From positions 59,438-123,437 of the forward strand of contig JADKDU010000007.1 in the NCBI GenBank assembly GCA_016714495.1: DNA of 64,000 nucleotides. The letters are read 5' to 3'. Numbering within the stretch: position 1 is the stretch's first letter; each line of letters starts with the position of its first letter. A model generated the notes under the pieces. It made no database searches. It was not told where the DNA came from and saw only the letters and a list, made by a program, of their open reading frames with translations. Shown here piece after piece: positions 1 to 64,000 of this stretch. Origin of the DNA: Hyphomonadaceae bacterium. Its GTDB lineage: Bacteria > Pseudomonadota > Alphaproteobacteria > Caulobacterales > Hyphomonadaceae. The position numbers and the translations under genes were made by a program.

Positions 1-6
1 TCCGTC

Positions 7-801
7 ATGACCGAGACCGACCAGATCGAGCAAGATATCAACCGCTCGCGCCACGCGTTAAACGACACGATCGAACAACTTGGCGGCAAGCTTTCGCCGG
101 GGCAGATCGTCGATGAAGCCATGGGTCTCATGCAGGGGCAGTTCGGCAAGCTGGGCGCCAATCTCGGGCGGCAGGTTCGGGACAACCCGATCCCGCTGCT
201 GCTGATCGGGGCTGGCATCGGCATGCTGGTGCTCGCCAACCGCAACGGCCATGCACAGCCGCACCAGTCGATCAGCGATGAAGACTGGCGCGCCGAGCAT
301 CACTTTCGCAAGGTTGAGCGCGCTCGCGAATCCCTGACGCGCACAGCTGACGAAACCGAGCACGGCTTTTCTCATCGCCTGCACGAAGCGCAGGCTGCGG
401 CGCTGGATCTGAAACAGCATGCAGGTGAAGCGGTCGATGCGTTCAAGGCGCGGGTGACGCGCACGATCGAAGGACTTGAACGGCGCGCGGCGTCTGTGCG
501 CGACAGCGTGCAGGCCGGGGTTTCCAAGGCTGGCGCATTCGTGAGCGATCAGGCCAAGCATGCCGGCGCGATGGCGCATGATGCGAAAGACCAGGCAGGC
601 GCGTTCTATAACGATAATCCGCTTGCGGCTGGCTCTATCGGTCTCGCCATTGGCGCGCTGATTGGATCACTGGCCCCGCTGAGTTCCATGGAACGTGACG
701 GCCTGCATGACGTCGCCGACAGGACGGCGAAAGCTGCGGCGGATCTCGCTGAACGTGGCGCCGACGCCGTCCAGAAGGCGGCCAGCAGTATCGTTCACTA
801 G
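7..801 (+). CDS. DUF3618-like membrane protein (hypothetical)
   Basis: 264-aa ORF. N-terminal helix IEQDINRSRHALNDTIEQLGGKLSP is typical of DUF3618. Two Gly/Ala-rich hydrophobic segments (PLLLIGAGIGMLVLA, AAGSIGLAIGALIGSLAP). Confidence 0.6.
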   Translation: MTETDQIEQDINRSRHALNDTIEQLGGKLSPGQIVDEAMGLMQGQFGKLGANLGRQVRDNPIPLLLIGAGIGMLVLANRNGHAQPHQSISDEDWRAEHHFRKVERARESLTRTADETEHGFSHRLHEAQAAALDLKQHAGEAVDAFKARVTRTIEGLERRAASVRDSVQAGVSKAGAFVSDQAKHAGAMAHDAKDQAGAFYNDNPLAAGSIGLAIGALIGSLAPLSSMERDGLHDVADRTAKAAADLAERGADAVQKAASSIVH

Positions 802-813
802 AACCTGACATAC

Positions 814-1014
814 CTATGATCTTAACCGAGCGGGCGTCGCCATTGGCGGCGCCCGCTTCGTTGCGCCTGCATCTGCCCGATCGAACTCAACCGGCGAGCT
901 CAGCGCCGGCCCCACATAGGGTTCTATCGGTGAGCTGATCGGCATGGTGGTTCGCAGCGTCGAGCACGCCGCGCATACCATGATGATGGAAAAACTGAGG
1001 CCCCACGTCTTCAT
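814..1014 (-). CDS. small putative lipoprotein (hypothetical)
   Basis: Internal ATG at 1014 with GGGAGA about 5 nt upstream. MKTWGLSFSIIMVCAAC is a signal/lipobox-like N-terminus. No recognisable family. Confidence 0.35.
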   Translation of the reverse strand: MKTWGLSFSIIMVCAACSTLRTTMPISSPIEPYVGPALSSPVEFDRADAGATKRAPPMATPARLRS

Positions 1015-1083
1015 TCGCGTCTCCCGCGTCGAAGCATGACCCCGCGCACGATTTGCGATGGAAGCGGCCAACTGTAAAGCGGC

Positions 1084-1947
1084 CTAGTTGAAGGACTTCG
1101 CCAGTTTGTCGATCGCCATGATCTGGCGCATCAGCTCTTCGAGCTGGTTAAGCGGGACCATGTTGGGGCCGTCGCTAGGGGCCTTATCGGGGTTCTCGTG
1201 CGTCTCGATGAAGACGGCGGCGACGCCCACAGCGGCGGCTGCGCGCGCGAGGATCGGCACATACTGGCGCTGGCCGCCGGATGTGGCGCCCTGCCCGCCG
1301 GGCTGCTGCACGGAGTGGGTGGCGTCGAACACAACCGGCGCGCCGGTGGCGGCGAGTTCGGGCAGCGCGCGCATGTCGGAGACCAGCGTGTTATAGCCGA
1401 AGGAGACGCCGCGCTCGCACACCAGCACATCACGGCAGCCGGACTGAACCAGCTTCTGAACGACGTTCTTCATGTCCCACGGAGCGAGGAACTGACCTTT
1501 CTTGACATTGATCGGCTTGCCGGTCTGGGCGGCGGCGACAAGCAGATCGGTCTGGCGCGAGAGGAAGGCGGGAATCTGAAGAACATCGACCGCCTTGGCG
1601 ACTTCGGCGCACTGGTCGGGCAGATGGACATCGGTGAGGACGGGAAGCCCAGAGGTTTCTCGGATCTCGTTGAAAATGTCGAAGGAAGCGGTAAGGCCAA
1701 GGCCCCGCGCCGTGCTGATTGAGGAGCGGTTCGCCTTGTCGAACGAGGTCTTGTAGATGATGTGGGCGCCGAGCCTGTCCGCGATCTCGCGGATGGCGGC
1801 GGACATTTCCAGCGCGTGCGCGCGGCTTTCGAGCTGGCAGGGGCCGGCGATGAAGGCCACCGGAAGCTCCTGGCCGATGCGGACGGTTCCGCGCGGAGCG
1901 GGAACTTCCACGATGCTGTTGGGGGTGAGGTTCAGGCCGTCAGCCAT
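1084..1947 (-). CDS. kdsA: 2-dehydro-3-deoxyphosphooctonate (KDO-8-P) aldolase
   Basis: FIAGPCQLES, KTSFDKANRSS, PAFLSRQTDLL and FDATHSVQQPGG motifs. Start trimmed to ATG 1947 (MADGLNL); the upstream ORF extension is not KdsA-like. Confidence 0.9.
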   Translation of the reverse strand: MADGLNLTPNSIVEVPAPRGTVRIGQELPVAFIAGPCQLESRAHALEMSAAIREIADRLGAHIIYKTSFDKANRSSISTARGLGLTASFDIFNEIRETSGLPVLTDVHLPDQCAEVAKAVDVLQIPAFLSRQTDLLVAAAQTGKPINVKKGQFLAPWDMKNVVQKLVQSGCRDVLVCERGVSFGYNTLVSDMRALPELAATGAPVVFDATHSVQQPGGQGATSGGQRQYVPILARAAAAVGVAAVFIETHENPDKAPSDGPNMVPLNQLEELMRQIMAIDKLAKSFN

Positions 1948-2068
1948 GGCGCTCTCCTGTGCGTGGGGCCCATATGGCGCCATTGGCGCGCCGGCGCCAG
2001 TGGCCGGGGCAGCCAGATGCGGGCTGGATGGTCGCAGCTGTCGTGAGATCAGGCCGCAAGGCAAGCAG

Positions 2069-2278
2069 GCAGACCTGCGCGGTCGCGTGATGGCGATCCT
2101 GCTGGCGGTGACGCTCGGCGGTTCAGTGGTCGGCGGACCATTCGTCGGATGGGTTGCGGACGTGGCGGGGCCACGCTGGGCCCTCGGCGGGGGCGTGATG
2201 GCGGGACCGGCGGCGGCAGCCTTGGCCTTGGGCTATCGCCTGAAATATGGCGCGGGCGCGAAGCCTCGGCCAAACTGA
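2069..2278 (+). pseudogene. MFS transporter C-terminal fragment (about 70 aa remnant)
   Basis: ADLRGRVMAILLAVTLGGSVVGGPFVGWVADVAGPRWALGGGVMAG matches the last two TM helices and the RGRVMA motif of MFS permeases. No upstream MFS sequence; it abuts the kdsA promoter region. Confidence 0.5.
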
Positions 2279-2285
2279 GGTCGCC

Positions 2286-3632
2286 CTACCCTCTGTCGAG
2301 CGCCGCCACGACGCCGTCGACTGCTTCGCTGACGAGCGCATCGGTCTCAGCTTGCGCCATCACGCGAACGAGCGGTTCGGTGCCAGATTTGCGGACGAGC
2401 AGACGGCCGCGCGCGCCTAACAGCTTTTCGGCTGCCGCGATGGCGTCCTGCACATTCTTGCGGCTGAGCGGGTCTGCGCCTTCGTACTTGCGGTTTACCA
2501 GCTTCTGCGGCGCGGGATCGAACACGTGAGCGACTTCCGAAAGACGCTTGCCGGTCTCAACCATCACGGCCAGCACCTGCAGCGCCGCCAGCAAGCCATC
2601 GCCCGTGGTCGAGAAATCAGAGAGCACAACGTGGCCCGACTGTTCGCCGCCAACATTGAGGCCCTTCTCCATCATGCGGGCGACGACATAGCGATCGCCG
2701 ACCTGCGTGCGTTCGAGCTTCACGCCGATGCCTTTCAAGTGATTCTCAAGGCCGAGATTGGACATGACCGTGGCGACGACGGTGTTCTTCACCAGCCTGC
2801 CCTGCTGTTTCCAGGACGAGGCGATGAGGCCGAGAAGCTGGTCGCCGTCGATGATGCGGCCGTTCTCGTCGCACATGGCGACGCGGTCGGCGTCACCATC
2901 GAGCGCAATACCGATGTCGGCCCGATAGCGATGGACGGCTTCGACCATGGCGCGTGTGTCGGTGGAGCCGATTTCGCGATTGATATTGAAGCCGTTCGGC
3001 TCATCGCCGATCGGAAAGATTTCAGCGCCCAGCTCGTAGAGCGCTTTGGGCGCAACCTTGTAAGCCGCGCCGTTGGCGCAATCGATCACGATGCGCAGGC
3101 CCGACAGGCGCAGCTTCCTCGGGAAGGTCGATTTGACGATCTCGATGTAGCGTGACTGGGCGTCGTCGACGCGCTCGGCGCGACCGAGGTCGGGCGATGC
3201 TGCGAGGTTCTCGTCGAGCGGGCGGGCCATCAGCCCTTCGATCGCGACCTCAGCCTCGTCTGACAGCTTATAGCCGTCTGGTCCGAACAGCTTGATGCCA
3301 TTGTCCTGATAGGCGTTGTGCGAGGCGGAGATCATCACGCCGAGATCAGCGCGCAGGCTGCGCGTGAGCATAGCGACGCCGGGCGTCGGCAGCGGGCCGA
3401 ACAGGCGGACATCCATCCCCATCGCGGTGAAGCCGGCGGTGAGCGCTGGTTCCAACATGTAGCCTGAGAGACGCGTATCCTTGCCGATGACCACGAGATG
3501 GCGGCGCGGATCGGAGCGGCGGAAGTAGGTGGCGGCAGCCATGCCGAGGCGCATCGCCATTTCAGGCGTGACATTGCCCTGGTTGGCGGTGCCGCGGATG
3601 CCGTCGGTGCCGAAAATCTTCCGCGCTGTCAT
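2286..3632 (-). CDS. glmM: phosphoglucosamine mutase
   Basis: 448 aa. FGTDGIRG, phosphoserine loop [19 protein letters not shown] and GGEQSGH motifs. GAGGAA upstream of the ATG. Confidence 0.93.
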
Positions 3633-3822
3633 TGTTCCTCACTCAACTCGACCGGCTTGCCGCTTGGGGGCAGCGGATAACCGCCACGCCATTAGCCGAA
3701 ACTCCATAACCGGCCATGAAGTCGTGATTTTCATGACGGAGCTAGGCCAAGTTTTGCAATACTCTAAGTTCACCCATCTTCTAGATCACCCCCGTTAATG
3801 GGTCGGCCCGGAGCCTGAGCAA

Positions 3823-5658
3823 ATGTGCGGTATTATCGGCATTCTGAGCGACACGCCGGCGGCGCCCCGCCTGGTGGAGGCGCTGAAGCGCCTGGAATAT
3901 CGGGGATATGATTCGGCCGGCGTCGCCCTGCTGGAGGGCGGAAAGCTCAAACGGCTGCGCGCGCCGGGCAAGCTCAACAATCTGGACGAGAAGGTGCGCG
4001 AATCGCCGCTGAAGGCTGGCGTCGGCATCGGCCACACGCGCTGGGCCACGCATGGGCAGCCGAACGAGACCAATGCCCACCCGCACGCCTCGGGCCGCGT
4101 CGCGATCGTCCATAACGGCATCATCGAGAACTTCCGCGAGCTGCGCGAGGCGATGGAAGCGCGCGGGCGCAAGTTCGAGACGGAGACGGATTCGGAAACG
4201 ATCGCCCACCTGATCGATGAAGGCCTGTCCAAAGGGTTGGCGCCAAAAGCCGCATTTAAAGCGACGCTCGACCAACTGCGCGGCGCTTTCGCGATCGCGG
4301 CGATCATAGAAGGCGAGGAGAACCTGATCCTCGGCGGCCGTCGCGGATCGCCACTGGTGATCGGCGTTGGCGAGAAAGAGATGTTCCTTGGGTCTGACGC
4401 ACTGGCAGTGGGGCCATTCACCCAGCGCGTGATCTATCTGGAAGAAGGCGACTGGTGCGCGCTGACACGGACATCGTTTGAGATTTTCGACGCTGCGGGG
4501 AAGAAGGTCGAGCGCGCCGAGACGCATGTGCCGGCCGCAGGCGCGGCCGCCGAGAAGGGCAATTATCGCCACTTCATGCAGAAGGAAATCTACGAGCAGC
4601 CTGATTTCGCAGGCCGCACGATTTCCGCCTATGTCGAAGCTTTCGATCTCAAGGCCGTGCTGCCCACGCGTCCCGGCAAGAAGGCAATCGACTTCACGCA
4701 ATTCGAGCGCATTCAGATCGTGGCGTGCGGCACGGCTTTCTACGCAGGTTTCGTCGCGAAGTACTGGTTCGAACAACTTGCGGGGATCGTAACCGACGTC
4801 GATGTCGCGTCGGAATTCCGTTATCGCGAACCGGTGCTGGGGCCGAAGACACTGGCTATCGTCGTCACGCAGTCGGGCGAGACCGCCGATACGAAGGCGG
4901 CCATGGAATACTGCAAGTCGAAAGGCGTCATGACAGCGGCTGTCGTCAACGTGCCGACGTCGTCCATCGCGCGGGAATGCGACGCGATCCTGCCGACGCT
5001 TGCGGGGGTGGAAATCGGCGTGGCGTCGACCAAGGCCTTCACCGCCCAGCTCTGCGCCCTGCTCGCCACCGCCATCGCGGCTGGCCGTGCGCGTGGCTTC
5101 CTGTCCCGCGAGTCGGAGAAGGAACATGTCGCAGCGATGCTGGAACTGCCGCGTCTGATTTCCGAAGCGCTGAAGGTCGAGGAACAAGTGAAGGTCCTCG
5201 CCGTGGAAATTGCAAAGGCGCGCGACGTTCTCTATCTCGGCCGCGGCCCGCACTATCCGATCGCCCTGGAAGGTGCGCTGAAGCTAAAGGAAATCTCGTA
5301 CATCCACGCGGAAGGTTATGCCGCAGGCGAGCTGAAGCATGGCCCCATCGCGCTGATCGACGAGCATACGCCTGTGATCATGGCGGCGCCGCACGATCAT
5401 CTGCTGGAAAAATCCCTGTCCAACCTGCAGGAGGTCGCGGCGCGGCGCGGCAAGGTGTTCCTGGTTTCAGACGCGGCCGGCATCAAGCAGGCGGGTTCTG
5501 CTCCGTGGGGCACAATTCAGATTCCCGATTGCCTGCGCGCCATTCAGCCGATCGTGACGACCATTCCATTGCAGCTGTTGGCCTACCACGTCGCCGTCGA
5601 AAAAGGCACGGACGTCGACCAGCCGCGCAATCTCGCGAAATCCGTCACCGTGGAGTAG
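3823..5658 (+). CDS. glmS: glutamine--fructose-6-phosphate aminotransferase
   Basis: 611 aa. MCGIIG Ntn-amidotransferase start, two SIS domains, canonical C-terminal LAKSVTVE. Confidence 0.95.
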   Translation: MCGIIGILSDTPAAPRLVEALKRLEYRGYDSAGVALLEGGKLKRLRAPGKLNNLDEKVRESPLKAGVGIGHTRWATHGQPNETNAHPHASGRVAIVHNGIIENFRELREAMEARGRKFETETDSETIAHLIDEGLSKGLAPKAAFKATLDQLRGAFAIAAIIEGEENLILGGRRGSPLVIGVGEKEMFLGSDALAVGPFTQRVIYLEEGDWCALTRTSFEIFDAAGKKVERAETHVPAAGAAAEKGNYRHFMQKEIYEQPDFAGRTISAYVEAFDLKAVLPTRPGKKAIDFTQFERIQIVACGTAFYAGFVAKYWFEQLAGIVTDVDVASEFRYREPVLGPKTLAIVVTQSGETADTKAAMEYCKSKGVMTAAVVNVPTSSIARECDAILPTLAGVEIGVASTKAFTAQLCALLATAIAAGRARGFLSRESEKEHVAAMLELPRLISEALKVEEQVKVLAVEIAKARDVLYLGRGPHYPIALEGALKLKEISYIHAEGYAAGELKHGPIALIDEHTPVIMAAPHDHLLEKSLSNLQEVAARRGKVFLVSDAAGIKQAGSAPWGTIQIPDCLRAIQPIVTTIPLQLLAYHVAVEKGTDVDQPRNLAKSVTVE

Positions 5659-5764
5659 GCCCACTCTGGCAGGACGGTTGCAGCTCACGCAGGAAAGGTG
5701 GGCGTGATAGAGCTTCTGTCGCGTCCTGAACCATGTCGCCACAAACCCATTGGGGAAATTTACC

Positions 5765-6649
5765 ATGAAGCCCGTCCGCAAGGCCGTCCTGCCCGTCGCC
5801 GGTTTTGGCACGCGCGTGTTGCCGGCCACCAAGGCGGTGCCCAAAGAGATGCTGACGGTGTTCGACCGCCCATCCATCCAGTACGTCGTGGACGAGGCGC
5901 GCGAGGCGGGGATCGAGCACTTCGTGTTCGTCACCGGCCGCAACAAGCACGTCATCGAAGACTATTTCGACAAGGCCTTCGAACTCGAAGCCACCCTCGA
6001 ATCCAAGAAGAAGGACGCCATCCTGGCCGAGGTGCGCGCTGCCGCCCTGCCGCCGGGCGCCGCCAGCTTCACGCGCCAGCAATCTGCACTCGGTCTCGGC
6101 CATGCCGTGCTGTGCGCGCGCGACATCATTGGCAATGAACCTTTCGCCGTGCTGCTTCCCGATGTGATCGTGAAGGGCACGGGCGGTTCATGCCTGAAAC
6201 AGATGGTCGACGCCTACAACCAAGTCGGCGGCAACATCATCGCGGTCGACGAAGTTCCACAGGAACGCGTCAACCAGTATGGCGTGATCGATCCAGTCAC
6301 CGCTGGGGACCAGGGCCCGCTGGTTAAAATGAAGGGCATGGTCGAGAAGCCTCCGGTCGAAAAAGCGCCCTCGCGCCTCAAGATCACTGGCCGCTACATC
6401 CTCCAGCCGGAAGTGTTTGACCTGCTCGCAACGCAGACGCCAGGCGCCGGCGGCGAGATCCAACTTACCGATGCGATGCAGCGCCTGATGGGCGCGCAGG
6501 ATTTCCACGCCTTCAAATATGCCGGCCAAGATTACGATTGCGGCGACAAGCTTCTGTATCTTGAAGCCTTCGTAGCGATGGCGCTGGCGCATCCGGAACT
6601 GGGCGCGAAGGCGCGCGCAGTCCTCGAAGCGACGTTGAAGAAAGCTTGA
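5765..6649 (+). CDS. galU: UTP--glucose-1-phosphate uridylyltransferase
   Basis: KAVLPVAGFGTRVLPATKAVPKEML nucleotide-binding loop and VEKP motif. ATG 5765 has GGGGAA 7 nt upstream; the ORF-track start at 5750 is TTG. Confidence 0.9.
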   Translation: MKPVRKAVLPVAGFGTRVLPATKAVPKEMLTVFDRPSIQYVVDEAREAGIEHFVFVTGRNKHVIEDYFDKAFELEATLESKKKDAILAEVRAAALPPGAASFTRQQSALGLGHAVLCARDIIGNEPFAVLLPDVIVKGTGGSCLKQMVDAYNQVGGNIIAVDEVPQERVNQYGVIDPVTAGDQGPLVKMKGMVEKPPVEKAPSRLKITGRYILQPEVFDLLATQTPGAGGEIQLTDAMQRLMGAQDFHAFKYAGQDYDCGDKLLYLEAFVAMALAHPELGAKARAVLEATLKKA

Positions 6650-6653
6650 CCTA

Positions 6654-7271
6654 TCAGCCGCAGTGTTCGGTGTAGTCGATGGTTGGCGCAACGCCGGCGC
6701 GCCAACCGCGCACCGCCCCGCCTTGCACCTCGAACACGAATTTAGTCGCGCCTTGCGTAACCGTGAGGTCTGTGACTTCGGGCTCGTACTTGTTGGGCGC
6801 CTCCATTGCGGCGGCGCCAAACTTCGCTCGGATCGCATCCGCGTCTGCACCGATGCCGAAACCATCCACGGTCTTTGCAGCGTCAGTCAGAAAATCGACA
6901 CGGCCGACTTTCCCGCCTTCGACGAGGAAGCTCACGCCCTGAACCGGTTCGACGCCGAACAGTTCGAAGCAATGGCCAGGCTGCCCCTGCGCATCGACAC
7001 CGGCGCCATCATAACCCTCGAGCCCGACCGGGAATTTCGCGCGCGCCTGTTCGGGCTTCATGCCGAAAGTCACGCCGCAATAACCCTCTGGCGTCACCGG
7101 GCCGCATGAAGCCAGCGCGGCCTGCTCGGCGGCCGGCGCGTTGAGATCAAGAGGCGCGGGCTCTATGGAAGCGGTGTTCCCGTGCACGCCCTCAGGCGCT
7201 GGCGCAGGGCCGCCGCAGGCTGAGACACCCAGCGCAAGGACAAGAGCGACAAATCCGGGGCGCACGCGCAT
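6654..7271 (-). CDS. hypothetical lipoprotein
   Basis: MRVRPGFVALVLALGVSAC signal and lipobox. Only 5 nt downstream of the preceding NTF2-like gene, so probably one operon. No family recognised. Confidence 0.5.
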   Translation of the reverse strand: MRVRPGFVALVLALGVSACGGPAPAPEGVHGNTASIEPAPLDLNAPAAEQAALASCGPVTPEGYCGVTFGMKPEQARAKFPVGLEGYDGAGVDAQGQPGHCFELFGVEPVQGVSFLVEGGKVGRVDFLTDAAKTVDGFGIGADADAIRAKFGAAAMEAPNKYEPEVTDLTVTQGATKFVFEVQGGAVRGWRAGVAPTIDYTEHCG

Positions 7272-7276
7272 CTCCC

Positions 7277-7669
7277 TCAGAACGGCTCGAAGCAATCATA
7301 GTTGCGCTGACGGATGATCAAGCCGTCTTCGTACTCAAGCACCTGGCAGATGCGCGCCCGCATCGCCTCGCCTGGTCGTACAGCGCCGACCAGCGTGCGC
7401 GGATAGCCGGTCCATGTATATTCAAGGATGACGCGGTCGCCGACCTCAGTGACGGTATGCACATCGTAGATCTGGCGTTCCATCAGCCGCGAACCCGACT
7501 CGGCGCCTCGAAGTATGTCGTCCAGTTCACGCTGGGCGCCGTTGGGAACCAGCCGGTTGGGGAATTCGTGCTGGACGACATCGGGGTGATAGAAGCCTGC
7601 AAGGTCATCGCCGACAGCGCCGCCCTCGACAGCGGCGATGTAAGCCCGGGCTTTTCGTTCGAGCGACAT
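7277..7669 (-). CDS. SnoaL/NTF2-like fold protein
   Basis: 130 aa. The size and pattern (AYIAAVEGG..., HPDVVQHEFPN, VILEYTWTG) resemble SnoaL-like polyketide cyclase/NTF2 family proteins. Confidence 0.5.
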   Translation of the reverse strand: MSLERKARAYIAAVEGGAVGDDLAGFYHPDVVQHEFPNRLVPNGAQRELDDILRGAESGSRLMERQIYDVHTVTEVGDRVILEYTWTGYPRTLVGAVRPGEAMRARICQVLEYEDGLIIRQRNYDCFEPF

Positions 7670-7712
7670 GGTCTGCTCCCGCCCAGCGCCGGATGCGCTG
7701 AGTCGCGAAAGA

Positions 7713-7894
7713 CTAAAGCACCATCTGGGTCTGCGTCACCAGTGCGACGGTTTTGCCTGCTTCGGTGGTGCCGGGTTGCACATGTCGGGACGCACCAGCA
7801 TGCGAGCCTCGATCTGCTCTTTCGTTGCGGAAACGATATCCACGCCCAGAAGATCGGCGAAGGGGATGCGGGAGCTGATTGCGGGCGTACTCAT
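7713..7894 (-). pseudogene. PaaI/hotdog thioesterase remnant (internal deletion plus frameshift)
   Basis: ATG 7894 opens MSTPAISSRIPFADLLGVDIVSATKEQIEARMLVRPDMCN, a PaaI N-terminus. After CN a different frame reads PGTTEAGKTVALVTQTQMVL-stop, a PaaI C-terminus. About 80 central codons are missing. Confidence 0.45.
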
Positions 7895-7954
7895 GAAAGC
7901 AACCTGTGACGGCTATGCGGACATGGCGAATACCCGCGGGGTAATTGCGTGCGG

Positions 7955-8968
7955 TCAGTTCGCTGATGCGTAGGCATTGATGGCGGCAATGTGGTTCGCG
8001 ATGGATGCAGCATCGAGAAACGAACCTGTGAACGAATTTTTCGCCAGCGTGATGATCTCCTCGCGTGTCAGGCCGACGGCTTGGGCTGTGCGAATATAAT
8101 TGTCCGCGACGTAACCTCCGAAATAGGCGGGGTCGTCGGAATTGCAGGTCGCCTTGAGGCCGAGTTGAAGCATGCGCTTCATCGGATGGTCCTTGAGGTC
8201 ATGCACGACACACAGTTTGAGATTGGACAGCGGGCAGACTGTCAGCGTCATCCCCTGCTTCACCAGCCTCTGCGTCAGGGCCTCATCTTCAAGCGCGCGG
8301 TTGCCGTGATCGATACGATCGACGTGCAGAATGTCGAGCGCCTCATGCACATATTCGGGCGGACCTTCCTCGCCTGCATGCGCGCAGATCTTCAGACCGC
8401 GGTCGCGCGCCGCCTTGAAGACACGCGTGAATTTGGACGGCGGGTGGCCCTTCTCCGAACTATCGAGGCCGACACCGGCGATGCGGTCGAGATAAGGCTC
8501 GGCGGACGCAAGCGTCTTGAGTGACGACGCCTCGTCGAGGTGGCGCAGGAAGCACATGATCAACCCTGACGTAACGCCGTATTTTGCCTCCGCTTCCTTC
8601 ATTCCCGCCAGCAGGCCGTTGATTGCGACCGAAAAGGGAAGCCCGCGATCAGTGTGCGTTTCGGGGTCAAAGAAGATTTCGGCATGGCGTCCGCCGTCGG
8701 CGTTCAGGCGCTCGAAATAAGCTAGCGCCAGATCGCGGAAATCTTCCTCCGTCTGCAGCACATTCGCGCCCTGATAATAGATATCGAGAAAGTCCTGGAG
8801 GTTGGAGAAGGCGTAGGCCGCTCTCACCTCTTGTACCGACTTGAAGGGAATGGCGACTTTGTTGCGCCGGCTGAATTCGAACATCTGCTCGGGCTCGAGC
8901 GAGCCTTCAATGTGCAAATGCAGCTCCGCCTTCGGAATGCCGCGAATGAAGGCTTCAGATACGGACAT
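7955..8968 (-). CDS. add: adenosine/adenine deaminase
   Basis: 337 aa. PKAELHLHIEGSLEPE metal-binding start, CAHAGEEGPPEYV, RIDHGNRALED, NSDDPAYFGG. Confidence 0.9.
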   Translation of the reverse strand: MSVSEAFIRGIPKAELHLHIEGSLEPEQMFEFSRRNKVAIPFKSVQEVRAAYAFSNLQDFLDIYYQGANVLQTEEDFRDLALAYFERLNADGGRHAEIFFDPETHTDRGLPFSVAINGLLAGMKEAEAKYGVTSGLIMCFLRHLDEASSLKTLASAEPYLDRIAGVGLDSSEKGHPPSKFTRVFKAARDRGLKICAHAGEEGPPEYVHEALDILHVDRIDHGNRALEDEALTQRLVKQGMTLTVCPLSNLKLCVVHDLKDHPMKRMLQLGLKATCNSDDPAYFGGYVADNYIRTAQAVGLTREEIITLAKNSFTGSFLDAASIANHIAAINAYASAN

Positions 8969-9056
8969 GAAAAGCTCCCGGACCAGCTTGCGGGATTTGT
9001 ATCAGAGGGCGCGCGATCACGCTAAGCTTTGCAGGACGTCGACAAGGAGCAATGCC

Positions 9057-9545
9057 ATGGCTGCTCGCCAGCTGACCCTGTTGCTGGCTTCTGCGCTTGT
9101 CGCCACAGCTTGCAGCGCCGCGCCCGCTCCTTCCGCCAACGCAGCGGCGGACATCGACTTCGTGCGTGGCTGCTGGGTTGCGAAGGACGCGCCAGGCGGA
9201 GCGATCGTGTCCTTCCTGCGGCTTCTCCCTTCCTCGCCCCGCGGTGATGATCTGGCGGGAGAGGTCCATCCTGTGGCCAGTCTCTATGCCAATCAGGCGC
9301 GACGCTTCACTTTCAAGCGCGACGGATCTTCAGCGACGTTGACGAATCTCGCGGCAGATTCGTCGACGCAAACCTTTATGCGCAACACAACCATTCAAGC
9401 CGGCGCTCGCAACGCGACGTATAGTTCAGGCGATACGTTGATGCATATCGCGGGGCTCAACGAGAGATTGAGAATCTTTACGGTCAAACGCGATGGATCG
9501 ACCGAAGCGACGCAGTTCGCCGGCGAACGCGACGGCTGCGATTGA
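9057..9545 (+). CDS. hypothetical lipoprotein
   Basis: ATG 9057 follows AAGGAG. MAARQLTLLLASALVATAC is a lipoprotein signal. No family recognised. Confidence 0.5.
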   Translation: MAARQLTLLLASALVATACSAAPAPSANAAADIDFVRGCWVAKDAPGGAIVSFLRLLPSSPRGDDLAGEVHPVASLYANQARRFTFKRDGSSATLTNLAADSSTQTFMRNTTIQAGARNATYSSGDTLMHIAGLNERLRIFTVKRDGSTEATQFAGERDGCD

Positions 9546-9622
9546 TCGAATTTCACCGATCGGTTTTGAGCGCCCGTAACTGATACTTGCTAGGGTCAGG
9601 GGCCCGATAGCCGGACGAGCTC

Positions 9623-10390
9623 ATGCCTCACACGCCAGAACTGATCGCGCTTGTTGGCGACGCGCCGCACGCATGGACGATGGTCAATGCGCTGAGAAAG
9701 CGCTTTGGCGACTTTCTGGCAATCGTCGAGCGCGGCGAGCCTGCATCTGCGTTCTGGGCGCGCCGGAAGAAGAGGCTCGGTCAGGCTACCGTCGCCAGCA
9801 TGAAGGCGGCGCAAATGGCGGCGAAGCTCACCAAGCCGCTTTCTCGCGGACGGCTGGCAGAGCTGCGCGAAGCGTGTGACGCGACGCCGGTAACGGGCGC
9901 AATGCGCATCGACGTCGACAATCTGAATGGCGACGACGCGCTGGCGAAGATCCGCGCGCTGAAGCCGAAGGCGGTATTCGTGGCCTCGACGGGCATGCTG
10001 CGCAGACCGCTTCTCGAAGCCTGCGCCTGCCCCGTGGTGAACTATCATTCGGGGATCAACCCGGCTTATCGTGGCGTCAATGGCGGCTACTTCGCTTTGG
10101 CCAATGGCGAGCCGGAACATTTCGGCGTGACGCTGCATCTTGTCGACCTCGGCGTGGATACCGGCCCGATCCTCGCGACCAACCGCATCCTCCTCGCCGC
10201 CAACGACAACATCCAGACTTACATGACGCTGATGGCGGCGAAGTCGCAGGACCTTGTCGTCGACACCATGGCGAAGGTGCTGGCCGGCGAAGCAAAGCCC
10301 CTGCCGCCCAGCCCCCTTCCCTCGGCCCAGTATTACGCGCCAACCCTTGGCCAGTATCTGACGAACGGATTGAAACGCGGCGTGTGGTAG
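9623..10390 (+). CDS. formyltransferase-family protein
   Basis: VVNYHSGINPAYRGVNG (N/H of the formyltransferase SLLP-RG motif) followed by GVTLHLVDLGVDTGPIL (catalytic Asp loop). Lacks the Fmt C-terminal domain. Confidence 0.6.
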   Translation: MPHTPELIALVGDAPHAWTMVNALRKRFGDFLAIVERGEPASAFWARRKKRLGQATVASMKAAQMAAKLTKPLSRGRLAELREACDATPVTGAMRIDVDNLNGDDALAKIRALKPKAVFVASTGMLRRPLLEACACPVVNYHSGINPAYRGVNGGYFALANGEPEHFGVTLHLVDLGVDTGPILATNRILLAANDNIQTYMTLMAAKSQDLVVDTMAKVLAGEAKPLPPSPLPSAQYYAPTLGQYLTNGLKRGVW

Positions 10391-10663
10391 GCGCTTCGCC
10401 GCATCAGGCCTGGCAAAGCAATTCCGCGCGATAGCCTTCGAGCGCGATCGTCTCGCCGCTGTTGGCAGGCTGTCCATAGAAGATCAGATCCTGTGTAAGC
10501 GCGGTGTTGAGGGATCAACGGCGCTCCGCCCCCACCACGCTTATGCTCTTCGAATTGATTCCCAGCGAAATTTGCGTTGGAATCCTCAAACGGACTTTGC
10601 GGAACCGGGGCGATTAAGACACCGCGCGACGCAGAAACCTATCAACCCAACGGGAGCGTGAGC

Positions 10664-11053
10664 ATGAGCAAACCGCCCGAAGCGTTCAGCGTGACCAAGC
10701 GGATACGCAGTTTTCGTTATGCCTTGCAGGGGCTCGGCTTTGCGTTGGCGAGCCAGCATAATTTCCGCATCCAGCTGGTCGCCGCCAGCATGACGGCCGG
10801 ACTTGGCTTTCTGTGGGGCGTGTCGGCGGAAGACTGGCGTTGGCTGGTGGCGGCGATCGCGATCGTGCTTGCTGCGGAGCTGGTGAACACCGCGTTCGAG
10901 CATCTCTGCGATGTCGTACAGCCCGAGCTGCATGCATCGGTGAAGGCTGCGAAAGACGTGGCCGCAGGCGCTGTCCTTGTCGTATCCATCGGCGCCGCCA
11001 TCATCGGCGTCATGGTGTTCTGGCCTTACATCGTCCACCAGTTTCGGTTGTGA
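10664..11053 (+). CDS. dgkA: diacylglycerol kinase family protein
   Basis: About 129 aa, three TM helices, conserved AELVNTAFEHLCD and KDVAAGAVL motifs. ATG 10664 follows GGGAG. Confidence 0.8.
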   Translation: MSKPPEAFSVTKRIRSFRYALQGLGFALASQHNFRIQLVAASMTAGLGFLWGVSAEDWRWLVAAIAIVLAAELVNTAFEHLCDVVQPELHASVKAAKDVAAGAVLVVSIGAAIIGVMVFWPYIVHQFRL

Positions 11054-11056
11054 CGA

Positions 11057-12139
11057 CTACGCCGCCTCCAAGACGAAACCCTTCCATGTGCGCATGTAAT
11101 TGATGAAAGCCTCGCTGAGGCCTTCCTTGTGCAGGTAATCGGTTGAAACCGGCAGCGCCGCTGGCTTAAAATCGGGATCAGCTGCAATACGCCTCGGGAA
11201 ATCGTGGTGAAGGATTGCAGACCGGCCGATCACAACGAAATCGAGTCCCGCCGCCAATGCGCGGCTGCAGGCCTCGCCTGTGGCGAGCTTGCCGGCAGCG
11301 CCAAGACGGACCTCGCCGCGATCGAGTTCAGTGAAGAACGACATCAGGCTTCGCCCCTGATGCGCCGGATCTTCCGGCTCCTTGAACGCATCCCACAGCG
11401 ACATGTCGAGGTAGTCGATCCTGCCCTCGCGCATCAGCCGCTGCGCGAGGCTGGCGATTTCTTCCAACCTGAGCCCAAAGCGCTCGGGCGAGAGTCTGAC
11501 GCCAAGGCTGAAGTCCGCGCCGCAGACGGCGCGCACGCCGTCGATGATTTCAAACAGCAGACGCGAACGGTTCTCCAACGAACCACCGTACTGATCCTCG
11601 CGCCGGTTGATTTCCGAACTGAGGAACTGACAAAGCAGATAACCGTGCGCGCCATGCAGCTCGACGCCGTCAAAGCCCGCCTTTTCGCAACGGCGCGCGG
11701 CGGCGATGAAATCGCCGCGCGTGCGCTCGATCTCCGCCAGCGTCATGGCGCGGGCGTTGGTCTCGGAATGATCTGACGGGCAGATCGGCTGACGGCCGAT
11801 CACGGAGAGGGGCGAGCGCAACCCGGCATGATGCAACTGCAATACAGCATGCGCGCCGTTGGCGCGGAGGGCGCCAGCAAGGCGGGTTAATCCCGCGATA
11901 TGACAGTCGTCATGGGCGCCGAGCTGGCCCGGAAACCCCTGGCCGCCATCCTGGACCGAGGCGGCGCAGGTCATAGTCAGGCCGAAACCGCCCTCGGCCC
12001 GCATGGTAAGCCAGCGAAATTCTTCCTCACTGAGCGTCCCATCGGCATGGCTTTGCTGGTTGGTCAGGGGCGCAAGCATGAACCGGTTCTTCATCGCCGG
12101 ACCACGTTTGAAGCTGAGGGGCTCGAACAAGGCGGACAT
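11057..12139 (-). CDS. NADH:flavin oxidoreductase (Old Yellow Enzyme family)
   Basis: 360 aa. KNRFMLAPLTN, LQLHHAG, GFDGVELHGAHGYLLCQFLS and GRSAILHHDFP motifs. Confidence 0.85.
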   Translation of the reverse strand: MSALFEPLSFKRGPAMKNRFMLAPLTNQQSHADGTLSEEEFRWLTMRAEGGFGLTMTCAASVQDGGQGFPGQLGAHDDCHIAGLTRLAGALRANGAHAVLQLHHAGLRSPLSVIGRQPICPSDHSETNARAMTLAEIERTRGDFIAAARRCEKAGFDGVELHGAHGYLLCQFLSSEINRREDQYGGSLENRSRLLFEIIDGVRAVCGADFSLGVRLSPERFGLRLEEIASLAQRLMREGRIDYLDMSLWDAFKEPEDPAHQGRSLMSFFTELDRGEVRLGAAGKLATGEACSRALAAGLDFVVIGRSAILHHDFPRRIAADPDFKPAALPVSTDYLHKEGLSEAFINYMRTWKGFVLEAA

Positions 12140-12277
12140 GGGGGCGATCCTTCAGGCGAAGCGGCGGCACGGGTTTTCTAGCCTATTCACGCCTGCCATG
12201 GGCAAGCCTCTTTGTCGCCCTGCCGGCCATGACGCGCCCGCTTGCAGGCGAGCCTGCCCCCGCGCATATAGCCCAGC

Positions 12278-13681
12278 ATGAACGCGCCACGCACCCTCTA
12301 TGACAAGATCTGGGACAGCCACGTTGTCGCCGCCGATAAAGCGTCGGGCGAGAGCCTTCTTTATATCGACCTGCACCTGATCCACGAGGTAACAACCCCG
12401 CAGGCCTTTGCGGGTCTGCGCGCCAATGGCCGCAAGGTGCGCCGGCCCGACCTGACGCTGGCGGTCGCCGACCACAATACGCCGACCGAGGGCCAGGCGC
12501 TGGGCATGGCTGGCGTCAAGGATCCCGAGGCGCGCGAACAGTTGGAAACACTGGCGCGCAACGTTGCGGAGAACAACATCCAGTTCTTCCCGATGGGCGA
12601 CATTCGCAACGGCATCGTCCATGTCGTCGGACCTGAACAGGGCCGCACCCAGCCGGGCCTCACTATTGTCTGCGGCGACAGCCACACATCGACGCACGGC
12701 GCCTTCGGCGCGCTGGCGCACGGCATCGGCACGTCTGAAGTGGAGCACGTGCTCGCCACGCAGACCCTGCGCACACGCAAGATGAAGAACATGGCCGTCC
12801 GCGTCGAAGGCGAATTCCGCCCCGGCGTCGGCGCGAAAGATCTCGCCCTTCACCTCATCGCCATGATCGGCACCAATGGCGGCGCAGGCCACGTCATCGA
12901 ATACATGGGCTCGGCGATCCGCTGCATGTCGATGGAGGGGCGCATGACGCTGTGCAACCTCTCCATCGAAGGCGGCGCACGCGCCGGCCTCGTCGCCCCC
13001 GATGAAACCACCTTCGCTTACATCAACGGCCGCCCCGCAGCGCCGAAGGGCGGACAATGGGAAACCGCAATCCAGCACTGGAAGACGCTGCATTCGGATG
13101 AAGGCGCACAGTGGGACGACGTCATCGACATCGCCGCCGCAGACGTCGCGCCCACCATCACATGGGGCACCAGCCCCGAGCAGGCTGCGCCGATAACGGC
13201 CAATGCGCCCATCCCCGCGCAGATCTCTGACAGCGTGAAACGCGACGCCGCCGAGCGCGCGCTGGCCTATATGGGCCTTGAGCCCGGGCAAAAACTCGAA
13301 GGCCTGAAGATCGACCGCGTCTTCATCGGCTCGTGCACCAACTCGCGCATCGAAGATCTCCGCGCCGCCGCTGAAGTCGCCAAGGGCAAGCATGTCGCCG
13401 CCGGCGTGCGCGCGATGGTGGTGCCCGGCTCTGGCCTCATCCGCGCCCAGGCGGAAGAGGAAGGCCTCGACAAGGTATTCCTCGACGCAGGCTTCGAATG
13501 GCGCGAGCCCGGCTGCTCGATGTGCCTCGGCATGAACCCGGACATTCTCAAGCCCGGCGAACGCTGCGCCTCCACCTCGAACCGCAATTTCGAAGGCCGT
13601 CAGGGTCGCGGCGGACGCACGCACTTGATGAGCCCGGCGCTCGCAGCCAAGGCCGCGCTCGCCGGAGTGATCACAGGCTAA
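12278..13681 (+). CDS. leuC: 3-isopropylmalate dehydratase large subunit
   Basis: 467 aa. [39 protein letters not shown] and aconitase-family CSMCLGMN. No leuD adjacent. Confidence 0.95.
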
Positions 13682-13832
13682 GTGTTTCAGCGTCAAAGAT
13701 TAACGCCATACACTTTTGGCGCTCGCTTCATGTGCGCTGGCGCCTAAATCTTCAGCGCGTTGAATTCACATGGTTTTCAGCAATCTACCGTAACGTCACC
13801 CTGCACTGCAAAAGCGGGCTCATGGTGGGACG

Positions 13833-15524
13833 ATGAAGGCCGGAGACATTGCGAGGCGCGTCAGTTTCGTGACGCCCGAAACGCTCGCTGGCGAAATCGC
13901 CGTGCGTTTCAAGAACGCGACAGACATCAACACCTTCCCCGTCGTGCGCGCCGGCAAACCTGTCGGCGTCATCACCCGTGATCGCCTGAACGAGATGCGC
14001 AAAGCAGGAGGACTGTGGGAGCGCAGGCCGGCGGCGCACTTCATGAACCCGGCGCCAATCGTGATCTGCCAAGACCTGGCGCTGGCCGAAGTCAGCCTCG
14101 TGATCGCGCCGATGTCGCGCGAGTCGCTATTTGAAGGCATCGTCACGGTGGACGCGGACGGCGCCTATGCCGGTCTTGCGGGCGCATTTGAGCTGTTCCG
14201 CACGGCCATCGCCGTGGCGGAGGATCGCAATCGCGACCTCACCAGCCTCGCAGCACGGCTGGCGGCCGAGACCGAGAAGGCCAACGCCGCCTCGAGCGCC
14301 AAGTCCGACTTCCTCGCCACTATGAGCCATGAGATCCGCACCCCCCTGAACGGCGTGCTCGGCATGGCGCAGGCGCTGGCGATGGATGCACTGAATCCAG
14401 ACCAGCGCGAAAAACTGAACGTCATACTGAATTCTGGCGAGACGCTGACGGCGCTTCTGAACGACATTCTCGATCTCTCCAAGATCGAAGCCGGCAAGAT
14501 GGAAATCTCAGGCCTGGATTCGAACCTGCACGCGTCTCTGGAGCGTGCCTGCGGCCTTTTCGAAACCGCCGCGCGCGACAAGGGCGTGCAGCTGTCGGTC
14601 GTGCGCGAAGGCGGCGGCCCGGACTGGCTGAGCTTCGACCGCGTGCGCGTTCACCAGTGCGTGACGAACCTGATCTCCAACGCCGTGAAGTTCACCCAGG
14701 AAGGCCGTGTGGATGTGCGCTGGAGCGTGGGTGCGGCGCCCGCGGGCGCGCCTCACCGCGTCCGCGTCAGCGTCACGGACACCGGCATCGGCATGAGCGA
14801 AATGGCGCTGGCGCGCCTGTTCAACGCGTTCACGCAGGCCGACGGATCAACCACACGCCGCTTTGGCGGCACAGGCCTCGGCCTTGCCATCACGCGCAAG
14901 CTGGCGCGGCTGATGGCTGGCGACGTGCACGTCTCCAGCGCCGTCGGTCACGGCTCGACCTTCACCCTGACTTTTGAGGCGCGCGCGGCGGAGAAGCAGG
15001 TCAGACCTGTCCGCAAGGAAGCCGACATATCGGAAACATACCGGTCTGAGGGGGCTGTGCGTATCCTTGTGGTGGATGACAATGCGACCAACAGGCAGGT
15101 GGCGAAGCTGTTCCTGGCGCGTATCCAATCGGAGATCGTTGAGGCCGAGAACGGCGCTGAAGCGCTGCTGCGCCTCGCTGAGCAATCATTCGACGTTGTC
15201 CTGCTCGACGTGCACATGCCCGTGATGGACGGCTGCGAAACCATCCGCCGCATCCGTGCGTCCGACCAGCCCTGGCGCGCCCTGCCCGTCATCGCGCTGA
15301 CGGCCGATGCGATGGAAGGCGACCGCGAGCGCTTTGTCGCGATGGGCATGACCGACTATCTCGCCAAGCCGATCGACCGCCGCCTGCTGCTCAACAAGGT
15401 GCACGAGGCGACTGCGCGCGCCGCCGTGGAGCCACAACCAAGAGAGGCGCCGCACAGCTCGAGCCAGAACGACATCGACCTGTCGGATATCCTCGGCGCT
15501 ATCGATGCAAGCGCGGCGGCCTGA
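13833..15524 (+). CDS. cytoplasmic hybrid sensor histidine kinase/response regulator with N-terminal CBS pair
   Basis: No TM segments. CBS-like N-terminus, H-box [15 protein letters not shown], HATPase_c ([15 protein letters not shown]), C-terminal receiver ([16 protein letters not shown]). Confidence 0.85.
15282..15426 (+). repeat. 145-bp perfect direct repeat, copy 1 (receiver-coding 3' end of kinase 1)
   Basis: Base-for-base identical to 17137..17281, checked by eye (ctgcccgtcatcgcgctgacggcc...gcgcgcgccgccg). Confidence 0.9.
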
Positions 15525-15648
15525 TCGCCGCCACCAAACCGTCGCAAAACATTCACGCGATAGGCTCGCGAAAAACCCCCGAAACGCCAGCGGATTTACG
15601 CGAACTTTAGCGCGCGCGCCTATCCACCCGGCATACGGTTTTCGGGGC

Positions 15649-17376
15649 GTGGAGCGGACATTGCTGGCGATCGAAATTGCGCGACAACCGGAGACAGTTG
15701 CGCCTTCAACCATGGGCGGCGTTGCGGTCGTCCGCTTCGAAGCTGATGACGACCTGCACATCATCGCCGTGGTGGAGAATGATCGTCCCGTCGGGTTGGT
15801 GACGCGCCAGAAGCTGCTGCAGCATTTCTCGCACAAGTTCGGCCGGGAGCTGTGGGACCGGCGTCCGATTTCGCAGCTGATGAATGCGGACCCGCGCATC
15901 ATCGCAGCCGGCACTTCAATGGAAGACATATGTCGCGAGATGGCCGGCATCTCGCCGCTGGCGCTGCTTGAGGGCGTCGTGTTCGTCGACGAGAACGGCT
16001 GCTATGCCGGCGTGGCAAGCGTGTTCGACCTATATCAGGCTTCAGTGAACGTCACCGCGACCAAGAACAAAGCGCTGATGGACGTCACAGGTCAGCTTGT
16101 CGCCGAGACGGAAAAGGCCAACAACGCTTCACGCGCCAAGACAGATTTCCTCGCAACCATGAGCCATGAAATCCGCACGCCATTGAACGGCATTCTCGGC
16201 ATGGCGCAAGCATTGGCGCACGAAAAGCTTGCGCCTGAGCACGACGAAAAAATCCAGCTGATCATCTCGTCGGGGGAAACGCTCACCACCCTGCTCAATG
16301 ACGTTCTCGATCTCTCGAAAATCGAGGCGGGCCGGCTCGACATCTCGCCGGTCGATGCCGATCTGCGCGCAACCATCGAGCGCGCCCGCGGCCTGTTCGA
16401 CACCATCGCCCTGGAAAAACATGTCGCCCTGACTGTCGGCGTCGATGCGTCCGTGCCGGCCCGGCTGAGTTATGATCCGGTGCGGATCCACCAATGCCTC
16501 ACCAACCTGATTTCCAATGCGGTGAAATTCACACCCACCGGCAAGATCGAGATTGTCTGTTCCCTCGCCTCCTCGCACCCGGGCGGATCACATCGGGTGA
16601 GCGTGGAGGTGCGCGATACGGGCATCGGGATGTCGCCAGAGACAATGACAAACCTGTTCAGCGCATTCACCCAGGCCGATGGCTCGATCACACGCAAGTT
16701 CGGCGGCACCGGGCTCGGGCTCGCTATCACGCGCCGCCTTGCGCGCCTCATGAACGGCGACGTCACAGCGACCAGCATGGCGGGCGCAGGGTCGACATTC
16801 TCGCTCAGCTTCGAAGCGGGCTCCGCCGCCATGCAAATCGAACCGCCCAGGCGCCCCGCCGCCGGCGCGCAGCCCTTGCAAGGCGATGCGAAACCAACGC
16901 TAAATCGTCCACTGCGCGTGCTGCTGGTGGATGACAACGCAGTCAACAGGCAGGTCGTGCGCCTTTTCCTTGCAAGCCTCCACGCGGAGATTGTCGAGGC
17001 CGTCAACGGGGTGGAGGCGTTGGAGAAGCTCGAAATTGAATCGTTCGATCTGGTTCTGCTCGACGTGCACATGCCCGTCATGGATGGCTGCGAAGTGATC
17101 GGACATATCCGCACCAGCCGACAGCCCTGGCGTGATCTGCCCGTCATCGCGCTGACGGCCGATGCGATGGAAGGCGACCGCGAGCGCTTTGTCGCGATGG
17201 GCATGACCGACTATCTCGCCAAGCCGATCGACCGCCGCCTGCTGCTCAACAAGGTGCACGAGGCGACTGCGCGCGCCGCCGCGGAGGCACAGCCGGACGA
17301 AACGCTGCATGGGGCGTGTCTGAAGGATTTCGACGCGTCGGATATTCTTTTGGCTATCAACGTAAGCGCGGCATAG
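15649..17376 (+). CDS. CBS-hybrid sensor histidine kinase/response regulator, tandem paralog
   Basis: Same architecture as 13833..15524. Alignment of the CBS region places the start near GTG 15649 or TTG 15661, not at ORF-track 15505. H-box [15 protein letters not shown]. Confidence 0.8.
   Translation: MERTLLAIEIARQPETVAPSTMGGVAVVRFEADDDLHIIAVVENDRPVGLVTRQKLLQHFSHKFGRELWDRRPISQLMNADPRIIAAGTSMEDICREMAGISPLALLEGVVFVDENGCYAGVASVFDLYQASVNVTATKNKALMDVTGQLVAETEKANNASRAKTDFLATMSHEIRTPLNGILGMAQALAHEKLAPEHDEKIQLIISSGETLTTLLNDVLDLSKIEAGRLDISPVDADLRATIERARGLFDTIALEKHVALTVGVDASVPARLSYDPVRIHQCLTNLISNAVKFTPTGKIEIVCSLASSHPGGSHRVSVEVRDTGIGMSPETMTNLFSAFTQADGSITRKFGGTGLGLAITRRLARLMNGDVTATSMAGAGSTFSLSFEAGSAAMQIEPPRRPAAGAQPLQGDAKPTLNRPLRVLLVDDNAVNRQVVRLFLASLHAEIVEAVNGVEALEKLEIESFDLVLLDVHMPVMDGCEVIGHIRTSRQPWRDLPVIALTADAMEGDRERFVAMGMTDYLAKPIDRRLLLNKVHEATARAAAEAQPDETLHGACLKDFDASDILLAINVSAA
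17137..17281 (+). repeat. 145-bp perfect direct repeat, copy 2 (receiver-coding 3' end of kinase 2)
   Basis: Identical to 15282..15426. Flanking sequence is clearly diverged. Confidence 0.9.
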
Positions 17377-17421
17377 CCGATCGCTTCGCAGCGCGCTAAG
17401 CTGGCGCGGGGAGGAGCGATC

Positions 17422-17859
17422 ATGAGCGACATTCAGCTTCCCATCACGGGCGGGTGCATTTGCAAGGCCATCAGGTATTCGGCGAGCGCGCCGCCTGTCG
17501 GCTCACGACAATGCTGGTGCCGTGACTGCCAATATTTCGGTTCAGGCTCGTCGACGGTGAACGTCATTTTCAACACCGCCGACGTGACGATCACTGGCGA
17601 GTTGCGGACCTTCGTGTCGCTCGCGGATTCCGGAAGCACGGTGACGCGCGGCTTCTGTCCGACCTGCGGAACGCCGGTGACGAGCGCGTCGAGCGCGCGC
17701 CCGCATTTTCTGATCCTGCGCGCCGGCACGCTCGATCATACCGGGATCGCAACGCCTGCAATGAACATCTGGACCGATTCAGCGCCGCATTGGGCGCACC
17801 TTGATCCGGACGTCCCTTCAACGCCTGCGCAGCCGGCAGCGCTGCCTGCTTCACGTTAA
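17422..17859 (+). CDS. GFA (CENP-V/glutathione-dependent formaldehyde-activating) family protein
   Basis: GGCICKAIRY, CWCRDCQ and FCPTCGTPV zinc-cysteine pattern. GGAGGAG upstream. Confidence 0.8.
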   Translation: MSDIQLPITGGCICKAIRYSASAPPVGSRQCWCRDCQYFGSGSSTVNVIFNTADVTITGELRTFVSLADSGSTVTRGFCPTCGTPVTSASSARPHFLILRAGTLDHTGIATPAMNIWTDSAPHWAHLDPDVPSTPAQPAALPASR

Positions 17860-17967
17860 CACTTGGCGGAAGCGTCCGGCGACGATTGCACACGCAGGTT
17901 GAACCTGCCATGTTATCGCCCAAGTTCGAAGGCTTCTGCGGGGCACGGGGCGGCAGCCGGGATTTCC

Positions 17968-18861
17968 ATGAAAAGACTGCTCTTGTCCCTCGTCCTGGTT
18001 GTCGCAGCTGGTGCGATTTTCCTGGGCCCACCGCTACGGGCGGCTTTCGCTGCAACCAACGTCGACATCGTGATCGGACGCGCGGAACTGCATCCGACCG
18101 CGCAGGCGCTGGCCTTCATGCTGAAGGCGCCGGAGGACGAAGCCCTCGCCGCCAAGAAAAAGATGAAGTTGTGGGCGACCTACTACCACATGCCAACCGT
18201 GCGTCCGTCCTGGACCAGCGTGGCGGCGAAGCCCCTGCTGGGCAAGAACGGCAAGGCCGTCTCCCCACCCCTCTCGATCGAAGACTGGTGCGACGCAGCC
18301 ATGCAGGGCTCGATCTGGGTCGACAACGGCAAGGATGATCCTGTCGCCTACATGTATATCGACAGCGGCGGGCCTGAGCAGGTCGTGTGCGACCGCTATT
18401 TCGGCGAACTTTCCACGCGCATCAAATCGGCGACGCGCCGCGCGCGGTTCCAGCAGTTCCATCATCCGCAGGCCTGCGACGTCCGCGTGATCCCGCTGAT
18501 GGCGTTCCGCACGATCGCGGTGGACCGCGAGCGCATCAAGATGGGCACTGTGCTCTACATTCCGAAACTGCGCGGCGAAACGTTCTGGAATAATGGCGAG
18601 ATCTTCGTTCATGACGGATATGTCATCGCCAGCGACACCGGCGGCGCAATCGAGAACAACCACATCGACATGTTCGTGGCTGACGCCAACGTGAAGCCGT
18701 TCCCGGATATCGTTCGCTCGAATCCGCGGCACACGTTCGAAGCCTATATTGTCGACAAGAACGACCCTGCTGCGATTGCGCTGAACGGCGCGGGCGAGGA
18801 AATCTGCAAGGATTCCGACCGTCCGGGCCGCAAGCGCAAGAAGGCTGCTGGCGCGATCTGA
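17968..18861 (+). CDS. MltA-like / 3D-domain protein, secreted
   Basis: MKRLLLSLVLVVAAGA signal. AFRTIAVDRERIKMGTVLYIP and SDTGGAIENNHIDMFVAD (3D-domain Asp motif). Confidence 0.7.
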   Translation: MKRLLLSLVLVVAAGAIFLGPPLRAAFAATNVDIVIGRAELHPTAQALAFMLKAPEDEALAAKKKMKLWATYYHMPTVRPSWTSVAAKPLLGKNGKAVSPPLSIEDWCDAAMQGSIWVDNGKDDPVAYMYIDSGGPEQVVCDRYFGELSTRIKSATRRARFQQFHHPQACDVRVIPLMAFRTIAVDRERIKMGTVLYIPKLRGETFWNNGEIFVHDGYVIASDTGGAIENNHIDMFVADANVKPFPDIVRSNPRHTFEAYIVDKNDPAAIALNGAGEEICKDSDRPGRKRKKAAGAI

Positions 18862-19030
18862 CGCATCGTAAGGCTTCAGTAACGCCTCGCGCGCTTTCGC
18901 TAGTGTCGTGGAAAAGCTGTCCGCCATTCTCGGACTGAAATCGGAGCCTATCTCCTCTAGGAGAAAGGCCGATCTGGCCGTGCCTGCGCTTCGTCCGCCG
19001 GGCCCGGCCGTGTCGGACGACGAACCGCCG

Positions 19031-19870
19031 ATGAAAGCTTTCACGTTCACGATCCTGTTCATGCTCGCCGCGTGCGCGACGGCGGCGGCGCCGGGCTTGC
19101 CTGCTGCTCCGGTCGCACCTCCACCGCTTGCGGCGGCGCTGAGCCCGGCTGAACGTGCGACGGGCTTTGTGCTGGACGAGCCGTCACCGCAGGCGATGGG
19201 CCCGAACCTCAAGCTGTGGGCCACGCATTATCACACGCCGATCGTGCAGGCCTCGCCGGAGACAATCTCCGCCGCCTTCCCGCTGATCGGCCGCAAGGGC
19301 GACGCGATCTCGCCGCCGCTCTTGCAGCGCGACTGGTGTGAGGCGGCGCTGCAGGGGTCGGTGTCGATCCGGCAGGGCGCCAAAGCAACGGCCTATGTCT
19401 ATGTCGACTCGGACGGGCCGGAGCAGACGAACTGCGACGAATTTCTAGGCTCGCTATCGGACGGTGTGAAGACTGCAACGCGGCGAGCGCGCTTCATGGC
19501 GGTGAGCCATCCGCTTGGCTGCGGCGTGCGCAACCTGCCGCTGATGCCGTTCCGCACGATTGCGGTGGACCCATCGGTGATCCCGCTCGAGAGCGTGATT
19601 TTCGTTCCGGAACTTCGCGGGCGTCATTTCAAGCTGAACGATCGCGAGCTCATCCATGACGGCTATCTGTTCGCCGGCGATCGTGGGGGCGCGATCAAGG
19701 GCAAGCATATCGACGTGTTCCTGATCGACGATCAGTACGCGCCGCTGGAAGAGCTGTTCGCGTCGACCGACAGCCGGACATTCGAGGCCCATGTCATCGA
19801 CGACGATGATCCGATGGCGGCGGCCGTGAAGGCCAGCCAGTCGTCGAGCTGCGAGCCGATTGCGCCGTAA
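19031..19870 (+). CDS. MltA-like / 3D-domain lipoprotein, tandem paralog
   Basis: MKAFTFTILFMLAAC lipobox. Collinear with 17968..18861 (KLWATHYH, DWCEAALQGS, PFRTIAVD, GDRGGAIKGKHIDVFL). Confidence 0.7.
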   Translation: MKAFTFTILFMLAACATAAAPGLPAAPVAPPPLAAALSPAERATGFVLDEPSPQAMGPNLKLWATHYHTPIVQASPETISAAFPLIGRKGDAISPPLLQRDWCEAALQGSVSIRQGAKATAYVYVDSDGPEQTNCDEFLGSLSDGVKTATRRARFMAVSHPLGCGVRNLPLMPFRTIAVDPSVIPLESVIFVPELRGRHFKLNDRELIHDGYLFAGDRGGAIKGKHIDVFLIDDQYAPLEELFASTDSRTFEAHVIDDDDPMAAAVKASQSSSCEPIAP

Positions 19871-19940
19871 ATTGCGCGCGGTGTGGACAGGCGCGCCCGG
19901 GTCACGGCAGATTGCGGCGAACTGAGCTGAGGAGGATGCC

Positions 19941-20105
19941 ATGAAACGACTTCTGTTTGTCTGCGCTGCGCTTACGGCCGCCGGATGCGGCCATGACTAT
20001 GCGAAATCGGCCCCGCAGATTCCGGTTGGGCCGACGATCGCGGACAAACCTGCCCCGCAGGTTTCGAATCTTGCGACCGCAACGCCTGCACCGGTCTCTC
20101 CTTGA
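19941..20105 (+). CDS. 54-aa lipoprotein (micro-ORF absent from the ORF track)
   Basis: GAGGAGGA 6 nt upstream of ATG 19941. MKRLLFVCAALTAAGC is a canonical lipobox followed by a Pro-rich tail. TGA at 20103-20105. Confidence 0.5.
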   Translation: MKRLLFVCAALTAAGCGHDYAKSAPQIPVGPTIADKPAPQVSNLATATPAPVSP

Positions 20106-20325
20106 ACTCTCGGTAAACGGATGGCGGCGCTGGCCAGGGTCTGGCCGTAGCGAAAAGCTGAATGCGATCAGGCGGCCCGGCCACAAGATGTCCGGGCCGC
20201 AATGATTCATGGCCCGGCGTGGTTATCGCGGGCTTTGCAATTGCGCGAAGGCGCGTGACCAACCCTTAGTTCCACGGCGCAATAGTTTGCGTTGAAAGGG
20301 CGTCGGGGACGTTCCGGAAACCACA

Positions 20326-20880
20326 ATGCGCACAACACCTGCGAAGGTCGACGACTGGCTATTTGGCCAGGACGACAATCCGCCCGCCGGAGAGACGGCG
20401 GAGGATGCTTTCGATTCATTTGGTCCTATTACCGATATCAGCCGCGCCTTGCAGCGGCCGGCTCACCAGCCGGTCACGCAGGGGCCGCACGATTTCACGC
20501 GGATCCTTGTCGCTGAAGGCGACGCCTATCATCGCCGCGTCCTGCGTGTCCTGCTCGCGAGCCCGCGCGTTTCGGCGATCGAGGTGGAGGATGGGCAGGC
20601 GGCGGTGGACCTTCTCGCATTGCGCTCGTTCGACCTGCTGCTGCTCGACATGGATCTGCCGCAGATGACCGGCGTGGAGGTGATCCGCTGGGTGCGGCGG
20701 AGCAGTACGCCGTGGGCGGACATTCCGATCCTTGGCCTGCTGAACGACAAGCGCCACCACGAGGCCGGCAAGCTGATGTCGATCGGCATGACGGACTGGA
20801 CCGCCAAGCCCTTGAGCCGCCATCACCTGGCGGACAAGATCGTGCATTTGCTGCCAGGCCTGTACGATGCGGGGCTTTAG
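20326..20880 (+). CDS. single-domain response regulator with about 60-aa N-terminal extension, atypical receiver
   Basis: Receiver closely resembles the two kinase receivers (FDLLLLDMDLPQMTG, TAKPL). The conserved Thr/Ser of the PVIALTA strand reads PILGLLN. Confidence 0.7.
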   Translation: MRTTPAKVDDWLFGQDDNPPAGETAEDAFDSFGPITDISRALQRPAHQPVTQGPHDFTRILVAEGDAYHRRVLRVLLASPRVSAIEVEDGQAAVDLLALRSFDLLLLDMDLPQMTGVEVIRWVRRSSTPWADIPILGLLNDKRHHEAGKLMSIGMTDWTAKPLSRHHLADKIVHLLPGLYDAGL

Positions 20881-20889
20881 GCGCGCGAG

Positions 20890-21068
20890 CGCTGTCTCGC
20901 TGGAGTGCGAGTTGGTGGGATTGGGTTTGGCCTGATCAGATGAGGCTGTGACGGGGTCTGTGCGCCGTATTCCCGGCGAAGGCGGGATCCAGAATGCCGC
21001 AAGGGGATTCTTAGCCCTTCGCGCGCTTGTCCGTTCAAGAGGACGCGATCCTCATTTGCAAGCGAGAC
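20890..21068 (-). ncRNA. ssrS: candidate 6S RNA (ends approximate)
   Basis: Immediately 3' of zapA, as in other bacteria. On the minus strand GUCUCGCU (21068-21061) pairs with AGCGAGAC (20901-20894), AUGAGG (21055-21050) with CCUCAU (20945-20940), GCGAAGG (21022-21016) with CCUUCGC (20982-20976), plus an apical AGAAU/AUUCU stem. No ORF. Confidence 0.45.
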
Positions 21069-21405
21069 CTAGCTGGCTTCGTCGACGCGGCGGGAGAGCA
21101 TTTCGATTCTGGCGGCGGCGTCGGTAAGAAGGGTCGCGGCGCGGTTTTCGAGATTGCGGATGCGATCATCCAGCGCCTTGGAGCCGGAGTTGGCAGCCTG
21201 GGCGTCGAGCTCGTCGAGAATGGAGAGACCGGCGGCGAGGAACAGACGTTCGGCGCCGAGGTCGCCGAGAGCTTCGATGAGCTCTTTCACGCGCTGGTCG
21301 AACCGCGCGCCGAGTTCCTCGAGGCGCGCTTCCTGGCCGGGACGCGCAGCTGAGCGCATAGCGCTTTCCGGCGATCTGGAGTTCTGCCTTGGCCACGACA
21401 TCCAC
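21069..21405 (-). pseudogene. zapA: cell-division protein ZapA, apparent 1-nt frameshift
   Basis: Frame A (GTG 21405 or 21396) gives VAKAELQIAGKRYALSCA. Frame B gives PGQEARLEELGARFDQRVKELIEALGDLGAERLFLAAGLSILDEL to the stop at 21069. The frames join at a C-run near 21339-21342. Confidence 0.7.
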
Positions 21406-21481
21406 CTTCTGAGTCGCCCATTATGCCCGGGTCTGAACCGTTACCCTAGACCCAGCGTTCCTATAACCGCCAGCCCGTCGC

Positions 21482-21769
21482 CTAAACTTTACCGAGGGCT
21501 TCGCGGACTTCCGAAATGGCGGCGCCCAGGGCTTCGGACGCTTCGTCAGCGAGACGTTGCAGCTCCCTTTCGCGCGCCTTCGCGGCATCCAGATCGCCTG
21601 CGAGACGAGCACGGTCCATGCGCAGGGCGTCCGCCTCCCGCTCGTGGGAACGGTGGGTCTCCAGACGGTCAAAAAGCCCGTCCAGACGGCCTTCCAGACG
21701 ATCGATCGCCGCCTCCAGCTGCTGGAGGGCAGTGTCGATTTCCGGTGATTGTTCAGGTCCCTCGCTCAT
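21482..21769 (-). CDS. DUF4164 coiled-coil protein (ZapA-associated, ZauP-like)
   Basis: MSEGPEQSPEIDTALQQLEAAIDRLEGRLDGLFDRLE is coiled coil. It lies directly upstream of zapA and divergent from tkt, the conserved alphaproteobacterial arrangement. Confidence 0.7.
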   Translation of the reverse strand: MSEGPEQSPEIDTALQQLEAAIDRLEGRLDGLFDRLETHRSHEREADALRMDRARLAGDLDAAKARERELQRLADEASEALGAAISEVREALGKV

Positions 21770-21888
21770 CCCCCGCCACTTTGAGGCTTGTGAGCAAGTC
21801 GCGCAATGGCGTGGTGCGGCTGCGAAACCTCTTTGAGGCGACACGCATCCCCGTTAATCAGCGCCACAACCCGCCGGAGGGAATTTTT

Positions 21889-23856
21889 ATGCCCCAACTG
21901 CCGCTCGCCAATGCGATCCGCGCCCTTTCGATGGATGCCGTGGAAAAAGCCCAGAGCGGCCATTGCGGCTTGCCGCTGGGCTTCGCGGACGTTGCGACCC
22001 TGCTCTATCAGGAATTCCTGAAGTTCGACGCGTCCGATCCGAGCTGGCCGGACAGGGACCGCCTCGTGCTGTCTGCGGGCCATGGCTCGATGCTGCTCTA
22101 TTCCCTGCTCTACCTGACCGGCTATCCGGATGTGAGTCTCGACGAGATCCGGAATTTCCGTCAGCTCGGCTCGAAGACGCCAGGCCACCCGGAATATGGG
22201 CACACGGTTGGCGTCGAGACGACGACCGGACCCTTGGGCCAGGGCCTCGCCAACGCCGTGGGCATGGCGATGGCGGAACGTCACCTCAATGCGCGCTTCG
22301 GCGACGAGCTGGTGAACCACAAAACCTATGTGATCGCGGGTGATGGTTGCCTGATGGAAGGCATCAGCCAGGAAGCGCTGACGCTGGCCGGGCATCTGCG
22401 GCTCAAGAACCTGATCGTGCTGTTCGACGACAACGCCGTCACCATCGATGGCTCGACCGCACTGTCGGATGCGACGGACCAGATCAAGCGCTTCAAGGCG
22501 TCTGGCTGGAATGTGGCGCGCGTTGACGGGCATAACATGGATGCGGTGCGCGGCGCGCTGCTGCAGGCGCAGACGGCCGATCGTCCCTCGCTGATCGCTT
22601 GCAAGACCATTATCGGTTATGGCGCGCCGAAGATCGCGGGCACGGGACCGGCGCATGGCGGGCCTTATGGCGCAGAAGAGATTGCAGGCATCCGCAAGGC
22701 GATCGACTGGCCGCACGAGCCCTTCGTCGTGCCCGAAGAGGTGCTGAAGGAATGGCGCAAGATCGGCGCGCAGGGCGCGCGTCATCGCGAGGCGTGGGAG
22801 AAACGTCTGGCGGCGTCGGACAAGCGCGGCGCGCTGGAGGCTACGCTGTCGGGCAAGGTTCCGGCGGGACTGAAGGCGGCGATCAACGCGCACAAGAAGA
22901 AGATCGTGGAAGCGCCAAAAGCCGACGCCACGCGCAAATGGTCTGGCGCCGCGCTGGAAGTGGCGACCGAGCTCATGCCGGAACTGGTGGGCGGATCGGC
23001 CGACCTCACCGGCTCGAACAACACGCGCACGGCGGCGAACAAGGCGCCCATGACGCCGGAGAATTATGGCGGGCGCTATGTCCACTGGGGCATTCGCGAA
23101 CACGCCATGGCGGCGGCGATGAACGGCATGGCGCTGCATGGCGGCATCGTACCGTATTCTGGGACGTTCCTGGTGTTCTCGGATTACTCGCGGCCGGCCA
23201 TCCGGCTGGGCGCCCTGATGAACCAGCGCGTGATCCATGTGATGACGCATGACTCGATCGGCGTGGGCGAAGACGGCCCAACGCACCAGCCGGTGGAGCA
23301 TGTCGCTTCGCTGCGTAATATTCCGAACCTGCTGGTCTTCCGTCCGGCCGATGGCGTCGAAACCGCGGAGGCGTGGGAAGTCGCGCTTAATTCGACGACT
23401 GCGCCGTCGCTGATCGCGCTCACCCGCCAGAACCTCGCGCCGGCGCGGAAGGAGCACACGGAGGAGAACCTCGTGGCGAAGGGCGGCTATGTGCTCTCCC
23501 CCGCGAGGAAGCCGGAGAAGATCGTGCTGCTGGCGACGGGATCGGAAGTTGAGATCGCGCTGGAGGCTCAAAAGCAGCTGGAAGCCGACGGGATCGGCGC
23601 ACGTGTCGTTTCGATGCCGTGCTTTTCGCTGTTTGCCACGCAGCCGGCTAAGTACCAGGCCGACACGCTGGGCGGAAAACTGCCGAAGGTGGCGGTGGAA
23701 GCGGGCATCCGCGATGGCTGGGATCGCTGGATCGGGCCGGAGGGCGGGTTTGTCGGCATGACAGGCTTTGGCGCGTCGGCCCCTTACAAGGCGCTGTACA
23801 AGCACTTCGACATTACCGCCGAGGCCGTGGTGAAGGCAGCTAAAGAGCGCGTGTAA
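21889..23856 (+). CDS. tkt: transketolase
   Basis: 655 aa from ATG 21889 (GGAGGG upstream). SGHCGLPLG, VLSAGHGSMLLYSLLYLTGY, GDGCLMEGIS and HDSIGVGEDGPTHQPVE. The 900-aa ORF-track entry is an upstream artefact. Confidence 0.95.
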   Translation: MPQLPLANAIRALSMDAVEKAQSGHCGLPLGFADVATLLYQEFLKFDASDPSWPDRDRLVLSAGHGSMLLYSLLYLTGYPDVSLDEIRNFRQLGSKTPGHPEYGHTVGVETTTGPLGQGLANAVGMAMAERHLNARFGDELVNHKTYVIAGDGCLMEGISQEALTLAGHLRLKNLIVLFDDNAVTIDGSTALSDATDQIKRFKASGWNVARVDGHNMDAVRGALLQAQTADRPSLIACKTIIGYGAPKIAGTGPAHGGPYGAEEIAGIRKAIDWPHEPFVVPEEVLKEWRKIGAQGARHREAWEKRLAASDKRGALEATLSGKVPAGLKAAINAHKKKIVEAPKADATRKWSGAALEVATELMPELVGGSADLTGSNNTRTAANKAPMTPENYGGRYVHWGIREHAMAAAMNGMALHGGIVPYSGTFLVFSDYSRPAIRLGALMNQRVIHVMTHDSIGVGEDGPTHQPVEHVASLRNIPNLLVFRPADGVETAEAWEVALNSTTAPSLIALTRQNLAPARKEHTEENLVAKGGYVLSPARKPEKIVLLATGSEVEIALEAQKQLEADGIGARVVSMPCFSLFATQPAKYQADTLGGKLPKVAVEAGIRDGWDRWIGPEGGFVGMTGFGASAPYKALYKHFDITAEAVVKAAKERV

Positions 23857-24025
23857 CGGGCGTTCCGGCCCGGCTCACGAAACGCTACGGCGAATTGCGC
23901 GATTTTCACCGCGCAAACCTCTCGCAATGGCGCAAAAAACCGCTATTACGCCGCGCATGAAGACCGTGTGACGGCCGGTCCCGTTCCTGCATCCGGGGCC
24001 GTACTTGGATGATAGAGGATTCCCG

Positions 24026-25033
24026 ATGGCTGTTCGTGTTGCGATCAACGGTTTTGGCCGGATTGGTCGACTGGTTCTCCGTTCCATCCTGGAACACAAG
24101 CGCACGGACATCGAAGTCGTCGCGGTTAACGATCTCGGCCCGGTCGAGACCAATGTTCACCTGCTGAAATACGATAGCGTCCATGGGCCGCTGAACATGG
24201 ACGTGACGGTCGAGGGCGATTTCGTCTCGGTCGGCAACCAGAAGTTCAAGGTCACGGCGATCAAGAACCCGGCCGAGCTGCCGCACAAGGATCTGAACGT
24301 CGACATCGCGTTCGAGTGCACCGGCATCTTCACGGCGAAGGACAAAGCCGCCCTGCACCTGCAGGCTGGCGCCAAGCGCGTGCTGATCTCGGCCCCCGGC
24401 GAGAATTCGGACCTGACGGTTGTCTATGGCGTGAACCATCAGAAACTCACCAAGGAGCACATGATCGTCTCGAACGCCTCGTGCACCACCAACTGCCTCG
24501 CGCCGGTCGCGAAGGTTCTTCACGATGTGATCGGCATCGAGAAGGGCATGATGACGACGATCCACTCCTACACCGGCGACCAGCCGACGCTGGATACGAT
24601 GCACAAGGATCTCTATCGCGGCCGCGCGGCGGCGCTGTCGATGATCCCGACTTCGACGGGCGCGGCGAAGGCCGTGGGCCTTGTTCTGCCGGAACTCAAC
24701 GGCAAGCTGGACGGCGTGTCGGTTCGCGTGCCGACACCGAACGTTTCGCTGGTCGACCTGAAATTCATCGCCAAGCGCCCGACGACCGTCAAAGAGGTCA
24801 ACGACGCCATCAAGGCCGCGGCGGACGGCAAGCTGAAGAGCATTCTCGGCTACACGTTCGAGAAGCTGGTCTCGTCCGACTTCAACCATAATCCGCATTC
24901 GTCGATCTTCCATATGGACCAGACAAAGGTCATGGACGGCAACATGGTCTCGATCATGAGCTGGTATGACAATGAATGGGGCTTCTCGACCCGCATGAGC
25001 GACACAGCTGTCGCCTGGGGCAAGCTGATCTAG
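24026..25033 (+). CDS. gap: glyceraldehyde-3-phosphate dehydrogenase
   Basis: [15 protein letters not shown], active site [26 protein letters not shown] upstream of ATG 24026. Confidence 0.95.
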
Positions 25034-25509
25034 TGGCCGGCAGGAAAAAAGAACCGCAGGGGACGGCGACCGATGAGGTCGCCGTTCACGCTTCTGCTTC
25101 CCCGCCCTACCAGGTGAAGGGCGAGGTTGTTGATGGGGCAGGCGTGCCCGCCAAGGCCGAGGACAAGCCTTATGATCCGGCGGCGTGGATGCATCAGCGG
25201 CTGGTCCATCAAGTAATGGAGTTCGAGAAAAATCTCGGACCTGACCACGAAGTGGGCGGACGATTTGTCGAAGGACCAAGCGGGGAGCCGTTGCACTTGT
25301 CGAACGTGGCGAGCTGGGGCCCGGATATGATCCTGTTCATGGGCGAGTTCCCGGACGGCCGGAAATGGGAGCTGGTGCAGCACTACAGCCAGGTCTCGAT
25401 GCTTCTGGTCGCGGTGAAGAAGATGAACGAGGCGCCGCGGCGGATCGGCTTCGAACTGCTGAAGAACGTCAAGGAGCAGGATGTTCCATGGGAAGATCCG
25501 ATCAGCTAG
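25033..25509 (+). CDS. conserved hypothetical protein between gap and pgk (start uncertain)
   Basis: Open frame with coding-type GC3 bias. Earliest start is a GTG overlapping the gap TAG; internal Met at AAWMHQ is also possible. No motif recognised. Confidence 0.4.
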
Positions 25510-25576
25510 CGGCCGAACGATGCACGCACGCGTGCGAAGACTATCCGACTTTACCTTATCTGACGGGACGAATGAC

Positions 25577-26767
25577 ATGACCTTCCGCAAGCTTCAGGGC
25601 GCCGACCTCAAGGGCAAGACGGCGCTGGTGCGCGTCGACTTCAACGTGCCGATGGAAGATGGCAAGGTCACCGACGAGACGCGCCTGAAAGCAGCGCTGC
25701 CGACGATCGAGCTGCTCTCGAAGGCCGGAGCGAAAACCGTCCTGCTTGCACACTTCGACCGGCCCAAAGGCAAGCGCGTGCCCGAGATGAGCCTGAAGCC
25801 GGTGCTCGACGACCTCTCCGCCCTGGTCGGCAAGCCGGTGGCGTGGGCCGACGACTGCATCGGCGATGTAGCTGCGAGCGTCATTAACGCCATGAAGCCG
25901 GGCGACGTCGCCCTGATGGAAAATGTCCGCTACCATGCGGGCGAGGAAAAGAATGATCCCGCCTTCGCCGCCGAGCTTGCGAAGCTGGGCGACATCTATG
26001 TCAACGACGCCTTCTCGGCCGCACACCGCGCTCACGCGTCCACCGAGGGCGTGGCGAAACTTCTGCCGGCCTATCCCGGCCTCTCCATGGAACGCGAATT
26101 GACGGCGCTGGAACTGGCGCTAGGCAAGCCTGAACGGCCGGTGATGGGGATTGTCGGCGGGTCGAAGGTTTCGACCAAGCTCGACCTGCTGAAGAACCTC
26201 GTGACCAAGCTGGACAAGCTGGCGATCGGCGGCGGCATGGCCAACACTTTCCTCTATGCACAAGGCCACGACGTCGGGGCGTCATACTGCGAGAAGGACC
26301 TCGCCGAAACGGCGCGTGAGATCATCCGCCTCGCCGGACACAACAACTGCAAGCTCTTCCTGCCGCTGGACATTGTGGTGTCGGAGCAGATGGCGGCGGG
26401 CGTGCCCACGCGCGTGCGGAATCTCGGCAATGTCGACGAGCATGAACGCATTCTCGACGCGGGCCCGGAAACCGTCGCCCGCCTGAAGCGCGCCATCAGC
26501 AACTCGAAGACGCTGATCTGGAACGGCCCGCTGGGCGTGTTCGAGATTCCACCCTTCCAGCGCGCTACGATGGAAGCCGCGTGGCACGCAGCCCAGCTCG
26601 CCCGTGAAGGCAAGCTGATCGCCGTGGCCGGAGGCGGCGACACCGTTTCCGCACTCAACATGGCGGGCGTCGCGGTCGACTTCACCTTCGTCTCGACAGC
26701 AGGCGGCGCCTTCCTGGAATGGATGGAAGGCAAGGTCCTGCCGGGCGTGGAAGCGTTGAAGGTCTGA
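25577..26767 (+). CDS. pgk: phosphoglycerate kinase
   Basis: 396 aa. [37 protein letters not shown]. Confidence 0.95.
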
Positions 26768-26824
26768 CCTCCCCTTACAAGCGTTGAACGCAGGGTTGCG
26801 CGCGTCTAGTGTGCGATCTCAGGG

Positions 26825-28073
<1,249 letters not shown>

Positions 28074-28541
28074 CAACAGCGCCCAACCGGCGGCCGAGCG
28101 TCTTGTCCGCAAAGCCGTGATCTCGTTGAGCGCAGGTCCTTCTCCGACGCTCGCAAGCGATTTTATCGTAAGCGAAGTGACCCGGGCGGCAGGATCGACG
28201 AGCATGTCCACAATGGCCCGGATAACCGAACAGCACGACGTCGATGTGGCGAACGCCATCGTTCGTCTGGAGGTCGAGGGCGATCGGAATTGCGAATAGT
28301 GGATCGGGCCGGCCAGACGCAAAGCGGGAGGAGGCAAACACTCTGGCTCGCCCAACTGACGTACTCCCCGCTCGCTGGAAGTCTGCCCAGCGAAAGATCC
28401 GTGGCTGTAAATCGCACAGGCTTAGAGGACCTGCCGTCATCGCGCATGTTCTTGCGCGGCGCAGGGCCGTCTGGCTTTACGCCCCTTGCCATTCGCGTTG
28501 TGCTTTGCCATCGGCTTTGCGCACACGTGGATGAGGCTCAC

Positions 28542-29465
28542 ATGACTATTCGATTTGACGGCAAGATCGCAATCGTGACCGGCGGGGGCAACGGCCTTGG
28601 GCGCCAGCATTGTCTGCAGCTGGCGGCGCGGGGCGCGAAGGTCGTGGTGAACGATCTTGGCGGGTCGGTCGACGGGTCGGGCGGATCGGTTACGGCGGCG
28701 GAAGGCGTGGCCGAGGAAATCCGCAAGGGGGGCGGCGAGGCGATCGGCAATGGCGCAGACATCACCAAGCTCGACCAGGTCGAGGCGATGGTGGCCGAGG
28801 CGAAGGCCAAGTGGGGCCGCGTCGATATTCTTATCAACAATGCCGGCATCTTGCGCGACAAGACGTTCGCCAAGATGACGATGGACGACTTCAAGAAAGT
28901 CGTGGACGTGCATCTGTTCGGCACGGCAAACTGCACCAAGGCTGTATGGGAGACGATGCGCGAGCAGAACTATGGCCGCATCATGCTGACCTCCTCGGCT
29001 TCGGGCATCTATGGCAACTTCGGTCAGTCCAATTATGGCGCGGCGAAAGCGGCGATGATCGGCCTGATGAACGTGCTGAGCCAGGAAGGCGCGAAGAACA
29101 ATATCCGCGTCAACACGCTCGCGCCCGCCGCCGCGACACGGATGCTGGAGGGTCTGTTCTCCGAAGAGGCCGCCAAGCTGATGGCGCCCGAGCTGGTGAC
29201 GCCGGGCGTGCTGTTCCTCGTCAGCGAGAATGCGCCAACAAAGACGATCCTTGGCGCAGGCGCGGGCTGCTTCTCGGTGGTGCACATCTATGAGACGCCG
29301 GCGGTGTTCGTGGGCGGCGCCAACGCGACCGTTGACGATGTCGCCGCCAACTGGGCGAAGATCAGCGATCCGACGAACGAGCAGCGACTCGACGCCGCCT
29401 TCGCACAGACCAACAAGTTCGTGACCGCGGCGGCTGAAGCGCAGGGCGTCAAAACGAAAAGCTGA
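28542..29465 (+). CDS. SDR-family oxidoreductase (hydroxyacyl-CoA dehydrogenase-like)
   Basis: GKIAIVTGGGNGLGR cofactor loop, NNAGILRD, catalytic SNYGAAKAA. Confidence 0.85.
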   Translation: MTIRFDGKIAIVTGGGNGLGRQHCLQLAARGAKVVVNDLGGSVDGSGGSVTAAEGVAEEIRKGGGEAIGNGADITKLDQVEAMVAEAKAKWGRVDILINNAGILRDKTFAKMTMDDFKKVVDVHLFGTANCTKAVWETMREQNYGRIMLTSSASGIYGNFGQSNYGAAKAAMIGLMNVLSQEGAKNNIRVNTLAPAAATRMLEGLFSEEAAKLMAPELVTPGVLFLVSENAPTKTILGAGAGCFSVVHIYETPAVFVGGANATVDDVAANWAKISDPTNEQRLDAAFAQTNKFVTAAAEAQGVKTKS

Positions 29466-29476
29466 GGCGGGGCGGC

Positions 29477-29863
29477 GTGGAGCGGCTCAATCCGATCTGG
29501 ATCAATGTCGCATTCGCACTGCTGTTCCCCGTGCTTGCCGTGCTGGTGATCGGGTCGGAACATGCCGGCGAGGTTTGTAGCGGCGTGATGGGCGGTTCGG
29601 ACGAGACGGCGCGGTTCTGGTACGAGATTCCGTGCAGCCCGGATATGCGCGACCGGGCGGGGCTTGGCGGATATGCCTGGGCCTATGTCGGCATGTTCGT
29701 GGCGACAGGAATCTATTCCGGCGTCCTGTTTCCCGCGATCACAGGCCTGACCGGCGTCATTCTGGAAAGGGCGGCGCCGCGCTGGACCAATCGGGTGGAC
29801 TGGATTGTAACAGCGGTTCTGGCGGTCATTCCGGTCGTGGCGCTGTTCATCGCTTTCGGTTAA
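29477..29863 (+). CDS. hypothetical membrane protein
   Basis: GTG start 12 nt after the SDR stop. Four hydrophobic segments. No family recognised. Confidence 0.45.
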
Positions 29864-29984
29864 TGCGAAAAGTCACGGGAAATGCGCTAAATTCGCGTGT
29901 GGAACGCGTGTTGCTGCGCCACAGTTGACCGTCATTCGCTGTCCCGCCAAAACGCGGAATACAGCTCTCAGGGGAAACGAAACC

Positions 29985-31070
29985 ATGGCCCGCATCACGT
30001 TGCGTCAGTTGCTCGACCACGCCGCCGAGCACAGCTACGGGCTGCCCGCCTTCAACATCAACAACATGGAACAGGCGCTGGCCATCATGGAGGCCGCCGA
30101 GAAGGTCGACGCTCCGGTGATCATGCAGGCAAGCCGCGGCGCCCGCTCCTACGCCAACGACATCGTGCTGAAGCACATCATCGACGCTTGCGCCGAGATG
30201 TACCCCAACATCCCGATCTGCATGCACCAGGACCACGGCAACGGCCCGGCGACCTGCGCCACCGCGATCCAGTTCGGCTTCACCTCGGTGATGATGGATG
30301 GCTCGCTGAAGGAAGACGCGAAGACGCCGGCCGACTACGCCTATAACGTCGATGTCACCCGTCGCGTGACCGAGATGGCGCATGCGTGCGGCGTGTCAGT
30401 GGAAGGCGAGCTGGGCGTGCTGGGTTCGCTTGAGACGGGCATGGGCGAAGCCGAGGACGGCCATGGCGCCGAGGGCAAGCTGGACCACTCGCAGTTGCTG
30501 ACGGACCCGGACCAGGCGGTCGATTTCGTGCGCGAGACGCAGGTTGACGCGCTGGCGATCGCCATGGGCACCAGCCACGGCGCCTACAAGTTCACGCGCA
30601 AGCCCGACGGCGAAGTGCTGGCAATGAACGTGATCGAGGAAATTCACCGTCGCCTGCCGAACACGCACCTTGTGATGCATGGCTCGTCGTCGGTTCCCCA
30701 GGACCTGCAGGACGAGATCAACAAGTATGGCGGCAAGATGCCTCAAACCTGGGGCGTGCCAGTGGAAGAAATCCAGCGCGGCATCAAGCACGGCGTACGC
30801 AAGATCAACATCGACACCGACAACCGCATGGCGATCACGGGCGCGATCCGCAAAGTGTTCGCCGAAAAGCCGGGCGAGTTCGACCCGCGCAGCTATCTGA
30901 AGCCCGCCAAGGAAGCGATGCGCAAGGTCTGCATCCAGCGCTATCAGGAGTTCGGTTGCGAGGGCATGGCGAGCAAGATCAAGCCGGTGTCGCTGGCCGT
31001 GATGGCGAAGAAATACGCCGCCGGCGACCTCGCCCCGCGCATCGCCGTGACGGCGAAAGCGGCCGAGTAA
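29985..31070 (+). CDS. fba: class II fructose-bisphosphate aldolase
   Basis: [51 protein letters not shown]. Confidence 0.93.
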
Positions 31071-31321
31071 GCGTCCAGCATCGAAGACATTCACACGCTG
31101 TGAGCAGACCGCCCACAGGCTTGTGCTTTTTGGTTCGCTCCGGCGATCGCCTGCCGGCGGGATAATGGCGCCCGTTGATTAATCAGGAAAAACGTCCCAG
31201 CCCGCTTAACACGTGTTTATTGGGGCGCCTGATTCGCCTGCTGGTTTAATCCCATAGCGCTGTGGATAACCCTGTGGAGGATTTAGCCGGCCGAGAGAAC
31301 GCGCGGCTGGGGAATTCGGGG

Positions 31322-32569
31322 ATGGCAGACCAGGGATACAATCCGGGCGCTTATCCGCTTTTCAAAAGCGGACTTGGCGATGCGAGTTGGACAGGCAGGC
31401 AAAAGCGTTGCCTCGTTCTCGACCCGTCGCACGACGCCAACCCAGACGTGCGCAAGCATGCGGACATGCTGTGGCGACACGTGATCGAGCCGGCGGCGAT
31501 GATCGCGAATTACGCCGCCCGCCGGGCCGACCGGACGTATGAGAACACGCCGACCGACCAGCCGCTGATCGACGCCCTGTTGGACGATGACCTGATCATC
31601 GCCGTCCCATCCTTCGGCAATCCGCGCGTGTTCTACGAGACGGCGCTGGCGCAAGCGGCGGCGCGACCGTTGATCCTGATGGTCGAGGAAGGCCAGGATC
31701 TTGGCTTCGACCCACGTAACGCGGAGATCGTCACTTACAGGCTCGATGGGGAAAGCCTGCATAGCCCCACGAACGTTGTGCGGCTGCAGACCGTGATCCG
31801 TGAGGTCGAAGAGCGCGCGGGCCCCGGCTGCAACGGTTTCCGGCCAGGCGCCGTCGCCCTCAACGGCAGTGGCGCGGGCAGCATCCAGTTCGACCGCGGC
31901 GGCGGCGCCTCGCTTGATCGAAAGCTCGACATGATGCGCAAAGCGCGAGCACGCATCGACATCATGGGTATCTCCAGTCTGGCTCTGCCCACACATCCGG
32001 GCATGGCGGATGTGCTTCGAGCCTGCGTCGACTGCGGCGTGGAAATTCGTGTCCTCCAGAGCGCCCCGAACAATCCCGGCTTGATCTCGCTGATCGGCGC
32101 GCGACAAACGGATCGGCTCGGCGCTGTTAGCGCGCAGATAGCAGCAGCAGCCCAAGCCTGGCGCGACGCCGCCGAAGCTGCTGGGCCTGATCTGTCCCTC
32201 ACCGTTCGTCGCACGCGCACGTCGTTGCCGATGGCGAACATGTTGAGCACCGATCGTGCGGTGGTGGCGACGCCTTACCTGCGCAGTCGCGCCACAGCGG
32301 CAAGCCCGACCGTGTTCGCGACGGCAAGCGATCACTACCATCAGATCATGGGTGAGGAGTTCGGGATGCTCTGGGCCGAAGCCGCCACACTTTTCCGATT
32401 TGAGCCCCGCGCACGGCGCTTGCCGGAGGCCAAGATGGAACGCCTGACGCCTGGCGTACGCACGCCGCTTCTCAAGGTGCGCAGTGCTGCGAGCGCAGCT
32501 GCTCCGCTCTCAAAGCCCGTTCGCACGAAAAGCGAACGCGGCTTTGCGGTCATCCGCTCCATTCGCTAG
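31322..32569 (+). CDS. orphan two-domain protein: nucleoside-2-deoxyribosyltransferase/TIR-like N-domain plus HKD-less PLD-like (DUF5919-like) C-domain
   Basis: N-domain: CLVLDPSHD... and DDDLIIAVPSFGNPRVFYETALAQAAARPLILMVEEG, following the CFVIMPF / ADLVIADL-NPNVFYELG-A-GKPVI pattern. C-domain: ARIDIMGISSLAL, GVEIRVLQSAPNNPG, LSTDRAVVATPY. Start is ATG 31322 or GTG 31262. Confidence 0.6.
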   Translation: MADQGYNPGAYPLFKSGLGDASWTGRQKRCLVLDPSHDANPDVRKHADMLWRHVIEPAAMIANYAARRADRTYENTPTDQPLIDALLDDDLIIAVPSFGNPRVFYETALAQAAARPLILMVEEGQDLGFDPRNAEIVTYRLDGESLHSPTNVVRLQTVIREVEERAGPGCNGFRPGAVALNGSGAGSIQFDRGGGASLDRKLDMMRKARARIDIMGISSLALPTHPGMADVLRACVDCGVEIRVLQSAPNNPGLISLIGARQTDRLGAVSAQIAAAAQAWRDAAEAAGPDLSLTVRRTRTSLPMANMLSTDRAVVATPYLRSRATAASPTVFATASDHYHQIMGEEFGMLWAEAATLFRFEPRARRLPEAKMERLTPGVRTPLLKVRSAASAAAPLSKPVRTKSERGFAVIRSIR

Positions 32570-32653
32570 GCCCGACAAAGTCGGCATGGCGGTTTTGGAG
32601 GGTTCTTTGGCCCGCGATCGGGTTGCGGCGGCGACGCTGCGCTTTAGGTTCGC

Positions 32654-32902
32654 ATGATGCTCGAGATGCGCCCCAACTGCGAATGCTGCGATAAGGACCT
32701 CGATCCGACGGCGCGGGATGCGCGCATCTGTTCGTTCGAATGCACCTATTGCGCGGACTGCGCTGGGCAGACGCTGAAGGGCAAATGCCCGAACTGCGGC
32801 GGCGCGCTCGTCGAGCGGCCGGCGCGCGCAACCGACAAGTTGGGGAGATTTCCGGCATCGACCGTCCGCAAGGTGAAGCCCGCCGGGTGCGAGGCCGCTT
32901 GA
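32654..32902 (+). CDS. DUF1272 domain protein
   Basis: MLEMRPNCECCDKDLDP..ARICSFECTYCADCA...CPNCGGALVERP is the DUF1272 cysteine signature. Confidence 0.75.
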   Translation: MMLEMRPNCECCDKDLDPTARDARICSFECTYCADCAGQTLKGKCPNCGGALVERPARATDKLGRFPASTVRKVKPAGCEAA

Positions 32903-32932
32903 CGGCGTCGGCGGCAGGCGTACTCCACGGCC

Positions 32933-33586
32933 ATGCCGCGCCGTTGCCGTCTTTATCTCATCACGCCGCCGGAAGTTCCGGATGTAGCAGCGTTCACGCG
33001 GGAGCTTGAACAGGCGCTCGATGGCGGAGATGTCGCGTCTGTGCAGATCCGGTTGAAGTCGCGCGACGGCGTTGCGGCGCCGGACGGCCATATCCTCGAA
33101 CTGGGGCGCCAGATCATTGCGCGTGCGCAGGATCGCGGCGTTGCGGTGCTGATCAATGATCGGCCCGACCTCGCGGCCGGGCTGGGCGCCGATGGCGTTC
33201 ATATCGGCCAGCAGGACATGCCCTATGCGCGCGCGCGCAAGCTGGTGGGCGACGGGGCGATTGTGGGCGTTACCTGTCACGCCAGCCGGCATCTCGCGAT
33301 GGAGGCGGGCGAAGCTGGCGCAGACTATGTGGCGTTCGGCGCCTTCTATCCGACCCAGACCAAGGACCCGGCGACGCGCGCGGAACTGGAACTGCTGACC
33401 TGGTGGCAAGAGATGATGGAACTGCCCTGCGTCGCCATCGGCGGGATCACCACCGAGAATGCCAGGCCGCTGGTCGAGGCAGGGGCGGATTTCCTTGCGG
33501 TTTCGGCCGGGGTCTGGGGGGGGCCGGGCGGCCCAGGCGAAGCGGTTAAGGCTTTCAACACGCTGTTCGACGAATTGGCGACGTAA
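32933..33586 (+). CDS. thiE: thiamine-phosphate synthase
   Basis: [51 protein letters not shown]. Confidence 0.88.
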
Positions 33587-33722
33587 GCCACACCCCGGAA
33601 AAAGCGAACAAAGCTTGCGCTTTGGGCTCTGCCCGCTAAGGGAACGGCGCACTTTAAGTGAGTGTCGGATTCCCACTTTCGGCCTACCCGAAAGCGATCC
33701 GACGCAGCGAAGGCTGTTTGAC

Positions 33723-34550
33723 ATGTCCCGTCCCTCCCCCACCGTCACCGTGATGATGGATGCTGCGCGCGCTGCTGGCCGCCGGCTGATCCGTGATTTT
33801 GGCGAAGTCGAAAACCTGCAGGTCTCCAAGAAAGGACCCTCTGATTTCGTTTCCGCCGCCGACCAGAAAGCCGAAGAGATCATCCGCAAGAGCCTCGAGA
33901 AGACGCGTCCGGGCTATGGCTTCCTGCTGGAAGAAGGCGGCGAAGTTCTCGGATCGGACAAGACGCACCGCTTCATCATCGATCCGCTCGACGGCACGTT
34001 GAACTTTCTGCACGGCATTCCGCACTTTGCGGTCTCGATCGGACTGGAGCGCGACGGCAAATTGCGCGCGGGCGTCGTGCATGATCCGATGCGCAACGAG
34101 ACGTTCTGGGCCGAAGAAAACCAGGGCGCGTGGCTCGACAACAAACGCCTGCGTGTCGCTTCGCGCCGCAAGCTTTCCGAAGCGGTCGTCACCACGGGCA
34201 TTCCGCAGCTTGGCAAGGACGGCGGGGAGAAGTTCATTGACGAGCTGGCGCGCGTGCGCGCCGAAGTCGCCGCTGTACGCCGTTTCGGTTCGGCGGCGCT
34301 TGACCTTGCCTGGGTCGCCGCCGGGCGTTTCGACGGCTTCTGGGAACGTGGCTTGCAGCTGTGGGATATCGCGGCGGGCTTTGTGCTGATGCAGGAAGCC
34401 GGCGGCATGGTGACCGGCCTCGACAAGAAGGATCCGACGCGAGGTTCATTCGTCGCCGCCAACACAAGCCTGGCGCCGAAGATTACGGAATTGGTCGAGG
34501 GCAGGCTGAAAAAGCCAGCCGCCGGCAGCAAGCTGCTGAAGCCGCTCTAG
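33723..34550 (+). CDS. suhB: inositol monophosphatase family protein
   Basis: DFVSAADQKAEEII, FLLEEGG, IIDPLDGTLNF, WDIAAG. Confidence 0.88.
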   Translation: MSRPSPTVTVMMDAARAAGRRLIRDFGEVENLQVSKKGPSDFVSAADQKAEEIIRKSLEKTRPGYGFLLEEGGEVLGSDKTHRFIIDPLDGTLNFLHGIPHFAVSIGLERDGKLRAGVVHDPMRNETFWAEENQGAWLDNKRLRVASRRKLSEAVVTTGIPQLGKDGGEKFIDELARVRAEVAAVRRFGSAALDLAWVAAGRFDGFWERGLQLWDIAAGFVLMQEAGGMVTGLDKKDPTRGSFVAANTSLAPKITELVEGRLKKPAAGSKLLKPL

Positions 34551-35380
34551 GCTTTCGCGCGCGAGGCGCCTGCATCGATCTGCGCGACAAGGCCTTCCTC
34601 GAGGCCAAGCGCCACGGCGAGGTTCATCAGGAACGCCTTTTCCTTCATGCCATCGGGCTCGATCGCGATGCGCGCGGCGGTGTAGGCCTGTGTTGCAAGC
34701 GCTGGCGTGTTCGCCGCGGCCGCCAGCTCGGCGATCGTGGCTGGCTTTGCAAATTCCGCATCGAGGAATTTGGCGGCATGCACGTCAAGGCCCGCTTCCT
34801 CCAGCGCGCCGACGATGCGCGAGCGTTCGGCATTGTCGATGGCGCCGTCGCTGGCGGCGGCTGCGATCATGGCGCGTAGAACCAGCATCGACGTCGCATT
34901 GTCCTGCTCGATATCGCCCGTTTCGCCAAAGGGACTGGCGTCTGGCGCCGCCTCGATCTGATCGGGGGCTTCAGGCGTCTTTCCAGACTGGTGGTTCCGC
35001 CAAGCCTTGTAGGCAAGTCCGCCAACCATGGCGAGGCCGCCGACCGTCGCGGCGCTGCCGACAAGCCCGCGGCCGCCACGCGTACCCAGAAGCAGCAGAC
35101 CGAGACCGCCCAGCGCCGCCCCGGTCGCCATCTTGTTCTGGGTGGCGAAGGCCTTGGCCTGTTCGAAGAGATCGCCGCCGGACTTGCCCGTTGCGTCCTT
35201 CAGCGCCGCATCAGCCTTGGCGCCGATGCCGGTCTTCTGCTCGATCGCGGCTGCGCCGTCCTTCATGCCGGAGACGCTGTCGTTGAGCAGGCCGCCGAGC
35301 ATTCCGCCGACCTTGTCGAGCGGATTGCTTCCCTCGCTCGCGCCGAACATCTGGTTGAGCAGCTTCTTGGCGTCGAACAT
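34547..35380 (-). CDS. DUF533 / TerB-like tellurite-resistance family protein
   Basis: MFDAKKLLNQMFG start after GAGGA, a Gly-rich TM block, and a C-terminal LVLRAMIAAAASDGAIDNAERSRI TerB-like repeat. Confidence 0.75.
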   Translation of the reverse strand: MFDAKKLLNQMFGASEGSNPLDKVGGMLGGLLNDSVSGMKDGAAAIEQKTGIGAKADAALKDATGKSGGDLFEQAKAFATQNKMATGAALGGLGLLLLGTRGGRGLVGSAATVGGLAMVGGLAYKAWRNHQSGKTPEAPDQIEAAPDASPFGETGDIEQDNATSMLVLRAMIAAAASDGAIDNAERSRIVGALEEAGLDVHAAKFLDAEFAKPATIAELAAAANTPALATQAYTAARIAIEPDGMKEKAFLMNLAVALGLEEGLVAQIDAGASRAKA

Positions 35381-35429
35381 GGGAGCATCCTCTAAGCGCA
35401 TTTGCTTCTCGCTTGCCGCCCCTTCTATC

Positions 35430-35843
35430 TCAGGAGGCGCATACAGGCGACGGTATTTTCTCTGCGACCGCAGCTGCATCCACTTTTGGCGGCAAGAGTT
35501 TCAAGCCCTCCTCGCCATTTGTCTTTATCGCCGCCGGGGCGCCCTCGCCAAATTCAACAAGAGCGCCGTCTTTGAAGATGAACGTGTAGTTGGACGGCGC
35601 CCACTGAAAGAAATCGTCCATCCGGTTCAGATAGGTCATCGATTTGTAGCGCCCCGTTTCGCCAGAAACGTTCGGGCAAGACCGCATGGCTCCCTTCACC
35701 TGAGCTTCGGACATGCCGATCTTGATGTCGTGATAGCCGTTGCTGAACGACACACACCCGCCGGAAATCAGTAGGGCAAGCGCAGGGACAACAAACTTCA
35801 CGCCAAGACTGCCTTTGATCTTCAGGGCCGTTGGGAGATGCAT
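35430..35843 (-). CDS. hypothetical lipoprotein (BamE/SmpA-like motif)
   Basis: VVPALALLISGGC lipobox. IKIGMSEAQVKGAM resembles the SmpA/OmlA fold signature. Confidence 0.5.
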   Translation of the reverse strand: MHLPTALKIKGSLGVKFVVPALALLISGGCVSFSNGYHDIKIGMSEAQVKGAMRSCPNVSGETGRYKSMTYLNRMDDFFQWAPSNYTFIFKDGALVEFGEGAPAAIKTNGEEGLKLLPPKVDAAAVAEKIPSPVCAS

Positions 35844-35921
35844 GCTGTTCCAATAGAGCGGATCACTCCGCTTTCAAAGCCGCGGCAAGCTTCTTAGCGG
35901 ACCGGTGGAACGGCTTGTCCG

Positions 35922-36260
35922 CTATTCTTCCTCGAACGACCAGAACGCACGCACTTCAAGCCTGCCAGCGCGCGCCATGGGATGCCTTGCTGCGATCTCG
36001 ACTGCTTCATCAAGGCTATCGCATTCGAGGATATCGAAACCGACGATCACTTCCTTGGACTCGGTGAAAGGCCCATCCGTGACCAGCTTGCGCCCGGCGC
36101 GCACACGCACTGTCTTGGCGGCGCCGGCGGGACGGAGGCGGTCACCGGTAATGCGTTTGCCGCCCTTTTCCAGGTCATCGACCCAGGTTTCGATCTCGCC
36201 GGGAACTTCAGGCTTGGCGTCGGGATTGCTGTCGGTGGCGACGAACATCATGAAACGCAT
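35922..36260 (-). CDS. YciI-family protein
   Basis: 112 aa. MRFMMFV, VTDGPFTESKEVIVGFDILECDSLDEAVEIAARHP. Confidence 0.75.
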   Translation of the reverse strand: MRFMMFVATDSNPDAKPEVPGEIETWVDDLEKGGKRITGDRLRPAGAAKTVRVRAGRKLVTDGPFTESKEVIVGFDILECDSLDEAVEIAARHPMARAGRLEVRAFWSFEEE

Positions 36261-36334
36261 CGTTCTGTCCTTTGCGGGCCAAAACCTGAGGACGGCCGCA
36301 CGGATCGTTACCCGACATTTGGCGCAGCCATAAA

Positions 36335-38173
36335 TCAGGCGCTGGTGAACTGCATTTCGGCGAGCTTGGCGTAAAGGCCGCCGGCGCTGACCAGGCTTTC
36401 ATGGCTGCCCTGCTCGACGACGCGGCCCTGATCGAGCACGATGATGCGGTTGGCGCGCCGGACGGTCGCGAGACGGTGGGCGATAACCAGCGTGGTGCGG
36501 CCTTGGCTGGCCTGGTCGAGCGCTTTCTGGACGAGCCGCTCGTTGGCGGCGTCGAGCGCGCTGGTCGCTTCGTCGAGCAGCATCACGGGGGCGCCGCGCA
36601 CGAGAGCGCGGGCGATGGCGATACGTTGGCGTTCGCCGCCGGACAGCTGGCGGCCCTTGGCGCCGACTTCCGCCGCCAGACCGCCGCGTTGTTCGAGAAA
36701 GGCAAAGGCTTCGGCCTTTCGCAGGGCCTCGCGGACTTCATCGTCGTTCGCGCCGGCGCGGCCGAAGCGGACATTGCCTGCCGCGTCGCCGGAGAAGATC
36801 GGGGCTTCTTGCGGCACATAGGCGAAGCGGGCGCGCCATTCGCTGGGATCGGCTTCGCGCGCGTCGAGGCCATCGAGCGTGACAGCGCCGGTCTGCGGAT
36901 CGAAGAAGCGCAGCAGCATGCGGAAGACGGTGGACTTGCCCGCGCCTGACGGACCGACCAGCGCGACGAGTTCGCCAGGCTTTGCTTCGAAAGTCACATC
37001 CTTCAGCGATGGGCCTTGCGCCGCGGGATAGGAGAACGAGACGCCATCGAGCCTCACATGGCCGGCCAGTTTTGCAGGCATGGGTTTCGGATTGGCCGGG
37101 GCGGCAATGTCGGGCCGCTGTTCCAGGATCTCCACCGCGCGCACTGCGGCGCCGGACGCGCGCATGGCGTCGCCCATTACTTCAGCAACCGTCGCGAAGC
37201 CGCCGACGCCGAATACCGCAAGCAGGACGAACTGCATGAAGGCGCCGACTGTCATGGCGCCGGACTGCACTTCAAGCGCGCCAATCCAGATGACGCCCGT
37301 GACACCCGCAAACATCAGGGCGATGATGATGCCGGTGAGCCAGGCGCGTGCGCCAATGCGCGCGAGCGCAGCCTTGAACGCCGCTTCGATGGCGGAACGG
37401 AAGCGTGTCTCGCGTTCCTTCTCCATGCCATAGGCCTGCACAAGATCGATGGCATCGATCGTCTCGGTCGCCTCAGCGGCGGCATCAGCGATGCGATCCT
37501 GCGCGCTGACGGATAGTTTGCGCACGCGGCGGCCCATGCCGAGGATCGGCAGAATAAGCACGGGCGCCAGGATGAACAGTATGCCGGTTAGCTTCCAGGA
37601 GGTAATGAACATCAGGATCAGCGCGCCGACGGACGTCACGAAGGAACGAACCGCCATCGAGAAAGTCGAGCCGAAAAAGGTCTCGATCAGCGTGACGTCC
37701 GCCGTGAGACGCGAGACAGCTTCGCCGGTCTTCAGCTTCGAGAAGTAGGCCGGCGACAGCGACATCAGCCGCGCATAGACGTCGCCGCGCAAGTCAGCGG
37801 CCAGCCGTTCGCCGAAGCGCGAGAAAAAATAGAACCGCACGGCAGACGCAACGCCCAGCGCCAGCGCAATCCCGATCATCGCGCTAAAGCCGGCATTGAT
37901 CAGCGCCGGATCGAAGCTCTGGAACGCATTGTTGCCCAGCCACTGGACCGGGAAAGTGATGGCGAGGTTCAGGACGGCTGCGATCAACAGGAAGGCCACG
38001 GCCAGCACGGCGGTGGTTCGCTGCCGCTTCATATAGGGCGCCAGCTTGAGCAGGGGCCCCAGCGAGCGCGACTTCTCCCGCTCCGGCCCGCCCTCGCCCC
38101 AGCGCTGGGCCCCAGCCGTCCGGTCGAAGCTGGCGCTGCCGCCGCTGCTCGATTGGCTGGTCCCGTCGCTCAT
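36335..38173 (-). CDS. ABC transporter, fused permease/ATPase (ABCB/MsbA-like exporter)
   Basis: Six-TM N-domain, Walker A GPSGAGKST, signature LSGGERQR, Walker B MLLDEATSALD. Confidence 0.9.
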   Translation of the reverse strand: MSDGTSQSSSGGSASFDRTAGAQRWGEGGPEREKSRSLGPLLKLAPYMKRQRTTAVLAVAFLLIAAVLNLAITFPVQWLGNNAFQSFDPALINAGFSAMIGIALALGVASAVRFYFFSRFGERLAADLRGDVYARLMSLSPAYFSKLKTGEAVSRLTADVTLIETFFGSTFSMAVRSFVTSVGALILMFITSWKLTGILFILAPVLILPILGMGRRVRKLSVSAQDRIADAAAEATETIDAIDLVQAYGMEKERETRFRSAIEAAFKAALARIGARAWLTGIIIALMFAGVTGVIWIGALEVQSGAMTVGAFMQFVLLAVFGVGGFATVAEVMGDAMRASGAAVRAVEILEQRPDIAAPANPKPMPAKLAGHVRLDGVSFSYPAAQGPSLKDVTFEAKPGELVALVGPSGAGKSTVFRMLLRFFDPQTGAVTLDGLDAREADPSEWRARFAYVPQEAPIFSGDAAGNVRFGRAGANDDEVREALRKAEAFAFLEQRGGLAAEVGAKGRQLSGGERQRIAIARALVRGAPVMLLDEATSALDAANERLVQKALDQASQGRTTLVIAHRLATVRRANRIIVLDQGRVVEQGSHESLVSAGGLYAKLAEMQFTSA

Positions 38174-38322
38174 TCAGCCCTCAAAACCGATGATTTTGGT
38201 CTATACAAGGGCCAAGCTTGCCAGTGCCGCCCTGTTCGGGTATGAGCCCCGCTCCCGAATTCAGCAAGGCTCCCCGGGCGTTAACGCCAGAGGGACCCTT
38301 GCGCAGCCGCCAGAGACTTCCG

Positions 38323-38547
38323 ATGAAGAAAGAAGGCCATCCCGACTATCACTTCATCACCGTGGTGATGACGGACGGGACCGAGTATCAGACGCGCTCG
38401 ACCATGGGCAAAGCCGGCGACAAGCTGTCGCTCGACATCGACCCTAAATCGCACCCGGCCTGGACCGGCGGCGCAGCACAGGCCCTCGACCGTGGCGGCC
38501 GCCTGTCGCGCTTCAAGGACAAGTTCAAAGGCTTCGTCAAAGCCTGA
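38323..38547 (+). CDS. rpmE: 50S ribosomal protein L31
   Basis: [27 protein letters not shown]...HPAWTG, 74 aa. Confidence 0.92.
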
Positions 38548-38579
38548 TCGCCCCGCGATCCAGCTAGAACACTGGGAAG

Positions 38580-38609
38580 GCCCGCCGGAGACGGCGGGCT
38601 TTCTAATTT
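38580..38609 (+). terminator. rho-independent terminator of rpmE
   Basis: GCCCGCC-ggagac-GGCGGGC stem-loop followed by TTTCTAATTT. Confidence 0.7.
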
Positions 38610-38931
38610 CAGGCGCCGCCTGTCGCCGTCCCGCCACGACCAGCGCGGCCGCCACCGTAAACCAGCGCCGGCCACCAGCCCCAGCCACAACGACGCGTAG
38701 GGCAGCCCGGTGAGGCGCGGCCGGCCCTCAGCGCCCCGGCAATGCGCTGGCCCAGCTTCACCAGCGCGCCCGTCACGTAGGGTGAGCCCGATCGACACTT
38801 CCCCAGCGCGCTCAAACGCCGTGTTCTCCGTCCCCATCGCCAAGGCACAAGAAACCGATGACGTCGACATAGCCAGCCAACACGGATGATCCGACCGCCA
38901 TCGCATTGTCGCGTTTGCGATGCCGCAGCAT
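38610..38931 (-). pseudogene. DUF1275 (YoaK-like) membrane protein remnant, multiply frameshifted and shortened
   Basis: ATG 38931 opens MLRHRKRDNAMAVGSSVLAGYVDVIGFLCLG and then hits a stop. Other frames carry YVTGALVKLGQRIAGAL and LPYASLWLGLVAGA. The pieces total about 100 codons, versus about 230 for the family. Confidence 0.45.
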
Positions 38932-39058
38932 GGCCCCGCCCTCCCGCCCACTTTCCATGGCCTATCAAGCGCGAGGGCCTCCCCTCTCCCTCATCGCCGC
39001 GCCATTCGTTGCGCCATGATCGACGTCGGGCTAGCGTCCGGTTCTCCGGGGACAGGGC

Positions 39059-40723
39059 ATGGCCGACGTCAAGTCAGGGGCGAACCGCCGGCTGCTGCTT
39101 GCTTATGCCGACAGCAGCGCCGATCTTGTCGCGCCGCTGCGTCGGGCGTTCGAGGCGGCTGGCTTCACGACACAGACAGCGCCTGCCGATCAGGCCGAAA
39201 CCGCCGCAGCGATCGACGCCGCAAGCGCCGTCATTGTGTGCTGGACGCCTGCCGGCGTCGCCAGCGATGTCGTGAACTTGCAGGCGGCGCGGGCGCAGAA
39301 GGCGCGCAAGCTGGCGCCCATCCTTCTCGCCCCCTGCTCGCCTCCGGCCAATTTCGGCGGACGCTTTCGGCTGGCTGATCTGTCGGGCTGGCGTGGCGAT
39401 TCGACGGACAAGGAGTTCATCACGCTCGTCCACGCCCTGCATGGCAGACTTTCAGGCCGATTGTTCAGCAGCGCTCTGTGGCGCTCATCCTATCTATCAT
39501 GGGGCGGCGCGGGAGCTGCGACGCTTGCAGCGGTGGCGCTGATCGGAAATTTCGGCGACCTGCGCCAGACGATCGACGGCGTCATCAACCCGGCGGCCTC
39601 CGAAAAGGCGCTAACCGCAACCGACGCCAAGGTGGAGGAAGTGCTCATCTTGCTGAAGCAGAAATCAGCCCAACCGCTGAGCGCGGATGCCGAAGCCGCC
39701 ATGCGCGAGAGCATCGTGCGCCTGCTGTCGGCCCAGTCAGGCGCGCGGGGCAATGCGGCCGATCGATTGGCCGCTGGCGATATCGAGGGCGCGCTTGCGG
39801 ATCTCAATGCGGCGGCGCGCGAGGGCGAGAAAGCGGCCGCCGGCCTTTCGGAAACCTGGCAGGAAATCGGCGCGCTCGCCTACGCCACCCGCACGTTCGA
39901 TGCGATCGACGCCTATGAGCGGGCCGTGCAGCTTGCGCCAAAGGACCATGTCGCCCGCAGCCAGCTCGGCAGCTTGTACATCAGGGCGGGGTTTCTGAAC
40001 GAGGCGACGGAAGCCTTCCAGTTCATTTACCAGAACGCCGACGACAACGTCATGTACGCCGTCGCATCCGGCAATCTGGGCGTCATCGACATGACGCGCG
40101 GCGACTTCGAGAGCGCCGAGCGTCATTTCAATGAAGCGCTGCAGTTCAATGTGGACACCGGAAACATACAGGGACAGGCAAGCGATCTCGGCGACCTTGG
40201 CGAGCTTGCCCGCATCCGCGAACAGTATGGCGCCGCCGAGACGCGATTCAGGAAGTCCATGGCGCTCTACGCCCAAGCAGGCGATATCGAGGGCGAAGCC
40301 GTGGCGCAGGCGCGGCTGGGCGCCGTCGCGCGCGATAGAGGCAAGCGGACCGAAGCCATCGCGGCCTTCAAGCGCGCGTTAGATCTGTCGAGCGGAATAG
40401 ATGACGTGATCGGGCAATCATTCGCATTGAGCGGGCTTGGCGATGTCGAATTCGACAGCGGCAATTTCGAAGCGGCGCGCACCTATTACGAGCAAAGCCT
40501 CGCCGCCGCACGGATAGTCAGCGCGAGCGAAAGCGAAGCAGTCGCGCTTGAAGCCCTTGGCGACGTTGCGGAGAAACAGCGCGACACGACGCGAGCGATC
40601 GCGCACTATATCGACGCGTCATCGATCTATTCAAACATGGGCGTCACGGCCGACGTCGAAAGACTCCAGGCGAAGATGAAGCGGAATGGCGCAACCCCCT
40701 CGCCCGAAGGCGCGGAGCACTAG
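39059..40723 (+). CDS. TIR-like domain / TM / tetratricopeptide-repeat protein
   Basis: N-terminus LLLAYADSSADLVAPLRRAFEAAGF...AVIVCWTPAGVASDVVNLQAARAQKARKLAPILL fits bacterial TIR_2. One TM (GAGAATLAAVALIGNF). About 350 aa of TPR repeats follow. Confidence 0.7.
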   Translation: MADVKSGANRRLLLAYADSSADLVAPLRRAFEAAGFTTQTAPADQAETAAAIDAASAVIVCWTPAGVASDVVNLQAARAQKARKLAPILLAPCSPPANFGGRFRLADLSGWRGDSTDKEFITLVHALHGRLSGRLFSSALWRSSYLSWGGAGAATLAAVALIGNFGDLRQTIDGVINPAASEKALTATDAKVEEVLILLKQKSAQPLSADAEAAMRESIVRLLSAQSGARGNAADRLAAGDIEGALADLNAAAREGEKAAAGLSETWQEIGALAYATRTFDAIDAYERAVQLAPKDHVARSQLGSLYIRAGFLNEATEAFQFIYQNADDNVMYAVASGNLGVIDMTRGDFESAERHFNEALQFNVDTGNIQGQASDLGDLGELARIREQYGAAETRFRKSMALYAQAGDIEGEAVAQARLGAVARDRGKRTEAIAAFKRALDLSSGIDDVIGQSFALSGLGDVEFDSGNFEAARTYYEQSLAAARIVSASESEAVALEALGDVAEKQRDTTRAIAHYIDASSIYSNMGVTADVERLQAKMKRNGATPSPEGAEH

Positions 40724-40726
40724 CCG

Positions 40727-41275
40727 CTACTTGCGCCAGACCGACAGCGGATCGAACGCGCCGCCTTCGGCGGCGGCACGCAGGCGGTCGATCTGCTTCA
40801 TGACGTGATTGTCGGCCGGCGGGGGGCTTTCGGAGTACAGCGTCGAATCGAAGCGATAAACACGCTCATAGAGGGCGCGCGAGCGGTCGACGAGCGACAT
40901 CAGCGGCGCAGGCATCACGGCGCGATCGACCGGGTGAGGCTCGCCCGGGCGCGAGATGCGATATTTCTCGTCGCCGGCTTCCTCGACCCTCATGTCCTTC
41001 TCGCGAACGGCGCGTTGCACGACCAGCCACGAGGCCGCCTGCATCAGACGCGTCGTCACTTCCATGCTCTCGGCGGCGTAGACCAGCGCGAGTTCGCGGT
41101 TCAGCTTGCGGGAATCCGTGCGGCCAGCGCCGTCGAGATAGCTGGCGGCTTCTTCAACGAGGGACATGCCCTCCTTGAACAGGCGGTCGAACATCTCAGA
41201 GCCGGCAAACTCCGTCACCCGGCGCTTCCAGTCGTCGCGCATTGGATCGGAAGATTGCATTGCGTCGCGCATCAT
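40727..41275 (-). CDS. rcdA: DUF1465 family protein (RcdA-like regulator of CtrA degradation)
   Basis: FDRLFKEGMSLVEEAASYLDG, ALVYAAESMEVTTRLMQAASWLVVQRAV. Start taken at the ATG pair after GAGGG. Confidence 0.75.
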   Translation of the reverse strand: MMRDAMQSSDPMRDDWKRRVTEFAGSEMFDRLFKEGMSLVEEAASYLDGAGRTDSRKLNRELALVYAAESMEVTTRLMQAASWLVVQRAVREKDMRVEEAGDEKYRISRPGEPHPVDRAVMPAPLMSLVDRSRALYERVYRFDSTLYSESPPPADNHVMKQIDRLRAAAEGGAFDPLSVWRK

Positions 41276-41511
41276 ACCCTCAAAAATACATCCGTCCGGC
41301 GAGCAGTCTCTGCCTGAGACCTTGCACAAGCCTTATGAACGGTAACCCCGTGGTTCGTACCGGTATCACGCAAGACCCTTGCCGCTTTATGAGATGGTGT
41401 AACGGGCCGAGGCGGCGCCTGAGGCTTTAGCTGAAGGTGGTCATCCCCCAGAATGATGGTCTGAACGGCGTACGGTTTTTGGCCGGCGCCAAGCATCTTC
41501 GGAGGATGACC

Positions 41512-41750
41512 ATGGATAAGTATGCCGGCATCGATGTGTCTTTGGAAGTGAGCCACGTGTGCGTTGTTGATAGCCAGGGAAGATATTGAAGGAGGCCAAG
41601 GTCGCCAGCGAACCGGACGTGGGGTTTGCGTTGGCGGCAGGCGGTGGCCTTGAGGCTGGCCCGTGTGAGTGGCTTTACGCCGGCAGGGGGGGAGCTTTGG
41701 GCGCTGGCGCGTTGGCCGGTCAAGCGATGCAAGGATCCGGACCCAGTTGA
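41512..41750 (+). mobile_element. IS110-family transposase N-terminal fragment (frameshifted, truncated)
   Basis: GGAGGA then ATG. MDKYAGIDVSLEVSHVCVVDSQG runs to a stop; the next frame reads GKILKEAKVASEP...GLEAGPCEWLYAG. The C-terminal transposase domain is absent. Confidence 0.6.
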
Positions 41751-42318
41751 TGCGGGGCGGTGACGGTCCGGCGGGGGCCGGGGGGGTGCCGAGGGGGGGG
41801 GTGCTGAGCTGTGGGTGGAAGCGGCTGTTTACGGATCGGTAAGGGTAGCGGCGCGTCGACGTCTGAGACGCGCGGAGTTGGCGTGTACGGTGGGGCATCG
41901 AGATCCAGGTTAGGGGGCTTTGGACTGACGCAAAGAAGTACCAGTCCGAGAGACCGACATCACCGGGAGACGGCGGCGGAGGGGGGCAGCCAACGTCACG
42001 GGTCAACCTCAGAGGGCAGGAGGGCCTGGCGCAAGCTTTCAGTATCGCACCGGACAGTACGCTGCGGGCAGGCCTAGCCAACGCACCACGCAAGAGCCAC
42101 ACGAGAGCCATTTAGCGGGTCAAACCATCACCCACGAGTCCCTCGGGACGCAGGACGGTCAGGACGCAGCCCTAACGGCTTGAGATGTCGGCCGATCCTT
42201 TTGGACCCCATCACAGCACCGGTGACTGGGACAAGCATGAAGCCGGCGACGTGACGAAGCTTAGAAGGGATTGACACGAGGCCCGTTACAGAAGGCGACC
42301 GTTTGAGCAAGCTTAATT

Positions 42319-42495
42319 TCAGGACTTGAAGAAAGCCGCTTCCGCCGCCTTCCGCGTCGCCTCCTTCTTCACGATCATGGCCTCGCAGGCCGATATCTCG
42401 CCTTTCAGAGCTTCGATCCGCTCCTTCAGGTCCTGGATCGACATGTCGTCCAGCGACCGTTTAACGACCCGAATGGGCTCTTCGTCGAATGTCAT
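42319..42495 (-). CDS. DUF1192 domain protein
   Basis: MTFDEEPIRVVKRSLDDMSIQDLKERIEALKGEISACEAMI, 58 aa. GAGGAG upstream of ATG 42495. Confidence 0.7.
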   Translation of the reverse strand: MTFDEEPIRVVKRSLDDMSIQDLKERIEALKGEISACEAMIVKKEATRKAAEAAFFKS

Positions 42496-42602
42496 GGCCG
42501 TGTCTCCTCGGTTCTGACCTGCCGCTTTCCCTCCCCCTTCTTGACCACGTGGCCTCCACGCGCCCAAGAAGCCGCAGCCCCTTGTCATGATTAAAACCCG
42601 GG

Positions 42603-43592
42603 ATGCGCCAAATGTCCAAACCGATGATGACCGCGGTGAAGTCCGTGGTGGGACAGAAGCTGACGCTGCATGAGATCGAAAAGCCCTCGCCTGGACCAGG
42701 GCAAGTGCTGATCCGGGTGCGCGCGGCTGGGGTAAACCGTCCCGACCTAGTGCAGCGGGCGGGCAAGTACCCGCCGCCTCCGGGCGCCCCCGACACGCTG
42801 GGGCTTGAGATTGCGGGCGACATCGAGGCCGTGGGGCCTGGCGTCACGCGCTGGAAAGGCGGCGAGAAGGTCTGCGCGCTGGTTCCCGGCGGCGGCTATG
42901 CCGAATATGCGCTGGCGCACGAAGGCTCGACCATGCCCATCCCTGAGCCGCTGAGCTATATGGAGGCAGCCGGCCTTCCCGAAACCGTGCTGACCGTCTG
43001 GAACAACGTGTTCGAGATGGGCAAGCTGAAAACGGGCGAGGTGCTGCTGATCCATGGCGGCGCCAGCGGCATCGGCACCACGGCGATCCAGATCGCCAAG
43101 GCCTGGGGCGCTACGGTTTACGCAACGGCGGGCTCGGAGGAGAAAAGCCGGCTCTGCGAAAAGCTCGGGGCGACGCGAGGCATCAACTACAAGACCGAGG
43201 ATTTCGAAGCCGTGATGCGTGACGCCGGCGGCGTCGATGTGATCCTCGACATGGTCGGCCGGCCATACTTCGACAAGAACCTTACCATCCTCAAGGACCT
43301 CGGCCGCCTCTGCTACATCGCTTTCCTGCATGGCTCGAAGGTCGAGGGCGACCTGCTGCGCGTCATGATGAAACGCCTCACGATTGTCGGCTCGACGCTG
43401 CGTATCCGCACTGACGACTACAAGGGCATGTTGGCCCGCGGCGTGGTCGAGAATGTCTGGCCGATGATCAGGGACGGCCGCTTCCGACCGCTGGTGAGCG
43501 GCACATTCCCCTTGGCCGAAGCCGACGCGGCCCACGCAAAAATGGACACCGCCGACCACGCAGGAAAGATCATTCTGGACCTCAGCAAGTAG
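42603..43592 (+). CDS. NAD(P)H:quinone oxidoreductase (zeta-crystallin/PIG3 family)
   Basis: VLIRVRAAGVNRPDLVQRAGKYPPPPGAPDTLGLEIAG, LIHGGASGIGT. Several in-frame ATGs (42603-42627), so the start is uncertain. Confidence 0.85.
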   Translation: MRQMSKPMMTAVKSVVGQKLTLHEIEKPSPGPGQVLIRVRAAGVNRPDLVQRAGKYPPPPGAPDTLGLEIAGDIEAVGPGVTRWKGGEKVCALVPGGGYAEYALAHEGSTMPIPEPLSYMEAAGLPETVLTVWNNVFEMGKLKTGEVLLIHGGASGIGTTAIQIAKAWGATVYATAGSEEKSRLCEKLGATRGINYKTEDFEAVMRDAGGVDVILDMVGRPYFDKNLTILKDLGRLCYIAFLHGSKVEGDLLRVMMKRLTIVGSTLRIRTDDYKGMLARGVVENVWPMIRDGRFRPLVSGTFPLAEADAAHAKMDTADHAGKIILDLSK

Positions 43593-43719
43593 AGTTCACG
43601 ATCTTGGCGTCGCGCAACCCACGACCCCAGGACCGCTCCGGTTACGGGAAAAATCAGCCTGAATACCCTTCTGGCTGATTTCACTCGAAATTTCGTGCGC
43701 TGATCGCACTAATTCCCGG

Positions 43720-43748
43720 TTCACAACTGTGCAAAACGGACCTATATG
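43720..43748 (+). promoter_or_regulatory. sigma-70-like promoter candidate
   Basis: TTCACA, 17 nt, TATATG, in a locally AT-richer spacer about 90 nt upstream of the DUF1013 start. Confidence 0.4.
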
Positions 43749-43787
43749 AGGCCCGCTCAGGACTATTTCCTATTCTCACACCCGAGA

Positions 43788-43819
43788 AACCCGGCCCTCA
43801 GCGCCGGGTTTTTCGTTTT
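43788..43819 (+). terminator. terminator-like hairpin in the DUF1013 leader
   Basis: AACCCGGC-cctcagc-GCCGGGTT followed by TTTCGTTTT. It ends 20 nt before ATG 43840. Confidence 0.6.
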
Positions 43820-43839
43820 CAGGACTACGAGGCGCCCCC

Positions 43840-44547
43840 ATGGCCAAAATTCTCATGCCCAAAGCGACAGCCGTCTGGCTGATCGACAACACCACGCTGA
43901 CCTTCGAACAGATCGCGGAATTCTGCGAACTTCACCCGCTTGAGGTCAAAGGCATCGCCGATGGCGAGGTTGCCGAGAACATGCGCGGCGCCGATCCGGT
44001 CGCTTCGGGCGAACTCACTCGGGAGGAAATCGCAAAGGGCGAGGAAGACAAGACCTACAGTCTGCAGATGCCGCCGATGAAGCACGCCAACGTGCCGGAG
44101 CCCAAGAAGAAGGGCGCCCGTTTCACCCCGGTGTCGCGTCGCAAGGACCGTCCGGACGCCATCGCCTGGTTCCTGCGACATCACCCGGAAATCACCGATG
44201 CGCAGATTTCGCGCCTGATCGGCACGACCAAATCCACCATTGAATCGGTGCGCTCGCGCCAGCATTGGAACGCAACGAACCTGAAACCGGTTGATCCGGT
44301 GACGCTGGGCCTGTGCACGCAGATTGAGCTCGACGCCGTCGTGTCGAAGGCCGCCGCCAAGCGCACGCAGTCGCGCGACGAGAAAGACGCGCGCCTTGCC
44401 GGCCCGACACTGCGCAAGGTCGTGACGCCTCCTCCCGCCTCCCCTTCGGACGAGGCCCCGGCGGATGGCGAAGAACCCAGGCGCGAAAACATCACGGCCG
44501 AACAGCTCTTCGCCAATTTCGGCAAGAATAAAACGGCCGACGAATAA
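43840..44547 (+). CDS. DUF1013 domain protein (possibly TrcR-type cell-cycle regulator)
   Basis: MAKILMPKATAVWLIDNTTLTFEQIAEFCELHPLEVKGIADGEVA and STIESVRSRQHWN. Confidence 0.8.
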   Translation: MAKILMPKATAVWLIDNTTLTFEQIAEFCELHPLEVKGIADGEVAENMRGADPVASGELTREEIAKGEEDKTYSLQMPPMKHANVPEPKKKGARFTPVSRRKDRPDAIAWFLRHHPEITDAQISRLIGTTKSTIESVRSRQHWNATNLKPVDPVTLGLCTQIELDAVVSKAAAKRTQSRDEKDARLAGPTLRKVVTPPPASPSDEAPADGEEPRRENITAEQLFANFGKNKTADE

Positions 44548-44565
44548 GTCAGTCTTCCTGAAAGA

Positions 44566-44940
44566 TCAGTCTTCCGCCGGATAGGCCGGGCCGTCATCGC
44601 TGGCGCGCTCGGCCGCCGGCGTGCTGGGGTGAACGGGTCGTGGCGCCAGCGGCGCCCGCCCAGCCAGCGCATCCTCGATGCCTTCGAGCCTGTCATGTGA
44701 CCGGTTCAACGCCACCAGAATGTCCGCCATCATTCTGAGCCCGAGCCAGATGGCGAAGGGAATGGCAATGCCAAACGCCAGTTGAAGCCCAGCGACGACA
44801 TAATGCTCCGCCACCACGCTGCCGACGGCCAGGAAAAGCATGACCACGGAGGTCAGCCCCAGAAACCCGCCCGCCAGCGCCAGCGCCGAGCGCAGCAGGC
44901 TCGGCGACACCGGCTGTTCATTGTCCCAGAGGCCTCGCAT
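44566..44940 (-). CDS. hypothetical membrane protein
   Basis: 124 aa, two TM helices and a Pro-rich tail. No family recognised. Confidence 0.45.
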   Translation of the reverse strand: MRGLWDNEQPVSPSLLRSALALAGGFLGLTSVVMLFLAVGSVVAEHYVVAGLQLAFGIAIPFAIWLGLRMMADILVALNRSHDRLEGIEDALAGRAPLAPRPVHPSTPAAERASDDGPAYPAED

Positions 44941-45115
44941 CGTTCTTCCTCGTCCGCCGCATGCACGCCCCTTGCGCGCACATTCGCGCGCCCGCGCGGG
45001 ACGTCAATCGAGAGTTGAGCGATGCTTGCCGATATGCGCGCACGCAGCCGAAATAGCCGGTGCGCGCGTGGAATCCGGTAAGTAAGTCCCGCGCCGTTCG
45101 GCCCGGGAGGCCAGC

Positions 45116-45283
45116 CTAGTTCGTTCTAAGCTGGGCGATCTCGTCTTTTATTCGAAGCTTCTTCCGTTTCAGTTCGTGAACGCGCAGGTCATCGCCGGCG
45201 GGGTGTTTAAGCTCGGCGGCGATCGCCGCCTCTAAACGCTTGTGGCGCTCGCTCAATTCCCGAACGCGTGCTTCCTGGCTCAT
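45116..45283 (-). CDS. DUF465 (YdcH-like) protein, 55 aa, absent from the ORF track
   Basis: AAGGAG 9 nt upstream of ATG 45283. MSQEARVRELSERHKRLEAAIAAELKHPAGDDLRVHELKRKKLRIKDEIAQL is the DUF465 signature. Confidence 0.65.
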   Translation of the reverse strand: MSQEARVRELSERHKRLEAAIAAELKHPAGDDLRVHELKRKKLRIKDEIAQLRTN

Positions 45284-45766
45284 AAAGGGCATCTCCTTTT
45301 CAGGGGCCGTCCAGACCTTGTCCGCAAAGGGATTTCAGCCCGGCACGACCCACCCCGACCGCGAGCGGAAGGGCGGCGTCCGCCACGGTTCCGATGGAGA
45401 AATCGGGGAGACCGTCGCGGCTCGCTGACCAGCCGCACGAGAAATGAACCACGAAGAAATTCGCGCGTCACGACTTGAAAGCTTCAAATTCTCCCTCCGC
45501 ATGAAAAAAGATCAATCTGCCTCAGACACAACGCCCGACGCCCATGCGGAAGGCGCCCCACGGCGGCGCGCAGTTGCGCGACCCGCCTTCACGGAATCCT
45601 CCGGATTTGATATGGCGTGCGCCGGCGGGAGGGCAGATGGGCAGAGCCCGTCGCATTCGCTCTCGCGTTCCAGCGCCTTGAATCGCATCCGGAATCCGGA
45701 TGGGGCTCGGGCTCACCAGAACCGGAGTCGGCGCGTTTGAGTGATATCGTCTTCGACCCAGCTGAC

Positions 45767-45955
45767 ATGGAAGGCATGCTCGTGCGCCTTGAAGACCTGC
45801 GTTTACGCCATCGCGAGCTCGACAAGACGATCGACGAACTGGAGTTGGCGGGCGGCCAAGACATCCAGGTGATGGGCCTAAAGCGCGAAAAGCTGCGCGT
45901 GAAGGACCGGATCGTATGGCTGTCTTCGAAGATCACGCCGGACATCATCGCCTAG
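45767..45955 (+). CDS. DUF465 (YdcH-like) protein
   Basis: LEDLRLRHRELDKTIDELELAGGQDIQVMGLKREKLRVKDRIVWL. Start is ATG 45767 or upstream TTG 45737. Confidence 0.6.
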   Translation: MEGMLVRLEDLRLRHRELDKTIDELELAGGQDIQVMGLKREKLRVKDRIVWLSSKITPDIIA

Positions 45956-46126
45956 CAAATTCGCGCGACGCACGAAGCGAACCGCCCCGTCGGCGGCCCC
46001 TACGTGACAGTTTTGCATCGACAGCGGGCAATCCGTATCACGCACACAAATTCGGCGAACCGAGACGAGACTCCTGAAAGCCGTTCGGGTGATCTGCGCT
46101 CAGAATTCACCCCCGGGGAGCGATTT

Positions 46127-48343
46127 ATGTCTCGATCGAAGATCTCGAAAGCAAAATTCATTGCCAGCCTGATGGCCGCTGCGTCCGCCGCAGCTCTCAT
46201 GGCCGCGCCGGCCGTTGCGCAGCAGGCAGGTGACGACAGCCGCCTCGACACCGTGATCATCACGGCGACGCAGCGCGAGGAAAACCTGCAGGACGTGCCG
46301 GTTTCGGCTGCAACCATGCCGGACGACCAGGTCGCCGCCGTGTTCTCCGCGGGTGAAGACGTGGTCGCCCTTGCTGCCCGGGTCCCTGCTCTCTACGCCG
46401 AAAGCTCGAATGGCCGTGTCGCGCCGCGCTTCTACATCCGCGGCCTCGGCAACACCGACTTCGACCTCGCCGCTTCCCAGCCCGTCTCGATCATCATGGA
46501 CGACGTCGTGATGGAGAACGTAGTGCTCAAGTCGACGCCGATCTTCGACGTTGATCGCGTCGAGGTCTATCGCGGCCCGCAAGGCACGCTGTTCGGCCGC
46601 AACACGACCGCCGGCATCGTGCGCTTCACTTCCGTCAGGCCGACCGAAGAATTCGACTACAATGCCCAGGCCACGGTCGGCAGCTACGGCACCCGGACGT
46701 TCGAAGGCGGCATCGGCGGCGCCATCGCACCGGGCGTCCAGATGCGCGGCTCCATGCTGTACCAGCACCGCGATGACTGGATCGACAACACGCTCGTCAA
46801 AGGCGACGACAATCTCGGCGGGTTTGACGAAATCGCCGGCCGCGTTCAGATCGCTCTTCAACCGACCGACAAGCTGGACATCCTGCTCAACGTGCACGGT
46901 CGCGATCTCGACGGCACAGCCGCCATCTTCCGAGCCAACGTAATCGACGTCGGCGGCAATGGCCTGAACGGCAATTACGACCGCGACACGGTCACCTACA
47001 ACCAGGGTGGCGGAAACCCTCAGCACTACAATGGCTGGGGCGGTTCGGCGAACATCGGCTATGATTTCGGCGACATCAAGCTAACCTCGATCACTGCCTA
47101 TGAAAGCACCAATGGCTCCAGCCGCGGCGACATCGACGGCGGCGTCGCCGGCGTTGGTCCGGGCATCATTCCGTTCGAGTCGGACACACAGGACTCGATC
47201 GACAAGCTCGGCCAGACCACGCAGGAAATCCGCCTTGCCAGCGACACGGCCGGCCCGCTGCAATGGCAGACCGGCGCCTACTATTTCGACTCATCCTTCA
47301 CCGTCACCACGGTTGGACCGTCGGGCTTCCCATTCCCGACAACGCTGAAGCACGAGAACACGGCTTGGGCCGTATTCGGTCAGGGAACTTATACGCTGTC
47401 TGATGCACTCAAGGTGACCGCCGGCCTGCGCTACACCAACGACGAAAAAACGCTCACGGCTGTTGAAGCGCCATTCACCAACCCGTTGGTGGCGGACGGC
47501 GATCAGGTTTCGATCGAGGACGACTACGTCAGCTGGGACCTGAGCGCGCTGTACGATGTTACTGACGACTTCTCGATTTATGCCCGAGTGTCGGATGGCT
47601 TCCGCGGCCCTTCCATTCAGGGACGCGATGTCGCCTTCGGGTCCACGCCCACGGTTGCAGACTCAGAAACTGTTCTGTCGTGGGAAGTCGGAGTCAAGTC
47701 TACGTTGCTTGACAACACGCTGCGCTTCAATGCGTCCGCCTTCACCTACGAAGTTTCCGACATGCAACTTACAAGTGTAGGCGGCGCCGGCGGCAATTTG
47801 GTGCAGCTGGTAAACGCCGACTCAGGCACAGCTGTCGGCTTCGAGGTCGACGCTGAATGGGCGCCGCTCGACAACCTCGTCTTCACGGGCGGCTACTCCT
47901 ATGTCGACACCGAGATCGAAGATTCGGACCTGGGCGTGCGTCCCTGCCTCCAATGCACGGTGACCGACTCCTTCGATGGACTTGGCCGCGCGTTGATAGA
48001 TGGCAACCCGTTCCCCAACGCTCCGGAAACAATCGCCAACTTCACGGCGCGCTACGCCATCCCGCTTGGCGCGGACGGCGAACTTTTCGCCTACACCGAC
48101 TGGTCCTATCAGGGCGCGACGAATCTCTTCCTGTACGAGTCGATTGAATTCCAGACCGACGAGCAGTTCGAAGGCGGCTTGAAGCTCGGCTGGGCGCGCA
48201 CCGATGGCTCACTAGAGGTTGCAGCCTTTGCCCGCAACATCACGGACGAGGACAATATCAAGGGCGGCATCGACTTCAACAACAACACGGCCTTCGTCAA
48301 CGAGCCGCGCATCATCGGCATCTCAGCGCGCATCGCGAACTAG
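46127..48343 (+). CDS. TonB-dependent receptor
   Basis: Signal peptide ending AVAQQ, plug DTVIITATQREENLQDVPVS, RVEVYRGPQGTLFGRNTTAG, terminal beta-strand ending in aromatic-X. Confidence 0.9.
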   Translation: MSRSKISKAKFIASLMAAASAAALMAAPAVAQQAGDDSRLDTVIITATQREENLQDVPVSAATMPDDQVAAVFSAGEDVVALAARVPALYAESSNGRVAPRFYIRGLGNTDFDLAASQPVSIIMDDVVMENVVLKSTPIFDVDRVEVYRGPQGTLFGRNTTAGIVRFTSVRPTEEFDYNAQATVGSYGTRTFEGGIGGAIAPGVQMRGSMLYQHRDDWIDNTLVKGDDNLGGFDEIAGRVQIALQPTDKLDILLNVHGRDLDGTAAIFRANVIDVGGNGLNGNYDRDTVTYNQGGGNPQHYNGWGGSANIGYDFGDIKLTSITAYESTNGSSRGDIDGGVAGVGPGIIPFESDTQDSIDKLGQTTQEIRLASDTAGPLQWQTGAYYFDSSFTVTTVGPSGFPFPTTLKHENTAWAVFGQGTYTLSDALKVTAGLRYTNDEKTLTAVEAPFTNPLVADGDQVSIEDDYVSWDLSALYDVTDDFSIYARVSDGFRGPSIQGRDVAFGSTPTVADSETVLSWEVGVKSTLLDNTLRFNASAFTYEVSDMQLTSVGGAGGNLVQLVNADSGTAVGFEVDAEWAPLDNLVFTGGYSYVDTEIEDSDLGVRPCLQCTVTDSFDGLGRALIDGNPFPNAPETIANFTARYAIPLGADGELFAYTDWSYQGATNLFLYESIEFQTDEQFEGGLKLGWARTDGSLEVAAFARNITDEDNIKGGIDFNNNTAFVNEPRIIGISARIAN

Positions 48344-48366
48344 GCTGAACCACGTTCAGACAAAAA

Positions 48367-48403
48367 GGGCCGCTCCGGACAACTCCGGGGCGGCCTTTTG
48401 TGT
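48367..48403 (+). terminator. rho-independent terminator
   Basis: GGGCCGCTCCGG-acaact-CCGGGGCGGCC (one G-T wobble) followed by TTTTGTGTT. Confidence 0.7.
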
Positions 48404-48472
48404 TACCGCAACAACAAAAGCAAAGCGCCGCCCCCGTGAGGGAGCGGCGCAAGCTTTGTCGACTAGACTAAA

Positions 48473-49045
48473 TTACGATGCACGAGCCGGCGTGGTCGGA
48501 GCCGTAGGCTCTTCCGTGACCGGGGCGGCGGCCTCGCTCGGCTCCGGTTTCGGACCGGTCGTGCAGCAACGGATCTGCATCTCGAGGACCTGGTCGTTGA
48601 AGCGGCAACCTTCGTCGCTGATCTCACGCAGGATCGACGGCGCGCCGGCGCGATAAGTAAAGCGTGTCTGCACGCACGACTGCACTTTGTATCCCGTGCC
48701 GCAGGCGCCGACTTTCGACTTCTGGACCGTTTTGGTTTCGCAGTTGAAAGCAGCTTGCGTCATTGCGGCGTCGGCAGCGGCCTTGGCCGCATCAGCCGAT
48801 GCCTGGGCCGAGTTGGCGCGCGACAGAGCGCTGTCAGCGATCTGGCGGGCCTGGCTGAGGCTCATGTTCGTTTCGGAGAGCGCGCGCTTCTGACCGTCGA
48901 CCTCGACGTTCATCTTGCACACGTCCTTGTTCACATTGTCCGGGTTCGAGCAGTATTCGACCACGGTCATGTCTTCAGGAATCTGCTGACACGCAGCCGC
49001 TGCAATCGCCATGGCGAACGCAGCTGCGATCGTTTTGAAATTCAT
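48473..49045 (-). CDS. Cys-rich lipoprotein with Ala-rich Lpp-like segment (hypothetical)
   Basis: MNFKTIAAAFAMAIAAAAC lipobox, eight further Cys, SRANSAQASADAAKAAADAA helix, Pro/Thr-rich tail. Confidence 0.55.
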   Translation of the reverse strand: MNFKTIAAAFAMAIAAAACQQIPEDMTVVEYCSNPDNVNKDVCKMNVEVDGQKRALSETNMSLSQARQIADSALSRANSAQASADAAKAAADAAMTQAAFNCETKTVQKSKVGACGTGYKVQSCVQTRFTYRAGAPSILREISDEGCRFNDQVLEMQIRCCTTGPKPEPSEAAAPVTEEPTAPTTPARAS

Positions 49046-49339
49046 ACTGATTATCCTCCATCACCTTGCCGAGAACATGTAGCAGCGCGGGAAGTCGGCA
49101 AGTGAAACAACGGCAAACCTTCACGCAATCAGCAGCTTGCGGCGCTGCATTCGCCTTCCGCGCGTGTGGAAAAACCCCAGTTCCGATTACGCGGAGTTCA
49201 TCCGCGTTCGGACATTCCTGATTCAATTGCGATTCCGCCAAGCGGCTCGAGCGGGTCTGGCGCCGCTATCGCGGTTTGCCGCAAGCGCGTGGCGCTGCAT
49301 GAATTTTTGCTCACGCTTCAAGCTTTTATCGATTTTCAC

Positions 49340-49573
49340 CTATTCGCGGGCGAGCGCCTCGATCGGATCGAGCTTCGATGCGCTCCTCGCGGGGAGAAAC
49401 CCAAAGGCGACGCCGATCGCGGTTGAGCACGCGAACGCCATCACGATCGATGCAAGGGAGAAGTCGAGCACGAAGGACGAATTGAACAAAGGAAAGATGG
49501 CTCCGAAGCTCAGCGCCAAGCCAACGCCCAACGCACCGCCGATCATGCACACGAGGATCGCCTCGATCAGGAA
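49340..49573 (-). pseudogene. FtsX/MacB-type ABC permease, C-terminal 77-aa fragment
   Basis: FLIEAILVCMIGGALGVGLAL...AIGVAFGFLPARSASKLDPIEALARE is the last TM pair of the FtsX domain. An in-frame TAA lies immediately upstream and nothing N-terminal remains. Confidence 0.6.
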
Positions 49574-49576
49574 TTA

Positions 49577-49822
49577 TTGCATGATAACCGTCGTGCCAAT
49601 CGCTGGAATGATCGCAACGATCATCGCTACGATCGCGATCACACGTGGAAGCGCGGCGACCGCCTCGGCGACTACCATCGCAGCTATCGCGAAATCGACT
49701 ATCGCAGCAACCGCCTGCAAACCCCGCCGCACGGCTACCACTATCTGCGGGACAATAACACCGGCGAGATCATCCTCGCCGCCATCGCCGCCGGGATCAT
49801 CGCTTCGATCATCCTGAACTAG
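49577..49822 (+). pseudogene. RcnB-family protein lacking its signal peptide (5'-truncated?)
   Basis: WKRGDRLGDYHRSYREIDYRSNRLQTPPHGYHYLRDNNTGEIILAAIAAGIIASIIL fits RcnB. The only start is a TTG that abuts the FtsX fragment. Confidence 0.5.
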
Positions 49823-50003
49823 CGAGCCGCCTCGCTCAGGCCGGAGGCGCGGCCTGAACACACGCCGCTCCGGAGGAAACTCCGGAGCGGTTCTGTGTTC
49901 GGTCAGCAGATTCTTCGGCAAGATGCGGTTCGGGCCGACCTTGCGGGTCGTCATCATCGATGGCTTCGTAGGTTTCATCGATTCACGCGCCCGGAGACCC
50001 GCC

Positions 50004-50687
50004 ATGCGTTCGTTGACGCTTGCTTTCGCGTTGAGCCTCGCTGCCGGATGCGCCCAAGGGCCCGCCCCGCAAAGCCCTGCCGGGTTTGTCGACGCGCGCG
50101 CAATGATTCCCGGTCTCGTCGTCGAGATGCGCTATGCCGGCAAGGAGAACTTCGTCGGCCGCCCGATTAACGGCTATGAGGCGCCGGTCTGTCTACTCAC
50201 ACGGCAAGCCGCCGCCGCGCTGACACAGGTCCAGCAACAGCTCTCCGCCTCGGACTTGGGCCTCAAGGTGTTTGACTGCTACCGCCCCGCCCGCGCTGTG
50301 GCGGATTTCGCCCGATGGGCGCGCGACCCGCAGGATCAGGCGCGCAAGGCTGACTATTATCCCAACATCGACAAGTCCCAGCTATTCGCTCTCGGCTACA
50401 TCGCCGAACGCTCGGGCCATTCGCGCGGCTCTACGCTCGACGTTACGCTCGTGAACCTCGCCACGAAGGCCGAGATTGACATGGGCAGCGGCTACGACCT
50501 CTTCGACACACGTTCCTGGCCCACCGATCAGACCGTGAGCCCCGCCCAGCGCGACAACCGCACGAAACTGCAAGCCGTGATGACAGCCCACGGCTTCCGC
50601 CCCCTGGCCGAGGAATGGTGGCACTTCACCCTCAACGCCGAGCCACACCCGGAAACCTACTTCGATTTCCCGGTGCAGCCGCGCTAA
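50004..50687 (+). CDS. ddpX: D-alanyl-D-alanine dipeptidase (VanX/DdpX, M15D), lipoprotein
   Basis: LSLAAGC lipobox. VEMRYAGKENFVGRPINGY, SGHSRGSTLDVTL, EWWHF. Confidence 0.85.
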   Translation: MRSLTLAFALSLAAGCAQGPAPQSPAGFVDARAMIPGLVVEMRYAGKENFVGRPINGYEAPVCLLTRQAAAALTQVQQQLSASDLGLKVFDCYRPARAVADFARWARDPQDQARKADYYPNIDKSQLFALGYIAERSGHSRGSTLDVTLVNLATKAEIDMGSGYDLFDTRSWPTDQTVSPAQRDNRTKLQAVMTAHGFRPLAEEWWHFTLNAEPHPETYFDFPVQPR

Positions 50688-50693
50688 GGCGCC

Positions 50694-52859
50694 CTACTTC
50701 CCGTCCATCAGCTTGCGCGACAGGTAGGTGAACTCCAGCGCCGCGCGCTTGGCTGCTTCGCGCTGGTTCGCCGCCGCCGAATGACCGCCGTCGATGTTCT
50801 CGTAGTAGAGGAAAGGCTTGCCGAGTTCTTCGAGGCGCTTGGCCAGCTTGCGCGCGTGGCCGGGATGCACGCGGTCATCCTTGGTCGACGTCTCGAAATA
50901 GATTTCGGGATACGTCTTGGCCGGATCGACATTGTGATAGGGCGACAGCTTTTCGAGAAAGGCGCGCTCTTCCGGCACGTCCGGATCGCCATACTCGTCC
51001 ATCCAGGACGCGCCGGCGAGCAGCATGTGGTAGCGCAGCATGTCGAGCAGCGGCACCTGGCAGACAATGGCCCTGAACAGATCCGGGCGCTGCGTGAGCA
51101 TCACGCCCATAAGCAAGCCGCCATTCGAGCCGCCCATCGCGCCGAGCTTTTCCTTCGACGTGATATTCTTCGCGATCACATCCTCGGCCACCGCAATGAA
51201 GTCGTCATAAACGACCTGCCGCTTGGTCTTGAGGCCCGCCTGATGCCAGGCCGGACCGAACTCGCCGCCGCCGCGGATGTTCGCCATCACATAGACGCCG
51301 CCCTGCTCCAGCCACAGCTTGCCGACCGTGCCCGAATAGCCAGGCGTCTGGCTGACCTGGAAACCGCCATAGCCATAGACGAGCGTCGGGTTCGAACCGT
51401 CGAGCTTGATGTCTTGTCTGTGCACCACGAAGTACGGAACCTTCGTCCCATCCTTCGATGTCGCCTCGTATTGGTCCACCTGCATGTCAGATGCATCGAA
51501 CCACGCCGGCAGCGCCTTGATCTGCGAGAGCGCTCCGCTTGCAGAGTCATACGTGAACAGCGCATCCGGCGAGAGATAGCCTTCGAAACCGAGAAAGGCC
51601 GTCGCTTCTTCTACATCGGAAAAGATCACGCCCGCCGATCCGTTTGGAGGCAAGGGGACCTCCTTGGATGTCCAGCCTGACGCGCCTTTGCGATAGGCCA
51701 TCACCTTCACGACGACATTGTCGGAAATGTTTACCAGCAGCTCGTTTTTCGTGATGCCGACTCCCTGCAGCGCCTGTTTCGGCGTCGGGCGGAACACCAG
51801 CTCCACTTTCGGCAGTTTCCCGTCAGCGAGAAACGCGCTCCACTTGTAGCCAATCAGGTCGCCGGCCGTGAACGTCTCCTGGCCGTCCGGCGTCCAGTCC
51901 TCCTCGATCGTCGCGATCAGCGTGTCGGCGAACACGCCCTGCGGACGTGCCTTCGACGGCAGCGGAATCTTGATCGGCGATGATCCGCTGTCGGGAAACA
52001 GGAAATAGCTCGACGTATAGAACGTCTCCGCCCGCGCTGCGCCGAACCAGCGCTTGCCGCTCGCATCCTCCAACGCAAACGGCGATGTCGCCACGTCCTT
52101 CACGTCGCCGCGGAACACCTCCACTGCCTGCTCAAGCCGCTGGCCGCGATAGAGCCGCTTTATCACGAAGGGATAGCCGCTCTCGGTCAACGAAGGCGTA
52201 TCGCCGCCCCAGTCGGTTGCGATCAGCAGCGTGTCCTTGTCCTGCCATTCAGCGGATGTCTTCGCCTCGAGAATGTCGAACCCGCCGCCGACGAACCCCG
52301 CCTTCGCCCCGCCCCCATTTGCTCCATTTGGGGCAATCGAATACTCGCGCACGCGCACCGCATCCTTGCCGCCATCCGACAGCGACAAGAGGCACTGCGT
52401 CTGTTCCGGCGGCAGGCAGCTTACGCCCTTGTAGACCCAGTTCGCCCCTTCCGCCTTCGCCAGCGCATCCACATCGAGCAGGGTCTCCCACGCCGGCGCC
52501 GCCTTGACGTATTCGCCCAGCACCGTGCGCCGCCACAGCCCGCGCTCGTGCGCCTCGTCCTGCCAGAAATTGTAGACATGGCCCGCGCGGATCGACCCAT
52601 AGGGTATCCGCTCCGCCGACGTCGCGATCTTCAGCGCTGCATCGTAATAGCCCTGATAGCGCGCCTCTCCCTCCAGAACCTTCAGCGTGCGCTCGTTCTC
52701 CCTGCGCACCCAAGCCAGCGCCTCCGCCCCCTCGACCTCCTCTAGATAGAGATGCGCGTCCGAATTCGGGTCGAGAGCATTCGCCGTCACTTTGACTTCC
52801 TCCTGCGGGGAACACGCCGCCAGCACTGCCGCCGCCATAACTGCGAGCACGATGCGCAT
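50694..52859 (-). CDS. prolyl oligopeptidase family serine peptidase (S9A)
   Basis: 721 aa with AVLAAC lipobox. Beta-propeller N-domain and catalytic GGSNGGLL Ser motif. Confidence 0.88.
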   Translation of the reverse strand: MRIVLAVMAAAVLAACSPQEEVKVTANALDPNSDAHLYLEEVEGAEALAWVRRENERTLKVLEGEARYQGYYDAALKIATSAERIPYGSIRAGHVYNFWQDEAHERGLWRRTVLGEYVKAAPAWETLLDVDALAKAEGANWVYKGVSCLPPEQTQCLLSLSDGGKDAVRVREYSIAPNGANGGGAKAGFVGGGFDILEAKTSAEWQDKDTLLIATDWGGDTPSLTESGYPFVIKRLYRGQRLEQAVEVFRGDVKDVATSPFALEDASGKRWFGAARAETFYTSSYFLFPDSGSSPIKIPLPSKARPQGVFADTLIATIEEDWTPDGQETFTAGDLIGYKWSAFLADGKLPKVELVFRPTPKQALQGVGITKNELLVNISDNVVVKVMAYRKGASGWTSKEVPLPPNGSAGVIFSDVEEATAFLGFEGYLSPDALFTYDSASGALSQIKALPAWFDASDMQVDQYEATSKDGTKVPYFVVHRQDIKLDGSNPTLVYGYGGFQVSQTPGYSGTVGKLWLEQGGVYVMANIRGGGEFGPAWHQAGLKTKRQVVYDDFIAVAEDVIAKNITSKEKLGAMGGSNGGLLMGVMLTQRPDLFRAIVCQVPLLDMLRYHMLLAGASWMDEYGDPDVPEERAFLEKLSPYHNVDPAKTYPEIYFETSTKDDRVHPGHARKLAKRLEELGKPFLYYENIDGGHSAAANQREAAKRAALEFTYLSRKLMDGK

Positions 52860-52996
52860 GCAGATGATCCCTCATGTCTTGCCCGGCAAGGGTTAGCGGC
52901 TGACGCCCGGGAAGCAAGCTTCCCCCTGTTTTTCCAACGAAATCGCAATCCGCGGGCGCCTAGCCACCCCGCCCTAACCGCCTTACATCTCCCGTC

Positions 52997-53812
52997 ATGA
53001 AGTTCTGGAAGATGAATGGGGCCGGCAATTCGTTCGTCATCTTTGACGACCGCAAGGGCCTGCTCGGCCTCAGGCCCGAGCAGATCAAGGCCATCGCCAA
53101 CCCGGAAACCGGGGCTGGCGCGGACCAGGTCATCGCCATGGAATCGACCCTGCGCGGCGACGTCTTCATGCGCATCTGGAACAAGGACGGCTCCAGCGCC
53201 GAAGCCTGCGGCAACGCCACGCGGTGCGTCGCCTGGCTGGTGATGGAGGAGACCGGCAAGGAGAAGCTGGTCATCGAGACCGTCGCCGGCCGCCTCAAGG
53301 CCGACCGCATCGGCGAGCGCCAGATCTCCGTCGACATGGGCTCGCCCCTGCTCAAATGGGAAGAGATCCCGCTGGCCGAGCGGATGGACACGCGCGGCAT
53401 CGATCTCAAGATCGGCCCGATCGATGCGCCCTACCTTCAACTCCCCGGCGCGGTGAACATGGGCAACCCTCATGTCGTCTTCTTCGTGCCTGACCTCGAC
53501 AAGGTCGACGTGAAGGCAGTGGGCTCACTCGTTGAATGGCACCCGCTGTTTCCGCAGGGCGTCAATGTCGGCTTCCTCGAAGTGATCTCCAGAACCGAAA
53601 CGCGCCTGCGCACCTGGGAGCGCAATGCCGGCCAGACGCTCGCCTGCGGCTCCAACAACTGCGCCGCCATCGTCGCCGCCGCCCGCCGCAACCTCACCGA
53701 CCGCAAAGCCCTCGTCCACAATGACGGCGGCGACATCACGATCGAGTGGAGCGAAGCCACCGACCACGTCATCATGTCGGGTCCGGTGGAGCTGGAGTAT
53801 GTGACCGGGTAA
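52997..53812 (+). CDS. dapF: diaminopimelate epimerase
   Basis: MKFWKMNGAGNSFVIFD, NKDGSSAEACGNATRC, NMGNPHVVFFV, ERNAGQTLACGSN. Confidence 0.92.
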   Translation: MKFWKMNGAGNSFVIFDDRKGLLGLRPEQIKAIANPETGAGADQVIAMESTLRGDVFMRIWNKDGSSAEACGNATRCVAWLVMEETGKEKLVIETVAGRLKADRIGERQISVDMGSPLLKWEEIPLAERMDTRGIDLKIGPIDAPYLQLPGAVNMGNPHVVFFVPDLDKVDVKAVGSLVEWHPLFPQGVNVGFLEVISRTETRLRTWERNAGQTLACGSNNCAAIVAAARRNLTDRKALVHNDGGDITIEWSEATDHVIMSGPVELEYVTG

Positions 53813-53988
53813 TTCGAGCACCGCAGCCCCGGCTGCTGCAGGTAGAACTGGAAGCGCGCCCGCATGGTTCGAGGGGCGCTCCCTTCGATCGCTGCTCACC
53901 AGGGGGGCTGAGCAGGCATTGTCGTCGAGGAGAGACCTCATGGTGAGCAGCCGCGTAGCGGCGCCCGTCGAACCACGAGGCCTCAGGC

Positions 53989-54230
53989 TCACGAACCCTG
54001 CACCTTCTTCTTCGCGCGGCGCGAGCGCTTCATCTGCTGCTCGACAGCGATCGCATCGGTGATGAGCTGGGACTCCTGCGGCCATACCAGCCGAACCGGC
54101 CTCCGCTTGTAGGTCCACGCGCGCGATAGGCGCCGGCATTGTGTTCGCTCACACGCATGCCGAGATCATCGCCACGATAGATGCCGATACAGATGCGCTC
54201 GTCGGAGCATATCAGCATGTAGACCGATGC
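53989..54230 (-). pseudogene. GIY-YIG (YhbQ-like) nuclease, frameshifted, no clear start
   Basis: ASVYMLICSDERICIGIYRGDDLGMRVSEHNAGAYRA in one frame continues as WTYKRRPVRLVWPQESQLITDAIAVEQQMKRSRRAKKKV in another. The shift lies in a CGCGCGCG run. Confidence 0.55.
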
Positions 54231-54274
54231 ACGCGTGGCGCCCCTGAACGCCCGACCCGCGCTACCCTTCCCGA

Positions 54275-54734
54275 CTACCGCACCGAAATCGTCATCGACA
54301 TCGACGGGCCGCCCCGCTCTTTCGGCGGCTCGATAAAGGCTTCCATGAACACGGTCGGGTTGGCGGCTGAGCCATCCACGCGCAAGCCGCGCGCGATGGC
54401 CTTGTCCTCCGCACTCGTCTTCCCGGAGAGGTCGGTGCGGGTCCAGCCGGCAAGGCAGGCTTTCCTTGCCGCGTCGAGCTGGTCGAGTTTGGCGCTGACC
54501 AGCTCGGGCTCAACGAACTGCCCGTGACAGGCAAAGACGCTGACGGCTTGCGTATCGATCCAGCACGAATAGGCGTCCAGCAGATAGAAGTACGGCTCGT
54601 AATTGTCCTCGAAGTTCTCGTCTTCCCTCAGCGATCACGAAGCCGGACGTCGCCTCCGCGACCACTTCCTTCAGCTCGCCGCAGTAATCCTGCGCATGCG
54701 CCATCGGCGCCAGACCAGGCGCCGCCGCAGCCAG
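54275..54734 (-). pseudogene. secreted hypothetical protein, 5'-truncated and frameshifted
   Basis: Partial signal GWLAAAAPGLAPMAHAQDYCGELKEVVAEATSGFVIAE, a frameshift at a G-run near 54627, then EDENFEDNYEPYFYLLDAYSCWIDTQAVSVFACHGQFV... to TAG 54275. Confidence 0.45.
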
Positions 54735-54740
54735 CCATCC

Positions 54741-55865
54741 CAGTGCCGCGGCCGCGCCGGCCGCACGGGGCCCGGCGTGTGCTATCGCCTCTGGCGCGAA
54801 GCCGAGATGCGCGGCTTTGCGGCTTCCCCCCCTCGCCGGAGATCGAGAACGCCGATCTTACCGGTCTCGCCCTCGATCTTGTGCGCTGGGGCGCAAAGAC
54901 GCCGGTCGATCTCAGCTGGCTCAATCCTCCCTGCGAAACGCCGTGGCGCCTCGCCCGCGACCGTCTTGTCAGCAGCAACGCTCTCAGGCTGGATGGCGAG
55001 ATCACGGCGCTGGGCAAGCGCCTCAGCGACTTTCCACTTCCGCCCCGTCTTGCCTTGATGGTCCTGCGCGGCGCCGAAATCGGTCAGGCGCAACTCGCCG
55101 CCGACATCGCCGCACTCCTGTCGGAGCGCGATCTCGGCGGCCGTTCCACCGATCTTGACCAGCGCCTCTCCCGCTTCCGCGTCGATAGCGGTCAGCGCGG
55201 CCGCGCCATGCGTGATCTTGCCATCCGCTGGGCCAAACTCGCTGGCGGCAAGCCCGCCGCCCCGATCAGCGCCGCCGCCGTCCTCGCCCTCGGCTTCCCC
55301 GAACGTATCGGCCGCCTGCGCGGATCAGTTCCTGGCCGCTTCATCCTCGCAGATGGTCGCGGCGCCGTGCTGGACGAGACGGATCCGATGACCTCCCAGC
55401 AATGGATCGTCATCGCCGACATGACCGGCGCCGGGCCCGACCTCCGCATCACGCTCGCTGGCCGCTACACAGAAGGCGAAGCGCTCTCCTCCGACGCGAT
55501 CGAAACCCGCGAGGAGGCCCGCTACGATCACGATGCCCGCCGTGTGTGCGCGCGCCGCGCAAAGATGCTCGGCGCCATCGGCCTAGAAGACGGCCCGCTC
55601 CCCGCCCCGTCCGGCGACCTCGTCCGCCATGCCCTACTCGACGCTATCCGCGAACAGGGCCTCGGCCTCCTGCGACATGGCGATGGCGCCCAAACCATCA
55701 TCGGCCGCATCGAACTGCTCAGCCGTGCGATCGGCGATCCTTGGCCAGCAGCGTTCGGTCAACGCGCCATGTCACGCCTCGAAGAATGGCTCGGCCCGCA
55801 ACTAGGCTCACCGGGCGCCCTCAACTCCCTGTCCAGCGGCCAAATCGCCGACGCACTCCGTTCAT
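54741..55865 (+). pseudogene. hrpB: ATP-dependent helicase HrpB, internal fragment (motif VI to HA2/OB region), frameshifted
   Basis: QCRGRAGRTGPGVCYRLW (helicase motif VI), a frame change in a C7 run near 54826-54832, then PEIENADLTGLALDLVRWG, PPRLALMVL, AALLSERD. The DEAH core and about the last 110 aa are missing. Confidence 0.75.
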
Positions 55866-56117
55866 TCGAATTGTCGAAATTTCCCTGTCGGGATTCGTGT
55901 CGCGCGGATTGCGCAAGTGCAGCATTCGCCGTGTCTTTTAAGTCGAATTTCTCGAAATCCCTACGTGATCGGCGCGATCTCTGTTGACGGGAGCGTAAGT
56001 CAGGCAGCAGGCTCAGACCGCGCCAACCGGCGCTATAACAACGCGGAGTCGCTGGCGTTCGCAAATAAAAAAATCGGAACGCTGCGGGAGCATCCGCCAT
56101 TGGGGAGATCGCGAATT

Positions 56118-58790
56118 ATGGCGCAGCATTGTCGTATTCCGTTCGTGAGCCTGCTTGCCTTGGGCGCAGCCATGCCTGCCTTCGCGCAGGAAGTTCCGCA
56201 AGCCAAGCCGCAGGCCGACGATGACCGCGACGTCGTGGTCATCACCGCCAACAAGCGTGAAGAGACCGTCCAGGACATCGCCGTCGCCGTTACGGCCATC
56301 ACGTCCGACGCCAAGCAGGAGCGCGGCATCATCACCATTACCGACATGACTAACGTCACGCCGGGTCTGTCCTACACTCCCTCCCTTGAGCGCGTGACAC
56401 TGCGTGGCATCGGCCGCCTTTCCAACAGCATCGGCGCCGATCCGGGCGTCGCCAACTACACTGACGGTCTGTACTCATCCTTCGCCATAACGGCTGGCAG
56501 GGACGCGATGCTGATCGAGCGCGTCGAAATTCTGCGCGGCCCGCAAGGCACGCTCTATGGTCGTAACTCCATCGGCGGCGCGATCAACATCATCTCCAAG
56601 CGCCCTACCGACGAACTCGCGGTCGACCTCAAGCTCGGCGCGGGCAATTACGATTATGCCAACGCGGTCGCATCTGTGTCCGGCCCGATCACCGATTGGC
56701 TTCGCTATCGTGTAGCGGGTCAGCGCGAACAGCGCGACGGCGTCGACTACAACTACGGAACCGGTGAAAGCGAAAGCTGGGCGCTGAACGATTATTATCT
56801 TGAATTCCAGCTGGAAGGCGACATCGGCGACCGCTTCTCCTGGTGGTTCAAGACCAGTGAAACCGGCTTTAACAAGGCCGGCCCTCCGGGCGGCGCGACA
56901 TCGGTCTTCACCGACGCGCCGTACCTGCCGCAATTCAACACCAATGGCGCGACGGCTGTGAACCCGTCCTTCGCTTACAGCAATCCGTCCGTCATTTCGT
57001 TTACGCAGGCCGGCTCGCGTAGGGACAACCCGTTCGCGACAAATGGCGAGCGCGCATACAACTCGAACCGGGCGCAGATCGGCACGGTCGACCAGAATGA
57101 CGAGTATGTTCTGGAGGCCGTCTATTCGACCGACTGGTTCGACATCAAATACGTCGGCGGGTATGTGTACTTCGACTATAGCCGAAGCTTCGACGCAGAT
57201 GGCACGCCGATCAAGTCGGTGACGTACAACGCGATCACATCGCAGATCACCGCGGGTCCCTGCGCGGCTTTCGGCGCGAACCAGTTGCGCGGCTTCCCGA
57301 CTTCAACGCTGACGTCAGTTGGCGGTGGCGGTTGCATCACGGGCGCGGCTCCACGCACGATCTTCCCAAATTCCACGGACACCTACGGGGAGAGCCGCGC
57401 CTTCTACTCCAACGAGATCAACCTGATTTCCACGATGGACGGTCCGCTGCAGTGGATCGGCGGCATCTACCAGTACCAGGAAAACAACAAACAGCCTGGC
57501 CTGCAGCTCACGCTCGACGACGAGCCGCTGGCTGGCAGCTACCTAAACCCGACGACTGCCAGCGTCATCGCGAATCCAAACCGCTATCTGCAGTACTTCA
57601 GCAACACCGGCCTGTATAACGCCTATGGCGTATATGGTCAGGCGGACTACACGCTGAACGATCAATTGAAGTTCACCGCCGGCGTGCGGTATTCCAAGGA
57701 CATCAAGGAGTCGAAGGAAGAGGGCTTCGTCGCCTGCTACATCCTCTGCTCGGGGCTGGGCCTGCCGGCGGCATACGGGAACATCACTGCTATCGCGTTC
57801 GGGAACAGGTTGACGGCGACGCAAGCAACTGACGGATACACCGCCGCCCTGGATAACCGCGGCTTCGCGGTTCGCCGCCTCAAAGGCGACTGGGAAGCGG
57901 TGACCGGCACGGCGGGTGTCGAATATCGTCCGTGGGACGATACTCTAACGTTCGCCAAATACTCACGCGGCTACAAGGCTGGCGGTTTCAACAACGTTGG
58001 CTTTGCCCGGAACCCTTACACGGAATCGGAGTTTGTCGATTCGTACGAAGCGGGCTGGAAGCAGACCTGGGCCGACTTCGGCCTCACGACCAACGCAGCG
58101 GTGTTCCTCTACAAATACACCGACGCGCAGGCCCCGCTCGCGATCGTGACCGAGGTAGCGGGTATCCGCACGGCAACCACAGCTTTCGTCAACGTGCCAG
58201 AAGTTGAAACCACGGGTTTCGAACTCGAAGCCAACTGGAGCCCGATCGATCCGCTGAACATTGGCTTCACTTATGCATATCTGAACGCCGAGATTACCGA
58301 AGCTGGCGTCTATACCGATCCGACGCGGGATGATCGTTGCGTCGGCGCGACCCCGACCTCGCGCGTCACCTGCAACGCCACGTTCACGACGCTTGTCGAT
58401 CCGGCATCTGTCCGTTCAGTTAAAGGCAACCAACTGTCTCAATCGCCGAAGAACAAGATCGCGCTGAATGCTTCGTATCGCTTCGAGATGGAAGATGGCT
58501 CCTACTTCCTGCCGACGGTCAGCTACTCCTGGCGCGACGAGTTCTACGGTTCGTTCTTCAACAACGACAACCAGATCTCGCCCGCCTACGATAACCTCGA
58601 CGCACGTCTGAACTGGAAATCCTCGGACGACTTGCTGGGCCTGACATTCTGGGTCCGCAACTTGACGGACGAAGCCCAGACAGCAAACGTCGGCGCCAAC
58701 AACTTCCGCAAGGATGACAATGCTCGGTACCAGACCTTCGACTTCACGCCGCCGCGTACATACGGCGTCGATCTGCTGATCCACTACTAG
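56118..58790 (+). CDS. TonB-dependent receptor
   Basis: Signal ending AFAQE, plug VVVITANKREETVQDIAV, RVEILRGPQGTLYGRNSIGG, C-terminal YGVDLLIHY. Confidence 0.9.
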   Translation: MAQHCRIPFVSLLALGAAMPAFAQEVPQAKPQADDDRDVVVITANKREETVQDIAVAVTAITSDAKQERGIITITDMTNVTPGLSYTPSLERVTLRGIGRLSNSIGADPGVANYTDGLYSSFAITAGRDAMLIERVEILRGPQGTLYGRNSIGGAINIISKRPTDELAVDLKLGAGNYDYANAVASVSGPITDWLRYRVAGQREQRDGVDYNYGTGESESWALNDYYLEFQLEGDIGDRFSWWFKTSETGFNKAGPPGGATSVFTDAPYLPQFNTNGATAVNPSFAYSNPSVISFTQAGSRRDNPFATNGERAYNSNRAQIGTVDQNDEYVLEAVYSTDWFDIKYVGGYVYFDYSRSFDADGTPIKSVTYNAITSQITAGPCAAFGANQLRGFPTSTLTSVGGGGCITGAAPRTIFPNSTDTYGESRAFYSNEINLISTMDGPLQWIGGIYQYQENNKQPGLQLTLDDEPLAGSYLNPTTASVIANPNRYLQYFSNTGLYNAYGVYGQADYTLNDQLKFTAGVRYSKDIKESKEEGFVACYILCSGLGLPAAYGNITAIAFGNRLTATQATDGYTAALDNRGFAVRRLKGDWEAVTGTAGVEYRPWDDTLTFAKYSRGYKAGGFNNVGFARNPYTESEFVDSYEAGWKQTWADFGLTTNAAVFLYKYTDAQAPLAIVTEVAGIRTATTAFVNVPEVETTGFELEANWSPIDPLNIGFTYAYLNAEITEAGVYTDPTRDDRCVGATPTSRVTCNATFTTLVDPASVRSVKGNQLSQSPKNKIALNASYRFEMEDGSYFLPTVSYSWRDEFYGSFFNNDNQISPAYDNLDARLNWKSSDDLLGLTFWVRNLTDEAQTANVGANNFRKDDNARYQTFDFTPPRTYGVDLLIHY

Positions 58791-58834
58791 GCCTGGGCGC
58801 GCTTCGGCGCGCACCGGTTGGTGACTCCAAGACT

Positions 58835-58869
58835 GCGCCGGTCCCTTCTGGGGCCGGCGCTTTTCGTTT
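58835..58869 (+). terminator. rho-independent terminator
   Basis: GCGCCGGTCCC-ttct-GGGGCCGGCGC followed by TTTTCGTTT. Confidence 0.75.
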
Positions 58870-59424
58870 GCGCCTCTCGGTCAATTCAGGGCCTGACGTC
58901 GCGTCGCGGCTTATCAGCGGAGATTGACCTGGGCGACGTCTCGAGCGCGAATGTGGCGTCACGCTGACCTGACGACGCTGGAACGCCCGGCGCAGTTCAA
59001 GACGCAGACGATCCCGGCCGATCGGGCGCTGCAGATGGAGCAGGCGCGGGCGCGGGCGCGCATGATGCAGGCGTCGAATGCGCCGAGCAATCCGAACTAA
59101 GGCGCACCGACCGATGGCGATGCAAACGCCGGCTACAGCGCCTTCTGGATCGATCCGGGCACGCAGTACGGCGTGGTGAAGGGCGAGACCCGGTCGTCGT
59201 GGTCAAGGGTGTGGCGCAAAGCGCCAGCAGCATCAAGACGAGCGTCGACGACCTGCTGGATACGGACAAGGTGAAGTCGCTCGGTCGCTACCAGCAGACA
59301 CTTCGTGCGCCGATGCGCAGTGGCACGTTCGCATTCATCGCCAACTATTCTCATGGAAAGATCCTCCCAACCTCGCAACTACCGCGAAGCCGGGCACGCG
59401 CTGTCAATGACATCGGGCAGCCGG

Positions 59425-59943
59425 CTAGGCTTTGGCGCCCATCGCCACATCCACCATAATCTCGCCTGAGATCGCCTCCAGCGCGTCCTGCACGGCGGCG
59501 GCCTTCAGCCCCTCGGGCAAGCGCAGATGCGCCGCCATGTGGAAGAGTTGGCCGCCCGCATGCGCCTCTGCGCTCAGCCATGTCTCGAACGTCTCGATGT
59601 TGGCGCCGAGGCTGCTCACCGCCGCCGTCACCTGGTTGACGATGCCCGGCCGGTCCTGCCCCACCAGCGAGAATTCCAGCGTCTCGCCCGCCGCGCCCGC
59701 GTCCTCGACGGCCGGCGCGATGCGCACCTCCAACCCCGCCGCATCGACAGCCGCCACGGCCGCGCGCAACGCATCGACCTTGCCCTCCGCCAGTTCGACC
59801 AGAACGGAGCCGAGATAAAGCCCGCCCAGCCGCGACAGATGGCTCTCCAGCCAGTTGCCGCCCGCCGACAAGACAGCCGCCGCCAACGCCTTGGTCAGGC
59901 CGGGCCTGTCACTGCCGACGACGCTCAAGACCAACAACGCCAT
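59425..59943 (-). CDS. ACT-domain protein (glycine cleavage system regulator GcvR-like)
   Basis: Two ACT repeats: LLVLSVVGSDRPGLTKALAAAV and FSLVGQDRPGIVNQVTAAV. Confidence 0.7.
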   Translation of the reverse strand: MALLVLSVVGSDRPGLTKALAAAVLSAGGNWLESHLSRLGGLYLGSVLVELAEGKVDALRAAVAAVDAAGLEVRIAPAVEDAGAAGETLEFSLVGQDRPGIVNQVTAAVSSLGANIETFETWLSAEAHAGGQLFHMAAHLRLPEGLKAAAVQDALEAISGEIMVDVAMGAKA

Positions 59944-60051
59944 GGATAACCTCGCGATGGAACAGTTGAGCGGCATTGTTAGGCCAAGGCGCATCGCCGC
60001 GCCATGGTCTGCGCGGCGCCTGTCTCACGCCGGCAAGTGTGCGAGGGAGGC

Positions 60052-60840
60052 TCAGCGCCCCGGTGAATTCACCGACGTGGCGCCGATGGACGCCAGCTGC
60101 TGTTCGGCGTCGTAAGCGGGAAAGGCTTCCCGCACGGAGATCGTGTCGGGGAGGACGTAGAACACCCCGCCCGCCTTCTTGAAGATCGGCTTGATCGTCT
60201 TGCTGTAGAAGGTCGACGAGACGTTGATGCAGCCGTGCGTGATGCGGTTGTCGTCCACCGTCTTCGAGGACAGGCGCGTCTTGCGCTTCTCCGCTTTCGG
60301 AGCGCCTTTGGGCAGCGCGTGGATCGAGATGGCGGTCGCATAGTCGACCCATAGCACTGTCTCGCCGCCGGCTGCGGGGCCATAGCCGACAACGAAGCGA
60401 CCGGCCGGCGTGGTGCGATCTTCGGCGGGAATATCCTTGAGTTCGCGGTCGGCGACGCCTTCGGCGGAATAATCGCCCATGGCCGAGCCGAGCAGAGCGG
60501 GTGAAGTCGCCTTGCGCCTGCCCTTGGCGTCGAACACCACAACCTGCGCCGCGACCTTGTCGACAATGGCGAATGGCAGGTCGCGATTGTCGCCCGTCGC
60601 GATGATCCAGGCGACGATCTCGGCAGCGTCTTCAGACAAAGGTAGTGCGGGCGCGACTTCGGGCGCCTTGGCGGTTTTGGCGACCGGCTCCGCCATGGCG
60701 CTGAGACCAGACGCGCCGCCAAAGGCCAGGGCGAGGACCGCCACACGAAGCACCGTTTTCAACGCGATAGGAATGCCGACCTCCAAAGTCAGGCTGCTTT
60801 GCGTTTGTGGATGGGCCGGACCCTGCGGGGGCCCGGCCAC
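60052..60840 (-). CDS. L,D-transpeptidase (YkuD) catalytic-domain protein
   Basis: Signal LRVAVLALAFGGASGLSAMA and catalytic ITHGCINV motif. Start uncertain (GTG 60840 or TTG 60762). Confidence 0.75.
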   Translation of the reverse strand: MAGPPQGPAHPQTQSSLTLEVGIPIALKTVLRVAVLALAFGGASGLSAMAEPVAKTAKAPEVAPALPLSEDAAEIVAWIIATGDNRDLPFAIVDKVAAQVVVFDAKGRRKATSPALLGSAMGDYSAEGVADRELKDIPAEDRTTPAGRFVVGYGPAAGGETVLWVDYATAISIHALPKGAPKAEKRKTRLSSKTVDDNRITHGCINVSSTFYSKTIKPIFKKAGGVFYVLPDTISVREAFPAYDAEQQLASIGATSVNSPGR

Positions 60841-60878
60841 CAGCCAGATTAGTCTCTGACCATCCAGTTAGAACAGGG

Positions 60879-61235
60879 TCAACCCCGCGGCCTGCGCGCG
60901 GGCGTCGCCGGCTTCTCAAGTGCATCGATACGCGGCGTGAGCGTGTCGAGGCGCTGGTTGGCCGTGCGGGCTTCGGTGGCGGCGGCCTGGGCGGCGGAAT
61001 TGGCGGCGGCAGCCTGGCTCGAGGCCGAGGCGGCGGCGGCATTTCCCGCTTCGGCGCGCTGTGTGGCGGTCGTCACGCGGGCGTCGACCTGATCGATGCG
61101 GCTGTTCACGGCGGCGAACTTTTCATCGACATACTGGTTCGTTGCACAGGCAGTGGCGCTGAGGCCGCCCAGAATTATTACAGCGGCGACACGTGCGGTC
61201 GCGGCGTGGTTCTTCAACCAAGACATTTTCGGCAT
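60879..61235 (-). CDS. Lpp-like alanine-zipper lipoprotein
   Basis: ILGGLSATAC lipobox, then heptad-like FAAVNSRIDQVDARV...ANQRLDTLTPRIDAL flanking an Ala-rich core. Confidence 0.6.
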   Translation of the reverse strand: MPKMSWLKNHAATARVAAVIILGGLSATACATNQYVDEKFAAVNSRIDQVDARVTTATQRAEAGNAAAASASSQAAAANSAAQAAATEARTANQRLDTLTPRIDALEKPATPARRPRG

Positions 61236-61612
61236 CCTTTTTTCTCCCGTTGGAACGATCCCGAACGGGGTCGTTGGTACGCAATGGCGTTAGGCCTCCA
61301 GATACGCTCTGGGCCTGTGTGAAACGTGGAGGATGTCGACTTGTTCCGGGTGCGGACGATTCTCGTGCGAAGTTCCGCGCTGCCCGAAACTTGAGCGGCA
61401 CGTCGCTCCTCAACGGATTCAAGGCGGTGCTCGCGCGCAAACGAGCGCCGCATGCGGAGCTCATGATCTGGAGCGCTATCTCGGGCGAAATGTTTCCCGT
61501 TTCGTGCGACCGCCGTGTGACGCTTTGCGTGATGATAGGCGCACCCCGCGCCCACCCTTGCCTTCGCGCCCGACACTGACCATCAAGGATGCTCTCTGTG
61601 GGGAGTTTTCCA

Positions 61613-62602
61613 ATGCGGCAGGTCCTGCGTTTCCTGGTCCTTGTGATGGCGATGGCCTTTGGCCTGCCCGCTCACGCGCAGGCGCCCGCCGCAGTGAAGG
61701 TCGGGATGTACATCAACGACATCCAGTCGATCGACCTGCACAGCTATTCCTTCGTCGCCGACGTCTATCTCTGGTTCCGCGACACCGACGCGGAGATCGT
61801 GCCCGGGTCGACGTTCGAATGGATGAACATGTTCGCCCCTGACGATCATGTTCAGACCGACATCTACCCCGAACCCGTCGACCAGCCTGACGGCACGCAA
61901 TACCAGGTCTTTCGCCATCAAGGTCCCTTCGCAGCGAAGTTCTCGGTGAAGACCTATCCCTTCGACGCCCACAATCTCACCATCGAGATAGAAGACCAGG
62001 AGTGGAACACCTCCCGTCTCGTCTATGTGGTCGATCAGGTGACGATGAACCCCGACATCGAACTGCCCGGCTTCGTGATTGGCGAGCCGAAACTCGAAGT
62101 CCGCAATCGTCCGTACCCGACGAATTTCGGCGACACGACGATGAGCCAGCCGGAGACCTATTCCCGCGCCATCGTCTCGATCCCGATCTCTCGCCCTGTC
62201 GTATCAGGCGTCACGAAATCCCTGCTTCCCGTTTTCATCGTTGTTCTCGTCGCCGCCGCAGCCCTGCTGCTGAAGCCCGAGCACATCGAGGCGCGCGTCG
62301 GTCTTTCGATCACCGCCCTTCTCACGCTCGTCGCTCTGCAGTTCAGCGCGCAAGCAGCCCTGCCCGACGTCGGCTATCTCCTGATGCTCGACCAGATCTA
62401 CCTTGCCTCCTACGGCTTCGTGCTTCTGGTCGTCGCCCTTCTGGTGATGACGACCGGCAATGCCGAAGACAAAAACCAGTTGGCGGCCGCGCATAGTCTC
62501 GCCAAGGGCGGGCTGGGCACGGCGGTCCTGTCCATCCTGCTGTATGCGACCGTCATCGGCCTCGTTCTGTGGCTCAACCTGAATGCGCCCGACGCGGCCT
62601 GA
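61613..62602 (+). CDS. prokaryotic pentameric ligand-gated ion channel (GLIC/ELIC superfamily)
   Basis: Signal MRQVLRFLVLVMAMAFGLPAHA. Extracellular domain VKVGMYINDIQSIDLHSYSFVADVYLWFRDTD and loop KTYPFDAHNLTIEIE. Four TM helices, with M2 EARVGLSITALLTLVALQF collinear with GLIC EANVTLVVSTLIAHIAFN. Confidence 0.75.
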   Translation: MRQVLRFLVLVMAMAFGLPAHAQAPAAVKVGMYINDIQSIDLHSYSFVADVYLWFRDTDAEIVPGSTFEWMNMFAPDDHVQTDIYPEPVDQPDGTQYQVFRHQGPFAAKFSVKTYPFDAHNLTIEIEDQEWNTSRLVYVVDQVTMNPDIELPGFVIGEPKLEVRNRPYPTNFGDTTMSQPETYSRAIVSIPISRPVVSGVTKSLLPVFIVVLVAAAALLLKPEHIEARVGLSITALLTLVALQFSAQAALPDVGYLLMLDQIYLASYGFVLLVVALLVMTTGNAEDKNQLAAAHSLAKGGLGTAVLSILLYATVIGLVLWLNLNAPDAA

Positions 62603-62736
62603 CGGCGTCCGGACTTAAAACGAACCTCACTAATCCCTCTTTCGCCCCAATTCGCGCCGTGGCGCGGCCATTATCGGCTGCGACAAGTTGTGCATCGCGG
62701 GACAATGACCTGGCGCCGCGGGAAAGGGGACTTGTC

Positions 62737-62925
62737 GTGAAAACTTCGATCCGCCTTGCGCTCACTTCACTTTTGGTTTGCGGCGTCACTTTCGCCGCTT
62801 CCGGCGCTCCCCTTCCCTTCATGCCGAAACCGCAGACGGTCAGCGCCACGCTCGACGCCCCGCTTCCGCCGGCCGAAGCGGGTCCCGGCGCTCAGATCGC
62901 TCTCACGACTTTCAGCCGGCAATAG
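62737..62925 (+). CDS. small secreted protein (hypothetical)
   Basis: GTG 62737 follows GGGAAAGGGGA. VKTSIRLALTSLLVCGVTFAASG is a signal peptide; 62 aa, Pro-rich. Confidence 0.3.
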   Translation: MKTSIRLALTSLLVCGVTFAASGAPLPFMPKPQTVSATLDAPLPPAEAGPGAQIALTTFSRQ

Positions 62926-62957
62926 CGTCTCGCCATCATCACTCCTGGGGACTAGCC

Positions 62958-63719
62958 ATGAAAACCCGCACAGCCATCGCCGCCATCCTGGCTCTCGCTA
63001 CGGCCGGCGCCGCCACGACCACGACCGCCTTCGCCAAGCCGCCCCGCGCGCCGGCGATCCACTCCTACATCCTGCTTGATCGCACCGGCTCGATGGAGCC
63101 GATCTGGTCGGAAGCGCTCTCTTCCGTGAATGCTTACGCTGATGGCCTCGCCACACTCGATGGCGGACCGCGCGTCGATGCCGACATCACGCTCGCCGCC
63201 TTCGACGCACAGGAAGGCCTGCAATTCGAGGTGCTGCGGCAGGACGTCGACGCCAGCGAATGGCGCGACGTCACCAATCGCGAAATCTCTCCGCGCGGCA
63301 TGACGCCTCTTTATGACGCGATCGGCCGAATGGTCTCGCTTGCCGAGAAGGACAAGCCTGAGAAAGCCGTCATCGTCATCATGACTGATGGCGAGGAAAA
63401 TTCTTCCAAGGAAATGACGAAAGCCTCCGCCAAGGCCGCGCTCGATCGCGTCCGCGCGAAGGGTTGGGAAGTCGTCTTCCTCGGCACCGAGTTCTCCAAC
63501 TTCGATGACGCCACCGGCGTCGGCCAAAGCGCCTCGCGCAACATGGCCGTCTCAAAAGACCAACTCGAGGACTCGATGCGTCGTCTCTCCGACAAGTCGA
63601 AAGCCTACGCCTCAGGCGCGGCGCCGACGGTGGAATTCAACGCCGAAGATCGCGCCGCCGCCAAGGAAGAAGAAGTCAAGCAAAGGACCAACAGCCCGCC
63701 GCAACGCGGCAACCCGTAG
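62958..63719 (+). CDS. secreted von Willebrand factor type A domain protein
   Basis: Signal MKTRTAIAAILALATAGAATTTTAFA. MIDAS elements LLDRTGSM, TPLYDAIG, VIVIMTDGEEN. Confidence 0.75.
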   Translation: MKTRTAIAAILALATAGAATTTTAFAKPPRAPAIHSYILLDRTGSMEPIWSEALSSVNAYADGLATLDGGPRVDADITLAAFDAQEGLQFEVLRQDVDASEWRDVTNREISPRGMTPLYDAIGRMVSLAEKDKPEKAVIVIMTDGEENSSKEMTKASAKAALDRVRAKGWEVVFLGTEFSNFDDATGVGQSASRNMAVSKDQLEDSMRRLSDKSKAYASGAAPTVEFNAEDRAAAKEEEVKQRTNSPPQRGNP

Positions 63720-63903
63720 GTCAAATAGCGTCGAGGGACGCCGCGGGTCCGCTTCTCCTGTAACGGCAAGGCAGGATCCGGATTCGGCCTGCGGCGATTC
63801 TCCCCGCCGCGGGCCGAATTGCATTTGATGCGGACCTCTTGAGTTTGAGCGCGGATTGTCGACCTATGCCGGACAGTGGGGAAGCTGCCGGGGAGCCACG
63901 ACC

Positions 63904-64000
63904 ATGATCCACCAGAAGACATCGACTTCAGCGGGTTTGGCGATCGCCAGCGCCTTCTTCATGTTGACCGCATGCCAGCCACAAACCGCAGCAACGCCTG
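63904..64000 (+). CDS. lipoprotein, N-terminal part only (runs off the window)
   Basis: GGGGAG then ATG 63904. MIHQKTSTSAGLAIASAFFMLTAC lipobox. Confidence 0.35.
   Translation, partial: MIHQKTSTSAGLAIASAFFMLTACQPQTAATP

What the first reader, a model, noticed from the sequence alone, without database searches (positions are those of the whole stretch)
31071..32569. Orphan fusion of a deoxyribosyltransferase/TIR-like domain with an HKD-less PLD-like domain, wedged between housekeeping genes
The roughly 415-aa product has two halves. The N-terminal half follows the Rossmannoid nucleoside-2-deoxyribosyltransferase-like pattern. CLVLDPSHD stands where CFVIMPF usually does, and DDDLIIAVPSFGNPRVFYETALAQAAARPLILMVEEG parallels ADLVIADL-NPNVFYELG-A-GKPVI. 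The C-terminal half (ARIDIMGISSLAL, GVEIRVLQSAPNNPG, LSTDRAVVATPY) looks like DUF5919/PLD-fold modules that lack the HKD catalytic motif. Domains of this kind are typical parts of nucleotide-centred conflict or signalling systems. I cannot assign this combination to a named system. The gene is monocistronic, sits between fba and DUF1272-thiE, and follows the most AT-rich spacer in the window. This is my best candidate for an undescribed single-gene sensor-effector.
Basis: partly seen in the sequence, partly recalled or inferred. Interest (0 to 1): 0.7.

Follow-up and report, generated by a model that had tools for sequence, protein, structure and literature searches.

The report
Domesticated immune-type nucleotide-binding protein gene
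This gene encodes a two-part protein built from domains usually seen in bacterial anti-virus systems. In this group of uncultured Hyphomonadaceae it has stayed in one chromosomal spot, inside the sugar-metabolism gene cluster, for a long time, and its enzyme motif is eroding, so it now probably acts as a nucleotide-binding regulator of unknown role rather than a defence weapon.

Summary
The ORF is real: window 31322-32569, + strand, 415 aa. The N-terminal half is a nucleoside-2-deoxyribosyltransferase (NDT)/TIR-like Rossmannoid domain. This rests on AlphaFold2/Foldseek matches, a direct hit to phrog_3634 (E 9e-22), and an alignment of Glu106 with the DNPH1 nucleophile. The C-terminal half has a PLD fold with no HKD motif and is related to DUF5919.

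- The fusion is not an orphan. At least 420 protein clusters share the two-domain architecture, and all are annotated "hypothetical".
- The gene is not a mobile insert. Orthologues at 29-96% identity always sit at gap-pgk-aldolase-X-(DUF1272)-thiE, even where a class I aldolase replaces the class II enzyme.
- The upstream spacer is not the most AT-rich region of the window.

In this syntenic clade the nucleophile Glu is replaced several times independently (Q, S, A, L), and the SPIG loop is degenerate. The clade has also gained an N-terminal peptide motif, a disordered spacer and a C-terminal peptide motif. dN/dS is 0.10-0.30, so the gene is functional, but it evolves much faster than its neighbours.

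Best reading: an immune-type enzyme domain exapted as a non-suicidal nucleotide-binding or regulatory protein. The function is untested. Interest is moderate.

The parts
31322..32569 (+). CDS of protein X (415 aa plus stop). The GTG at 31262 would give 435 aa but lies inside a DNA block that is conserved and non-coding in orthologous loci.
31337..31369 (+). N-terminal peptide motif, residues 6-16 (clade consensus Y-D-L-x-x-Y/W-P-L-F-R-S; here YNPGAYPLFKS). Predicted disordered. Specific to the syntenic clade.
31400..31816 (+). N-domain, residues 27-165: NDT/DrHyd/TIR-like Rossmannoid fold. It gives a direct hit to phrog_3634.
31589..31591 (+). Codon of Asp90, which aligns with DNPH1 Asp80. Conserved in both the syntenic clade and the broad family.
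31637..31639 (+). Codon of Glu106, which aligns with the DNPH1 Glu104 nucleophile. It is present in the window protein and in 39/39 broad-family members. In the syntenic clade the column reads E32/Q6/S2/A2/L1.
31817..31885 (+). Inter-domain linker, residues 166-188. It has low pLDDT but carries a conserved F-R-P-G-x-x-A-L motif.
31886..32401 (+). C-domain, residues 189-360: PLD fold without HKD, DUF5919-like. R243, N251, R296, E346 and W351 are shared with the broad family. R211, Q246, W280 and R297 are specific to the syntenic clade.
32231..32278 (+). Beta-hairpin, residues 304-319 (MANMLSTD-RAVVATPY), in the place of the HxK(x)4D...GSxN motif. The His position is Met and the Lys position is Asn, so there is no catalytic HKD.
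   Evidence: direct reading against the secondary structure
32402..32515 (+). Disordered Ala/Arg/Pro/Leu-rich spacer, residues 361-398. Its length varies among orthologues from a few residues to well over 100.
32516..32566 (+). Conserved C-terminal tail, residues 399-415 (…T-K-S-E-R-G-F-A-V-I-R-S-I-R; clade consensus R-G-F/H-A-I-I-R-S-V). Specific to the clade and found nowhere else in the window.
31205..31282 (+). Upstream DNA block conserved among the closer orthologous loci (CTTAAC…TGAnTCGCC…GGTTTAATC…GCGCTGTGGATAWCC…TGGAG). It is promoter-like and includes a GANTC site at 31231-31235.
29985..31070 (+). Context: class II fructose-bisphosphate aldolase, the conserved upstream neighbour.
32654..33586 (+). 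Context: DUF1272 (32654-32902) and thiE (32933-33586), the conserved downstream neighbours.

Best explanation
X is a soluble cytoplasmic two-domain protein. It descends from a widespread, uncharacterised family that fuses an NDT/TIR-like N-glycosidase domain to an HKD-less PLD-like (DUF5919-type) domain.

An ancestor of this lineage of uncultured Hyphomonadaceae and related alphaproteobacteria fixed the gene between the aldolase gene and thiE. It has been inherited vertically since then.

Within the clade the function no longer depends on the nucleophile Glu. Both domains most likely act as binding modules for a phosphate-bearing nucleotide-type ligand. The pocket residues that are retained are R44, H46, D90, Y105, F129 and D130 in the N-domain, and R243, N251 and R296 (plus clade-specific R211, Q246 and R297) in the C-domain.

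The newly gained N-terminal peptide (YDLxxYPLFRS) and C-terminal peptide (RGFAIIRSV), the latter tethered by a disordered spacer, probably couple ligand state to a partner protein or to autoinhibition.

Shown here: the folds, the homologies, the synteny, the erosion of the catalytic motif and purifying selection. Inferred: ligand binding, a regulatory role and partner docking.

The window copy still carries Glu106, so residual N-glycosidase activity is possible in this particular organism.
For: - Folds.
- Glu106 aligns with DNPH1 Glu104 and Asp90 with Asp80 (the DNPH1 sequence was verified against PDB chains).
- Glu106 is present in 39/39 broad-family members but reads E32/Q6/S2/A2/L1 in the syntenic clade. 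The substitutions are interleaved with Glu-retaining members on the NJ tree, which implies repeated loss.
- The SPIG loop is degenerate in every syntenic member except P0041. P0041 keeps the ancestral motifs and already has the N-terminal peptide, so it looks like an intermediate form.
- Synteny is conserved from 96% down to 29% identity and survives a swap from class II to class I aldolase.
- GC and GC3 match the neighbours.
- dN/dS is 0.10-0.30, against 0.02-0.09 for fba and 0.07-0.11 for thiE in the same genome pairs.
- The protein has no TM segment, and the window has no paralogue.
- There is no cyclase or other defence partner in any neighbourhood examined.
- The TIR-DrHyd-SLOG clade is known to include non-catalytic nucleotide sensors (PMC9503650, read).
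Against: - No ligand, partner or phenotype is known.
- The window protein and about 75% of orthologues keep Glu106, so catalysis may persist and the Glu-less lineages may be the exceptions.
- Fast evolution (dN 5-18 times that of fba) is also what an arms-race gene would show.
- Model coordinates and PAE were not available, so neither the clustering of conserved residues into pockets nor docking of the terminal peptides could be checked.
Confidence: 0.45

Rival explanations
1. X is an active single-gene anti-phage (abortive-infection) sensor-effector. The PLD-like domain senses a phage cue or a nucleotide signal and releases the NDT/TIR-like domain to hydrolyse NAD+ or nucleotides. The gene simply happens to be fixed in this lineage.
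For: - The N-domain family matches the PADLOC 'Effector/TIR' model in 137 of 150 relatives.
- It is the phage family phrog_3634.
- It occurs on 187 IMG/VR contigs.
- In streptococcal prophage Javan37 it sits in the lysogeny module, co-oriented with the repressor.
- It is fused to Macro, ThsA_Macro and TIR_2 domains in relatives.
- The window copy keeps Glu106 and Asp90.
- X evolves far faster than its neighbours.
- NDT-like retron effectors need their Glu for defence (bioRxiv 10.1101/2023.08.16.553469).
Against: - The position in a core glycolytic cluster is conserved down to 29% identity. There is no defence island and no mobile-element signature.
- The composition is native.
- Glu is lost repeatedly while the gene stays intact and under purifying selection.
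- The window protein and its orthologues do not hit any PADLOC model.
- X gives no tblastn match in plasmid or phage records.
Confidence: 0.2
2. X is a housekeeping nucleotide N-glycosidase in the manner of DNPH1, BcmB/MilB, PpnN or LOG. The PLD-like domain regulates it allosterically, and it trims a nucleotide pool in this lineage.
For: - The best structural matches are true N-glycosidases and transferases: NDT, BcmB and DNPH1, plus a viral 'CMP/hydroxymethyl-CMP hydrolase' at E 2e-8 and TM 0.72.
- Glu106 and Asp90 are aligned with the catalytic residues.
- The neighbourhood is stable and metabolic.
- The gene is under purifying selection.
Against: - A conserved enzyme would not tolerate nucleophile replacements (Q, S, A, L) and a degenerate substrate loop in syntenic orthologues.
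- The rate is 3-18 times that of neighbouring enzymes.
- The clade-specific terminal peptides and disordered spacer are unusual for a metabolic enzyme.
- There is no hit to any NCBIfam or Pfam enzyme model.
Confidence: 0.2
3. X is a decaying remnant of an old insertion with no current function.
For: The catalytic motifs are eroded and amino-acid divergence is high.
Against: - The ORFs are full-length in all loci.
- dN/dS is 0.10-0.30.
- There are 20 invariant and about 80 nearly invariant columns, plus newly gained conserved peptides.
- A conserved block lies upstream.
Confidence: 0.03

Closest known systems
Nucleoside 2-deoxyribosyltransferase / DNPH1 / BcmB N-glycosidases (PF05014; the DrHyd superfamily of the TIR-DrHyd-SLOG clade)
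   Same: The fold is the same. The 'Y-E' nucleophile position and the preceding Asp align with DNPH1 E104 and D80. 27 of 150 sequence relatives hit PF05014.
   Different: The window protein itself gives no PF05014 hit. The nucleophile is not conserved among orthologues, and the beta1 loop is remodelled from SPIG to D-P-S-H-D. It is fused to a PLD-like domain and flanked by disordered peptides.
PADLOC PDLC00733 'Effector (TIR)' and prophage family phrog_3634
   Same: The N-domain is the same module. X hits phrog_3634 directly at 9.4e-22, and relatives hit PDLC00733 with a best E of 3.9e-25.
   Different: Only positions ~250-380 of the 388-position PADLOC model are shared. X and its orthologues do not reach that model. 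No cyclase lies nearby. The phrog proteins carry helical tails rather than a PLD-like domain, and phrog_3634 itself has no known function.
Retron Ec86 (Eco1) NDT-like effector
   Same: It is an NDT-like domain used outside nucleoside salvage, with a catalytic Glu in the equivalent helix. It is a defence effector that depletes adenine derivatives (bioRxiv 10.1101/2023.08.16.553469).
   Different: It works with a reverse transcriptase and msDNA, and its Glu is required for defence. X has no retron partner, and its Glu is dispensable across orthologues.
HKD-less PLD-fold ligand/DNA-binding domains: TrmB/TrmBL2 C-terminal domain and Pfam DUF5919
   Same: These are the top Foldseek matches (TrmBL2 at E about 1e-6). 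Relatives hit DUF5919 with a best E of 2.7e-8. There is no catalytic HKD.
   Different: X has no HTH domain. It does not reach the DUF5919 model itself. The ligand is unknown. No paper in the searched library mentions DUF5919.
Broad ~330-aa NDT-like + PLD-like two-domain family (for example P0048; found in Acidobacteria and other phyla)
   Same: The architecture is the same and the proteins are 25-30% identical over both domains. This family is the likely evolutionary source of X.
   Different: The broad family keeps CFVISPIG and NPNVFYE(L) strictly (Glu in 39/39). It lacks the terminal peptides and the spacer. It sits in heterogeneous contexts: next to an integrase, between MoxR and DUF58, and near DUF4276.

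Membership tests
NDT/DrHyd superfamily (PF05014-like) | Three-layer Rossmannoid alpha/beta fold with a five-stranded parallel sheet | tested here: met
   AlphaFold2 N-domain model: pLDDT 83.8, pTM 0.81. The top Foldseek hits are NDT 8pqq/8pqt, BcmB 4jen and DNPH1 8rpt, with TM 0.47-0.66. A viral CMP hydrolase-like protein matches at E 2e-8 and TM 0.72.
NDT/DrHyd superfamily (PF05014-like) | Significant match to the family profile | tested here: inconclusive
   The window protein gives 0 Pfam hits at E<=10. 27 of 150 sequence relatives hit PF05014, best 2.8e-7. hhalign of the N-domain profile against DNPH1 gives Prob 75.8 and E 2.3e-5.
NDT/DrHyd superfamily (PF05014-like) | Nucleophile Glu, equivalent to LlNDT E98 and DNPH1 E104 | tested here: inconclusive
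   It is present in the window protein as E106. It is replaced by Q, S, A or L in 11 of 43 syntenic orthologues.
NDT/DrHyd superfamily (PF05014-like) | N-glycosidase or transferase activity | not testable with these tools
   This needs biochemistry.
CBASS-type TIR effector (PADLOC PDLC00733) | Match to the effector model | tested here: not met
   X and the orthologues P0009, P0033, P0039, P0040 and P0042 give no hit at E<=10. Only more distant relatives hit the model, and only over positions ~250-380 of 388.
CBASS-type TIR effector (PADLOC PDLC00733) | Adjacent CD-NTase cyclase | tested here: not met
   No cyclase appears in any of the neighbourhoods examined.
PLD superfamily (HKD phosphodiesterases) | PLD alpha/beta fold | tested here: met
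   Foldseek matches F13, TrmBL2, PLD, Nuc, Zucchini and NucT at E 4e-7 to 1e-3. The family profile matches Streptomyces PLD at E 0.006.
PLD superfamily (HKD phosphodiesterases) | HxK(x)4D catalytic motif | tested here: not met
   The equivalent hairpin is M304-A-N306-M-L-S-T-D311, with clade consensus L-A-S-A-L-I-T-D. Some broad-family members have HxQ/N(x)4D, but none has the Lys.
DUF5919 (PF19319) | Match to the family profile at the gathering score | tested here: inconclusive
   X gives no hit. P0048 scores 19.4 bits against a 23.5-bit cut-off. 10 of 150 relatives hit at E<=0.1, best 2.7e-8.
phrog_3634 (phage protein family, unknown function) | Match to the family profile | tested here: met
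   E 9.4e-22, with residues 27-160 matching profile positions 3-133 of 237. The C-terminal half of the profile is not matched, so membership is at the level of the domain only.
Anti-phage defence gene (generic) | Patchy distribution, a defence-island or mobile context, or atypical composition | tested here: not met
   The synteny is strict and deep. GC is 0.646 and GC3 is 0.75, like the neighbours. No integrase or other defence gene is adjacent.
TrmB-family regulators | N-terminal winged-HTH DNA-binding domain | tested here: not met
   No HTH hit appears in Pfam. The N-terminal domain is NDT-like.

The most novel reading that the evidence does not exclude
An immune-type NDT/TIR-like plus PLD-like protein was captured once by an ancestor of this alphaproteobacterial lineage. 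It was then converted from a nucleotide-degrading effector into a non-catalytic sensor of a nucleotide-derived signal. The sensor talks to host machinery through its newly evolved terminal peptides, and it may be under CcrM/GcrA-type cell-cycle control, given the conserved upstream GANTC site. As a corollary, the ~330-aa parent family would be a new stand-alone defence system in which an HKD-less PLD domain is the sensor.
Probability: 0.25. Interest if true: 0.7.

Novelty: new variant of a known kind. Interest (0 to 1): 0.45.

Why it matters
Immune domains such as TIR, NDT-like and PLD-like modules are usually studied as mobile, suicidal effectors. This locus offers a traceable series in sequence data. 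It runs from the canonical family, through an intermediate (P0041) that keeps the catalytic motifs and already carries the new N-terminal peptide, to derived forms that have lost the nucleophile. That series shows how such a module can become a fixed, vertically inherited host gene.

The work also flags two large unannotated families. One is the two-domain family of at least 420 clusters. The other is the phrog_3634 N-domain family, which is common in the lysogeny modules of prophages. Both are obvious candidates for defence screens. If the PLD-like DUF5919 domain proves to be a ligand sensor, that would assign a function to a Pfam DUF that the searched literature does not mention.

Tried and rejected
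- Direct profile searches of X against Pfam, NCBIfam and PADLOC gave no hits at E<=10.
- A PDB sequence search with the orthologue profile found nothing meaningful. The wider profile gave only a weak PLD match.
- Rfam found nothing in the window or in the 5' region.
- A candidate 5'UTR hairpin has only weak support: -4.7 kcal/mol and 2 covarying pairs.
- Hairpins after fba and after X fold no better than shuffled sequence, with z scores of -0.58 and 0.03. The terminator-like sites are within chance expectation. Transcript boundaries therefore remain open.
- A CtrA-box reading of TTAACACGTGTTTAT was rejected. It is one imperfect site and is not conserved in other loci.
- The 'most AT-rich spacer' claim was rejected.
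- Recent horizontal acquisition was rejected on composition and synteny.
- The pseudogene reading was rejected on dN/dS.
- tblastn of X against PLSDB plasmids and GenBank phages found no match.
- A search for the C-terminal tail motif elsewhere in the window, and for paralogues, found none.
Distribution counts are therefore lower bounds.
- hhalign of the narrow orthologue profile against DNPH1 was not significant. Only the broad profile was.
Full report
**1. What is in the sequence**

The + strand carries an ORF at 31262..32569. The ATG at 31322 gives 415 aa. It is preceded by GGGGAA at 31309-31314.

Nearly all orthologues begin at the equivalent Met. NCBI annotates the near-identical MAG proteins (MBP9235084.1, MBK8839928.1, 'hypothetical protein [Hyphomonadaceae bacterium]') as 415 aa. 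I therefore take the gene to be 31322-32569.

The flanking genes are as stated: class II fructose-bisphosphate aldolase, DUF1272 and thiE.

One claim is wrong. The 251-nt spacer has GC 0.586, and 288 of 2550 sliding windows are more AT-rich.

**2. Domain identity**

X itself gives no hit at E<=10 in Pfam, NCBIfam or PADLOC. A profile of its orthologues finds nothing in the PDB by sequence. Structure prediction and transitive searches settle the question.

*Overall model.* The full-length AlphaFold2 model has mean pLDDT 77.6.
- Two well-predicted domains span roughly residues 27-165 and 189-360.
- Residues 1-24, 168-186 and 371-398 are disordered.

*C-domain.* It matches PLD-fold proteins: vaccinia F13, TrmBL2/TrmB, Streptomyces PLD, Nuc, Zucchini and NucT, at E 4e-7 to 1e-3.
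- The beta-hairpin that carries HxK(x)4D...GSxN in true PLDs reads M304-A-N306-M-L-S-T-D311 / R-A-V-V-A-T-P-Y. The catalytic His and Lys are therefore absent.
- Some members of the wider family have HxQ/N(x)4D, but none has the Lys.

*N-domain.* Modelled on its own it gives pLDDT 83.8 and pTM 0.81.
- Its best PDB matches are the Chroococcidiopsis NDT, the BcmB CMP N-glycosidase and DNPH1. TIR-STING, SARM1 TIR and SpbK TIR follow.
- In the viral structure library the top hit is a 303-aa siphovirus 'CMP/hydroxymethyl CMP hydrolase' at E 2e-8 and TM 0.72.

*Sequence support.*
- X hits phrog_3634 directly (9.4e-22, residues 27-160) and phrog_10872 (8.6e-12). Both have unknown function.
- A full HMMER scan of 1.84 billion representatives gave 3879 relatives at E<=1e-3.
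- Among the best 150, the hits were as follows:

| Model | Relatives hitting (of 150) | Best E |
|---|---|---|
| PADLOC PDLC00733 'Effector/TIR' | 137 | 3.9e-25 |
| PF05014 (NDT) | 27 | 2.8e-7 |
| TIR_2 | 14 | 6.4e-4 |
| PLDc_2 | 11 | 7.4e-4 |
| DUF5919 | 10 | 2.7e-8 |

- The PDLC00733 matches cover only positions ~250-380 of that 388-position model.
- hhalign of the broad N-domain profile against human DNPH1 gives Prob 75.8 and E 2.3e-5. It places Glu106 on the DNPH1 nucleophile Glu104 and Asp90 on Asp80. The DNPH1 sequence was verified against PDB chains. The residue roles come from my own knowledge and from the PDB entry titles.

**3. Not an orphan**

About 40 of the top 150 representatives are ~330-aa proteins that align over both domains at 25-30% identity. 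A search seeded with one of them (P0048) returned 420 clusters at E<=1e-5. All are 'hypothetical', and they include MAGs of Acidobacteria/Pyrinomonadaceae.

The N-domain on its own is much more widespread.
- It is fused to Macro, ThsA_Macro, TIR_2 or periplasmic-binding-protein-like domains.
- It occurs on 187 IMG/VR contigs with variable helical tails.
- It occurs in 44 GenBank phages, mostly Streptococcus and Staphylococcus temperate phages, and on 53 plasmids.
- In phage Javan37 it lies in the lysogeny module, co-oriented with the repressor and the invertase. That is a typical site for prophage-borne defence genes. This last point is an inference.

The contexts of the two-domain family are heterogeneous: beside an rve integrase, between MoxR and DUF58, and near DUF4276/HTH genes. 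None has a CD-NTase nearby.

**4. The window gene belongs to a distinct, positionally fixed clade**

Only 39 clusters are close relatives (37-96% identity). All are full-length and come from uncultured Hyphomonadaceae or alphaproteobacterial MAGs.

In every locus with enough flank, the order is (gap-pgk-)aldolase - X - (GMC oxidoreductase in some) - (DUF1272) - thiE - IMPase. The same order holds for more distant members:
- P0042, 33% identity.
- P0045, 29% identity.
- P0041, 37% identity, from a marine sample.

In P0041 and P0045 the aldolase is class I (PF00274) instead of class II, so the position of X predates or survived that swap. X has GC 0.646 and GC3 0.75, like its neighbours.

X evolves much faster than its neighbours.

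| Gene | Identity across the same loci | dN/dS in the same genome pairs |
|---|---|---|
| X | 35-56% | 0.10-0.30 |
| fba | 86-96% | 0.02-0.09 |
| thiE | 70-87% | 0.07-0.11 |
| ABC transporter | 78-93% | not computed |

The dN of X is 5-18 times that of fba. X is clearly functional, but it is under weaker or shifting constraint.

**5. Erosion of the catalytic motif and gain of new peptides**

Comparing 39 broad-family proteins with 43 syntenic-clade proteins shows the following.
- The nucleophile Glu is 39/39 in the broad family. In the clade the column reads E32/Q6/S2/A2/L1.
- The beta1 loop 'SPIG' and several other family hallmarks (D70, G76, N102, P128, D133, R135) are lost in the clade.

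On an NJ tree the Glu-less members are interleaved with Glu-retaining ones, which implies several independent replacements. P0041 keeps the ancestral CFVISPIG and NPNVFYELAVAQ motifs and already carries the clade-specific N-terminal peptide.

The clade-specific gains are:
- an N-terminal motif, Y-D-L-x-x-Y/W-P-L-F-R-S;
- a disordered Ala/Pro-rich spacer that ranges from a few residues to well over 100;
- a C-terminal motif, R-G-F/H-A-I-I-R-S-V.

Residues shared by both groups are R44, H46, R68, Y105, F129, D130 and Y139 in the N-domain, and G216, R243, N251, R296, E346 and W351 in the C-domain. X has no TM segment, and the window has no paralogue.

**6. Interpretation**

The orthologues are syntenic, full-length and under purifying selection, yet they tolerate loss of the nucleophile. 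The function conserved across the clade therefore cannot be Glu-dependent N-glycosidic cleavage.

The polar and Arg-rich residues that are retained suggest that both domains still bind a phosphate-bearing, nucleotide-like ligand. The TIR-DrHyd-SLOG clade is known to contain non-catalytic sensors (PMC9503650). E-to-Q NDT mutants still bind substrate analogues, as the title of PDB entry 8pqq indicates. The new terminal peptides on disordered tethers look like docking or autoinhibitory elements.

I therefore favour an exapted nucleotide-binding or regulatory protein (confidence 0.45). The two main rivals each get about 0.2:
- An active defence effector. This is supported by the family's associations and by the fast evolution of X. 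It is opposed by the deep synteny and the loss of Glu.
- A housekeeping N-glycosidase. This is supported by the structural matches and by E106 in the window copy. It is opposed by the erosion of the catalytic motif and by the architecture.

A non-functional remnant is excluded by dN/dS.

**7. Regulation**

A DNA block at 31205-31282 is conserved among the closer orthologous loci. It includes a GANTC site at -91 to -97 in nine loci, GGTTTAATC, and GCGCTGTGGATAWCC. This suggests that X has its own promoter.

No Rfam element was found, and no significant hairpin or terminator either. Whether X is monocistronic remains open.

**8. Novelty and limits**

The domain families are known. The two-domain architecture and this domesticated clade are not described: the searched literature has 0 papers on DUF5919 and nothing relevant under PF05014.

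The limits are these.
- No coordinates or PAE were available for mapping pockets.
- No experiment bears on function.

Noticed in passing
window 31205-31282; L001, L009, L011, L026-L029 upstream of X: A promoter-like DNA block is conserved upstream of X. It contains a positionally conserved GANTC site (the CcrM methylation motif, with a variable N) at -91 to -97 in nine orthologous loci. In the window the site is at 31231-31235.
   Followed up: partly
L021 214-1101; L025 5755-6642 (compare window 29985-31070): In more distant relatives the aldolase upstream of X is class I (PF00274) rather than class II (PF01116). The rest of the gap-pgk-aldolase-X-thiE order is kept. This is a non-orthologous replacement in situ.
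   Followed up: partly
L001 7521-9029; L009 and L011 at the equivalent position: A 502-aa GMC oxidoreductase gene is inserted between X and DUF1272 in some orthologous loci but not in the window. DUF1272 itself is missing in L008/L014, L016, L021 and L025. The stretch downstream of X is therefore a variable spot.
   Followed up: no
L037-L116 (IMG/VR); L117 3992-4687 (Streptococcus phage Javan37): The canonical N-domain (CFxxxPIG … NPNVFYE) with variable helical tails is common on viral contigs (187 loci) and in temperate phages of Streptococcus, Staphylococcus and Enterococcus. In Javan37 it sits in the lysogeny module between cro and the repressor. It belongs to phrog_3634, which has no known function, and it looks like an untested prophage defence candidate.
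   Followed up: partly
L034/L035 6935-10500: A broad-family two-domain member (P0319, Pyrinomonadaceae) lies between a MoxR AAA+ ATPase gene and a DUF58 gene, which normally form an operon pair.
   Followed up: no
window 29477-29863: A 128-aa hydrophobic ORF between the SDR gene and fba has no Pfam hit. In L001 the same interval holds a 255-aa gene with a weak BPL_N hit instead.
   Followed up: no
plasmid hits H8, H10-H15 (Rhizobium): Rhizobium plasmid proteins that contain the N-domain are annotated 'TRAFs-binding domain-containing protein'. This is a further fusion partner of the module.
   Followed up: no
L008 6110-6424; L021 3368-3889; L023 8391-8768; L025 8918-9250: A small DUF4282 gene on the opposite strand directly follows thiE in several related loci but not in the window.
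   Followed up: no

Follow-up and report, generated by a model that had tools for sequence, protein, structure and literature searches.

[quoted passage not shown]

Does a bacterial pentameric ligand-gated ion channel (pLGIC) work with the secreted proteins encoded beside it, or do the genes share only an inherited address? This question arises at one end of the window, our term for the whole 64,000-nucleotide stretch of a Hyphomonadaceae bacterium contig (JADKDU010000007.1) analysed here, where the original prediction had placed a channel gene followed by genes for a small peptide and a von Willebrand factor A (vWA) protein and had proposed a ligand-capture plus channel unit. According to PMC4795631, no prokaryotic pLGIC has a known biological role, and a neighbourhood that reflects function would offer a concrete entry point to channel gating, localisation and ligand response. 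We find that the pairing is recurrent in related bacteria yet optional, and that a working partnership between the channel and its neighbours is possible.

The channel gene, its pore and its binding pocket

The first gene (61613..62602, plus strand, stop codon at 62600-62602) encodes a pLGIC subunit of 329 aa. Its open reading frame begins at an ATG at 61589, and the aligned N-termini of homologues favour the start at 61613 (MRQVLRF...). The product carries a predicted signal peptide (residues 1-24), its N-terminal export segment reading ...GLPAHAQA and then PAA, followed by a beta-sandwich ectodomain (approximately residues 25-195) and by M1 (196-219), M2 (225-247), M3 (253-283) and M4 (291-324); the AF2 monomer model (pLDDT 80, pTM 0.69) places strands within residues 26-193 and helices at the M1-M4 ranges. 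Profile and structure searches, which this ORF might have failed, matched it to known channels instead. The best phmmer match in PDB had an E-value of 6e-15, a family profile retrieved the ELIC-GABAA chimera (4e-27), ELIC (3.5e-24) and GLIC (5e-17), the weakest match being 1e-16, in alignments spanning channel positions 37-307 and thus nearly full length, and Foldseek of the model returned full-length matches to GABAA, GLIC, ELIC and GluCl (E from 2.5e-17 to 2e-15). These matches, the Pro-loop and the four helices M1-M4, of which M3 and M4 are joined by a short loop, bear out the expected collinearity of this pLGIC with GLIC and ELIC. The gene product is a true bacterial homologue of the channels that act as nicotinic and GABA receptors, and judged by sequence and model comparisons its assignment lies far beyond chance.

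Scores fell beneath the curated cut-offs of both Pfam (PF02932, 23.9 bits vs 28.1; PF02931, 20.8 vs 26) and NCBIfam (TIGR00860, 53.5 vs 280; NF033918, 45.8 vs 500). Because the NCBIfam E-values are significant (1.6e-14 for TIGR00860 and 5e-12 for LGIC_1), we read these scores as sequence divergence within a subfamily and not as exclusion from the family. Precomputed PF02931 or PF02932 matches exist for some of its homologues, which number 152, with 721 clusters at E<=1e-30. The channel is best read as an ordinary addition to a known family, in a subfamily of approximately 700 clusters at 50% identity.

The string predicted to hold the YPFD loop (KTYPFDAHNLTIEIE) and the one predicted for M2 (IEARVGLSITALLTLVALQ) were both found in the channel ORF. 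Residues Y115-P116-F117-D118 (61955..61966, plus strand) form the Pro-loop, the equivalent of the Cys-loop without its flanking cysteines, where YPFD aligns with FPFD of ELIC and YPLD of GABAA beta3 and where 25 homologues all keep P116, F117 and D118. The M2 pore helix (62285..62353, plus strand) aligns without gaps to M2 of GABAA and ELIC, which sets E226 at -2', A227 at -1', R228 at 0', G230 at 2', T234 at 6', L237 at 9', A241 at 13' and F244 at 16'. R228 and L237 are invariant among the aligned homologues, and the family pattern is [VI][ED][AG]R[VI]GL[SAG]IT. In fold, Pro-loop, M1-M4, 9' Leu gate and acidic -2' ring the channel is of the GLIC/ELIC type. In GLIC, whose published pore description and numbering we follow, a Glu occupies -2' (PMC3590989), and the GLIC-type Glu anticipated at the intracellular pore mouth is indeed present as E226. 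Because a Glu/Asp ring lines the cytoplasmic pore mouth, the channel is probably cation-selective; the Glu at -2' makes this part of the original prediction fair, whereas the motif E-A-R is a hybrid that includes the A-R of anion channels.

Read against PMC3119659, the loop-B Glu that contacts amines is retained in the pocket (E127, corresponding to ELIC Glu131 and GABAA beta E155), as are the principal-side aromatics Y168 and Y183 (ELIC Tyr174 and Phe187), and loop-D W54/R56 are invariant. Invariant acidic residues of the ectodomain include D36, D50, E69, D93, E127, D128, D141 and D174. The channel probably opens on a small periplasmic ligand, cationic or zwitterionic, bound at the subunit interface. 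Two counter-signs are the replacement of ELIC loop-B Phe133 by Gln and the A-R at -1'/0'.

Secreted neighbours and the DNA between them

Downstream of the channel lies a small ORF (62737..62925, plus strand, GTG start) for a secreted or membrane-anchored protein, in agreement with the 62-aa Pro-rich peptide with an export signal that had been expected; it has 8 Pro and a signal-peptide-like segment ending ...TFAAS before GAPLPF. Relatives conserve the N-terminus (MKTSIRLALTSLLVCGITFAAS followed by GAPLPF) and vary in the Pro/Ala-rich tail, for 50-87 aa in total. More than 40 loci preserve the first 28 residues while their codons vary synonymously, TCG/AGC serine switches included, and by this coding signature the small ORF qualifies as a real gene. 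The protein that it encodes had no match in Pfam, NCBIfam or PDB, a lipobox was ruled out on a Cys that is not conserved, and a periplasmic rhodanese takes its place in Hirschia-type loci.

The 134-bp gap between channel and small ORF contains a conserved non-coding DNA block (62629..62703, no strand assigned), found once per locus in 31 aligned loci, some of them channel-less, with the pattern ACTAATCCC..TTTCGCCCCAATT..CGCCG..GGCC..ATC..CTGCGACA..ATCGCGGGAC. Because it is kept with or without the channel, we assign this block to the vWA unit, and it probably serves the small ORF and vWA gene as promoter or operator. A structured RNA or riboswitch in the gap was rejected: Rfam was empty, RNAalifold over 31 loci gave -0.9 kcal/mol and no covarying pair, and the single-sequence fold was no better than shuffles (z = 0.24). 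Its use as a regulon site was likewise discarded, the conserved TTTCGCCCCAATT occurring only once within the 64-kb window.

The vWA gene (62958..63719, plus strand) encodes a secreted protein of 253 aa whose signal-peptide-like segment reads ...TTTAFA before KPP. Each of the three co-oriented products has such a start, as anticipated, and the gaps given beforehand as about 135 and 32 bp measure 134 bp (channel to small ORF) and 32 bp (small ORF to vWA). All three motifs named for the protein (DRTGSM, TPLYDAIG and MTDGEEN) lie in this ORF, and the MIDAS that they implied holds up as a predicted metal site in the variant form D41-R-T43-G-S45, T116 and D144, Thr standing where D-x-S-x-S has its first Ser; these residues (D-x-T-x-S ... 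T ... D) are invariant in alignments of 15 and of 20 homologues. A helical C-terminal tail is also conserved. Pfam VWA matched just under its gathering threshold (1.4e-4, 22.5 bits vs 23.8), with further matches to VWA_CoxE and VWA_2, and no sequence-level PDB relative was found at E<=0.01. The AF2 model, of low confidence (pLDDT 59, pTM 0.65), has alternating strands and helices, and its listed Foldseek matches (MIC2, ANTXR2, Mac-1, the alpha2 I domain, NorD, VWF A1 and Ku; E from 9e-6 to 1e-4) are vWA/integrin I-type domains or vWA-fold-containing proteins. The vWA protein has 1730 homologues.

The original prediction closed the cluster at 63719 and so missed a conserved lipoprotein gene, the 5' end of which (63904..64000, plus strand) is cut by the window end. 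Its translation starts MIHQKTSTSAGLAIASAFFMLTAC... and contains the lipobox LTAC. Complete copies at two other loci (L002 and L081, the latter matching the window at 100% in its channel, small-ORF and vWA proteins) show a full-length protein of approximately 205-215 aa with 4 conserved Cys. It had no match in Pfam, NCBIfam, PDB or PADLOC, and every one of its 141 homologues is annotated 'hypothetical'. A role in anti-phage defence was dismissed, with no PADLOC match for any of the four proteins. The spacer between the vWA and lipoprotein genes holds a GC-rich stem-loop with a 16-bp stem (63781..63820, plus strand; free energy -35.7 kcal/mol, z = -4.2), and 7/7 relatives checked have an equivalent hairpin whose sequence changes are compensatory. 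This is likely a terminator, attenuator or mRNA-stability hairpin, and it explains a weak sub-threshold Rfam match to CrfA.

On the other side of the channel gene, the ORF map leaves a divergent intergenic region (61236..61612, no strand assigned), where the channel promoter is presumed to lie, bordered by an Lpp-like lipoprotein gene on the minus strand (60879-61235; Pfam Alanine_zipper). A sigma-70 consensus was not found in 60800-64000, and the host may use other promoter types. Between the channel stop and the small ORF there is no terminator-like hairpin.

Linkage across relatives and competing explanations

Relatives might have lacked this neighbourhood altogether, and it proved to be conserved: a vWA gene lies on the same strand within 3.3 kb at 21 of the 80 species-level channel loci, with neither partner at 58. 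One whole channel clade in the NJ tree is linked, having the small ORF and vWA gene downstream at 17/17 species-level loci and down to 55% channel identity, and there the lipoprotein comes next wherever the contig extends far enough. Four gene orders were seen: channel-small-vWA-lipoprotein; channel-rhodanese-vWA, in which rhodanese and vWA overlap by 4 bp; vWA-lipoprotein-channel (L026); and lipoprotein-channel (L044), where the lipoprotein is the channel's only neighbour from the module, at a gap of 32 bp. Culturable carriers exist, Hirschia maritima DSM 19733 (L029) among them. Linked loci occupy two different chromosomal contexts, BipA and ArgG, and upstream synteny (ACT, GFA, DapF) is lost much earlier than the downstream linkage. 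The pairing had been called undescribed, and it is absent from two surveys of prokaryotic pLGICs, PMC549065, which reports only PBP-II and Cache neighbours, and PMC4795631, whose text is without the words 'operon' or 'neighbo'; a literature search for pLGIC combined with von Willebrand gave no match.

Reciprocal co-occurrence fails, as the vWA module is found without the channel and the channel, as at L025, without the module. At half of the testable close vWA-lipoprotein loci (12/24), the 1.2-5 kb upstream contain no channel gene. A degraded pLGIC or a substitute channel was sought there and rejected, the genes present being one that is cation symporter-like and others that are unrelated. Among the distant vWA loci (L120-L160), 40/41 are without an adjacent channel, L158 alone having one; 28/41 stand behind a desaturase-like gene, and many are tandem vWA pairs. 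L120 keeps the rhodanese-vWA arrangement next to ArgG with the channel absent, and L025 keeps the channel-x-BipA arrangement with vWA and lipoprotein gone. Much of the linkage falls within one family, Hyphomonadaceae, and inherited synteny could account for it.

We favour, with a probability of roughly 0.6, a homopentameric channel that stands next to a separate periplasmic module, any coupling between them being facultative. The channel is predicted from its sequence to be homopentameric, ligand-gated, seated in the inner membrane and facing the periplasm, and the small protein, MIDAS vWA protein and Cys-rich lipoprotein would make up the module, which we consider autonomous because it has its own upstream DNA element and is present without the channel in sister lineages. 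Co-expression by read-through may occur, since the channel gene immediately precedes the module on the same strand and no terminator was found between them. That a facultative functional coupling in fact operates between the channel and this autonomous module is conceivable at odds somewhat short of even. Its most likely form would be a vWA protein or lipoprotein that acts in the periplasm as an accessory to the channel ectodomain, through ligand presentation or docking at the MIDAS site, and by analogy it would resemble the separately encoded PBP-II/Cache partners of other bacterial pLGICs. We propose only tentatively that in this alphaproteobacterial lineage the pLGIC recruited an existing periplasmic module of MIDAS vWA protein, disulfide-rich lipoprotein and short 'GAPLPF' peptide or rhodanese, either to present its ligand or to act as an extracellular accessory complex.

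The genes could instead be neighbours by descent only, with unrelated functions and an ancestral Hyphomonadaceae adjacency near BipA/ArgG that persists as decaying synteny with independent losses, a serious possibility that we would nonetheless bet against. Either part is dispensable, given the channel-less close loci and the loss of the vWA unit at L025, and the module's own conserved upstream element, a vWA family far wider than the channel pairing, and a synteny of the flanking DUF3574 and BipA genes that is as persistent as the channel's argue in the same direction; if inherited synteny were the whole link, the locus would be one more uncharacterised bacterial pLGIC. Descent alone sits less easily with a linkage that outlives upstream synteny, down to 47-55% channel identity, and with an adjacency that survives reordering (the channel is upstream in most loci, after vWA-lipoprotein in L026 and after the lipoprotein in L044) and holds in two chromosomal contexts, with the same strand and short gaps throughout. 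An obligate ligand-capture machine, encoded by three or four genes in one operon, in which the vWA MIDAS takes a metal or acidic ligand and hands it to or gates the channel, is quite improbable. It would fit the invariant MIDAS residues, the predicted periplasmic location of all products, the 100% linkage within one channel clade and the lack of a terminator after the channel gene, and divalent cations are known to modulate ELIC (PMC3502511) and DeCLIC (PMC9897478). It accords poorly with a vWA unit that is complete without an adjacent channel in half of the close and nearly all distant relatives, with the strong conserved hairpin between vWA and lipoprotein, and with the rhodanese that replaces the small ORF in other lineages. 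The channel-less loci (12/24 close, 40/41 distant), L025 and the separate DNA element of the vWA unit thus weaken the ligand-capture plus channel unit as first proposed.

Comparison with known channels and accessory proteins

ELIC of Erwinia/Dickeya chrysanthemi is like the channel in its signal peptide, Cys-less Pro-loop ectodomain, M1-M4, short M3-M4 loop and similar size, in the acidic ring at the cytoplasmic pore mouth, and in a pocket where Glu131, beta9 Tyr174 and beta10 Phe187 correspond to E127, Y168 and Y183. The two differ in that their identity is approximately 20%, ELIC loop-B Phe133 is Gln129 here, the acidic residue sits at -1' (S-E-R) in ELIC and at -2' (E-A-R) here, and their genomic partners are not the same. 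GLIC, the proton-gated channel of Gloeobacter violaceus, shares the Glu at -2', a hydroxylated 6' (Ser in GLIC, Thr here) and a hydrophobic 9', and is matched by Foldseek at E ~5e-16 with TM 0.53-0.57, whereas 0' is Arg here and Asn in GLIC, 2' is Gly here and Thr in GLIC, and no vWA neighbour has been described for GLIC.

Tasneem et al. 2004 (PMC549065) described other bacterial pLGICs whose predicted operons include a PBP-II or Cache gene. Those loci resemble ours in having a conserved same-strand gene for a secreted binding domain, with the link drawn from gene context in each case, but in place of a PBP or Cache domain that binds small molecules our channel lies beside a MIDAS vWA protein, accompanied by a Cys-rich lipoprotein and either a small peptide or a rhodanese, in an autonomous module spread much more widely than the pairing. 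A true partnership would extend the described PBP and Cache partners by one of protein type, and recruitment, if it took place, would give the first genomic handle on the in vivo signal of a bacterial pLGIC.

Extracellular vWA accessory subunits of ion channels exist in eukaryotes, as in CaV alpha2delta and CLCA1-TMEM16A. The likeness is an extracellular MIDAS vWA domain associated with an ion channel, an interaction that for our locus would be purely hypothetical and by analogy; the channels belong to other superfamilies, and homology is limited to the vWA fold. Were recruitment true, the locus would hold a prokaryotic counterpart of these eukaryotic vWA-type auxiliary channel subunits.

Identity of the channel and its neighbouring genes

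As originally predicted, the ORF at 61613-62602 (plus strand, 329 aa) encodes a genuine pentameric ligand-gated ion channel (pLGIC), an ordinary but uncharacterised representative of the prokaryotic family. A single-sequence search of PDB matched a GABAA beta3/alpha5 chimera at 6e-15 and ELIC at about 1e-10, and a profile of 25 family members reached an ELIC-GABAA chimera at 4e-27, ELIC at 3.5e-24 and GLIC at 5e-17 over near-full length. The AlphaFold2 model (pLDDT 80, pTM 0.69) showed a signal helix, a beta-sandwich and four helices (residues 196-219, 225-247, 253-283 and 291-324) with an M3-M4 loop of 7 residues, and Foldseek returned pLGICs exclusively (best E 2.5e-17). The Pro-loop Y115-P-F-D118 is invariant among homologues, with the flanking cysteines absent. 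The channel's scores fell short only of the curated Pfam and NCBIfam cut-offs (NCBIfam E-values: LIC 1.6e-14, LGIC_1 5e-12), which marks a divergent subfamily. That subfamily is not rare, since it holds 721 clusters (50% identity) at E<=1e-30, within a superfamily of 11,706 such clusters at E<=1e-3, and every named member is annotated 'hypothetical protein'.

The ORF map and raw sequence bore out the predicted trio of co-oriented genes and all motifs quoted for them: the channel, whose ORF opens upstream at 61589 with Met at 61613 favoured by homologue N-termini, is followed after 134 bp by a small ORF (62737-62925, plus strand, GTG start, 62 aa) and, after a further 32 bp, by a vWA ORF (62958-63719, plus strand, 253 aa). 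A fourth gene, overlooked in the original prediction because the window stops inside it, encodes a lipoprotein (63904-64000, plus strand, running past the window end) whose translation begins MIHQKTSTSAGLAIASAFFMLTAC with lipobox LTAC. Upstream lie a TonB-dependent receptor (ORF 55917-58790, probable start near 56118) and minus-strand genes for a tandem-ACT protein (59425-59994), a YkuD L,D-transpeptidase-like protein (60052-60840) and an alanine-zipper Lpp-like lipoprotein (60879-61235); ACT is present 5' in six relatives, and the YkuD-like and Lpp-like genes in one (L004).

The small ORF reads as a real gene: its residues 1-28 (MKTSIRLALTSLLVCGITFAAS then GAPLPF) are conserved in >40 loci, synonymous changes occur in this part, TCG/AGC serine switches among them, and the tail varies in both sequence and length. 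The vWA protein carries a Sec signal, replaced by a lipobox in some relatives, and an invariant MIDAS variant (D41-x-T43-x-S45, T116, D144); the Foldseek matches listed for its low-confidence model were all to vWA, integrin I-type or further vWA-fold domains. It diverges less than the channel does, with identities of 75% against 55% in L017 and 63% against 48% in L029. The lipoprotein, seen whole in relatives at about 205-215 aa, belongs to an unnamed family with conserved EFPFMP and IGLQLFPG motifs and four Cys; it matched nothing in Pfam, NCBIfam, PDB or PADLOC, and all 141 homologues are labelled 'hypothetical'. One metagenome contig (L081), 100% identical to the window over the channel, small ORF and vWA protein sequences, carries the whole lipoprotein gene at 4856-5500.

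Pore and ligand pocket

Numbered by alignment to GABAA and ELIC and by the published account of the GLIC pore (PMC3590989), M2 presents E226 (-2'), A (-1'), R228 (0'), G (2'), T (6'), L237 (9'), A (13') and F (16'). The original prediction took a GLIC-type Glu to suggest cation selectivity, and this stands in part: Glu or Asp fills -2' across the whole channel family, which makes cation selectivity a reasonable inference, but not a certain one, because A-R at -1'/0' is also found in anion-selective receptors. Within the orthosteric site, E127 corresponds to ELIC Glu131 and GABAA beta E155, and Y168 and Y183 to ELIC Tyr174 and Phe187, whereas ELIC Phe133 is replaced by Gln129 (roles of the ELIC residues: PMC3119659). 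Together with loop D W54 and R56, invariant among homologues, these correspondences suggest that the ligand may be a small cationic or zwitterionic molecule.

Linkage seen from the channel and from the vWA gene

Scanning one genome per species yielded 80 channel loci, whose neighbours were identified by tblastn and HMM searches. The neighbourhood is conserved in relatives, with a same-strand vWA gene within 3.3 kb at 21 of the 80. On a neighbour-joining tree, one clade with channel identities from 89% to 55% was linked in 17/17 species-level loci (L001-L014, L016, L017, L019), and sister loci (L015, L018, L022, L031, L042) had no same-strand vWA partner, L031 having just a remote vWA-like gene, about 4 kb off and in the opposite orientation. 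In a second clade some loci are unlinked and others show three further arrangements: Hirschia-type loci have channel-rhodanese-vWA, L026 has vWA-lipoprotein-channel, and L044 has lipoprotein-channel, with the lipoprotein as sole partner, 32 bp upstream of the channel. The other half of the tree, with Hyphomicrobium, Methyloceanibacter and others, showed no linked locus.

Two genomic contexts recur: DapF..ACT..GFA, channel-small-vWA-lipoprotein, DUF3574 (minus strand) and BipA; and PPase-ArgG (minus strand) with channel-rhodanese-vWA. Among the 17 linked loci, ACT was detected in 6, GFA in 7 and DapF in 7, all within L001-L009 (channel identity >=76%), and downstream linkage thus persists well beyond loss of upstream synteny.

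The rhodanese replacing the small ORF (L020:7048-7647, L029:7075-7641, also L021, L158 and L120) bears a signal peptide (PF00581, 2e-11) and an unusual active-site loop, CNNNF; in L020 and L029 it shares 4 bp with the vWA gene. A complete Hyphomonadaceae chromosome has a 3-kb insertion between channel and small ORF-vWA (L009:6921-9900), with the conserved upstream element remaining beside the small ORF. Methyloceanibacter-type and other alphaproteobacterial loci hold tandem pLGIC pairs (L054:2351-3955, L070:5902-8057), which could form heteromeric channels.

Searching metagenomes with the vWA profile gave 80 loci, and channel presence was scored at those vWA-lipoprotein loci whose upstream sequence extends 1.2 kb or more. 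Twelve had the channel (L081, L084-L090, L093, L107, L108, L113), as did L117 and L118, which end early downstream; another 12 lacked it (L091, L094, L097-L103, L112, L115, L116), with small ORF-vWA-lipoprotein-DUF3574-BipA otherwise intact and unrelated genes 5'. Either part can be lost alone: L120 has ArgG then rhodanese-vWA without the channel, and L025 channel-x-BipA without vWA or lipoprotein. Dependence is therefore asymmetric: one channel clade always accompanies the module, which itself needs no channel. The 41 loci with more distant vWA homologues (L120-L160, 57-72% identity) carry them as single or tandem genes, with a channel at one (L158) and a histidine-box, desaturase-like membrane protein gene directly 5' in 28. 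Tandem vWA-vWA pairs are frequent there (e.g. L138:3053-3946 and 4136-5747), and these surroundings suggest a separate, channel-independent role for the family. In L108:3647-4662 and L079:5887-6816 the channel gene is broken over two reading frames, through either a pseudogene-forming frameshift or an error in assembly; a real break would fit channel loss in progress.

Control elements and the meaning of the pairing

The 134-bp gap holds a conserved non-coding block (62629-62703; invariant GTTTCGCCCCAATT, conserved CTGCGACA and ATCGCG), found in >30 channel-bearing and channel-less loci alike, as a single copy in each, and in a single copy in the window. We rejected a structured RNA here, as neither consensus structure nor covariation was found, folding was no better than for shuffled sequence, and no Rfam family matched; the block thus probably acts at the DNA level, as promoter or operator of the small ORF-vWA unit. 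A search for a terminator after the channel gene found none, so read-through co-expression of channel and module is possible. Between the vWA and lipoprotein genes, a GC-rich 16-bp hairpin (63781-63820; -35.7 kcal/mol, z = -4.2), kept with compensatory changes in 7/7 relatives checked, probably serves in termination, attenuation or mRNA stability, and accounts for a sub-threshold Rfam CrfA match (E 0.56).

The observation of a pLGIC beside a vWA gene is thus confirmed, and the interpretation given in the original prediction is partly supported. Pure inherited synteny could tentatively explain the adjacency, at odds somewhat short of even, but with four gene orders, two contexts and other synteny outlasted, the recurrence exceeds both chance and what simple frozen synteny predicts. 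We consider an obligate 'capture plus channel' machine quite improbable, given an autonomous vWA-lipoprotein module with a control element of its own and a distribution much wider than that of the pairing. Because of these same properties, and because the parts are lost singly, we favour a coupling of channel and module that is functional but facultative, at a probability of about 0.35-0.45.

The pairing appears to be undescribed: a full-text literature search for prokaryotic pLGICs with von Willebrand gave no match, and the surveys of prokaryotic pLGICs consulted (PMC549065, PMC4795631) do not mention a vWA neighbour. The vWA-lipoprotein neighbourhood is a new testable lead, short of a demonstrated system, and it stands on the same type of evidence, gene context, from which Tasneem et al. 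(PMC549065) proposed PBP-II and Cache partners of pLGICs.
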